A DNA stretch of 32,000 nucleotides, taken from assembly GCF_000010625.1 (NCBI RefSeq), contig NC_010296.1:3930001-3962000 (forward strand), read 5' to 3'. The notes under the pieces were generated by a model. The model was given only the letters and a program-made list of their open reading frames with translations, searched no databases and was not told where the DNA came from. Position 1 is the first letter of the stretch; every line of letters begins with the position of its first letter. This DNA is from Microcystis aeruginosa NIES-843. GTDB lineage: Bacteria > Cyanobacteriota > Cyanobacteriia > Cyanobacteriales > Microcystaceae. Position numbers and translations under genes: made by a program. This document shows positions 1 through 32,000 of the stretch, piece by piece.

Positions 1-785
1 AAGCCTTTACGTTGCCTACTTACTCTTAAATGCTTTCTAGCATACCTCTTTCTAGCCTTTTGGTAGTTGTTTGATTGGGGTTGACCTTTTCTAAACTTTT
101 TAGATTTCTTCCGATTCAGTCGGTTTAATCTTTTTTCTGCTTGGCGATAGTATTGCGGTATTTCTACCGTTTCCCCATCACTATTAGCGTAGAAAACTTT
201 TAAACCTACATCCAATCCTACACATCTTTTAGTCGGTTCTAGGGGTTTAGCATATTCCCGAATATCAACGCTTAGACAGAATTGGACATAATAACCATCT
301 GCTCGTTTAACAATCCTAACTCGTTTAATTTGGTCTAGAGGGTAAAAGTTTAAGTCTCTGGTTCCTTTCAGTTTAACCGTGCCAATGTTTTTCTTATCTG
401 TGAAAGTTATTTTCTTTCTATCATCAGATAGTTTCCACCCAGAGTTTTTATATTCCACAGAACGATTATTTTTCTGAAACTTGGGATAACCTTTTTTACC
501 TTTAACCTTTTTCTTACAATTGTCATAGAAACGAGCAATAGCTGACCAAGCTCGTTCGGCCGATGCTTGTCTAGCAGTAGAATTTAGAGTATCGACAAAC
601 TTGAACTGTTTGGCGAGAACTGCACAATATTTATTGAGAGAATATTTATCGATTTTGTCTTCTCTCTTGGCATCCATCCAAAGCCTTAATGCTTTGTTTC
701 TGATGAATTGTACTGTACGAATAGCTTCATCAATGGCAGAACACTGACTTGGTTTGACCACGGCTTTCATTTCTAAGACAATCAT
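1..785 (-). CDS. tnpB: TnpB-like RNA-guided nuclease (IS200/IS605 family OrfB, IS1341-type). This is the N-terminal part; the 3' end runs off the left window edge.
   Basis: Hand translation of the minus strand from ATG at 785-783 gives MIVLEMKAVVKPSQCSAIDEAIRTVQFIRNKALRLWMDAKRE...GLDVGLKVFYANSDGETVEIP...KARKRYARKHLRVSRQRKG. There is no stop before position 1. It is absent from the ORF track because it is edge-truncated. The layout is typical of a TnpB N-terminus, with the first RuvC Asp in GLDVG. Confidence 0.8.
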   Translation of the reverse strand, partial: MIVLEMKAVVKPSQCSAIDEAIRTVQFIRNKALRLWMDAKREDKIDKYSLNKYCAVLAKQFKFVDTLNSTARQASAERAWSAIARFYDNCKKKVKGKKGYPKFQKNNRSVEYKNSGWKLSDDRKKITFTDKKNIGTVKLKGTRDLNFYPLDQIKRVRIVKRADGYYVQFCLSVDIREYAKPLEPTKRCVGLDVGLKVFYANSDGETVEIPQYYRQAEKRLNRLNRKKSKKFRKGQPQSNNYQKARKRYARKHLRVSRQRKG

Positions 786-880
786 TGTTTATCGACCTCA
801 AACAACTTATTTTAAGTTAACCTGTAGAGCATCGGATTGTCAAGATTTTAGTTGACATCGAAGCTCTTACATCGAAGCCC

Positions 881-910
881 CTCGAAATGTGTCGAAATGT
901 GTCGAAATGT
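881..910. repeat. 10-bp tandem repeat (C/G)TCGAAATGT x3, preceded by ACATCGAAG x2 (855-876)
   Basis: Read directly: ctcgaaatgt gtcgaaatgt gtcgaaatgt. It lies between the tnpB start and the LE motif. It accounts for the longer LE-to-ATG distance (150 nt, against 68 nt in the second element). Confidence 0.9.
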
Positions 911-1022
911 CGTGCTTCGCTGTTTTATACTGGTCGGGGTTTCATCCCGTCGCTAAGCGCGAGGGTCTTCACCCCGACATTCAAGATAAAATAATCAACA
1001 ATCGACACTTGAGGGAAAAAAC

Positions 1023-2159
1023 TTGTTAGTTATCGGTTTAATGAGTGGCACATCGGTGGATGGTATCGATACCGCTTTAGTGGAGATTAGCGGTACAGTG
1101 GAATCTCCACAGGTGCAGTTATTAGCTGGAGAAACCTATCCCTATTCCCCCCGATTACGCGAGACAATTTTACAAGTCTGTGGGGGAGAAAAGCTATCTA
1201 TTGAAGCTTTAGCCAGCTTAGATGATAACATCGCCGCAGAATTCGCCCAAGCCGCTTTAAATATCCAAAAAGAAGCCCCAAAAGCCCAATTAATCGGCAG
1301 TCACGGTCAAACCGTTTTTCATCGACCCCCCGCAAACGATCGCCTCGGTTACACGGTACAATTAGGACGGGGAGCAGCGATCGCAAAAATTACCCGTATT
1401 CCCACCATTAGTAATTTTCGCGCTGCCGATATCGCCCAAGCTGGTCACGGTGCGCCCCTAGTGCCGAAAATTGACGCTTATCTGCTTTCTCACCCCACTA
1501 AAACCCGCTGCGTCCAAAATATCGGCGGTATTGGCAATTTAACCTATCTACCCCCCCGACAAAGGGAAAATTGGCAGCAAAAAATTTTCGGTTGGGATAC
1601 TGGACCGGGCAACGTCCTCATCGATTTGGCCGTACAATTTTTGAGCCAAGGACAACAAACCTACGACCATAACGGTCAATGGTCGGCCCAGGGTCAACCC
1701 TGCTCCGAATTAGTTCATAAATGGCTACAGGAGCCTTATTTTCAACAATATCCCCCTAAATCCACTGGCAGAGAGTTATTTAGCCCCGCCTATCTAGCCC
1801 AATTGCGCGAGGATGCCCAAGCTTATTGCCTCAGTGATGCCGACTGGTTGGCTAGTTTAACCGATTTAACCGCCATTTCGATCGCCCACAGCTATCAAAC
1901 CTTTTTGCCAGAAATGCCCGCGGAAGTGCTGCTCTGCGGTGGTGGCGCTCGTAATGCCTACCTGCGCCAACGACTCCTAGCACATTTGGGGTCAAATGTC
2001 AAGCTTTTGACCACCGATGAGGTAGGATTAAATAGCGATTTTAAAGAAGCGATCGCTTTTGCCCTCTTGGCCTATTGGCGCTGGCACAATTTCCCCGGTA
2101 ATTTACCGCAAGTCACGGGGGCAAAAGCAGCGGTTTTATTAGGAGAAATTTACAGATGA
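1023..2159 (+). CDS. anmK: Anhydro-N-acetylmuramic acid kinase
   Basis: N-terminal [19 protein letters not shown] is the AnmK signature. The 378-aa length fits. TTG start as in the ORF track. The stop overlaps the next ORF's start (ATGA at 2156-2159). Confidence 0.9.
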
Positions 2160-2926
2160 GCAGCAGCTATGAAATATTTTCAACAATTCAACGCCAAAGG
2201 GTCAGCGATGGGCAAATAGTGCCAATTTTAAGCGATTGTGCCGATTATAAACGTCTTTTAATTCTTGTTTGGCCGCAATTGGGAGATTTTGATAGTCTCG
2301 AATACGCTTGGTGGTTAGAAAAAGAGGCAGCCCTTTGGCAAAATGCCGGGATAACCATTCGTGCCATCGGTATCGGCGATCGCAATTCAGGGTTAAAATT
2401 CGCTGAATATACGAAATTTCGGCAAGATTGGCTGTTTGTTGACCCCAAAGCCGAATTACATAATTTATTAGGACTTTATCGCGGTTTATCGCTAAAATTA
2501 CCTGGGTTTTCTCCCGGGCAAAATGCTTGGTTAAATCTAATTTTTATGTGTGCGGGTGTGGGTAGTCCGGGGACTCTGGCCGAAGTGCTGCGGGGTTATC
2601 TTGGCGATCGCAAAGCCCCCCAATTAATTGCCGAGGAGGAAACAATTCAAGCGCGGCCTTTACCACCTTTCCGGGGTTCCCTATTCAATCTTGCTGGGGG
2701 TCAAGGTTTTCAGCGACCTTTTGAATTAGCCACCCTGAGACTTCGTAATATGAGTCAAGTTTTGGGCAATTGGTCAACCTATGTCCCCGATAGTAGTTAT
2801 CTCACCCAACGGGGAGGGACTTTTTTATTTGATAGTCAAGGAAATTTACTCTATGGGCATCGCGATCGAGGTATCTTGGGATTTGCTGAGAATATGAGTT
2901 ATCCCCTCGCTTTTTTGCGGGATTAA
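2156..2926 (+). CDS. Conserved hypothetical protein, probably a thioredoxin-fold / AhpC-TSA_2 (peroxiredoxin-like) family member lacking the catalytic Cys
   Basis: 256-aa ORF translationally coupled to anmK. The segment [20 protein letters not shown]...IRAIGIG resembles peroxiredoxin-like family proteins. Recognised from memory of the family only; no motif-level proof. Confidence 0.4.
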
Positions 2927-3147
2927 GCTTTTTTCTTCTGCATCTCGCCCACTCCCAACTCTTGACTTTTAGCTTTTCCAGCTGATGGCTAAAAAACTTT
3001 AATGTTGTCCGACCACTTATTACCTAAAGATTGATGAAATTATTTGACGATTCATCGAAAATTTTGGGTCTGAAACCCCGCCGTTTTAGGTTGGCTTTGC
3101 TGTTAAATATGAGCATCGTTTACGAAATATATGCTAAAATATGAGAC

Positions 3148-4329
3148 ATGGAAAAAGCCTATTCTTACCGATTTTACCCAACACCAGAACAAGAGTCGCT
3201 ATTGCGGCGCACTTTGGGCTGTGTAAGATTAGTTTACAATAAAGCTCTCCACGAACGAACACAAGCATGGTACGAAAAGCAAGAAAGAGTAGGCTACGCT
3301 CAAGCTTCTTCAATGTTGACCGATTGGAAAAAACAAGAAGAATTAGACTTTTTAAACGAAGTAAGCTGTGTACCTTTACAACAAGGGTTAAGACACCTAC
3401 AAACAGCTTTCACTAATTTCTTTGCTGGTCGTACTAAGTATCCTAACTTTAAGAAAAAACATCAAGGAGGAAGTGCCGAATTTACCAAGTCTGCTTTTAA
3501 ATTTAAAGACAGACAAGTCTATTTAGCTAAATGCACAGAACCCTTACCTATTCGATGGTCAAGACAAATACCAGAAAGCTGTGAACCAAGCACAGTAACA
3601 GTCAGATTACATCCCTCAGGACGTTGGCATATTTCAATTAGATTTGATGACCCAACGATTAAGCCATTACCAGTAACAGATAAAGCCATCGGAATTGACT
3701 TAGGAATTAGTAGCCTCGTGATTACCAGCGATGGCGATAAAGTGTCTAATCCCAAGCATTTTAACAAGCATTATCGGAGACTGCGAAAGGCCCAAAAAAG
3801 CCTTTCTAGAAAACAGAAAGGCTCAAAGAATCGAGAAAAGGCAAGAATCAAAGTAGCCAGAATTCACGCTCAAATCACGGATAGTAGAAAAGACCATTTA
3901 CATAAGCTAACCACTCAATTAGTTCGTGAAAACCAAACGATTGTGGTTGAGAATTTAGCCGTCAAGAATATGGTCAAAAACCCGAAATTATCTCAGGCAA
4001 TATCTGATGTAAGCTGGGGAGAAATCACCCGACAATTAGCCTATAAATGCCGTTGGTATGGAAGAAATTACATCGAAATAGATAGATGGTTTCCTAGTTC
4101 TAAACGGTGCAGTAATTGCGGGTATATTGCTGAGAAAATGCCGTTAAATATTCGAGAATGGGACTGTCCAGACTGTGGGACTCACCATGACCGAGATATT
4201 AACGCCAGTAAAAATATTTTGGCCGCAGGGCTTGCGGTGTCAGTCTGTAGAGCGACCATAAGACCAGAACAGAGTAAATCTGTTAAGGCAGGTGCGAAAA
4301 ATCCTTCGGGACCCCAAGCAGAAACCTAA
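3148..4329 (+). CDS. tnpB: TnpB RNA-guided endonuclease (IS200/IS605 OrfB), apparently intact
   Basis: The N-terminus is MEKAYSYRFYPTPEQESLLRRTLGCVRLVYN. The RuvC triad appears as GIDLG, VVENL and HDRDINASKNI. The zinc finger is CSNCG...CPDCG. 393 aa. Confidence 0.92.
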   Translation: MEKAYSYRFYPTPEQESLLRRTLGCVRLVYNKALHERTQAWYEKQERVGYAQASSMLTDWKKQEELDFLNEVSCVPLQQGLRHLQTAFTNFFAGRTKYPNFKKKHQGGSAEFTKSAFKFKDRQVYLAKCTEPLPIRWSRQIPESCEPSTVTVRLHPSGRWHISIRFDDPTIKPLPVTDKAIGIDLGISSLVITSDGDKVSNPKHFNKHYRRLRKAQKSLSRKQKGSKNREKARIKVARIHAQITDSRKDHLHKLTTQLVRENQTIVVENLAVKNMVKNPKLSQAISDVSWGEITRQLAYKCRWYGRNYIEIDRWFPSSKRCSNCGYIAEKMPLNIREWDCPDCGTHHDRDINASKNILAAGLAVSVCRATIRPEQSKSVKAGAKNPSGPQAET

Positions 4330-4380
4330 ATCGTGAGGTTTGGGAATCGCCGTCCGTTTTACGGCGGCGAGGATGTCAAC
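4200..4380 (+). ncRNA. Putative omega-RNA (reRNA) scaffold of the TnpB element; the 5' boundary is a guess
   Basis: By established TnpB biology, the guide-RNA scaffold overlaps the tnpB 3' end and stops at the right-end (RE) boundary. The RE hairpin and the GATGTCAAC terminus are seen here. The guide would be the flanking bases from 4381 (cacaactatcgggagt...). Confidence 0.4.
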
Positions 4381-4487
4381 CACAACTATCGGGAGTTATT
4401 TACTCAAGAGATAAGTAAATATTATTTTAAGTTTATTTAAGGCTGTCATTACTAATGGTAAGTTGAGCCGGGTAAATTTTCCCGTAG

Positions 4488-4874
<387 letters not shown>

Positions 4875-4924
4875 TTTAACTCAATATTCGGGGATTAGAT
4901 ACTCCAACAATACAACAATAATAG

Positions 4925-4969
4925 AGCGGGAACTGCAAGGGCGACAGTTCTCGCTTTATTTGTATTTTT
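4925..4969 (+). terminator. Rho-independent terminator of the ferredoxin gene
   Basis: An 11-bp stem AGCGGGAACTG / CAGTTCTCGCT (one G-T wobble) with a 9-nt loop, followed by TTATTTGTATTTTT. Confidence 0.6.
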
Positions 4970-4984
4970 GCCTCTTGACTCGAC

Positions 4985-5036
4985 AGTGATACTAAATCCG
5001 TTGAGTATAGGCTAGTTATGAGGAGAGGCACTCATG
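4985..5036 (-). repeat. Dispersed ~52-bp repeat, copy A (reverse orientation relative to copies B and C)
   Basis: The reverse complement reads GCATGAGTGCCTCTCCTCATAACTAGCCTATACTCAACGGATTTAGTATCACT. It matches 24488-24539 and 24704-24755 apart from a few substitutions. Confidence 0.85.
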
Positions 5037-5065
5037 CAAAGGGGAGAATAAATAATCAGTTTATA

Positions 5066-5086
5066 ACTGATCACTGATCACTGATT
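5066..5086. repeat. Heptamer tandem array ACTGATC x3
   Basis: Read directly. It overlaps the hemC stop codon (5085-5087). Confidence 0.85.
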
Positions 5087-6044
5087 ATCGGCCCACTTCA
5101 GCGAAAATCTGGGCTAAAATCTCTCCAGCACCAGCCTCGCGCACTTTATGGGCTAAATCTCGTCCTAAGACTTCCCCATGGCTAGGATCACCGCTAACCG
5201 AGTCCTTAATCAGGCGCTTACCGTCGAGACTAGCCACCATACCCGTTAAAGTTAGGATACCATCCTCGATCGCCGTATTCACTCCGATGGGAACTTGACA
5301 GCCCCCCTCCAACTCCCGTAAAAAAGCGCGTTCAGCATAGCATCTATCGCGGCTAGGGGCGTGTTCCAACACTTTTAGGACTTCCAAAACCTCCGGATCA
5401 GCATCGCGGCATTCTATCCCTAAAGCCCCCTGTCCCACCGCATGGAGAGAAATCTCCGCCGGAATAACCTGATGAACTCGATCGCCTAATCCTAACCTTT
5501 CCAATCCCGCTACTGCCAGAATAATCGCGTCGTATTCTCCCGCGTCCAGTTTTGCCAGACGGGTGTTGACATTGCCGCGCACATCTTTAAAAGTCAGATG
5601 GGGATAATGGTAACGCAACTGGGCCAATCGCCGCAGGGAAGAAGTCCCCACCACCGCACCTTCCGGTAAAGTGTCTAATTGATAGTCTTGATTTTGGCTA
5701 TTTACCACCAAAGCATCGGCCGGATTAACTCTTTCCGTGACGCAACCCAAGATTAAGCCTTCGGGCAAATTAGTGGGCAGATCCTTGAGAGAATGGACGG
5801 CAAGATCGATCGATCTATCCAACATTCCCACTTCTAGTTCTTTGGTAAATAAACCCTTATCACCGATTTTCGCTAGGGCCACATCGAGAATTTTATCGCC
5901 TTGGGTACTCATCGTCTCCACCTCAAACTGTCGATGGGGGTGGTGTTTACTCAATTCTGCCTGTACCCAATAGGTTTGTACTAGGGCTAACTGACTTTTA
6001 CGCGAACCGATACGCAGGGAACGAGGAGGACTAGAAACGGACAT
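5085..6044 (-). CDS. hemC: Hydroxymethylbilane synthase (porphobilinogen deaminase)
   Basis: [36 protein letters not shown] and the C-terminal dipyrromethane-cofactor cysteine region (GGCQVPIG). 319 aa. Confidence 0.93.
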
Positions 6045-6309
6045 ATCTGAAGTAGGAATTTAACTAAACATCTATCGGACTGCTCGATCTAGACTATCCT
6101 GATCTCACCCCTGTTGAGTAATCACTTTCTAGGTTAGGCATAAATAGTTACATCTCTTAATATTTTTAGGCAAATAGGGTGAGCATTATTCCCCACTGAC
6201 AGCAAAGCTGAAAGCCTAGGTTAAAATAGAGGGACAAACGTTGCAACAGGGTCTAACTAATGACAATGTTTGAACGGACAAATTGGCTAAGTAGCTGGTT
6301 ATAATTAAA

Positions 6310-8383
6310 CCCACATTCCGCACCCTCAACTGTCACATAAGCTGTCCCCCTCCAGAGACTTGAGTAAAAATACTTATCTGGTGAAGGTTTTCTCGGTGGC
6401 CGTTAGGGGGAGCTTGAGACCCCTAATTATGAAAAAATAGGAATTGTTGGAAAACTGAGGCGAGTGGACTGTTCGACCATGAATCAATCAACAGAAATTG
6501 AAGTCAAAAATCTAGACCATCTGGGATTAGTAGCCGGAATTATCGATGAAATAGGAATCGTTGAAATTATCAACGAACAAGTCTCAATTGAGCGAGGAGA
6601 AATTGTCACAGCTGGGCAAGTCGTGAAAGCAATTATCCTGAATGGATTGGGATTTGTCTCCCGAGCCTTGTATTTATTTCCTCAATTTTTTGAAGATAAA
6701 GCAACCGAACATCTGCTGGGAGAGGGCATCGAACCAAAACACCTGAATGATGATAAAATTGGTCGAGTAATGGACAAACTTTATCAACTTAATGTTTCGG
6801 TCATTTTCCTACTGATTAGTTTAGCCGCCGTGAAAAAATTTGGTGTAGCAACCGAGAACTCCCATTTAGATTCGACTTCTCTATCAGTAGAAGGAGAATA
6901 TAAAAAGGAATACCCAACAGTAGAAATCCTGAAATCAGGAGCAGTGGGAGAAGAAATTGAAACCGGACAACAGCCAATAAAAATTACCTACGGATACTCC
7001 CGCGACCGACGACCTGACTTAAAACAATTTATGATTGACTTAATCGTAAGTGGGGATGGAGATGTACCTTTATTCCTGAAAGTAGGGGACGGAAATGAAG
7101 CGGACAAAGCGGTTTTTGGTCAAATCGCCCGAGAATTTCAAAAACAAGTTGACTTTGACAGTTTAATAGTCGGCGATAGCGCCCTCTATAGCAAAGAGAA
7201 TTTAAAACTAATGAAAGAAATGCGTTGGTTGTCTCGAGTACCATTAAGCATTAAAGAGGCTCAAGAGTTAGTCGATAGCATCTCAGAAAAAGAGTTAACC
7301 GATTCAGAAATACCGGGTTATTCCTGGCGGGAAACAAGCTCTAACTATGGGGGTATAGAACAAAGATGGTTGCTAGTTGAAAGTCAAGCTAGACAAGAAT
7401 CAGACTTGAAAAAATTAGAGAAAAAAATCGAGCAGGAAAAGAATTCTGCCCAAGAAAAAATCCGGCAACTATCCCGAAGAGAATTTGAGAATAGAGCGGT
7501 GGCGTTGGCGATAGCCAAAGGATTATCTGACTCCTTAAAATCTCATCAGTTAACGGAGATTAAAGTCAATCTCATTCCGCCTGAGTCCCAGGGGTCAAAA
7601 CTCAAATCAAAAGACGATTTACCCTCTCAAAGCTATCAAGTTCAAGCCAAATTAGAGTTGAATTTGACCGCCATTGAGAGGCTAAAGAAACGAGCAGGAC
7701 GATTCGTTTTAGCAACTAACGATTTGGAGAAAAAACGATTAAGCAGTGAGGATATACTCAAAAAATATAAAGGGCAACAAGCTCCGGAAAGAGGATTTTC
7801 TTTTCTCAAAGACCCCTGCTTTTTTGCCCACAGTGTCTTTCTCAAATCTCCCCATAGAATCGAGGTCATGGCCATGCTCATGGGCTTGTGCCTGCTGGTT
7901 TATACTATTGGTCAAAGACAACTTCGTTTAAGTTTAAAACAGCAGGAGACGGGACTGAAAAATCCGTTGGGTAAGTTAACTGACCGACCGACGTTACGCT
8001 GGATATTTCAGTGCTTTCAAGGGATTCATCTCGTCCGTATTCAAGACAATCAAAAGATTAGCAACTTAACGGATGAGAGGCGCAACATTTTGAGATTTTT
8101 CCCCAAACCTTGCCAGGAATATTATCTCTTATCTTGACCAGATGGATTGACTTCAAGGGGTGACAAAACAAAGCGAGCAACTGGAACATCTCCCCCTAGA
8201 TGTTAAGTCTGATTGCCTAGTCATTCTCAACAAGCACTGTTTATTGAGAATGACCGGGGGAACTCTGAAATTTTCGGCTTAGTTGCCGGCAGCTTGCCGC
8301 CAACTCACTCCTCTAGATAAGTATTTTGACTCGCGCCCCTTCCTCTTTTGAGACGTTGTGACACTTAGGGTGCGGAATGTGGG
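6310..8383 (+). mobile_element. IS1634/IS4-family insertion sequence, complete (2074 bp)
   Basis: The left terminal inverted repeat is CCCACATTCCGCACCCT(CAACTGTCACA) at 6310. Its reverse complement lies at 8357-8383, with the first 17 bp perfect. A second internal inverted pair, GAGTAAAAATACTTATCT / AGATAAGTATTTTGACTC, is also present. ATTAAA flanks the element as a direct repeat at 6304-6309 and 8384-8389. Confidence 0.8.
6464..8137 (+). CDS. IS1634/IS4-family DDE transposase
   Basis: N-terminal NQSTEIEVKNLDHLGLVAGIIDEIGIVEIIN, typical of IS1634-group transposases. The 557-aa ORF fills the element. The true start is more likely ATG at 6479 (MNQST) than GTG at 6464. Confidence 0.85.
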   Translation: MDCSTMNQSTEIEVKNLDHLGLVAGIIDEIGIVEIINEQVSIERGEIVTAGQVVKAIILNGLGFVSRALYLFPQFFEDKATEHLLGEGIEPKHLNDDKIGRVMDKLYQLNVSVIFLLISLAAVKKFGVATENSHLDSTSLSVEGEYKKEYPTVEILKSGAVGEEIETGQQPIKITYGYSRDRRPDLKQFMIDLIVSGDGDVPLFLKVGDGNEADKAVFGQIAREFQKQVDFDSLIVGDSALYSKENLKLMKEMRWLSRVPLSIKEAQELVDSISEKELTDSEIPGYSWRETSSNYGGIEQRWLLVESQARQESDLKKLEKKIEQEKNSAQEKIRQLSRREFENRAVALAIAKGLSDSLKSHQLTEIKVNLIPPESQGSKLKSKDDLPSQSYQVQAKLELNLTAIERLKKRAGRFVLATNDLEKKRLSSEDILKKYKGQQAPERGFSFLKDPCFFAHSVFLKSPHRIEVMAMLMGLCLLVYTIGQRQLRLSLKQQETGLKNPLGKLTDRPTLRWIFQCFQGIHLVRIQDNQKISNLTDERRNILRFFPKPCQEYYLLS

Positions 8384-8410
8384 ATTAAATTAAAAATGGA
8401 TTTTAGGTTC

Positions 8411-8551
8411 GATCCCCCCTGCCCCCCTTGATAAGGGGGGTGCCGATAGGCGGGGGGATCCCCCTTGATAAGGGGGGTGCCGATAGGCGGGGGGATCCCC
8501 CTTGATAAGGGGGGTGCCGATAGGCGGGGGGATCCCCCTTAATAAGGGGGC
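8411..8551. repeat. 37-bp tandem repeat, ~3.8 copies, each unit made of nested palindromes
   Basis: The unit is GATCCCCCTTGATAAGGGGGGTGCCGATAGGCGGGGG, at 8457-8493 and 8494-8530. Degenerate copies lie at 8411-8456 and 8531-8551. It contains CCCCCTT-GAT-AAGGGGG and GGGGGGATCCCCC palindromes. Confidence 0.9.
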
Positions 8552-8560
8552 ATTTGATAA

Positions 8561-9780
8561 TAGAACTCTTGCAAATTAATTATATGTTATAATGATGGGT
8601 TAACTAATTTTCCCCAAAAAATTAGTTAACCAGTACATTAGTCCTGAATGAAAACTTGAAGTTTAACTTTTAACTCAAAACTCTTTAGAGCTGCTTTAAT
8701 TTGGTTATCAAAACCTCTTTATTTAAGCGGCACAAACTATCTCAATTATAAAAATTGAGAATAAATTCTCCTTGACTTGATTAATCTTTAGGCAACTTTT
8801 AAGAAGCTGCTATACCTATCCCTAACTCACAGTTATAAATAGCCGCCAACAAGTTAACTCTTAAACTATATCTTCGACGACGATTCCGATATTTACAGGA
8901 TAAGATTTTAAAGATTTTGAGTTTCCTATTTATAGGTTCAATGATAATCCTTTCTTTGGCTAAAGCCTTGTTATACTCTTTTTGTAACTCTGTTAATTTT
9001 CTATTTTTCGATTTCTTTTTCGGTGTATAACTATTACTATGGTATGCAGCTATTCCCTGATAACCACTGTCTTCTATGCTGGTAGTTAAAGGATGAAAAC
9101 GAACTCGACTTTTTTTAAATAAACTAAAATCATGACCTCTACCTTTCCCACAAAAGACACAGATAATTTCCTTTGTATTTTGATCAGCTACTAATTGGGA
9201 TTTTAAAGTATGATAACCTCTTTTACCCCCCAAAAAATCTTTCTGTTTCTTTTGGGGGCGTTCAATGGGAGTTTCCGTTACATCCATTACCGTTATGACC
9301 GGTATCTCTGCTTGATTGAGTAAAGCTTTTTTTCCTTTTAAACGGAAGTTTCCCGATTGTAAAAGCATTTTTTCCGTCTTATTTACAATCCGACATATAG
9401 TTGATTCTGATAGTTCCCAGCTTGTACCAATGTGAAAATATGTTCTATATTCTCGCCAATATTCTAACGTTACTAAAACTTGTTCTTCTATAGATAGTTT
9501 AGGTTTCGGTCCCCTTTTAGATGGTGAATTAGAGTCGGCTTCAACACTTTTTACTGATTCTACCATCTTTCTATATGTTTGTTTATACACACCGAAACGG
9601 CGTTTGAATTGTTCATCTGATAAGTTTTGATAATCCATAATTTTGCTAATAAACATAGCAAAATTATAGATGATTTCCTGACCTAAGATCACATTTTATT
9701 CTTTTTTCCACTTCAATCTAAGAATTGAGAAAAAAGCAAAACCTTATATTATACCATAAAAAAATTATGCAAGAGGTCTA
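8561..9780 (-). mobile_element. IS5-like insertion sequence (DDE_Tnp_4 / Harbinger-type transposase), ~1.2 kb
   Basis: Imperfect terminal inverted repeats: TAGAACTCTTGCAAATT at 8561, and TAGACCTCTTGCATAAT as the reverse complement ending at 9780. The target duplication is not resolved (TA or TAA possible). Confidence 0.65.
8799..9692 (-). CDS. IS5-family transposase (HTH_Tnp_4 + DDE_Tnp_4)
   Basis: The HTH segment is LSIEEQVLVTLEYWREYRTYFHIGTSWELSESTICRIV. The DDE core is VMDVTETPIERPQKKQKDFLGGKRGYHTLKSQLVAD...GRGHDFSLFK. The probable true start is M19 (MDYQNLSDEQ, 9638). Confidence 0.85.
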   Translation of the reverse strand: MILGQEIIYNFAMFISKIMDYQNLSDEQFKRRFGVYKQTYRKMVESVKSVEADSNSPSKRGPKPKLSIEEQVLVTLEYWREYRTYFHIGTSWELSESTICRIVNKTEKMLLQSGNFRLKGKKALLNQAEIPVITVMDVTETPIERPQKKQKDFLGGKRGYHTLKSQLVADQNTKEIICVFCGKGRGHDFSLFKKSRVRFHPLTTSIEDSGYQGIAAYHSNSYTPKKKSKNRKLTELQKEYNKALAKERIIIEPINRKLKIFKILSCKYRNRRRRYSLRVNLLAAIYNCELGIGIAAS

Positions 9781-9819
9781 ATTTTTAACGCCTACCTACT
9801 TAATTCAGGAGTTATTATT

Positions 9820-11439
9820 ATGCTGGACCAAATGATGAAGATGTTGGAAGGGCAACAAATAGGGCCTTATCGTCTTAATAAGTTTCTCGGTGCGGGTGGT
9901 TTTGGGGGTGTATTTCATGCTAGTGAAATGGTCAGAAATACATCGGTTCAAGAAGTTGCTGTTAAAGTTATTCCCGAAAGTAGCGATGATAAATTAATTG
10001 AGTTACAAAATGCCAGAAAGTTAGAACATTCTAATTTAATTAAAGCTTATTCAGTGGGGGAATTTACTTTTCTCAATACGGAGATGCTTTATTTAGTGAT
10101 GGAATTGGCACAGGGTAGCCTAGAAAATCACATCGCCAAAGGCGGTTTATCATCGGATGAGATTAAAAATATTACTGCTCAAATCGCCCAGGGTTTAAAT
10201 TATCTTCATGGACAAAATAAAGTCCATCGAGATTTAAAACCGGGTAATATCCTCAAGGTTAATCAACAATACAAGTTAGCAGATTTTGGCTTAATTAGAA
10301 CTTTAAATAACAAAAGCCACACTCAAACCGTCCACAATAGCGGTACAATTATTTATATGCCTCCCGAAGCCTTTAGGGGGGATATTTCCTCAGCTTGGGA
10401 TCTGTGGTCATTAGGTATTATGTTAATCGAAATGACGACTAATCAACTTCCCTATAAGTTTAATAATGATATTAACCAGTTAATGGCGAAGGTGATGAAT
10501 TGTGAGCTACAAATCCCAAGTTTACCGAAAGAGTTTAAACAGATTATTGAAGGGTGTTTGCAAAAAGATAGAAAACAAAGATGGACAGCACAACAGGTTT
10601 TAAATGCCTTACAACCTGTGGGATGGACTTCTCCCCCGTCACCTCCACCAGCACCGGCAGCAGTCAAAAAGCCTGTTTCACCAATACCCCTAATTGCTTC
10701 ACCTACTCTATTTACCGAAAAACTACCCAATCGAGTCACACTGGAGATGGTGAGCTTACCAGCAGGTGAATTTATCATGGGATCTCCTGACAGTGATCCC
10801 GATGCTAGGGATTGGGAAAAGCCTCCACACCAAGTTAAAGTCAACAGTTTTGCGATTGGTAAATATCCTGTCACTCAGGCACAATATCAAGCAGTAATGG
10901 GAACCAATCCCTCTCACTTTAAAAACAATCCCCAAAATCCGGTAGAAAATGTTAGTTGGAACGATGCTCAAGCCTTTTGTCGGAAATTGAGTCAAATAAC
11001 CGGGAAAACCTATCGCCTACCGACGGAAGCGGAATGGGAATATGCTTGTCGTGCGGGGACTACTACTCGCTATTATTTCGGTGATGATGCTAATCAGCTA
11101 GGAGATTACGCTTGGTATAGCGCAAATTCTCAGAGTAAAACTCATCCTGTGGGACAGAAAAAACCCAATGCTTGGGGACTCTATGACATGATTGGCAATG
11201 TTTGGGAATGGTGCGAAGACGATTGGCACGATAACTATATCGGAGCGCCAAAGGATGGATCTGCGTGGCCTATCAATAATGATAATCGTTCTCATCTCAA
11301 GTGTCTGCGCGGCGGTTCTTGGAACAGCTACAAAGCACCTGATTACTGTCGTTCTGCCATCCGCAGCAGGAACCTCCCCTCCTACGACAACTACAGCCGC
11401 GGTTTTCGGGTTGCGTGCGGTGCTGGGAGGACTCTGTAA
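9820..11439 (+). CDS. Bifunctional Ser/Thr protein kinase / formylglycine-generating-enzyme (FGE-sulfatase, SUMF1-like) domain protein
   Basis: The kinase part has the glycine loop GAGGFGGVF, then VAVKV, HRDLKPGNIL, DFG and PPEAF. A Pro-rich linker (SPPSPPPAPAAV) follows. The FGE domain shows MVSLPAGEFIMGS, NVSWNDAQAFC, YRLPTEAEWEYACRAG, GNVWEWCED, RGGSW and GFRVA. Confidence 0.9.
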   Translation: MLDQMMKMLEGQQIGPYRLNKFLGAGGFGGVFHASEMVRNTSVQEVAVKVIPESSDDKLIELQNARKLEHSNLIKAYSVGEFTFLNTEMLYLVMELAQGSLENHIAKGGLSSDEIKNITAQIAQGLNYLHGQNKVHRDLKPGNILKVNQQYKLADFGLIRTLNNKSHTQTVHNSGTIIYMPPEAFRGDISSAWDLWSLGIMLIEMTTNQLPYKFNNDINQLMAKVMNCELQIPSLPKEFKQIIEGCLQKDRKQRWTAQQVLNALQPVGWTSPPSPPPAPAAVKKPVSPIPLIASPTLFTEKLPNRVTLEMVSLPAGEFIMGSPDSDPDARDWEKPPHQVKVNSFAIGKYPVTQAQYQAVMGTNPSHFKNNPQNPVENVSWNDAQAFCRKLSQITGKTYRLPTEAEWEYACRAGTTTRYYFGDDANQLGDYAWYSANSQSKTHPVGQKKPNAWGLYDMIGNVWEWCEDDWHDNYIGAPKDGSAWPINNDNRSHLKCLRGGSWNSYKAPDYCRSAIRSRNLPSYDNYSRGFRVACGAGRTL

Positions 11440-11499
11440 CCCTTTTTCCCTTTTTTCCCTTTTTTCCCTTTTTTCCCTTTTTTCCCTTTTTCTCTTTTT
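11440..11499. repeat. 9-bp tandem repeat CCCTTTTTT (~6.5 copies): a 60-nt all-pyrimidine tract on the plus strand
   Basis: Read directly, starting 1 nt after the kinase stop codon. It generates the spurious FSLFSLF and KGKKGKK ORFs in the track. Confidence 0.9.
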
Positions 11500-11529
11500 C
11501 CCGCCTAGCGGCGGGTCGATTTTTTTTTT
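11500..11529 (+). terminator. Rho-independent terminator of the kinase-FGE gene
   Basis: Stem CCCGCC / GGCGGG with a TAGC loop, followed by TCGA and a T10 run. Confidence 0.6.
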
Positions 11530-11665
11530 GAGATTTTCTAGGGTGCGTCCTGGGGAGCTTTTGCCTTTTTGGGAGCAGTCCTACAGGACGCGAGCCGATG
11601 AAGATGCAAGGTTGGGTTGACGACAATTAAATAGGGTATGATGGAGGTCGGATAGATTTTTTCTT

Positions 11666-11782
11666 ATGGCCGTGAGCGAAACCGTCTATATTGAAACCAG
11701 TATCTTAGGCTACCTAACTGCTCGACCCCGCAGAGATATTATTGTGGCGGCTAATATTGAGATAAGCTGTCCTTGTGTTTAA
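11666..11782 (+). pseudogene. Truncated PIN-domain (VapC-family) toxin gene remnant, 38 codons
   Basis: MAVSETVYIETSILGYLTARPRRDIIVAANIEISCPCV*. The N-terminus matches the conserved TVY(L/I)ETS(V/I)xSYLTARPSRD start of a cyanobacterial PIN-toxin family. That family normally runs to roughly 130-140 aa, so this copy is cut short. No cognate antitoxin ORF is seen upstream. Confidence 0.5.
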
Positions 11783-11932
11783 ACTGCTTGTTGAGATGAG
11801 ACAAGAGGCGATAGTAAAGGGATTGGGGGAGATTCAGCTAATCTAAGGATAGGCACTTAAAATGCGTCTTAGCCTATTATTTGTGTTAATCTCATCTTTA
11901 CAGATCAAAACCCCAAATCGTCTAAGGAGACA

Positions 11933-12856
11933 ATGGCCGCCAATTCTCGGAATAAATCGCCCGTTTTTCTCGGCTGTTCCGGCAGGATCGCTATTTTTTG
12001 CCTATTGATGTTACTATCGGCGGCAATAGGCTGGTTAATCGGTAAACAGTGGGTTAAACACAGCAATCAACCCGAAACCGTTAAACCCGTTTTTGCCACG
12101 GAGGAAAATAATTTTAATTCTGCCACAGATCCGGCATGGCAACGGAAAGCCGAGATGAGAAAGCGCCGTCTAGAGTTGGGAATTGATGGTCAGTTTTTTA
12201 AAAATCTCGTCAATGAATTGTTTAACCTCCGCTATGGGGATATCAAAGAGGAAAAACAGAAACAGGAACAAAGAGATATTTTAGCAGCAGAAATCCTCGA
12301 TCGCTTAGACCGTCTCGATTCTGGCACTAGAGAAGCATTAGGTAGCTACGACGAGCAACAGCGAGAAAAATGGCGAGAACAAGTGAATCAGTTACGTTTA
12401 AGCAGTATAGTCCTTAATTTACTCACTGATACTGCTTTTTTTCAGCTATTTCCCGAATTGACAGAAAGACCAAATTTTGATAGCGGCTTAGGTCAACTAT
12501 GGAGTGGTTTGGCCTGGAATCAGTTACAATCTTTACAGTCTGGCCTATCCTACCAAGCGATCGAAAGTTTAGACGCGGGGGGAGAGGAAGTGATCGAGGC
12601 AATTCTCAGCGAGGGACAAGGAAAAGCCTATGCAATAAAATTGCGTTCCAGTAATCGGTTAGACTTAAATTTAGAGACGGAAGGCGAAGTTTTACTATCT
12701 TTCTACTCTCCCACGGGTAATATTACCCTTTTAGACAAGTCTAGCGATCGGCAATGGTCTGGTCAATTACCCGAAGAGGGATTTTATGAATTAGTTATTC
12801 TCCCCCAATCTTCTACCCCCGTTCACTTTCGCTTGCAGTTAAAAGTAAGTCAATGA
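11933..12856 (+). CDS. Hypothetical protein, N-terminal single-pass membrane anchor, function unknown
   Basis: A 307-aa ORF with a hydrophobic segment (IAIFCLLMLLSAAIGWLIG). A charged coiled region and a beta-rich C-terminus follow. No catalytic motif recognised. Confidence 0.55.
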   Translation: MAANSRNKSPVFLGCSGRIAIFCLLMLLSAAIGWLIGKQWVKHSNQPETVKPVFATEENNFNSATDPAWQRKAEMRKRRLELGIDGQFFKNLVNELFNLRYGDIKEEKQKQEQRDILAAEILDRLDRLDSGTREALGSYDEQQREKWREQVNQLRLSSIVLNLLTDTAFFQLFPELTERPNFDSGLGQLWSGLAWNQLQSLQSGLSYQAIESLDAGGEEVIEAILSEGQGKAYAIKLRSSNRLDLNLETEGEVLLSFYSPTGNITLLDKSSDRQWSGQLPEEGFYELVILPQSSTPVHFRLQLKVSQ

Positions 12857-12866
12857 CTTTAACCGT

Positions 12867-12904
<38 letters not shown>

Positions 12905-12936
12905 TCGGCAGCTTTTTTCTCCCCAACCCCCCATCT

Positions 12937-12985
12937 CCCCACACCCCACACCCTACACCCTACACCCCACACCCTACACCCCACT
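12937..12985. repeat. Heptamer tandem array CCCCACA/CCCTACA x7 (G-rich on the minus strand)
   Basis: Read directly; ends 36 nt upstream of the glyQ ATG. It is the reverse complement of the array at 15898-15928. Confidence 0.9.
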
Positions 12986-13020
12986 TCCCCAACCCCTAAT
13001 CTGCTTTTTTACTTTTTCCC

Positions 13021-13896
13021 ATGTCTCTAACTTTCCAAGCTGTTATCGCTAAATTAAATGAATTTTGGGCTGATCGCGGTTGTTTAGTTGCTCAACCCTA
13101 TGATACCGAAAAAGGTGCGGGAACCATGAGTCCCCACACTTTTTTAAGGGCAATTGGTCCGGAACCTTGGGCCGTTGCCTATGTGGAACCCTGTCGTCGT
13201 CCAACGGATGGCCGTTATGGCGAAAATCCCAATCGTTTTCAGCATTACTATCAATATCAAGTCCTAATTAAACCCTCTCCTGATAATATTCAGGAAATCT
13301 ATTTAGACTCCCTGCGGGTGTTAGGAATTAACCCAGAAGATCACGATATTCGCTTCGTGGAAGATAACTGGGAATCTCCCACCCTCGGCGCTTGGGGTGT
13401 GGGTTGGGAAGTGTGGTTAGATGGTATGGAAATCACTCAGTTTACTTACTTTCAACAGTGTGGAGGTATCGATTGTCGTCCCGTGGCGATCGAAATTACC
13501 TACGGTTTAGAAAGATTAGCCATGTATCTGCAAGATGTAGAGGCAATTAATAAAATTCAATGGAATGAAAATATCCTCTACGGTGATATTTTTCTGCAAA
13601 ATGAAATCGAACAATGTACCTACAATTTTGAGGCTTCCAATCCTGAGTTATTATTTAGTTTATTCAGTTTATATGAACAGGAAGCTAAACAATTAATCGA
13701 TCGCTCTCTGGTGATTCCCAGTCTAGATTATGTTCTCAAATGTTCCCATACTTTTAATTTACTCGATGCTAGAGGTGTGATTGCTGTAGCTGAAAGAACC
13801 CGTTATATCGGCAGAATTCGCAATTTAGCTCGACAGGTTGCTCAATTGTATTTACAGCAACGGGAAGCTTTAGGTTTTCCCCTACAAACGGTTTAG
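13021..13896 (+). CDS. glyQ: Glycine--tRNA ligase alpha subunit
   Basis: [49 protein letters not shown] and [14 protein letters not shown] are highly conserved GlyQ blocks. 291 aa. Confidence 0.95.
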
Positions 13897-13898
13897 CA

Positions 13899-13917
13899 AT
13901 CAGTTATCAGTTATCAG
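13899..13917. repeat. Heptamer tandem array ATCAGTT x2.7
   Basis: Read directly, starting 3 nt after the glyQ stop. Same heptamer family (TTATCAG/CTGATAA) as 24753-24778. Confidence 0.8.
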
Positions 13918-14211
13918 ATGGGAGTTTTCAGTTCACTGATTACTGTTTACTGATAAAATCTCCCCAACCTCAAACCAGCAACTTTGCACCTCATAGGTGC
14001 GAGAATTAATATATTAAGTTTTACAAACCGATGCAATATTTCGGGAATCTAACCCAGTTCTAGCTGTATATAATGGGTGACACTATATCTAGCCGGTAAT
14101 TTACCTCAAAAGACCCTTTTGTTGGAGGTAATTCTTTACTTTGACTAGCCTATTAGTGCCAGGAAAAAGACCACAATTTTTAAGTTCTAATTTTTTAGAC
14201 AAGGAGTTACT

Positions 14212-15867
14212 TTGCTGACACCATCGCTACCCAAAAATGATCCTGATCCAGTCAAAAGACAAGATCTATTAAGACGACAAAAACAAGTGTACATTTATGA
14301 TTCCGTTAATGGTATCACCCTCGTCAAAGATTTACCTACCCACGAAAACTTTTCTATTTCCTATCAAGTAATGCGGGGTAAAGGTTTCAGTGCTTTAATT
14401 GCCAATGGAGTCGCCACAAGGGTAGAAAATATCTTCGATCCCTTTGACAAATTAGAAGATTACGAAGAACTTTTTCCCATCCTTCCCCAACCCACAAGCA
14501 TTAAAACTTGGCAATCTAACACAAGTTTTGCCTACCAAAGATTAGCGGGAGCAAATCCCATGGTAATCCGCGGGATTAGCAGCTTACCAAATAATTTTCC
14601 CGTCAGCGATGCTATCTTCCAAAAAGCTATGGGACCCGATAAAACCATTGCCTCGGAAGCCGCTAAGGGTAACTTATTTCTAGCAGATTATGCCCCCCTA
14701 CACCACCTAACTTTAGGCAGTTATCAAAGGGGTATGAAAACTGTGACAGCACCTCTTGTCCTTTTCTGTTGGCGTGCTAGAGGTTTACGGGGTCAAGGGG
14801 GATTAGTACCAGTTGCCATTCAATTGTATCAGGATCCGACCCTACCTAATCAGCGCATCTATACCCCCGATGACGGACTTAATTGGTTAATGGCGAAAAT
14901 TTTCGTGCAAATTGCCGACGGAAATCACCATGAATTAGTTAGTCACCTCAGCCATACCCATTTAGTAGCGGAAGCTTTTGTTTTAGCCACAGCTACCGAG
15001 TTAGCACTTAATCATCCTCTGGCAATTCTATTAAGACCTCATTTTCAATTTACCCTCGCTATTAATAGTTTAGCCGAGAGCGAGTTAATTAACCCCGGCG
15101 GATTCGTTGATCGTCTATTAGCGGGGACCCTAGAAGCATCTATCGAGCTAATTAAGAGTTCCTATCGTCAAAGATTGGATAATTTCGCCGATTATGCCCT
15201 ACCAAAGCAATTAGAATTGCGCCAGGTCCAGGATACCTCCCTACTACCAGATTACCCCTACCGAGACGATGCTCTCTTACTTTGGCAAGCAACGGAAACC
15301 TACGTCAAAGATTACCTAAGTCTTTACTATACTTCCGACGCGGACGTAAACGAGGATACAGAATTACAAGCTTGGGCGCGAAAATTGATGTCATCTGAAG
15401 GTGGAGGCATCAAAAAATTAGTTTCTGACGGAGAATTAGACACTTTAGCCAAATTAGTCGAAGTTGTCACCCAGATAATTTTTGTGGCCGGACCACAACA
15501 CGCGGCGGTTAATTATCCTCAATACGATTATCTCGCCTTTAGCCCCAATATTCCCCTAGCGGGTTATCAATCCCCTCCCAAAGCAGCTGAGGAAGTGGAT
15601 ATAGATTATATTCTCCGTCTTTTGCCGCCCCAGGCCCAGGCCGCTTATCAATTGGAAATTATGCAGACTTTAACAGCTTTTCAATTTAACCGTTTTGGTT
15701 ATCCATCCCGAAGTGCTTTCCCAGATCAACGTGCTTACCCGATTTTGGCGGTTTTCCAAGCTAAATTAAAAGCGATCGAAAATGAGATCGATCGGCGCAA
15801 TTTAACCCGATTTACGCCTTATATTTTCCTGAAACCCTCTCGCATACCCAATAGTATCAATATTTAG
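14212..15867 (+). CDS. Lipoxygenase (bacterial mini-LOX, catalytic domain only, no PLAT domain)
   Basis: The first two iron ligands are the two His of HELVSH (H-x4-H) within HHELVSHLSHTH (~14926-14961). The next two are His and Asn in HAAVNYPQY (~15499-15513). The fifth is the C-terminal Ile carboxylate in IPNSINI*. The TTG start is supported by an AAGGAG Shine-Dalgarno at 14201-14206 with a 5-nt spacer. Confidence 0.9.
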   Translation: MLTPSLPKNDPDPVKRQDLLRRQKQVYIYDSVNGITLVKDLPTHENFSISYQVMRGKGFSALIANGVATRVENIFDPFDKLEDYEELFPILPQPTSIKTWQSNTSFAYQRLAGANPMVIRGISSLPNNFPVSDAIFQKAMGPDKTIASEAAKGNLFLADYAPLHHLTLGSYQRGMKTVTAPLVLFCWRARGLRGQGGLVPVAIQLYQDPTLPNQRIYTPDDGLNWLMAKIFVQIADGNHHELVSHLSHTHLVAEAFVLATATELALNHPLAILLRPHFQFTLAINSLAESELINPGGFVDRLLAGTLEASIELIKSSYRQRLDNFADYALPKQLELRQVQDTSLLPDYPYRDDALLLWQATETYVKDYLSLYYTSDADVNEDTELQAWARKLMSSEGGGIKKLVSDGELDTLAKLVEVVTQIIFVAGPQHAAVNYPQYDYLAFSPNIPLAGYQSPPKAAEEVDIDYILRLLPPQAQAAYQLEIMQTLTAFQFNRFGYPSRSAFPDQRAYPILAVFQAKLKAIENEIDRRNLTRFTPYIFLKPSRIPNSINI

Positions 15868-15890
15868 GGTCTGCTGAAAAAGTTTTTTGT

Positions 15891-15928
15891 GGGGGCAGGG
15901 TGTGGGGTGTGGGGTGTGGGGTGTAGGG
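15891..15928. repeat. Heptamer tandem array GGGTGTG x4.4, preceded by GGGGGCA; six G-tracts on the plus strand
   Basis: GGGGGCAGGGTGTGGGGTGTGGGGTGTGGGGTGTAGGG read directly. The G-rich run begins 24 nt after the lipoxygenase stop, and the heptamer array proper at 15898. Confidence 0.9.
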
Positions 15929-16181
15929 TTTTACCCATTTTCAGACGGTCAATTACCTAATTTTCAGGGAAAAAGTCCAGGAATTTTCGCCCCGATCCCT
16001 CCAATGGCTGGCACTTTTTGAGGTCAAAAAAGTCTAAAAGTCTTATCCAACAAGGTTTTTAGATTTATTCAGCCAACCCTATTTAAAGAGCAACCGCCAC
16101 CTTGATGGGCTGCTGGGGTATCTAATAGCGATTCTCACCCACGAAAACTAGACGAGAAGCACCATAACAAAGAGTCTCTAA

Positions 16182-16212
16182 GAAAAAAAGATGTTAGCGA
16201 TAACATCTTTTT
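16182..16212 (-). terminator. Rho-independent terminator at the end of the str operon (potentially bidirectional)
   Basis: Perfect 10-bp stem AAAGATGTTA / TAACATCTTT with a GCGA loop. On the minus strand it is followed by a T7 run. It lies about 10 nt downstream of the rpsJ stop. Confidence 0.65.
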
Positions 16213-16220
16213 GACATTTT

Positions 16221-16538
16221 TTACAATTTAACTTCAATATCAACCCCTGCGGGTAAATCTAATTTCATCAAAGCATCGATTGTCTTAGAAGAGGGTTGGT
16301 AAATATCAATAATGCGGCGATGGGTGCGGGTTTCAAAATGTTCACGGGAGTCCTTGTCAACGTGAGGGGAACGCAGGACACAATAAATCTTTCTTTTTGT
16401 CGGTAGGGGGATCGGTCCGATGGCCGTGGCGTTAGTTCTATTGGCAGTATCGACAATCTTCTCACAGGAAGTATCGAGTAAGCGCCGGTCAAAAGCTTTC
16501 AAACGAATGCGAATTTTCTGTTGTTGTAGCGTAGCCAT
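16221..16538 (-). CDS. rpsJ: 30S ribosomal protein S10
   Basis: [22 protein letters not shown]...[11 protein letters not shown] is canonical 105-aa S10. The 22-codon extension in the track ORF (to 16604) is rejected. Confidence 0.93.
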
Positions 16539-16628
16539 AATTTCACCTATTGCAATTGTCAAGGTACAAAATAAAGACAGTAACGGAGCAGCTTTTAAAT
16601 TCACTGCCCCGTTAATTAGTAGATTAGC

Positions 16629-17858
16629 CTACTTGATAATTTTCGAGATAACGCCAGAACCGATGGTGCGACCACCTTCGCGAATAGCGAAGCGCATACC
16701 CTGTTCAATAGCGATCGGGTTGATCAGTTCCACGGTCATTTTGATCCGGTCTCCCGGCATGACCATTTCTACAGTGCTGCCATCATCGGCGGTGTAGTCT
16801 TGGATAGTGCCAGTTACGTCAGTTGTCCGTACATAGAACTGAGGACGATAGTTTTTAAAGAAAGGAGTGTGACGACCACCCTCTTCTTTACTTAACACAT
16901 ACACCTCACCTTCAAACTGGGTGTGGGGTTTGATTGTACCCGGTTTAGCGATCACCATGCCGCGCTCGATGTCGGTTTTTTGGATACCACGCAGGAGGAT
17001 ACCAGCGTTGTCACCGGCCATCCCTTGGTCAAGACTTTTCTTGAACATTTCAATCCCGGTGACGGTGGTGGGGCGAGTTTCTCTGATCCCGACCAATTCC
17101 ACGTTATCACCCACTTTCACAATACCGCGTTCGATCCGACCGGTAGCCACCGTCCCCCGACCAGTAATCGAGAATACGTCTTCTACCGCCATCAGGAAGG
17201 GTTTATCGATATCCCGTTCAGGGGTGGGGATATAGCTATCTACCGCTTCCATTAATTCATAAATTGCGTCCACCCACTCGTTATCGCCTTTTTGGGCCTT
17301 GGGGTTTTTGGTCATGTACTCGAGGGCTTCTTTCGCAGAACCGGCAATAATGGGGATATCGTCGCCAGCGAAGTCGTAATTGGTGAGAAGTTCGCGTACT
17401 TCCAGTTCTACGAGTTCCAGTAACTCCTCGTCGTCCACCATATCTTTTTTGTTGAGGAAGACCACGAGGTTAGGTACACCCACCTGACGAGCCAGCAGGA
17501 TATGTTCCCGGGTTTGGGGCATCGGGCCATCGGCGGCCGAGACCACGAGAATACCACCGTCCATCTGTGCCGCACCGGTGATCATGTTTTTTACATAGTC
17601 CGCGTGGCCGGGGCAGTCCACGTGTGCATAGTGGCGACTGGCGGTTTCGTACTCAACGTGAGCGGTGTTGATGGTGATCCCGCGGGCTTTTTCTTCGGGA
17701 GCGGCATCGATTTCATCGTATTTTTTAGCTTGGGCATTACCCAGAGCCGCTAGGGTCATAGTGATAGCGGCGGTGAGGGTAGTTTTGCCGTGGTCAACGT
17801 GACCGATCGTGCCGATGTTAACGTGGGGTTTCGTCCGTTCAAATTTAGCGCGTGCCAT
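16629..17858 (-). CDS. tuf: Elongation factor Tu
   Basis: [44 protein letters not shown] and SAK motifs. 409 aa. Confidence 0.98.
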
Positions 17859-17981
17859 TTACTTTCTGTTCCTTTGTTTTTTTTCTTCTTCAGGTGGGTG
17901 AACAGTAATCAGTCACCAGAGATCAGTTTTAAGTTAGCAGTTGTTAGGGTTGACCGCTCGAATTTAAATGATCGGTTTATT

Positions 17982-18009
17982 CTCACTGCTCACTGCTCAC
18001 TGCTCACTG
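17982..18009. repeat. Heptamer tandem array CTCACTG x4 in the fusA-tuf spacer
   Basis: Read directly; ends 1 nt from the fusA stop codon (18011-18013). Confidence 0.9.
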
Positions 18010-18010
18010 A

Positions 18011-20086
18011 TTAGCCGTTCCCTTTACTTTTGGTGATAATCGTCTCGGCCACGTTGCGGGGGACTTCTTCGTAATGGCTAAATTCCATGGTGAAGATGCC
18101 CCGTCCCTGGGTTTTGGAGCGAATATCAGTGGCGTAACCAAACATTTCCGCTAAGGGAACTTTAGCGGAGACTTTGGCGATGCCGGTCTCGGTTTCTTGA
18201 CCTTCGATTTGTCCCCGACGGGAGTTAAGATCACCGATGACGTTACCGATGAAGTCTTCGGGTACTTCCACCTCGACCTTCATCATCGGTTCTAGGAGAA
18301 CGGGGGTAGCTTTCATCACCGCTTCCTTAATCGCCATGGAACCGGCAATCTTAAAGGCCATCTCGGAGGAGTCCACATCGTGGAAAGAACCATCTACAAG
18401 GGTTGCTTTCAGGTCGATGACGGGATAACCCGCTACAATCCCCGATTCGCAAGCTTCTTTCATCCCTTGTTCTGACGGACTGATGTATTCTTTGGGGATA
18501 GCACCACCGACAATTTTGGAGACGAAGACAAAGCCAGATCCCGGTTCACCCGGTTCGAGTTCGATGACGACGTGGCCGTACTGCCCTTTACCGCCACTTT
18601 GACGGATAAATTTACCCTCAGCGCGCACGGGTTTCCGCACAGTTTCCCGATAGGCCACCTGGGGAGCGCCCACCGTCGCTTCGACTTTGTATTCCCGGAG
18701 CATTCGATCGACGAGAATTTCCAGGTGCAGTTCTCCCATCCCGGCGATTACCGTTTGATTGGTTTCGGGATCAACTTTGACCCGGAAGGTGGGATCTTCA
18801 TCGGAGAGAGCTTGCAGAGCTTTGCTGAGTTTCTCGATGTCCTGTTTGGTTTTCGGTTCCACCGCCACGGAGATAACCGGTTCGGGGATAAAGAGGGATT
18901 CTAGGATAATCGGGTTCTTATCATCACAGAGGGTATCCCCGGTAATGGTGTTTTTCAGCCCGATCGCCGCTCCTAGATCACCGGCGCGCAGTTCATCCAC
19001 TTCGATCCGTTCGTTGGATTTGAGGATGATCAGGCGAGCGATCCGTTCTTTGGTTCCTTTGGTGGAGTTGTAGGCGTAGCTGCCTTTGGCTAACACACCG
19101 GAATAGACCCGTAGGAAGGTTAAACGACCGAAGGGATCGGCCATGATTTTGAAGGCGAGGGCCGAGAAGGGCGCATCGTCCTTGGCTTCCCGGATTGCCT
19201 CGCTGCCATCGGGAAGAATCCCTTTAACGGCGGCTACTTCCGAGGGTGAGGGTAGGTAATCGACGACGGCATCGAGGAGCAGTTGTACCCCTTTATTTTT
19301 GAAAGCCGAGCCGCAGAGGACGGGAACAATTGTACCAGCAATCGTCCCTTCTCTGAGACCGCGTTTGATTTCGGCTTCGGTGAGTTCTTCACCTTCTAGA
19401 TATTTTTCTAGGAGTTCTTCATCAGCTTCCGCTACAGCTTCCACCAGCTGCACGCGGAATTCTTCGGCCTTTTCCAATAAGTCTTCGGGAATGTCGGTTT
19501 CTTCTATGTCTTTCCCTAGATCGTCCTTATATATATAGGCGCGCATCTTGACGAGATCAACGATCCCGCTCAGTTCGCTTTCCGCGCCGATCGGCATTTG
19601 GATGGGAACGGCGTTAGTTCTGAGGCGATCTCTTAATTGTTCGTAAACTTTGAAGAAGTTCGCCCCCGTTCTGTCCATTTTGTTGATAAAGGCAATCCGG
19701 GGTACTTTGTACCGATCGGCTTGTCTCCAGACGGTTTCTGATTGGGGTTGTACACCACCAACAGAGCAGAAAACCGCTACCACTCCATCGAGTACCCGCA
19801 TGGAACGTTCCACTTCAATGGTGAAATCGACGTGGCCGGGGGTGTCAATGATGTTGATGCGATGATCTTGCCAACTGGTACTGATGGCGGCGGCGGTGAT
19901 GGTGATTCCTCGCTCCCGTTCCTGTTCCATCCAGTCGGTAATTGCCGTTCCGTCGTGGACTTCGCCCAGTTTATGAGCGACTCCCGTGTAGAACAGGATT
20001 CTTTCTGTTGTCGTTGTTTTGCCCGCGTCTATATGAGCGGCGATTCCGATGTTTCGCACTCTCTCTAGCGGGATAGTCCGTGCCAC
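18011..20086 (-). CDS. fusA: Elongation factor G
   Basis: [33 protein letters not shown] and NKMDR. 691 aa, full length. Confidence 0.98.
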
Positions 20087-20217
20087 AGCAACCTCCTTGC
20101 TTTGCTTGCCAGTGATGGGATTTTGTTCTAGGATTTTTTACACTATTTACAATTCTATACTTTTCTTGACAGTTTTTTGGCGGCAGCGGTGTAGTCCACC
20201 GCCCTTAAAGTATCTTT

Positions 20218-20688
20218 TTAGTAACGATAGTGGGCAAAGGCTTTGTTTGCCTCTGCCATCCGGTGGGTTTCTTCCCGTTTTTTGATCGTGCCGCCGGTTT
20301 CATTGGCCGCATCCATGATCTCGTTAGCTAGTTTACCTGCCATGGTTTTGCCGCCTCTAGTCCGAGCATAATGGACTAACCAGCGTAGTGCCAAGGTACT
20401 ACCACGATTGCTCCGTACTTCCATCGGTACTTGATAGGTGGCTCCACCGACCCGGCGGGCTTTCACTTCCACTAGGGGAGTGGCGTTTTTAACGGCTTTT
20501 TCAAATACTTCTAGGGGTTCTTGACCGGTACGTTCGCCGACGGTTTTCAGGGCATCGTAAACGATGTTAGCGGCCAAGGATTTTTTGCCCGATCGCATGA
20601 TCCGGCGGATGGTCATGCTGACTAAACAGCTATTGTAAACGGGATCGGGGGGAATAGGACGTTTTTTGACGTTTTTACGGCGAGACAT
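20218..20688 (-). CDS. rpsG: 30S ribosomal protein S7
   Basis: [20 protein letters not shown]...[20 protein letters not shown]. 156 aa. Confidence 0.96.
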
Positions 20689-20843
20689 CGGAATATTCCT
20701 GAATTTTCTAGGTTAACTTTAACTTTTGCTTGACAGTCGGATGATTACAGCCCATCTCAAACCCCCTCCTGCGAGTTTTCAGTCTCTTGGGTTAACTTTG
20801 ACCGACTCGGTGGGAGTATTTTTTTGGTTAATCAATTCCCTGT

Positions 20844-21227
20844 TTATTTAGCGGCGGGTTTGGGGCGTTTGGTTCCGTACTTAGAGCGCGCCTTTTGACG
20901 GTTTTTCACCCCAGTGGCATCGAGGGTGCCGCGAATGATGTGATATCTGACTCCGGGTAGATCTTTGACCCGACCGCCCCGAATCAGGACGACCGAGTGT
21001 TCTTGCAGGTTATGACCGATGCCCGGGATGTAGGCTGTCACCTCAAATCCAGAGGTCAAACGTACCCTAGCCACTTTCCGTAGGGCTGAGTTGGGTTTTT
21101 TCGGTGTGGTGGTATATACTCTTGTACAAACTCCCCGACGTTGGGGGCATTGTTTGAGGGCGGGAGATTTGGTTTTTCTTTTCGCTTTGGATCTTTCGTC
21201 GCGTATTAATTGCTGAATGGTGGGCAT
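20844..21227 (-). CDS. rpsL: 30S ribosomal protein S12
   Basis: MPTIQQLIR...[55 protein letters not shown]. 127 aa. Confidence 0.96.
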
Positions 21228-21293
21228 GATAGGGCTGTATCTAAGGTTACTCTGAACTCCTATTACCGAAGGTCAAATCGTTGACAAAAGGTC

Positions 21294-21323
21294 ATTATAG
21301 CAAATTGTTGCTGTTGTTGTCAA
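21294..21323 (-). promoter_or_regulatory. Candidate sigma70-type promoter of the str operon
   Basis: The minus strand reads TTGACA (21323-21318), an 18-nt spacer, then TATAAT (21299-21294). Both hexamers are perfect consensus, about 67 nt upstream of the rpsL ATG. Confidence 0.55.
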
Positions 21324-21602
21324 GTCCGCGATTGTGCTTTTCTCCGGTTTAGATGTTAGAGATTGTCTTTTTCTTGGGCGGCGGCGGCACTCAATTCGGG
21401 CGTTATTAGGCGATAAAATTACAGCTTCGTTGTTTTGGCTTGATAGTGCGATTTTAGCGATAATTATCACCTGATTAATCGGCCAACGTCTGAAAAGCTG
21501 TCTCTAGCTAACCTCATTTTCAGAACTGGTGTCTAGACTATTAGCTCTTAACGATATATTTAGAGCGTTTGTACTGGATGCAACCCAGGTGTGCTGCCAT
21601 AA

Positions 21603-21633
21603 AATATTGTTAACCTTTGAGGTTAACAATATT
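21603..21633. promoter_or_regulatory. Perfect palindrome (13-bp arms, 5-bp centre): candidate operator of the HigB-like/HigA-ImmA operon
   Basis: AATATTGTTAACC TTTGA GGTTAACAATATT read directly, ending 16 nt upstream of the ATG at 21650. Confidence 0.55.
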
Positions 21634-21649
21634 ACAAGGGTCATCTACA

Positions 21650-21985
21650 ATGGATATTGTATTTAAGGAAAAAAAATTTGAGAACGAATGCAATAGCCAA
21701 AGACTACTGAAAAAACAGTATGGAGAGAAGATGGCTAAGAAAATCAGGCAAAGACTCGACGACTTAAAAGCAGTTATTGTCCTGGAGGAAATGCGATCGC
21801 TGCCGGGACGTTGCCACGAATTGTTATATAACCGTGCTGGACAACTATCTTTAGATTTAGTTCATCCCCTCAGACTAATTTTTGAGCCAGCTAATATACC
21901 GATTCCTCAAAAAGCAGACGGGGGAATTGATTGGAAGAAAGTAACCGCAGTCGTAATTATTGGCATAGATGACACCCATGACTAA
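21650..21985 (+). CDS. HigB-like toxin (RelE/ParE superfamily, plasmid-maintenance-killer type)
   Basis: MDIVFKEKKFENECNS...AKKIRQRLDDLKAV..LEEMRSLPGRCHELLYNRAGQLSLDLVHPLRLIFEP...IIGIDDTHD follows the COG3549/HigB pattern: F-x-K..., an RL..L.A helix, PG..HEL..xR.GQ.S, RLIF, and a terminal DxH. ATG at 21650 is preferred over the track's TTG at 21617, which lies inside the palindrome. Confidence 0.7.
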   Translation: MDIVFKEKKFENECNSQRLLKKQYGEKMAKKIRQRLDDLKAVIVLEEMRSLPGRCHELLYNRAGQLSLDLVHPLRLIFEPANIPIPQKADGGIDWKKVTAVVIIGIDDTHD

Positions 21986-23135
21986 TACTATTGAGAACAG
22001 ATATGCACCGGATTTTATTTCTCCACCGGGAGAAACCCTTGCCGAAATCCTAGAAGAAAGAAATATGTCTCAATCGGAACTCGCCCAACGCATGGGCAGA
22101 CCAAAAAAGACTATCAATGAGATCATAAAAGGTAAAGCGGAGATTACTATCGATACCGCCTTACAGATAGAGTTAGTGTTAGGAACTCCCGCCAGTTTCT
22201 GGATAGAGCGCGAAAGACTTTATCGGGAATATTTAGCGAGAAAAAATGAGAATCAAAGATTAAAAGGTTATTTAGGCTGGTTAAAACAAATTCCTTATCG
22301 GCAGATGACTGAATTAGGCTGGCTCAAGTTTGATGAGGATAAAATAGAGCAATTACGAGAGAGCTTGAATTTTTTTGCCGTTGTCTCCCCTGAGCAATGG
22401 GAGGAGATTTGGGGGAGAAATTTATCGATTGATTTTAGAAAGTCTCAAGCATTTGATAGCGATCGAGGGGCAATAACAGCATGGTTACGTCAAGGAGAAA
22501 TAGAAGCATCGAAAATTAATTGTGCTGATTACAACGAGTTGAAATTCAGAGATGCCTTGCGACAAATTCGTTCGTTAACTATTAAGTCTATCGAGGTATT
22601 TCAACCGCAAATGATCGAGCTTTGTGCGGCAGCGGGGGTTGCCTTAGCCTTTGTCCCTGAACTTCCGAAAACAAGGGTACACGGTGCTACCCGTTGGTTA
22701 GATTCTCACAGAGCTTTAATTCAATTGAGCGATCGATACAAAACAAATGATCATTTTTGGTTTTCTTTTTTTCATGAAGCTGGTCATATTTTATTACATG
22801 GGAAACGAACTTTATTTTTAGAGGGGCAAGATATTCAAGATACAATTAAAGAAAAAGAGGCGGATGTTTTTGCGGCTAATTTCTTAATTGATCCCAGAGA
22901 TTGGCAGAGATTTATCGCCAATAATTCTCTGAATAGAAAAGCTATTAATCAATTTGCCGAACAACTAGGAATACACCCTGGTATTATTGTTGGTAGAATG
23001 CAACATGAGCAAATTATTTCTTATCAAAACTGTAATGATCTCAAGGAGAAATATTGTCTAAATACGCAAGATTCCTTTTTGGGATTGACGAGCGACTCCC
23101 CAAAAGGAAAACTTCCTATCTCACCATTAAGATAA
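21969..23135 (+). CDS. Fusion protein: HigA/VapI-type XRE helix-turn-helix antitoxin domain + ImmA/IrrE (COG2856) zinc metallopeptidase domain
   Basis: The N-terminal PPGETLAEILEERNMSQSELAQRMGRPKKTINEIIKGKAEITIDTALQIELVLGTPASFW is a HigA-type HTH. The C-terminal FFHEAGHILLHG holds an HExxH at 22773-22787, with a downstream E (EKEADVFAANFLI), as in ImmA/IrrE. The start overlaps the toxin stop by 17 nt, or by 8 nt if ATG at 21978 is used. Confidence 0.8.
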   Translation: MTPMTNTIENRYAPDFISPPGETLAEILEERNMSQSELAQRMGRPKKTINEIIKGKAEITIDTALQIELVLGTPASFWIERERLYREYLARKNENQRLKGYLGWLKQIPYRQMTELGWLKFDEDKIEQLRESLNFFAVVSPEQWEEIWGRNLSIDFRKSQAFDSDRGAITAWLRQGEIEASKINCADYNELKFRDALRQIRSLTIKSIEVFQPQMIELCAAAGVALAFVPELPKTRVHGATRWLDSHRALIQLSDRYKTNDHFWFSFFHEAGHILLHGKRTLFLEGQDIQDTIKEKEADVFAANFLIDPRDWQRFIANNSLNRKAINQFAEQLGIHPGIIVGRMQHEQIISYQNCNDLKEKYCLNTQDSFLGLTSDSPKGKLPISPLR

Positions 23136-23243
23136 CTGCTGTAAGCGGAGATTACTAAGGATAAATTTGGCAATAATTGACAAAATTAGCATCAGAGAAA
23201 CAAAATTGCGATAAAATCAAAAAAAGTCAGGGAGAGGACAGCT

Positions 23244-24440
23244 ATGCTCGATCTTGCGAGATTAGCGGCAAAAATGCCAGGAATCAGTCAACATTTTCAA
23301 CAGGAAGTGACAGCTAGTCGCGAGCGAGTGCAACGGGCTAAAATTCTTTTGGAACAAGCTCAACAGCAACAGGAAAAACTGCTAGAACTCTATCATAACT
23401 GGCACGATCGCCTAATTTTCTCTGTCGCGCTACCGATCGAACCTCTCGACACCCGCGTTACTATCCTTCCCGCTCCCGAAAGTCATAGCGTTTTTGCCAC
23501 GGATGGTTCCCAGATTGCCCCTTCCCACCACGAAATCGCCTACTGTTATCTAATTAATATCGGTAGGATTATGTTGCACTATGGTCAAAATTTGCACCCG
23601 CTCCTCGATAGCATTCCCGAAGTCTATTACAAATCAGAAGACCTCTACATTTCTAAACAGTGGGGTATTCGCGTCGATGAGTGGATGAGTTATCGTCGGA
23701 CGGTATTAGAAAGCCAAATGTTAGCGGAAATGGCTACTCGTTGGGTAAAACCCCCCGGCGCCCATTATGAACCAAATTTAGCCCTCGTGGATGGTTCTTT
23801 GATCTATTGGTTTATCGATAGTCTCCCCCCAGAAGCAAAAGATTTAATTTTGCCACCGATTTTTCAGTCTTGGGACGATTTGCGATCGGCTAAAATCCCG
23901 CTTATAGGTTATATTAGTGCTTCTCGTAGCACGGAAGGCTTAAATTTCCTGCGTTTACAATCTTGTCCCCATGATACTCCCAATTGCTTGATCAATTGCG
24001 GTGATTTAGACCCAGAAAAAACCCCTTGTCGCGTTGTCGATCCTCTCCGGGATGCTTCTCTCTGGGGTTATTTATTGGAACCAGGGCAAAGAAGTCCTTT
24101 TTGGCGCAGTTCTTTGAAAATACTCGATCTTTATGGGGATGAACATCGCATTTACTTCTGTTATCTCCATGTGGGGACGGAAATCGCTAGGGTAGAGGTT
24201 CCTGCTTGGGTGGTGGAGGAGCGAGAATTACTCGATCGCTCTTTGAGTATTTTACTGGCCCAGGTGTTAAAAGGTTATGGTTATCCGATCGCCTTAGCGG
24301 AAGCGCACAATTTAGCGGTGATTAAAGGTGGCGATCGCTTGCGTTTTTTTGCTCTTTTGGAACAACAGATGATTAAAGTCGGTTTACAGGATGTGGGAAC
24401 ATCTTATAAGGAAGCGAGAAAGCGCAGTAGTATCGCTTAA
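23244..24440 (+). CDS. NurA-like nuclease domain protein
   Basis: FATDGSQIAPSHHEI, LALVDGSLIYWF, GYISASRS and the C-terminal GYGYPIALAEAHNLAVIKG resemble the NurA catalytic Asp/His blocks. 398 aa. The assignment is from motif memory, not a search. Confidence 0.55.
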   Translation: MLDLARLAAKMPGISQHFQQEVTASRERVQRAKILLEQAQQQQEKLLELYHNWHDRLIFSVALPIEPLDTRVTILPAPESHSVFATDGSQIAPSHHEIAYCYLINIGRIMLHYGQNLHPLLDSIPEVYYKSEDLYISKQWGIRVDEWMSYRRTVLESQMLAEMATRWVKPPGAHYEPNLALVDGSLIYWFIDSLPPEAKDLILPPIFQSWDDLRSAKIPLIGYISASRSTEGLNFLRLQSCPHDTPNCLINCGDLDPEKTPCRVVDPLRDASLWGYLLEPGQRSPFWRSSLKILDLYGDEHRIYFCYLHVGTEIARVEVPAWVVEERELLDRSLSILLAQVLKGYGYPIALAEAHNLAVIKGGDRLRFFALLEQQMIKVGLQDVGTSYKEARKRSSIA

Positions 24441-24468
24441 TTGAGTAGGCAGCAGATGGGGAGTGGTT

Positions 24469-24539
24469 ATACTAAATCCAGTTATTGCATGAGTGCCTCT
24501 CCTGATATGTAGCCTATACTCAAGGGATTTAGTATTACT
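24469..24539 (+). repeat. Dispersed ~52-bp repeat, copy B, here closed by an 11-bp inverted repeat
   Basis: The core CATGAGTGCCTCTCCTGATATGTAGCCTATACTCA (24488-24522) is identical to copy C. ATACTAAATCC (24469-24479) pairs with GGATTTAGTAT (24525-24535). Confidence 0.85.
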
Positions 24540-24703
24540 TCCGATTTTATCGCTCAATCCAAGCTTTTGGGGGGTTCTACCCCCCAAACCCCCCGTTGGA
24601 GGCGTGGCGCCGCCCCCAAACCCCGGAGCGCATTAGTTTTTCGGTGGGATGCTTACACGCAGCTGCTGACACATCTGTAATAATTTAAGAGTCACTCCAC
24701 TTC

Positions 24704-24755
24704 CATGAGTGCCTCTCCTGATATGTAGCCTATACTCAGCGGATTTAGTATCACT
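24704..24755 (+). repeat. Dispersed ~52-bp repeat, copy C
   Basis: CATGAGTGCCTCTCCTGATATGTAGCCTATACTCAGCGGATTTAGTATCACT. The 35-bp core is identical to copy B, 216 bp upstream. Confidence 0.85.
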
Positions 24756-24778
24756 GATAACTGATAACTGATAACTGA
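24753..24778. repeat. Heptamer tandem array ACTGATA x3.7
   Basis: Read directly; abuts repeat copy C and the NYN-gene terminator hairpin. Confidence 0.85.
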
Positions 24779-24801
24779 AAAAGGTGGGAATTACCCACCT
24801 T
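24776..24801 (-). terminator. Candidate rho-independent terminator of the NYN-domain gene
   Basis: Stem AAGGTGGG / CCCACCTT with an AATTA loop. On the minus strand it is followed by TTTTTC. It lies 25 nt downstream of the stop at 24826. Confidence 0.5.
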
Positions 24802-24825
24802 AAACTTGATTTTTGCTGAATTGTT

Positions 24826-25431
24826 CTAGCGACTGCTACGATCTTGGTCCAAGACGCTGACAGGGAAATTATTATAACCAACGTGATGCTTGCTGGTTTT
24901 TTGAATTTCTTCTTTAATTTGATCTAGATCAACATAGCGATCGGCTACATTAATTAAACTATCACTGGTCATCGATCGCAAACTAACCACTTCCACTCGC
25001 GCACCACGGTAACTGACGGAATCGGCAGCATAGGCCAAATCCCCATCACCACTGACAATTACTGCGGTATCATAGGAACCCACTAGCGCCATTAAATCCA
25101 CGGCAATTTCCACGTCAAGATTGGCTTTTTTGGAACCATCGGGCAATTGTACTAGATCTTTAGCGATGACTCGATAACCGTTGCGACGCATCCAGAGGAG
25201 GAATCCCTGCTGTTTTTCGTTAGTGCGATCAACTCCAGTATAAAAGAAGGCGCGCAAGAGACGAGAACCGGCAGTTAAACGACAAAGTAATTTGGTGTAG
25301 TCAATTTCGATACCTAATTGCAGAGCCGCATAAAATAAATTGGAACCATCGATGAAAATCGCCACACGACCGCGATTTTCTAGCACTTGTTCGGGGGTGA
25401 AGACTGGGGCCGTGTCATAATCATCAAACAT
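24826..25431 (-). CDS. NYN-domain (LabA/DUF88-like) protein
   Basis: VAIFIDGSNLFYAA...IDYTKLL...RAFFYTG...DVEIAVDL...AVIVSGDGDLAYA is the NYN/LabA acidic-residue pattern. 201 aa. Confidence 0.8.
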   Translation of the reverse strand: MFDDYDTAPVFTPEQVLENRGRVAIFIDGSNLFYAALQLGIEIDYTKLLCRLTAGSRLLRAFFYTGVDRTNEKQQGFLLWMRRNGYRVIAKDLVQLPDGSKKANLDVEIAVDLMALVGSYDTAVIVSGDGDLAYAADSVSYRGARVEVVSLRSMTSDSLINVADRYVDLDQIKEEIQKTSKHHVGYNNFPVSVLDQDRSSR

Positions 25432-25531
25432 TTTATTTTTCCTCGTTTGTTAAAAGTTTAGTGTTGATTGTTTGCCAGTTGTATCCGAAAGGACAACAGA
25501 CCTTAAAAAATAGAGTTATTAAAAAATTCCT

Positions 25532-27145
25532 TTAGGAATCGTTTAACGGCAGTTCTAGTTTAGAAAAGATCGGTTCAGGTGTTCCTAGTTGTGGATTTGT
25601 GGGTAATCCCCATTGACAGTGTTGGGAAAAAGAGACACCATCAGGGGGGTCTTCCCCATCCTCCGACCTGAAAGTATTAAAATCAATAACAAAACCTAGT
25701 TGTTGATAAATTTTACTGCTCAAGGTCGGTATTATCGGTGAAAGTAGGTAGGCAGAGAGTCTTACTGATTCCAAAACTGCGTAGAGGACTTGTTCTACTG
25801 CTGCCTGTTGTTTCTGTTTAAATAAACTCCAGGGCGCACTCTCATCGATAAACTTGTTACTAGCACGAATTAACGCCAATATTTCCTCACAGGCTTGATT
25901 AAATTGTAGCGCATCGTACTTCTGTTCAACAATGCCCCCTAGATTGATCCCCATATTCTTAAGACGATTATCGTTCGGGATATCTACGCCAGTCAACTGG
26001 GGGGGGATATTTTGGCAGTATTTTTTAACCATGCCTAGGGTGCGATTGAGGAGGTTGCCTAAATCGTTGGCTAAATCCGCGTTAAGAATATTAACAAATC
26101 TGGTTTCCTGAAAATCGCCATCCTGTCCTAATTCAATCTCTTTGACGAAATAGTAACGGACGGCATCGGCCCCATAGCGATCAACCAAATCGAAGGGATC
26201 GAGGGTATTACCGAGACTTTTGCCCATTTTCCGCCCGTCTTTGGTCAAAAAGCCGTGGCCGAAGACTCTTTTAGGCAAGGGTAAACCCGCCGACATTAGC
26301 ATAGCTGGCCAATAAATGGCATGGAATCTTAATATATCTTTACCGATCAGATGCAGATCGATCGGCCACCATTTGGCCAAGGCATTTTCTAGGGTGGGTT
26401 CGTCTTCGGGGTCGAGAAGGGCGGTAACATAGCCAAGAAGGGCATCAAACCAAACGTAGATGGTATGCTGACCATCGTGGGGAATGGGAAACCCCCAAGC
26501 CACATTAACCCTAGAGATGGAGAAGTCCTGTAGTCCTTGGTTGACGAAGTTGAGAACCTCATTACGTCGGCTTTCCGGTTGAATAAAATCGGGTTGTTCT
26601 TGGTAAAATTGTTCTAGTTGCGTCTGATACTTAGAGAGACGGAAAAAATAGTTTTCCTCGTCGCGCCATTCGGCGGCCAGATTAGTATGAATGGGACAAC
26701 AGCCATTATCTAACAGTTCTCTTTTTTCCTTAAATTCTTCACAGGCGACGCAATACCAACCCTGTTGGCGATCGAGATAGATATCGCCCTTTTCCCAGAC
26801 TCTTTCAAAAAATTCGTTAACAATTGCCTGATGACGGGGGGCAGTGGTGCGACTAAAGCGATCATACTGGATGTGTAGCTTTGCCCAGAGATTGGCAAAA
26901 CTGGTGGCAATGCGATCGCAGTGTTCCTGGGGATTGAGTCCTTTGGCTGCCGCAGTCCGTTCGATTTTCTGTCCGTGTTCGTCGGTTCCTGTAATCAGGA
27001 GGACAGAATTGCCCTGTAACCGCTGCCATCGTGCCATAACATCCGCTACGATCGTTGTGTAAGCACTGCCGATGTGAGGGATATCGTTGACATAATAAAG
27101 AGGTGTTGTTAAAGCAAATGTTTTTCGCTCATTTAAATCATTCAT
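25532..27145 (-). CDS. metG: Methionine--tRNA ligase
   Basis: TTPLYYVNDIPHIGSAYTT (HIGH-type motif), a zinc knuckle (CVACEEF...CPIH), and KMGKSLGN (KMSKS). 537 aa. Confidence 0.95.
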   Translation of the reverse strand: MNDLNERKTFALTTPLYYVNDIPHIGSAYTTIVADVMARWQRLQGNSVLLITGTDEHGQKIERTAAAKGLNPQEHCDRIATSFANLWAKLHIQYDRFSRTTAPRHQAIVNEFFERVWEKGDIYLDRQQGWYCVACEEFKEKRELLDNGCCPIHTNLAAEWRDEENYFFRLSKYQTQLEQFYQEQPDFIQPESRRNEVLNFVNQGLQDFSISRVNVAWGFPIPHDGQHTIYVWFDALLGYVTALLDPEDEPTLENALAKWWPIDLHLIGKDILRFHAIYWPAMLMSAGLPLPKRVFGHGFLTKDGRKMGKSLGNTLDPFDLVDRYGADAVRYYFVKEIELGQDGDFQETRFVNILNADLANDLGNLLNRTLGMVKKYCQNIPPQLTGVDIPNDNRLKNMGINLGGIVEQKYDALQFNQACEEILALIRASNKFIDESAPWSLFKQKQQAAVEQVLYAVLESVRLSAYLLSPIIPTLSSKIYQQLGFVIDFNTFRSEDGEDPPDGVSFSQHCQWGLPTNPQLGTPEPIFSKLELPLNDS

Positions 27146-27300
27146 GAAATTTATTTTTTTAAATAGACGAGGCTGCCCCGAGGCTGATCCGTAGATGATT
27201 GGGACATAATCCCTATATTTTATGATCCTCTAATTCTGTTTTATCCTTTAGTTGTGATCTAAGTCAATAAAAACAATCTTAAGGCCGATTTTTTTTTTCC

Positions 27301-28017
27301 ATGAAGCTGCTTACCCCCCTATCCACCTCTCGTTTAATTCTTGATACCACGCGCACGAGTCTGTTTACCGTCGGTCAAGAAAATCTACCCAGCCAAGGAG
27401 TGGCGATCGTGGTAAGTAACCATCGTAGCTTTTTGGACGCGCCGATCTTAATTCAAGCTTTGGGCAAAACTCTCCCGATCGCCTGTCATCACTACATGGG
27501 AAAAACGCCGCTTTTGCGGGAATTAATCGGAGAATTGGGCTGTTTTCCCTTTGATACCCCTGAAAAACGCCACCGGACTTTTTTTCGGCAAGCAACGGAT
27601 TTTTTACAGTCCGGACGATGGATCGGTTTATTTCCAGAAGGTGGATCGCCGATGTTAAATTTGACTGATCCTCGTCAAATTAGCCGTTTTCAGAGCGGAT
27701 TTGCCCATTTAGCCCTGCGTTGTCCCGTGGAGAATTTATTTGTCTTACCTGTGGCTATTCTCTCCGAGTCGGAAACTGTTATTAGTCCTTTTCCCGTGCG
27801 TTTGCTACGCTGGTTAGATACCACGGAACCTTTATTCGATCAAGATGGTTGGCATCCCGTTGTCTTTTATCATCGTGTCAAGGTGGCGATCGGTCGTCCC
27901 TATGGAATTACTGAAAGCGATCGCTCAGATTATCAAGGTAAACAAGGAAAAAAAGCCCTTAATCGTTTAATTGGTCATTGCCAGTCGGAAATTGGCGATT
28001 TATTGCTGAAAGGGTAA
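27301..28017 (+). CDS. Lysophospholipid (1-acyl-sn-glycerol-3-phosphate) acyltransferase family protein
   Basis: The H-x4-D motif in VSNHRSFLDAP and the FPEGG motif in IGLFPEGGS. 238 aa. Confidence 0.8.
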   Translation: MKLLTPLSTSRLILDTTRTSLFTVGQENLPSQGVAIVVSNHRSFLDAPILIQALGKTLPIACHHYMGKTPLLRELIGELGCFPFDTPEKRHRTFFRQATDFLQSGRWIGLFPEGGSPMLNLTDPRQISRFQSGFAHLALRCPVENLFVLPVAILSESETVISPFPVRLLRWLDTTEPLFDQDGWHPVVFYHRVKVAIGRPYGITESDRSDYQGKQGKKALNRLIGHCQSEIGDLLLKG

Positions 28018-28127
28018 GTCAGGAGGCAGTCGGCAGCTTTTTTCTTCCCACTTCCTAACTCATAATTGATACTGGAGTGATTTGTTATAAGTAGGGAGAC
28101 ACAATTATTTGTAGTGGACTGTTTCAG

Positions 28128-28979
28128 CTAATTTGGTGCAATAGATTCTCCCGATTCCTCCTCCTCAAACACAGGATAAAGATGTTTCAGCTTGACCCTA
28201 GCATCGCTGGTCGTAAACGTCCATATTACTGTAGATGCAGTCTGATTACGTTCTTTTTGCCAGGTTTCTATCTCCCTTTTCAGTTCTTCCTTGCTAGAAA
28301 TCCTTCTATCTAAACATTGCCTCGATAAGACGCTTAGTTCAGTTTCGGCTACATTTAACCAGCTACCATTACGAGGTGTGTAATAAATTTCCAGTCTTCT
28401 AGCTAAACGATGAGCAACGGGTGCTGGAAATGCTTCATAAAGCGAGGCTATGTTATGAGTGTTGAGATTATCACAGACGAGCTTGACTTTTCGAGCCTTT
28501 GGATAGTCCACATCCAATAATTGACGAATTTCTTCTGCCCAATCTATTCGGGTTCGACTATCTCGGTTACTCACCCGTCTCCATCCTCGATGGGGGTCAA
28601 AAAACATGAACAAGGCTTGAACCCCTTCACGACTATAGTGATAGTCTTCTTTTTTATCTTGTCCAGGTTGCATGGGTATCGGAGGGTAAACTTCTCCAAG
28701 TAGTTGCTTTGATGCTTCATCCATCGCGATTAACGGTTCTTCTTCCGATGGCTGAGTGCCATACAGGTCAAGGACAACTTCCATCTGGGCAACAAATCGG
28801 GCTAAATCCTGTTCCGGAATACAGTATCTTTGGGTTTTCCAAGGGCGTAATTGGTTTTTTTTAGAGTACGCCACACCGTTGGACTGGAAATCTCGGTGAT
28901 AATTTGTCTTTGTTTGAGTTCCGAGGTTAATAGTCGGATTGTCCACTCGGCTCGGCCAGATGGTGGCTCCGAACAGCAC
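28128..28979 (-). CDS. IS630 transposase, downstream frame (DDE catalytic part, orfB), reached by a -1 frameshift
   Basis: VCDNLNTHN and WLNVAETELS are the DDE blocks. This frame is -1 relative to orfA. The functional product would join at the A8 run (28855-28862), so the N-terminal part of this track ORF is not expected to be translated as such. Confidence 0.8.
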   Translation of the reverse strand: MLFGATIWPSRVDNPTINLGTQTKTNYHRDFQSNGVAYSKKNQLRPWKTQRYCIPEQDLARFVAQMEVVLDLYGTQPSEEEPLIAMDEASKQLLGEVYPPIPMQPGQDKKEDYHYSREGVQALFMFFDPHRGWRRVSNRDSRTRIDWAEEIRQLLDVDYPKARKVKLVCDNLNTHNIASLYEAFPAPVAHRLARRLEIYYTPRNGSWLNVAETELSVLSRQCLDRRISSKEELKREIETWQKERNQTASTVIWTFTTSDARVKLKHLYPVFEEEESGESIAPN

Positions 28980-29305
28980 AGGGCAATGATTTGGGCGGCG
29001 GCGGCTCCATCAACTTTTGCCGGAGTGGGGGGAGTTTTTCTCGATTTCCGTTCTAATGCTGGTTTTTCGCCTTTTTGAAGAAATCTTTGACGAATACGTC
29101 CCACTGTATTTCTATGAACTTCTAAAGCTTCGCCTATTTCTTCATCTGTCCATTTCCTTTTCGCCTGTTCTCCCTCGTCACACATCAGCAAAATCCGAGC
29201 GTGGAGAATTTTTTTAGCTGGTGCATAGCCATTACGACTGATTTGTTCGAGGTTTTCTCTTTGTTCCCCTGTTAGATTGACTTTATCTCGCCGACCTCTT
29301 CCCAT
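28802..29305 (-). CDS. IS630 transposase, upstream frame (HTH DNA-binding part, orfA)
   Basis: MGRGRRDKVNLTGEQRENLEQISRNGYAPAKKILHARILLMCDEG... is a helix-turn-helix N-terminal domain. It overlaps orfB by 178 nt. Confidence 0.85.
   Translation of the reverse strand: MGRGRRDKVNLTGEQRENLEQISRNGYAPAKKILHARILLMCDEGEQAKRKWTDEEIGEALEVHRNTVGRIRQRFLQKGEKPALERKSRKTPPTPAKVDGAAAAQIIALCCSEPPSGRAEWTIRLLTSELKQRQIITEISSPTVWRTLKKTNYALGKPKDTVFRNRI
28855..28862 (-). other. A8 slippery run: candidate programmed -1 ribosomal frameshift (or transcriptional slippage) site of the IS630 transposase
   Basis: The minus strand reads CTA AAA AAA ACC in the orfA frame. The same bases read TCT AAA AAA AAC in the orfB frame, one nucleotide back. 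Confidence 0.6.
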
Positions 29306-29521
29306 GATTGATGTCCTCTGCTTGTTCGAGCTATTGCCCTATTTTAGCTGAAACAGTCCAGTAGGATGGGTTAGCAGTAGCCTAACATGATCGGGCGTTG
29401 GGTTTCATGCTTCAACCGTTCGGCAAAAGCTCACGGCCGAAGCCCAACCTTGAATGATATTATCAGTCTAACTCTCGGTCGGGTGCAGTGATTGGTTAGA
29501 CAGATGGAGTTTAGATGAAGT

Positions 29522-29746
29522 TTATGGAGATTTCCACTCTCCTTCTGGGATCATGGCTGTAATCATGATGTTACGCAATGTTCCAGTAGGTAAATCTCTC
29601 CCTTGATGGTAAGGTACGATAACTTGAGTATCTTGATCCCTACCACGCCATTTTCTATGACTACCCTTCTGAGAGATCAGTTCAAAGTTATACTTGCGTA
29701 ATATGCGCTCAACCTCGTCAGCATTCATTCTCCTGAGTCGAGTCAT
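29522..29746 (-). CDS. hicA: HicA toxin (mRNA interferase)
   Basis: MNADEVERILRKYNFELISQKGSHRKWRG...VIVPYHQGRDLPTGTLRNIM is the HicA pattern with the catalytic GSH. The likely start is the internal MNADEV. It overlaps hicB by 4 nt. Confidence 0.85.
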   Translation of the reverse strand: MTRLRRMNADEVERILRKYNFELISQKGSHRKWRGRDQDTQVIVPYHQGRDLPTGTLRNIMITAMIPEGEWKSP

Positions 29747-29946
29747 CCCACCATAACCTCACGGATTACTGCTCCTGGTAGAAGGTCGATAGCATCAGGT
29801 TGTAAATAAAGCTCGATCGCTTCGCGTATATTATTGAGAGCTTCCTCTTGTGTAATACCGGCAGATGTGCATCCGGGCAGTTCCGGACACCAAATTGCCC
29901 ATTCGTTTGTATCGGGATCCGGTTCAAGTATCACTCGCCATTTCAT
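29743..29946 (-). CDS. hicB: HicB antitoxin (short form, HicB/UPF0150 fold only)
   Basis: WRVILEPDPDTNEWAIWCPELPGCTSAGITQEEALNNIREAIELYL is the HicB N-domain. At 67 aa it has no appended DNA-binding domain. Confidence 0.85.
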   Translation of the reverse strand: MKWRVILEPDPDTNEWAIWCPELPGCTSAGITQEEALNNIREAIELYLQPDAIDLLPGAVIREVMVG

Positions 29947-30126
29947 AGGGACTAAATCCTTAGAGAACTACCCAAGATGATAACAGATGGACTCCACAAG
30001 CATAATCAATGCTCAAGCCCGGGATGACTCGATAGTGGTTCACGTTGAAAAAGCTCCCAATTCCATATCTTCGTTAGAAAGGCTTTGCTGCCATTTTAAT
30101 TCACTTTCAATATCTTCTAGCAATTG

Positions 30127-30164
30127 ATAATTCATAATTCATAATTCATAATTCATAATTCATA
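30127..30164. repeat. Heptamer tandem array ATAATTC x5.4
   Basis: Read directly, 11 nt downstream (minus-strand sense) of the ParB-like gene's stop. On the minus strand it gives ATG every 7 nt, just after an AAGGAG. Confidence 0.9.
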
Positions 30165-30174
30165 CTCCTTTTTC

Positions 30175-30867
30175 TTATTGCGCCAATATTCTGACTAGCT
30201 CTGCTTTCTTCATCTTGCTTAAACCAACGATTCCTTTTTCTTTGGCTAGAGTCTTTAATTCAGAAACAGTCTTGAGTTTGAGAGTTTCTTCTGAAAACTC
30301 CTCAATCACTGCATCTTGTTGAGATTGAGGAGTGAGATAAAAGACAGTTTTGAGTAAATCTAATCCCTTCCCTTTTGTAATTCCACACTTGAGGGCAACA
30401 ATTGAATCTAAACTCTTCCAGAATTGACGGGGAGCCTCATCAATCCTAGCAGTAGCAGTAGCTAATTTAATTGTTTTTAGTGGGCTATTCGGTTGTTCAA
30501 TCAAGAACTGTAAAGCAGATTTAATTTCTTCTCTTGAAGCTGTTGACAGATTTAGTTTTGGGGTTTCTTCTCTTGCCAAAACTCTGGATATATTCCTAGC
30601 ATCTTCTGTTCCATCGGCAATAATACACCAAATTCTTTCTAGTCCAGCCCTTTCAGCCACAGCATAAACAAATGAGTTGCCGATAACTTCATAGCGATCC
30701 TCTGATAGTTCTTTCACGATTACAGGCAGCCAATTGCGTCCACCTGTCTGCTGTAATAGTTTAGCAGTAGCTTCAATTAAAAAACTATCAGCATCGGTCC
30801 CATTGGTAATTTCTATTTCATCTAGGTATAGATACTTCAAAGTACCAATATCGGTATATTCCATCAT
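30175..30867 (-). CDS. ParB/Srx-like N-domain protein with a degenerate arginine patch and a C-terminal Rho_N/SAP-like domain
   Basis: LPVIVKELSEDRYEVIGNSFVYAVAERAGLERIWCIIAD follows the ParB N-domain layout, but has GNSFVYA where canonical ParB has GERRxRA. The C-terminal TVSELKTLAKEKGIVGLSKMKKAELVRILAQ matches the Rho N-terminal helix-hairpin. The start overlaps the upstream ORF's stop (ATGA). Confidence 0.6.
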   Translation of the reverse strand: MMEYTDIGTLKYLYLDEIEITNGTDADSFLIEATAKLLQQTGGRNWLPVIVKELSEDRYEVIGNSFVYAVAERAGLERIWCIIADGTEDARNISRVLAREETPKLNLSTASREEIKSALQFLIEQPNSPLKTIKLATATARIDEAPRQFWKSLDSIVALKCGITKGKGLDLLKTVFYLTPQSQQDAVIEEFSEETLKLKTVSELKTLAKEKGIVGLSKMKKAELVRILAQ

Positions 30868-32000
30868 TGTAAAAAATACTCCTTTGCTAAGTCTTTGTAA
30901 TAGTCATAAGCGGAACGATTTTTATAAACGGCTGGCACGCGAGCGAAAGCAGCACTGGCTATAATAGCGTATTCTGGCAGGTGATGAATATGTAAATCTT
31001 TTTTGGCATTAGTGTATCTGGGATAAAAATAGGGTAAAAGGGTTTTGTCATTTTTTAGTATTTGATTAATTTCTTTTTGGGCAAGCTCTAACTGTGGTTG
31101 AGTAATCTTCTCACCGTTGAAAAAAATTGGTAAGGCTATGGGAGTCCCATCTTTTTTTAATTTTTGCATTTGCGGCAGAAACTCCTTGATGGCAGTGGCT
31201 GCATTATTAAGGGAGAATGAATTGTTATGTTTTGTGGGTAAGAGGACAACATCGGCAGCATAAACAGCCAGCCGGCTAGTAAATCGCCAATTGGGAGCTG
31301 CATCTATAAAAATGTAATCATATTCATATCTAGCTAAGTCTAATTTTCTATGGAGAGTGGATATTGTCATTTTAGCATTATACTCCAATTCCGGATACTC
31401 TGCCATTTTAGGCTCAGCAGGAACAACATCGAAGGTAATTTGTAGTTTTGAATTCTTAAAAGTATAGGGACGAATCACTGATTTTAGTTCAATATTGCGG
31501 TCAGTTAAAGTCTTTTCTAGTAGGCCATCTTCTGGTTCGATATTTAGGATAGATTTAGTTAAATCTCGTTGATTAAAATCAAAGTCTAAAACTAGAACTT
31601 TTTTACCTAAAAAGGCAAGGAAAGCGGCAAGATTTACGGTTGTGGTGGTTTTGCCTATACCGCCTTTATTATTGTAAACAGTAACCGTTAATGCTTTGGG
31701 AGTATTGTCAATTTTTGTTTTGATCCGAGCTACAGTCTCATCAATGTTCTCAGGGGTTAGCTCTATGCAAGTAGTGGCAGGAAAAATGGTTTTACCATGT
31801 TTTCTAAATAACTGGATGTGTGAACTATTATTGATAATTCCCCATTGGGATGCTTGACACTTAGTCCCTAATAACTGACGCTTTAACTGATTGACAGTTG
31901 CCTTATAACTTGGACTATTTTCAGTTAGGTTAATATCTCTACCTTTTAACTCTATCAGCAGAAAAGGATTACTCTTTGTCTGCAAAAAAATATCCTTTTC
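30864..32000 (-). CDS. Fusion protein: PD-(D/E)xK HsdR_N-like domain + ParA/MinD-class P-loop ATPase. The 5' end probably lies beyond the right window edge.
   Basis: The ATPase has a deviant Walker A NNKGGIGKTTTT (31648-31668), then VLVLDFD and a Walker B YIFIDAAP. N-terminal to it, (EK)DIFLQTKSNPFLLIELKGRD...VNQLKRQL...WGIINNSSHIQLFRK fits a D...ExK nuclease-fold core of the HsdR_N type. The frame stays open from 31985 to position 32000, so the track's TTG start is probably internal. Confidence 0.7.
   Translation of the reverse strand, partial: EKDIFLQTKSNPFLLIELKGRDINLTENSPSYKATVNQLKRQLLGTKCQASQWGIINNSSHIQLFRKHGKTIFPATTCIELTPENIDETVARIKTKIDNTPKALTVTVYNNKGGIGKTTTTVNLAAFLAFLGKKVLVLDFDFNQRDLTKSILNIEPEDGLLEKTLTDRNIELKSVIRPYTFKNSKLQITFDVVPAEPKMAEYPELEYNAKMTISTLHRKLDLARYEYDYIFIDAAPNWRFTSRLAVYAADVVLLPTKHNNSFSLNNAATAIKEFLPQMQKLKKDGTPIALPIFFNGEKITQPQLELAQKEINQILKNDKTLLPYFYPRYTNAKKDLHIHHLPEYAIIASAAFARVPAVYKNRSAYDYYKDLAKEYFLQ

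Follow-up and report, generated by a model that had tools for sequence, protein, structure and literature searches.

Operons that couple a toxin gene to a fused repressor-peptidase gene were described computationally by Makarova, Wolf & Koonin 2009 (PMC2701414), who predicted RelE and PIN toxins encoded together with fused Xre-COG2856 proteins and put forward the idea of a LexA-like autoprotease. Separate Xre and COG2856 genes occur in other systems (PMC2701414). That description of the class was purely computational; it specified neither an operator nor a particular HigB subfamily, and it proposed no cleavage site. The idea of self-inactivation was repeated for the ImmA/Rosmer antitoxins by Ernits et al. 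2023 (PMC10440598). In RosmerTA/RmrA, in NetFlax node D25 and in RipAB of S. pneumoniae, an antitoxin with an N-terminal XRE helix-turn-helix (HTH) and a C-terminal ImmA-like Zn-peptidase stands next to a swappable toxin, and the roles reported are in phage defence or stress (Millman 2022; PMC10440598; bioRxiv 2025.09.02.673660). The PD-λ-2 system of E. coli ECOR42 (Vassallo et al. 2022, PMC9519451) is a validated phage defence made of a HigB, a HigA-peptidase and a Beta protein; the third gene is needed for defence in E. coli (PMC9519451).

Other relatives share parts of this architecture. In the canonical HigBA modules (P. vulgaris Rts1, P. aeruginosa PA4674/4675 and P. putida GraTA), the toxin gene comes first and TTAAC/GTTAA palindromes are autoregulatory; the canonical HigA has ~100 aa and is devoid of a protease domain. 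In the switches ImmA/ImmR (ICEBs1), IrrE(PprI)/DdrO (Deinococcus) and CapP/CapH (CBASS), an M78 peptidase bearing HExxH...E has an XRE repressor as its partner; both are made as individual proteins and govern an operon downstream, and cleavage at a hydrophobic|Arg bond C-terminal to the HTH is triggered by DNA damage or single-stranded DNA. An mBio 2025 survey of RelE/ParE defence toxins did not mention ImmA, IrrE or peptidase partners.

The locus considered here, flanked by the rpsL operon and a NurA gene, lies in a window of 32,000 nt, the whole stretch of Microcystis aeruginosa DNA that was analysed. An ORF of 111 aa (21650..21985, + strand) overlaps a longer ORF on the same strand (21978..23135), as a reading made from the sequence alone had described, with 388 aa given for the longer product. 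The likelier start is the second ATG, at 21978, which yields 385 aa and is the start in homologues and in most gene callers; the ATG at 21969 gives 388 aa. The overlap amounts to 8 nt from ATG 21978 or 17 nt from ATG 21969, and the order is toxin first. The two ORFs are a real two-gene toxin–antitoxin cassette, widely conserved in Microcystis, whose operon joins a toxin of the RelE superfamily to one Xre HTH–COG2856 Zn-peptidase protein, exactly as in the class of 2009. The window thus adds one member to a known type of system and not a new kind; the architecture was already catalogued, and RefSeq names the large protein either HigA antitoxin or ImmA/IrrE peptidase. We consider the cassette to be the A+B core of PD-λ-2-type systems, related to RosmerTA. 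The best explanation as a whole, to which we assign a probability of about 0.55, is an autonomous and horizontally mobile toxin–antitoxin cassette of the 'RelE/HigB + fused Xre-COG2856' type, from which HigB is presumably released by an M78 cut. An Rfam scan of the whole window found no RNA families.

The small ORF is a putative HigB-like (RelE-superfamily) toxin gene, identified through profiles, an AlphaFold model and hhalign. We found no Pfam match (PF05015 included) and no NCBIfam match at threshold, no significant family in PADLOC, with PD-Lambda-2_A also unmatched, and no hit in a direct phmmer search against PDB. None of these searches gave a family, and the ORF could be assigned to HigB only by means of a family profile and a structure model. 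The family profile found GraT (6f8s_B, 1.7e-3) and P. vulgaris HigB, and hhalign against P. vulgaris HigB gave an E-value of 5e-5. In addition, the ORF matched PHROG 3066, 'toxin of TA system', at 1.3e-8, and a precomputed PF05015 match exists for some relatives that are 65-70% identical. The AlphaFold model (pLDDT 93.3) had its best PDB matches by Foldseek in P. vulgaris HigB structures (5ixl, 4w4g and 4ypb; probability 1.0, TM 0.69-0.74). The predicted structure thus supports a RelE/HigB microbial-RNase fold. The HigB/RelE fold had been proposed before with PF05015 as its check; the check gave no match, while P. vulgaris HigB as the top structural match upheld the fold.

With respect to the active site, His54, Arg73, Asp90 and His92 of HigB are known to matter, and the alanine substitution of Tyr91 gave the largest fall in cleavage rate (PMC5027501). 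The Microcystis protein has equivalents of the His/Arg/Asp/His set of the canonical toxins but differs at Tyr91. Among 76 homologues, the equivalents were conserved at 97% (H56), 98% (R75), 82% (D108, with Asn in a further 16%) and 100% (H110). The equivalent of Tyr91, which canonical HigB carries, is Thr109 in the Microcystis protein; this position was Thr in 82% and Tyr in 13% of the homologues. Like the missed profile thresholds, this substitution counts against the best explanation.

In the product of the large ORF, a HigA-type HTH is joined through a helical linker to an M78 metallopeptidase. The HTH (22017..22265, + strand; residues ~17-99 in the 388-aa numbering) matched Pfam HTH_3 at residues 24-77 (1.2e-11) and the HigA model TIGR02607 with 53.1 bits against a cut-off of 47.7. 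Its sequence matches in PDB were to HigA/VapI proteins (3cec, 3trb, 4mcx), and Foldseek matched it to 3trb, 3cec, 4mct_A and 7csy with TM 0.7-0.85, so the HigA fold is shared with the canonical antitoxins. The region of the recognition helix, GRPKKTINEI, was nearly invariant among homologues.

The ImmA/IrrE domain (Peptidase_M78, COG2856) spans residues ~166-350 (22464..23018, + strand). Pfam PF06114 matched residues 242-309 at 2.2e-8, with 34.4 bits against a cut-off of 22. Foldseek matched the domain to CapP (7t5t, E 4.9e-4), PprI (8sln) and IrrE (3dti), all with probability 1.0 over 165-177 columns. The HEAGH motif is located at residues 269-273 (22773-22787, + strand) and a downstream glutamate, Glu295, at 22851-22853 on the same strand. 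By analogy with the counterpart residues 82/83/86/113 of IrrE, E295 would be the third zinc ligand. H269, E270, H273 and E295 were invariant in 81/81 homologues, and this invariance of zinc-binding and catalytic residues argues for real catalysis. Both domain assignments of the sequence-only reading, a HigA/VapI-type HTH and an ImmA/IrrE peptidase with HEAGH, were therefore borne out by the profile scores, and the peptidase appears neither dead nor absent. On the other hand, the ~150 middle residues that it had considered as a possible sensor shrank to ~65, since the peptidase domain begins at about residue 166; this middle part consists of short helices plus a loop, and no GAF-like sensor domain was detected in the large protein.

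In PADLOC, the fusion protein matched PD-Lambda-2_B at 4.1e-36, with protein residues 20-358 aligned to positions 60-386 of the 402-position model. Thirteen RmrA models matched the peptidase region, the best at 2.8e-11; these matches were partial and far weaker than that of PD-Lambda-2_B. The capP and RmrA matches to the peptidase region together ranged from about 1e-9 to 1e-11. The similarity to RmrA thus does not extend beyond the peptidase, and the RmrA proteins have no defined HTH of HigA type. The toxins of the Rosmer group are also unrelated to HigB and include membrane-depolarising toxins as well as RipA, which targets DnaN.

Fusion proteins of this kind are common, which answers the earlier call for a survey of the three-domain arrangement. 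We observed ~1,650 clusters (50% identity) at E<=1e-30, distributed over many phyla. Matches occurred in at least 537 species or genomes, and more than 100 clusters with 57-98% identity contained full-length fusions of 355-390 aa. Copies were located on 35 plasmids and in proviruses, and 17 full-length copies came from IMG/VR contigs. Within the genus, dozens of independent Microcystis assemblies encode the fusion as a single ORF. These observations bear on a trivial explanation, namely that an error of assembly or a frameshift has merged two distinct genes, HigA and ImmA/IrrE, into the 388-aa ORF. We found nothing in its favour and rejected it, because the single full-length ORF is conserved across phyla, clusters and assemblies; its likelihood is close to nil.

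A perfect 31-bp palindrome (14+3+14) at 21603..21633, to which no strand applies, precedes the gene pair. It had been written as AATATTGTTAACC-N5-GGTTAACAATATT; its perfection, its position and the 16 nt between its 3' end and the small-ORF ATG at 21650 were confirmed, and the actual layout of arms and spacer is the one given here. The exact core GTTAACC-N5-GGTTAAC occurred once in the 32 kb of the window, where the chance expectation at up to two mismatches is 0.14 sites. One operator-like site with two mismatches, at 15685-15703, is positioned inside a 551-aa ORF and was judged to be due to chance.

A shorter core, TTAAC-N7-GTTAA (21610-21626), was present with at most one mismatch in 75 of 78 related loci, and in 72 of these the spacer had exactly 7 nt; it usually ends 19-27 nt before the start of the small ORF. 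HigA of P. aeruginosa binds TTAAC/GTTAA half-sites (PMC6987408), and the half-sites of the Microcystis palindrome match those of the P. aeruginosa operator, with the difference that the latter abut (TTAAC GTTAA) while the Microcystis half-sites are 7 nt apart. The earlier suggestion that the palindrome is the operator of the module thus stands at the level of sequence: the comparison supports a conserved operator of the gene pair that overlaps a likely promoter.

The candidate -10 box of this promoter is TAAAAT (21600..21605, + strand), 4 nt upstream of the extended operator, from which a transcription start can be predicted. The hexamer was strongly conserved at a fixed offset in 26 cyanobacterial loci, and when all 71 loci are considered, 34 have a TAnnnT hexamer that precedes the operator by 2-9 nt. 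A second promoter-like site, TTAACA-17-TACAAT (21623..21651, + strand), overlaps the start codon and had 10/12 matches in a consensus scan; an analogous TTGACA is located just past the operator in many non-cyanobacterial loci. The two arrangements compete for the predicted transcription start.

The small ORF was found directly upstream of the fusion gene in 78 of 80 loci. No other neighbour of the gene pair was conserved among the 80 loci, and no second XRE gene was conserved nearby. The order of a HigB-like gene followed by a HigA HTH fused to an ImmA/IrrE peptidase is that of PD-λ-2, and five of the 80 loci, all in Acidobacteria, have a PD-Lambda-2_C/Beta_protein gene behind A and B genes of the same families as in Microcystis. 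However, a gene for a Beta protein (PF14350) was absent from the window and from 75 of the 80 related loci. A tblastn search of the window for a PD-λ-2C homologue found nothing; the downstream ORF encodes a NurA protein with no PADLOC match. Two genes were considered as a possible third component, NurA (23244-24440) and NYN (24826-25431). Both were dismissed; they are neighbours of the cassette in Microcystis only, and neither had a PADLOC match. The A proteins also differ: the PD-λ-2 prototype belongs to PF09907 (HigB_toxin), while the Microcystis protein, of the same fold, resembles PF05015 and P. vulgaris HigB.

Natural mutants provide evidence on the roles of the two proteins. In three Microcystis genomes (L086, L088 and L089), an IS605 element removes D108 and H110 of the small ORF while the large ORF is intact. 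In a fourth (L090), the small ORF carries Q34* and the intact large ORF still stands behind its native promoter. Three further independent losses of the small ORF with an intact partner were seen in other cyanobacteria (L011, L014 and L044). Altogether, there were at least six independent inactivations of the small ORF next to an intact fusion, and the reverse was never seen. An interrupted large ORF was seen in a single strain, L082, whose small ORF has the substitutions H110L and P52L as well. In 23 of 23 contigs that code for the toxin sequence P0001 in intact form, the partner is intact too. This pattern argues indirectly for the classical roles, with the small ORF as the toxin and the large ORF as the antitoxin. 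Still, in three of the four Microcystis genomes with a broken small ORF and an intact partner, the IS element parts the large gene from its promoter, so that tolerance of the fusion alone could reflect low expression.

The mutant pattern stands in tension with PD-λ-2, the nearest system characterised so far, where B alone is toxic when overexpressed and A rescues (PMC9519451), a toxicity that the cyanobacterial mutants do not mirror. The allocation of roles made in the sequence-only reading therefore fits the natural mutants and runs against the overexpression result, which reports the opposite roles. One may thus suppose that the HigA-peptidase fusion is a toxic protease acting on host or phage targets and that the HigB-like protein is an inhibitor or sensor, its catalysis being irrelevant. 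Such an exchange of roles would agree with the full-length match of the large ORF to PD-Lambda-2_B (4e-36), with the invariant peptidase active site, and with the five Acidobacteria loci that join the same A and B families to a bona fide PD-Lambda-2_C gene. The at least six inactivations speak against it, above all that of L090, in which the large gene is on its native promoter, and so does the fact that wherever the small gene was intact, its partner was intact as well. Besides, the residues that correspond to the catalytic His and Arg of HigB are 97-100% conserved across phyla, which would be unexpected for a mere inhibitor, and the A protein of the PD-λ-2 prototype belongs to the other HigB family, PF09907. 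We regard the exchange of roles as unlikely.

With HigB as the toxin and the fusion as the antitoxin, the following mechanism may be outlined. HigB would act as a ribosome-dependent mRNA endonuclease, neutralised by the HigA domain of the fusion protein, and a dimer of the fusion protein would repress the operon at TTAAC-N7-GTTAA. The M78 domain would be a latent protease, activated by a cue of stress or infection such as single-stranded DNA, in analogy to ImmA/ImmR, IrrE/DdrO and CapP/CapH. Once activated, it would cleave the fusion protein, either in cis or from one protomer to the other, most plausibly in the conserved (F/Y)156|R157 loop, and so part the HTH from the remainder. With this cut, repression of the operon would end and HigB would be released, leading to growth arrest or abortive infection. 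Unlike in the two-protein switches, repressor and peptidase are here one polypeptide, and the operon encodes the toxin and the fusion protein itself.

The candidate cleavage site is the motif F156-R157-K158-S159 (22434..22445, + strand). In 81 proteins, we observed F or Y in 81/81, R in 76/81 and S in 80/81. The loop of residues 150-165 was modelled with pLDDT ~53 and had no secondary structure. Known M78 sites are of the type hydrophobic|Arg, for example F82|R83 in CapH and L106|R107 in DdrO, and by this analogy we propose the (F/Y)156|R157 loop as a candidate self-cleavage site. The complete scheme, a LexA-like self-gated antitoxin in which an ssDNA or phage cue sets off the M78 self-cut (in cis or across the dimer) at this loop, the operator is derepressed and the HigB RNase is released, is one that we put forward as a tentative possibility. 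The self-inactivating, signal-gated antitoxin, which the sequence-only reading had inferred, was already explicit in Makarova et al. 2009 (PMC2701414) and in Ernits et al. 2023. Its other remark, that experiments had not shown such a switch in a HigBA module, apparently still holds: we found no demonstration of an autoproteolytic switch in the literature for any HigBA, PD-λ-2 or Rosmer system.

Alternatively, the gene pair could serve for addiction or stress response as an ordinary HigBA module whose M78 domain leaves its own chain uncut; HigB would then be freed by non-cleaving sensing of a ligand or phage protein, or the peptidase would cut in trans (an XRE repressor, HigB or a phage protein). 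For some COG2856/XRE pairs, PMC6868357 proposes an inhibition of oligomerisation without cleavage, and what has been reported of the RosmerTA and RipAB antitoxins, which combine these two domains, leaves room for such a mode. The interrupted gene of L082, which would make an HTH-only product, also fits a module of this kind, though the toxin of that strain is mutated as well. What weighs against it is that the zinc-binding and catalytic residues are invariant in 81/81, that the conserved hydrophobic-Arg motif in the flexible linker fits the known M78 substrate sites, and that the neighbourhoods hold no conserved second XRE gene. We consequently give such a module a low probability, while the self-cut at (F/Y)156|R157 keeps the tentative standing stated above.

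The role of the peptidase domain and the identity of the toxic partner are questions for the whole class, which includes PD-λ-2, Rosmer and RipAB. The Microcystis locus offers handles on them: a precisely defined operator conserved across phyla, a pattern of natural mutants in Microcystis and other cyanobacteria that favours the classical roles, and a candidate loop that matches the CapH and DdrO sites. If true, the self-cut switch would explain why the two-gene form without PD-λ-2C is the commoner one. Microcystis is a bloom-forming cyanobacterium under heavy phage pressure, and for this reason the module could matter for defence against cyanophages.

The cassette consists of two ORFs on the plus strand, a 111-aa ORF (21650-21985) and a 388-aa ORF (21969-23135), and ORF calling reproduced the overlap and coordinates reported by the sequence-only reading. 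Alignment of homologs, like most gene predictions for other Microcystis genomes, placed the real start of the large ORF at the second ATG (21978, giving 385 aa), so that the two ORFs overlap by 8 nt; residue numbers below refer to the 388-aa form. A frameshift artefact as the origin of the 388-aa ORF was ruled out, as the single ORF is widely conserved. The host is Microcystis aeruginosa, where homologs are 96-98% identical.

The cassette is flanked on one side by the rpsL-rpsG-fusA operon, transcribed divergently, and on the other by a gene for a NurA-domain protein (23244-24440, plus strand; Pfam 5e-43), next to which no HerA-like ATPase was noticed. The ribosomal operon is faced by a perfect match to a sigma-70-type promoter (TTGACA-18-TATAAT with TG; 21294-21323, minus strand), divergent from the cassette. 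An NYN-domain protein is encoded at 24826-25431 (minus strand). Neither the NurA-domain nor the NYN-domain gene had a PADLOC match, and both adjoin the cassette in Microcystis only.

The small ORF had been assigned to PF05015; formally this failed, since no Pfam or NCBIfam model matched at threshold. It did match PHROG 3066 ('toxin of TA system'), its homologs were named killer protein or RelE/ParE toxin by their sources, and several of them carried PF05015. A family profile matched the PDB entries of GraT and P. vulgaris HigB (E 5e-5 for HigB in hhalign), and the AlphaFold model (pLDDT 93.3) had its best structural matches in P. vulgaris HigB, with TM of 0.69-0.74. HigB activity depends on His54, Arg73, Asp90 and His92 (PMC5027501), which align with His56, Arg75, Asp108 and His110 of the small ORF. 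Among 76 homologs from many phyla, these residues were conserved in 97%, 98%, 82% (with Asn in another 16%) and 100%, respectively. The position of HigB Tyr91 is Thr in most homologs, which we regard as the chief blemish on the HigB assignment.

For the large ORF, the HTH and ImmA/IrrE assignments stood: HTH_3 and Peptidase_M78 (M78) were above Pfam thresholds, and TIGR02607 (HigA) was above the NCBIfam cut-off. In the protein model (pLDDT 82.8), a HigA-like HTH (residues ~17-99) is followed by four short helices with a low-confidence loop (~100-165) and then by an α/β peptidase domain (~166-350). In Foldseek searches the N-terminus matched HigA structures (TM 0.7-0.85) and the C-terminal part matched CapP and PprI/IrrE. 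The recognition-helix region, GRPKKTINEI, is near-invariant among the fusion proteins. Since H269, E270 and H273 of the HEAGH motif as well as E295 were invariant in all 81 homologs, it is very likely that the peptidase is active.

The palindrome 5' of the small ORF (21603-21633) is indeed perfect and ends 16 nt before the ATG at 21650; instead of two arms separated by N5 it is better read as 14+3+14 nt, AATATTGTTAACCT-TTG-AGGTTAACAATATT. Its core occurs exactly once in the 32-kb window, where 0.14 sites with at most two mismatches are expected by chance. We observed TTAAC-N7-GTTAA with at most one mismatch 5' of the small ORF in 75 of 78 loci; the spacer was exactly 7 in 72 of these, and the motif usually ended 19-27 nt before the start codon. 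The position-specific consensus was tTaTTAACC-N5-GGTTAATAATATT. The same TTAAC/GTTAA half-sites make up the experimentally defined operator of P. aeruginosa HigA (PMC6987408). A further operator-like sequence, TTTAACCGTTTTGGTTATC, with two mismatches (15685-15703), falls within a 551-aa ORF and is probably due to chance.

In the cyanobacterial loci a TAAAAT box is located 4 nt 5' of the extended operator (21600-21605 in the window), and a bound dimer would then cover the predicted transcription start. A second promoter-like element, TTAACA-17-TACAAT (21623-21651), overlaps the small-ORF ATG. Its analogue, a TTGACA-like hexamer starting 0-13 nt after the operator, was present in 29 of 71 related loci (loci within L020-L079); where read directly, no more than 12-14 nt separated the hexamer from the start codon. 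A promoter just after the operator would start transcripts within the toxin ORF, possibly yielding an antitoxin-only transcript. Comparative evidence supports an autoregulated pair of a putative HigB-type toxin and a HigA-M78 fusion antitoxin.

With regard to the frequency of this architecture, a search at E≤1e-30 gave 1,650 representative clusters for the large ORF. Proteins of 355-390 aa with 57-98% identity made up over 100 clusters. The fusion was found in at least 537 species of Cyanobacteria, Deltaproteobacteria, Nitrospirota, Chloroflexi, Acidobacteria, Gemmatimonadota, Armatimonadota, Legionella and Peptococcaceae, on 35 plasmids and, at full length, as 17 copies in proviral or viral contigs. 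A small-ORF homolog was directly 5' of the fusion gene in 78 of 80 genome loci. Because no third neighbor was conserved among the related loci, the locus is a self-contained mobile two-gene cassette. In two viral or proviral IMG/VR contigs the fusion gene was reduced to a 5' fragment, with 96-98% DNA identity: L108 3001-3248 (window 21978-22225, beginning exactly at ATG 21978) and L109 3000-3164 (window 22061-22225). Both stop at 22225 and are probably rearrangement relics.

Systems of this kind are known. Makarova, Wolf and Koonin (2009, PMC2701414) reported COG2856-Xre fusions in more than half of cases, many of them sharing an operon with a RelE or PIN toxin. Systems of a toxin with an XRE-ImmA antitoxin include RosmerTA (Millman 2022), NetFlax node D25 (Ernits 2023, PMC10440598) and RipAB (2025), with phage defense validated for some of them. 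PD-λ-2 of E. coli ECOR42, an abortive-infection defense against λvir, combines a HigB-like gene (A), a HigA-like HTH with a C-terminal peptidase (B) and a third gene (C) related to a P4 antitoxin (PMC9519451). The PADLOC PD-Lambda-2_B model matched the large ORF over nearly its whole length (4.1e-36), whereas PD-Lambda-2_A did not match the small ORF; the prototype A belongs to PF09907, a different HigB family.

The third gene was found neither in the window nor in 75 of 80 related loci. It was present in five Acidobacteria relatives of the same A/B pair (L025, L037, L046, L054 and L077, at ~5100-6200 in each), where it overlaps the fusion-gene stop and matches Pfam Beta_protein (4.5e-77) and PADLOC PD-Lambda-2_C (4.3e-60); L041 carries a relic at 5114-5203. 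By gene content, these five are complete PD-λ-2 systems of three genes whose A is PF05015-like, so that there is a gradation within the family towards full PD-λ-2. The window locus belongs to the C-less, PF05015-like branch of the PD-λ-2/Xre-COG2856 TA systems. We put the probability that it is a TA cassette of the known toxin plus Xre-COG2856 class at about 0.9. The observation of the sequence-only reading is confirmed; its interpretation is a reasonable hypothesis, is not new, and is partly challenged by data on the closest characterized relative.

Those data concern which partner is toxic: unexpectedly, PD-λ-2B was toxic alone and was rescued by PD-λ-2A (Vassallo et al. 2022, PMC9519451). 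We compared natural variants at the same chromosomal site in ten complete Microcystis genomes. Both genes were intact in five. In three (L086, L088, L089) an IS605/TnpB(OrfB) element of ~1.3 kb replaces the last small-ORF codons, so that D108 and H110 are lost; on the right it directly adjoins ATG 21978 (junction 21977/21978), and the large ORF is intact. In L090 the small ORF carries Q34*, while the large ORF is intact. In L082 (CP020664.1), a 117-nt MITE-like insertion (L082 3837-3953; window 22272-22274, 3-nt duplication) cuts the large ORF short after residue ~101, behind the HTH domain. There the small ORF carries H110L and P52L, and the nucleotide change behind H110L also turns ATG 21978 into TTG.

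All 23 contigs encoding the intact toxin sequence P0001 had an intact partner of 385-390 aa. Three other cyanobacteria (L011, L014, L044) kept the fusion gene with the small gene lost, truncated or frameshifted. In L011, from an uncultured cyanobacterium, unrelated sequence stands in place of the small ORF (~3600-4000) and, by eye, seems to encode an HNH-like motif. The small gene is thus the first to be inactivated, and interruption of the large gene was seen only where the small one had already lost its catalytic His, as is expected of a toxin encoded by the small ORF and an antitoxin encoded by the large one. Lethality of the fusion alone at native levels is hard to reconcile with this pattern, which is indirect evidence; in the IS strains, expression of the large gene may be low. 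We consider the classical roles, small-ORF toxin and large-ORF antitoxin, to be likely.

The M78 domain would be a latent protease that, upon a signal, inactivates its own polypeptide. Its structural relatives CapP and PprI are stimulated by ssDNA and cut XRE substrates at a hydrophobic-Arg bond just beyond the HTH, between F82 and R83 of CapH (CapP type) and between L106 and R107 of DdrO (PprI type). A similar pair in the fusion protein, (F/Y)156-R157, is proposed as the cleavage site. It belongs to an (F/Y)156-R157-x-S159 motif (F/Y in 81, R in 76 and S in 80 of 81 homologs) within the sole low-confidence loop that separates the HTH/linker from the peptidase domain in the model. By this analogy self-cleavage at the loop could be the actual switch, though we think it rather unlikely. 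The remaining value of the locus lies in the role of the peptidase domain, with the predictions on operator, cleavage site and partner roles open to test. Both the architecture and the autoprotease logic were already predicted in 2009, when an analogy to the LexA autoprotease was drawn and a more complex TA circuit was envisaged (PMC2701414), and the Microcystis locus adds a member to that class.

Follow-up and report, generated by a model that had tools for sequence, protein, structure and literature searches.

Two genes on the minus strand of Microcystis aeruginosa NIES-843 were found to form a real two-gene operon, which is widespread among cyanobacteria and is also borne by some cyanobacterial plasmids. 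The upstream gene encodes a ParA-type ATPase preceded by an apparently intact nuclease domain of the restriction type, and the downstream gene encodes a ParB-like protein with a Rho_N tail. At a probability of roughly 45%, the pair is proposed to be derived from ParA/ParB and to act in DNA conflict or the policing of replicons, as a nuclease module gated by ATP. A role in partitioning chromosomes or plasmids is considered less likely.

Gene Structure of the Pair

The features were located in the window, i.e., the whole analyzed stretch of 32,000 nucleotides, as follows.

30864..32000, minus strand: nuclease-ParA fusion gene, 3' 1137 nt (residues 67-444 and stop; ORF open at base 32000)
31704..32000, minus strand: predicted HsdR-N-type PD-(D/E)xK domain and linker helix, in-window part (residues 67-165); HSDR_N_2 at residues 27-133
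31944..31952, minus strand: E83-L84-K85 codons, the (D/E)xK of the nuclease motif, by direct sequence reading
30867..31703, minus strand: ParA/Soj-type ATPase domain (residues 166-444); AAA_31 (E = 7e-28), CbiA, MipZ
31647..31667, minus strand: deviant Walker A KGGIGKT, with K178 as signature lysine and K183 as P-loop lysine
30864..30867, minus strand: ATGA overlap of fusion stop (TGA at 30864-30866) and partner start
30175..30867, minus strand: ParB-like/Rho_N partner gene, 230 aa, ATG start
30577..30840, minus strand: ParB/sulfiredoxin-fold N-domain (residues ~10-97), by ParB_N (E = 0.006, below cut-off) and Foldseek
30334..30552, minus strand: central helical domain (residues ~106-178), by model helices and Foldseek alignments
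30184..30282, minus strand: C-terminal Rho_N (SAP/HeH-like), residues 196-228; Pfam Rho_N, E = 2.6e-6

The preliminary description had reported two minus-strand ORFs overlapping by ATGA at 30864-30867, with the upstream ORF still open at the window edge, and both points were borne out by the sequence. The open ORF was completed to 444 aa (L002:3510-4844) with Microcystis contigs L002 and L003, which were identical to positions 30175-32000 of the window at 1826/1826 bases and supplied the true N-terminus. The first 66 codons of the fusion lie beyond the window edge; therefore, residues E24 and D59 are outside the window. The co-translation that had been suspected is supported as translational coupling, and the 4-nt overlap recurs in 65 of 78 related loci, i.e., ATGA in 64 and GTGA in one. 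The fusion gene was found directly upstream of the partner in 78 of 81 loci. The GC3 of the genes was 0.29-0.31 vs. a window GC of 0.435. The pair is more than a chance arrangement, since conservation of both genes extends to hundreds of genomes and both have a dN/dS below 1 in Microcystis.

Nuclease Domain of the Fusion

An HsdR_N-type nuclease domain had been suggested in front of the ParA core, and this held in the conserved signature and in the secondary structure of the model, the profile match of the Microcystis protein itself being below the cut-off. The motifs LLIELK, QLKRQL and WGIINNSSHIQLF were all found in the fusion. HSDR_N_2 matched the full N-terminus at E = 0.003-0.006 (17.1-17.9 bits; Pfam cut-off 25) and reached E <= 0.01 in 13 of 21 diverse relatives, the best at 1.2e-6. 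The cut-off of 25 was exceeded by a plasmid copy (L088, 25.5 bits) and by relative P0273 (29.5 bits), and HSDR_N_2 or HSDR_N matches were obtained in many other fusion relatives.

The signature residues were compared among 77 fusions, including Leptospira copies and plasmid copies at 25-35% identity. E24 was kept in 75, D59 in 76, E83 and K85 in all 77, and Q104 in 74. Of the D-x(n)-E-L-K core proposed at first, the ELK part (E83/K85) was thus retained, but the Asp was misplaced. D69 of "DIFLQ" lies in a loop of the model and is not invariant; the catalytic Asp is predicted to be D59 (ITDFA), which lies outside the window, on the beta-2 strand, and is invariant in the three alignments A1, A2, and A4. 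The Tyr of QxxxY (Y108) is present in 60 of the 77 relatives and is replaced by Gln in Microcystis and in 15 of the 77. Some copies, including that of Microcystis, may be weakened by this Gln.

The AlphaFold model of the fusion had a pLDDT of 93.3 and a pTM of 0.92, and from the high pTM the two domains, nuclease and ATPase, are predicted to be packed against each other in a fixed way. The N-domain was modeled as alpha-beta-beta-beta-alpha-beta-beta-beta, and the signature positions fit helix 24-38, strands 56-62 and 80-84, and helix 96-109. The catalytic signature is placed as in this nuclease fold, i.e., E on alpha-1, D...(D/E)xK on beta-2/beta-3, and Q of QxxxY on alpha-2. By sequence and model, the N-domain has a complete signature and looks like an intact nuclease domain of the restriction type. 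That the domain has another fold or lacks the catalytic residues, as had been considered at first, was not borne out; the residues were near-invariant in the 77 relatives. Judged from the alignments, their conservation is far beyond the need of DNA binding alone. When the whole fusion protein was searched with Foldseek against PDB and BFVD, the matches listed were ParA-type and kinase-type. The N-domain profile gave only chance leukocidin matches against PDB sequences.

ParA-Type ATPase Domain

ParA/MinD ATPases are positioning switches. The KGGIGKT, DFD and FIDAAP motifs previously assigned to a ParA/MinD core were all found in the fusion, and AAA_31, CbiA, and MipZ were all above their cut-offs. 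K178, K183, D205, D207, and D299 were kept in 77/77 relatives. The best PDB folds for the ATPase were Soj of H. pylori and Thermus, ParA, McdA of Cyanothece and pNOB8 ParA, at E values of 1e-15 to 1e-12, and the target-normalized TM-score was 0.73-0.81 vs. Soj, ParA, and McdA. The motif, signature lysine, A' Asp, Walker B Asp and fold of the deviant-Walker-A ParA/MinD family are all present. The partition equivalogs of NCBIfam stayed below their cut-offs, i.e., ParA_partition (66.5/180), RepA (50.3/348), SopA (34.2/725), and PrgP (45.1/400).

ParB-Like Partner

The partner had been described as a ParB/Srx N-domain in which GERRxRA is replaced by GNSFVYA. This is confirmed. The partner has GNSF (62-66) where ParB has GERR, and no Arg was found in this stretch among 112 partner sequences, in which N64 never varies and S65 and F66 are each conserved at 90% or more. 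Distant plasmid partners carry INTQ or SNEH at the same position. ParB_N scored weakly, 17.1 bits vs. a cut-off of 26.3, and the assignment to the fold comes from the AlphaFold model (pLDDT 88.1). In Foldseek, this model matched ParB, Noc, KorB, PadC, and sulfiredoxin best in PDB (probability 1.00, E 1e-6 to 1e-4). The PadC and Srx matches were confined to the N-domain, and the alignments to the NTD and HTH of ParB, Noc and KorB spanned more than 200 columns. TM-scores of 0.35-0.43 result from a different domain orientation. The partner family profile found no ParB and nothing significant among PDB sequences, with faint Rho matches.

The preliminary description had also seen a Rho_N ending and neither a ParB HTH nor a dimerization domain. 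The Rho_N domain (PF07498) was confirmed at 27.7 bits vs. a cut-off of 24.9, and it occupies the C-terminus where a ParB dimerization domain would be expected and is absent. The missing HTH was not upheld. The central domain, with invariant R147, W150, and C161 and the motif LKCGITKGK, is probably an HTH-like DNA-binding domain, the counterpart of the ParB HTH. Distant plasmid partners also retain the motif, and pREB8 has it in duplicate. At the level of the modeled fold, the partner thus follows the ParB order of N-domain and HTH, the HTH part being less certain, and only the dimerization domain is clearly replaced, by Rho_N. No conserved basic residue was found in the partner consensus MSxxxDIGNLMHLYLDEI at the place of the N-terminal Lys/Arg ParA-activating peptide.

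Distribution and Genomic Context

The partner is encoded in at least 243 cyanobacterial species genomes. Its orthologs, about 60% identical, occur in all major cyanobacterial orders, and the partner and fusion show about 55-60% identity across orders. The pair was at the same locus in 9/9 Microcystis species-level genomes. Within Microcystis, dN/dS was 0.65 for the fusion, 0.22 for the partner, and 0.16-0.30 for neighboring genes; the constraint on the fusion is relaxed and the partner is under purifying selection. No partner was encoded in INPHARED phage records or found in an IMG/VR scan, and when IMG/VR was scanned for the N-domain, a single viral-catalogue contig with a copy was obtained.

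The hicA and hicB genes and the IS630-type element near the pair were confirmed, and they are strain-variable neighbors. The label of accessory patch, given to the whole region at first, fits hicBA and the IS and does not fit the pair itself. The argument for conflict from this context fails, as the pair has a fixed Microcystis locus, ordinary metabolic flanks and a presence in at least 243 species genomes. That the pair is a Microcystis-specific accessory gene set or resides in a defense island was rejected on the same distribution, fixed locus and housekeeping flanks. From about 60 loci, 148 flanking proteins were assigned to 175 Pfam families, most of them housekeeping; the flanking genes are ordinary ones, and those of one lineage are unrelated to those of another. 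Defense or mobile genes were not enriched among these 148 proteins, i.e., only Uma2 (four), XisI (two), integrase (two), and PemK (two) were found. The flanks showed no linked methyltransferase or specificity gene and no conserved linkage to repair or replication genes. A conserved third gene was rejected, because no neighbor is conserved across loci.

In about 60 loci, no shared centromere-like array, k-mer or tandem repeat, was found within 400 nt of the operon. The k-mers shared in this range were HIP1 (GCGATCGC) and a promoter-like element of Nostocales and Leptolyngbyaceae only. In Microcystis, a variable heptamer array follows the stop codon.

Plasmid Copies and Variant Architectures

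Copies of the pair were found on cyanobacterial plasmids, and every plasmid examined holds a separate shorter ParA-type ATPase gene, which on two of them has an annotated ParB/RepB/Spo0J gene as its partner. Plasmid unnamed4 of Nostoc UHCC 0870 carries the pair, two canonical ParA + ParB/RepB/Spo0J pairs and ParM, and unnamed10 carries the pair and one canonical ParA + ParB/RepB/Spo0J pair. On unnamed9, pREB8, and pPg_01, the separate short ParA-type gene is accompanied by a small downstream ORF. One Nostoc strain has divergent, replicon-specific copies on three of its plasmids, and such copies are also present on other plasmids. Homologs placed consistently beside replication genes had been expected of an ordinary plasmid partition cassette. 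Some copies are indeed plasmid-borne, but they lie beside canonical par genes.

Several relatives have other architectures. In P0256 and P0264, the same ATPase is joined to a DUF559 endonuclease and an SF1 helicase (AAA_11/AAA_12), and P0264 is followed by an overlapping partner of 226 aa, 45% identical to the Microcystis partner. P0314 has an added Swt1-type HEPN and is followed by a partner of 314 aa (hhalign probability 98.3%, E = 1e-14); its neighbors are a Schlafen-AlbA_2/HATPase_c_4 gene and a Fic gene. In P0313, the N-domain is tandemly duplicated. Most relatives with extra effector-type domains retain the ParB-like partner. The fusion of Leptospira is an orphan without any ParB-like gene. 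A Rosetta-stone fusion of both genes was rejected, since the extra C-terminal region of P0273 has no relation to the partner.

Comparison with Known Systems

No system of PADLOC-DB v2 matched the pair when chromosomal, plasmid, and distant copies were tried, and nothing matched the partner. The sole match was PDC-M28B (38 bits, E = 1.9e-10, profile positions 90-226 of 438). This profile is near the fusion in length, but for the window protein the match covers the Walker A region and about 40 residues upstream, and the core of the N-domain is uncovered. No PDC-M28 component fits the partner, and plasmid homologs match over about 40 residues only. Full-text literature searches found no description of the pair. 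The architecture had at first been matched to no named defense system, and these results agree with that.

Type Ia ParA proteins such as P1 ParA and F SopA have an N-terminal winged HTH. The pair resembles the type Ia systems, i.e., P1 ParA-ParB, F SopA-SopB, and repABC RepA-RepB, in having the ATPase gene first and the DNA-binding partner second, and in a deviant Walker A core preceded by an extension of at least 100 residues. NCBIfam RepA and SopA align from about position 100, and P1 ParA (3ez2) and Vibrio ParA2 (7npe) were among the matching folds. However, the extension here is predicted to be an HsdR-N-type PD-(D/E)xK domain with intact catalytic residues in place of the winged HTH, and the fusion scores far below the family cut-offs. 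The partner also differs, as it has no GERR box, ParB dimerization domain or conserved N-terminal basic peptide. As had been argued before, canonical ParAB pairs carry neither fusion.

HsdR (HSDR_N/HSDR_N_2) shares the Pfam fold family, the motif order E...D...ExK...QxxxY, and the joining of nuclease and NTPase in a single polypeptide. The motor is different, i.e., a ParA-type dimerizing switch here and an SF2 translocase in HsdR, and the pair has no linked methyltransferase or specificity genes. Wadjet/MksBEFG is a condensin-derived anti-plasmid nuclease system of an SMC-type ATPase and a Toprim nuclease. It may be likened to the pair in idea only, as chromosome-maintenance machinery joined to a nuclease against foreign replicons; no homology is claimed, and its proteins are unrelated to the ParA-type/ParB-like pair.

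Soj-Spo0J resembles the pair in being chromosomal and widely conserved within a phylum, and Soj of H. pylori and Thermus and ParB and Noc of Myxococcus, Bacillus, and Caulobacter were the best structural matches. The pair differs in its nuclease fusion and Rho_N tail, in the absence of CTP-binding arginines, and in the lack of a parS-like site within 400 nt of the operon. According to a review, cyanobacteria are without classical ParABS (PMC7766704). McdA-McdB likewise pairs a ParA-family ATPase of cyanobacteria with a partner encoded downstream, and McdA of Cyanothece was among the top folds. However, McdA has no N-terminal domain, and McdB does not have a ParB fold, being a disordered protein with a coiled coil and a C-terminal Trp (PMC7182216). 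McdAB identity was rejected because the partner is not McdB-like (PMC7182216).

Proposed Function and Alternatives

For the pair, we infer nuclease activity, ATP gating, and contact between the fusion and its partner. ATP binding would produce a sandwich dimer of the fusion on DNA, as in other ParA proteins. This dimer would join two nuclease domains on the duplex, and cleavage would thus depend on the ATP-bound state. The helical and Rho_N domains of the partner would be its means of binding DNA, and through contact with the ATPase the partner would set the place and time of dimer formation or breakup. It might either mark DNA to be spared or recruit the nuclease. The role would be to restrict or compete with incoming or co-resident DNA elements, possibly in an addiction-like manner on plasmids. 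A more ambitious form of this proposal is tentative and less probable than the general one. In it, the pair would be the founding ParABS-derived immune or replicon-policing system, a counterpart of Wadjet in which the ATP switch loads the nuclease and a CTP-independent adaptor picks the replicons that are spared or attacked. Such a system would be fixed throughout cyanobacteria and might play a part in their handling of foreign DNA.

Several observations were counted against a role in conflict, i.e., the absence of a defense-island context, of a PADLOC match, and of a partner in phage records. Typical defense genes do not show such a phyletic pattern, with presence in at least 243 genomes, a fixed Microcystis locus and a cross-order identity of about 55-60%. 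The segregation proteins Soj/ParA and ParB/Noc/KorB as closest folds, and the parAB-like order and coupling, were also counted on this side, as was the Gln in place of the QxxxY Tyr. The conflict role survives because the catalytic residues are invariant, because variants with HEPN or with DUF559 and an SF1 helicase exist, and because plasmids carry the pair alongside canonical parAB. The orphan fusions of Leptospira, the partner without GERR arginines, the fusion dN/dS of 0.65, the GC3 of 0.29-0.31 and the high pTM of the fusion model were counted in its favor.

The pair may instead be a non-classical ParAB-type partition or positioning system, which seems rather unlikely and is the strongest of the alternatives. 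ATP-dependent ParA gradients would form on the nucleoid, the ParB-like protein would be a cargo or centromere adaptor, and the N-domain would bind DNA or serve in autoregulation, like the type Ia winged HTH. Such a pair might supply the segregation system that is missing in polyploid cyanobacteria, from which a review reports classical ParABS to be absent (PMC7766704). The best folds of both proteins, the parA-then-parB order with coupling in 65/78 loci, and the broad, vertical-looking conservation with housekeeping flanks all suit this explanation. So do the replicon-specific divergent copies on plasmids and one viral-catalogue contig, and the top NCBIfam matches (ParA_partition, RepA, PrgP, and SopA), sub-threshold ones to profiles with N-terminal extensions of about 100 residues. 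Against it, invariant catalytic residues would be superfluous for DNA binding alone. To our knowledge, HEPN and DUF559 + helicase accretions are unprecedented in partition ATPases. A separate shorter ParA-type gene is present on every plasmid examined, ParB/RepB/Spo0J-paired on two, and the Leptospira fusion has no partner. The partner lacks the CTP-box arginines, the conserved N-terminal Lys/Arg and the ParB dimerization domain, and no shared centromere-like array lies within 400 nt of the operon.

It is unlikely, though less so than identity with a known system, that the fusion is a housekeeping DNA-processing nuclease, e.g., for repair, recombination or chromosome-copy turnover, targeted or timed by the ParA switch and the partner, with plasmid copies and multi-domain variants as offshoots. 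The core-gene-like distribution, fixed Microcystis locus, ordinary context, intact nuclease and ATPase motifs, and purifying selection on the partner (dN/dS 0.22) agree with such an enzyme. It is opposed by the lack of conserved repair or replication gene linkage, by the copies on small mobilizable plasmids and a viral-catalogue contig, and by the relaxed constraint on the fusion in Microcystis (dN/dS 0.65). That the pair is already known, i.e., as plain chromosomal parAB or as an exact PDC-M28/Menshen-type named defense member, is highly improbable. The weak PDC-M28B match (E = 1.9e-10) speaks for it, but this match is to the ATPase core and linker only, and neither PDC-M28A nor another PADLOC model fits the partner. 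The NCBIfam partition equivalogs are far below their cut-offs, ParB_N is below the Pfam cut-off, and the literature searches gave no description.

An apparently active nuclease inside a ParA/MinD ATPase would be a new use of this switch, found in hundreds of cyanobacterial species and on plasmids. The partner is a natural ParB fold without CTP-binding arginines, yet it is strongly constrained. Should the pair serve in segregation, it would be relevant to how genomes are distributed in polyploid cyanobacteria, from which classical ParABS is said to be absent (PMC7766704). If, as proposed here, the pair polices DNA, it would be a new class of nuclease system and might bear on the establishment of foreign DNA in cyanobacteria.

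Organization and distribution of the gene pair

Two genes at the edge of the window form a pair, i.e., an upstream fusion of an N-terminal nuclease-type domain (N-domain) with a ParA-type ATPase, and a downstream ParB-like partner.

30175-30867, minus strand: partner gene, ORF with ATG start, 230 aa
30864-30866, minus strand: TGA stop codon of the fusion gene, of which the 3' part is present and open at base 32000
30864-30867, minus strand: ATGA overlap of both ORFs, read from the sequence

Microcystis metagenome contigs were retrieved by exact-sequence look-up of the 230-aa partner. The Microcystis contigs L002 and L003 were identical to window 30175-32000 at 1826 of 1826 bases and completed the fusion gene (L002:3510-4844) to a protein of 444 aa; the window therefore covers residues 67-444. 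Close homologues carry the name Microcystis in public records, several of them on chromosome-size contigs of 4.9-5.1 Mb. The GC content of the pair was 0.36-0.38 (GC3 0.29-0.31) and that of the window 0.435; only one ORF in the window, at 8799-9692, was lower than the pair (GC 0.336).

Partner orthologues with approximately 60% identity, often located on contigs of chromosome size, were found in Nostocales, Oscillatoriales, Leptolyngbyaceae, Pleurocapsales and other groups. In a scan with one genome per species, at least 243 genomes encoded the partner, and the best 80 of these were all cyanobacteria. The fusion was directly upstream in 78 of 81 loci, with the same 4-nt overlap as in the window in 65 of the 78. 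No other neighbour gene of the pair was conserved across the loci examined. At about 60 loci, the 148 proteins encoded in the flanks fell into 175 Pfam families, mainly metabolic or housekeeping, with a few Uma2, XisI, integrase and PemK. The pair occupied one common site in all nine Microcystis species-level genomes, and the sequence just downstream was variable. The preliminary description had placed the pair in an accessory patch, but this argument fails for the pair itself because of the fixed site in Microcystis, the broad cyanobacterial distribution and the ordinary flanks.

An upstream element, AATTGTCC-N6-7-GGGAACAC-N~14-GCTGGAAG, was observed 30-70 nt 5' of the fusion start in Nostocales loci and partly in Leptolyngbyaceae (L007, L022, L023, L028, L030, L031, L038, L040-L042, L045, L047, L051 and L053). 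This element, probably an operator or promoter, was not seen in that form in Microcystis.

Nuclease-type and ATPase domains of the fusion

The Pfam profile HSDR_N_2 matched fusion residues 1-165 below threshold (17-18 bits, cut-off 25), over profile positions 5-96 of 110. Of 21 diverse relatives, 13 matched the profile at E <= 0.01 (the best at 1.2e-6), and the cut-off was reached by one plasmid copy (25.5 bits) and by the related protein cluster P0273 (29.5 bits). In the AlphaFold model, the N-domain showed an alpha-beta-beta-beta-alpha-beta-beta-beta order, with E24 on helix 1, D59 on strand 2, E83-x-K85 on strand 3 and Q104-x-x-x-Y108 on helix 2. Across 77 fusions, some at 25-35% identity, E24 was kept in 75, D59 in 76, E83 and K85 in all 77, and Q104 in 74. 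Y108 was kept in 60 and replaced by Gln in 15, the Microcystis fusion among them.

The HsdR_N-type restriction-endonuclease fold that had been proposed is therefore probably right, as judged from the profile matches in relatives, the modelled secondary structure and the near-invariant signature. The Asp chosen at that time (D69, in DIFLQ) is probably wrong, since it is at a loop position and is not invariant. From the alignment and the model, the Asp of the nuclease motif is probably the near-invariant D59, which is outside the window. Structure comparison gave no confirmation of the N-domain fold, as the Foldseek lists of the whole fusion were filled by ParA matches, and the N-domain sequence profile found no match in PDB.

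The Pfam families AAA_31 (E = 1e-27), CbiA and MipZ matched fusion residues 171-334. The ATPase motifs were a deviant Walker A (KGGIGKT), A' (DFD) and Walker B (FIDAAP), and K178, K183, D205, D207 and D299 were kept in 77 of 77 relatives. The model, built from 119 sequences (pLDDT 93.3, pTM 0.92), had as its top PDB folds Soj of H. pylori and Thermus, a ParA-ATP complex, Cyanothece McdA and pNOB8 ParA (Foldseek E 1e-15 to 1e-12, target-normalised TM-scores 0.73-0.81).

The ParB-like partner

In Pfam search, Rho_N was found above cut-off at partner residues 196-228 and ParB_N below cut-off at residues 48-90. The AlphaFold model (pLDDT 88.1) matched best with ParB of Myxococcus, Bacillus and Caulobacter, Noc and KorB, all constructs of the N-domain plus helix-turn-helix (HTH), with a probability of 1.00 over more than 200 aligned columns. 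Next came PadC and sulfiredoxin, for the N-domain only. At the site of the ParB GERRxRA box the family has GNSF(I/V)YA, with an invariant N64 and no arginine, and the N-terminal consensus holds no conserved basic residue. The central helical region has invariant R147, W150 and C161 and the motif LKCGITKGK, which was retained in very distant plasmid partners and occurs twice in Acaryochloris pREB8. We infer that this region is an HTH-like DNA-binding domain. The C-terminal dimerisation domain of ParB was absent from the partner.

Plasmid and viral-catalogue copies

The pair was found on plasmids unnamed4 and unnamed9 of Nostoc sp. UHCC 0870, and a more divergent copy on Acaryochloris pREB8. A second, distant clade was found on L. 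boryana pLBA, Pseudanabaena pPg_01 and Nostoc unnamed10. Its ATPase (460-480 aa) retained the D...ExK...Q N-domain, and its ParB-like protein (180 aa) was without Rho_N. Each of these plasmids carried a separate, shorter ParA-type ATPase gene, which on unnamed4 and unnamed10 formed a pair with an annotated ParB/RepB/Spo0J gene; unnamed4 held two such ParA pairs plus ParM.

In three loci on the Nostoc sp. UHCC 0870 plasmids (L088, L089 and L093), a HerA/AAA_10-like ATPase of 597 aa and a tyrosine recombinase of 183 aa were encoded within a few kb of the pair, and a type IV coupling-protein gene adjoined it on pPg_01. These neighbours may link the pair with transfer or maintenance regions. On one 58-kb IMG/VR contig the pair had a Rad52-like and an ImmA/IrrE-like gene as neighbours, both called by eye from translations. 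No phage record encoded the partner.

Domain variants and orphans

Among 1.8 billion representative proteins, 70 clusters were related to the fusion at E < 1e-30, most of them full-length (430-480 aa). Additional domains were found ahead of the N-domain and ParA in some clusters.

L099:6001-8956: HEPN_Swt1, N-domain and ParA
L101:6001-9878: DUF559, SF1 helicase, N-domain and ParA

The DUF559 endonuclease and SF1 helicase were found in clusters P0256 and P0264. P0264 was followed by a 226-aa partner, 45% identical to that of Microcystis, and preceded by a NACHT gene. Cluster P0314, with a Swt1-type HEPN domain, was followed by a 314-aa partner (hhalign probability 98.3%) and had Schlafen-AlbA_2 and Fic genes as neighbours. 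P0313 had two tandem N-domains, the second lacking the Lys. Saprophytic Leptospira species encoded an orphan 438-aa fusion without any ParB-like gene. In L099, which has the HEPN variant, and in L095, which has the Leptospira orphan, Fic genes were located close by.

Variation in Microcystis and neighbouring genes

Among Microcystis genomes (L002:3510-4844 and loci L008-L015 and L059 for the fusion), median dN/dS was 0.65 for the fusion, 0.22 for the partner, and 0.16 and 0.30 for the two upstream neighbours. Variability of the fusion peaked in a loop (residues 261-280) in which indels are frequent across the whole family as well. The value of the fusion may reflect relaxed constraint or diversifying selection.

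30122-30164: tandem heptamer (AATTCAT) x6.1, starting 11 nt past the partner stop codon
29743-29946: hicB, toxin-antitoxin pair with hicA, directly downstream of the partner region
29522-29746: hicA, toxin-antitoxin pair with hicB
28128-29305: IS630-type element, two overlapping reading frames
28802-29305: IS630-type orfA, HTH_32/HTH_23
28128-28979: IS630-type orfB, DDE_3
24826-25431: NYN-domain (predicted RNase) gene, 201 aa, adjoining the methionyl-tRNA synthetase gene

The heptamer was present in 2-8 copies in other Microcystis genomes, and the sequence beyond it differed from strain to strain. It may mark a junction prone to slippage or serve as an array bound by a protein. The hicBA genes followed the pair in only part of the Microcystis strains (L008, L009, L011 and L059) and not in L010 and L012-L015. 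In loci L001 and L004, gene calling placed an ORF of 31 aa between hicB and the repeat. In M. ichthyoblabe (L008), the spacing was too small for the IS630-type element at that site. Elsewhere in the window, four minus-strand ORFs at 16629-21227 (409, 691, 156 and 127 aa) had a GC of 0.51-0.52, well over the window mean; by size, they may be tuf-fusA-rpsG-rpsL.

Possible function of the pair

The preferred reading, at slightly below even odds (about 0.45), is that the pair would act in DNA conflict as an ATP-gated nuclease under the control of a ParB-like adaptor. Such a nuclease-centred role in conflict or replicon policing is favoured because the catalytic triad is near-invariant, extra nuclease, helicase and HEPN domains have accreted on the same fusion chassis, and separate par genes accompany the pair on plasmids. 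The existence of orphan fusions and the loss from the partner of the ParB features for CTP clamping and ParA activation argue in the same direction. The wide, core-like distribution in cyanobacteria and the ordinary flanking genes speak for a housekeeping or partition-type role, as do the nearest folds of both proteins, which are true segregation proteins, and a review stating that classical ParABS is missing in cyanobacteria (PMC7766704). A non-classical partition system is a credible but unlikely explanation, and a housekeeping DNA-processing nuclease is improbable.

It is very improbable that the pair is an already-known system. Its components are common to type Ia ParAB, Soj-Spo0J and the HsdR nuclease domain, but NCBIfam partition equivalogs scored far under their cut-offs for the fusion, and the partner has a sub-threshold ParB_N and no GERR box. 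PADLOC matched no system to the pair, and full-text literature searches found no description of it. The pair is real, widespread and architecturally unusual, and judged by these tests it falls outside the named partition, ParB and defence families.
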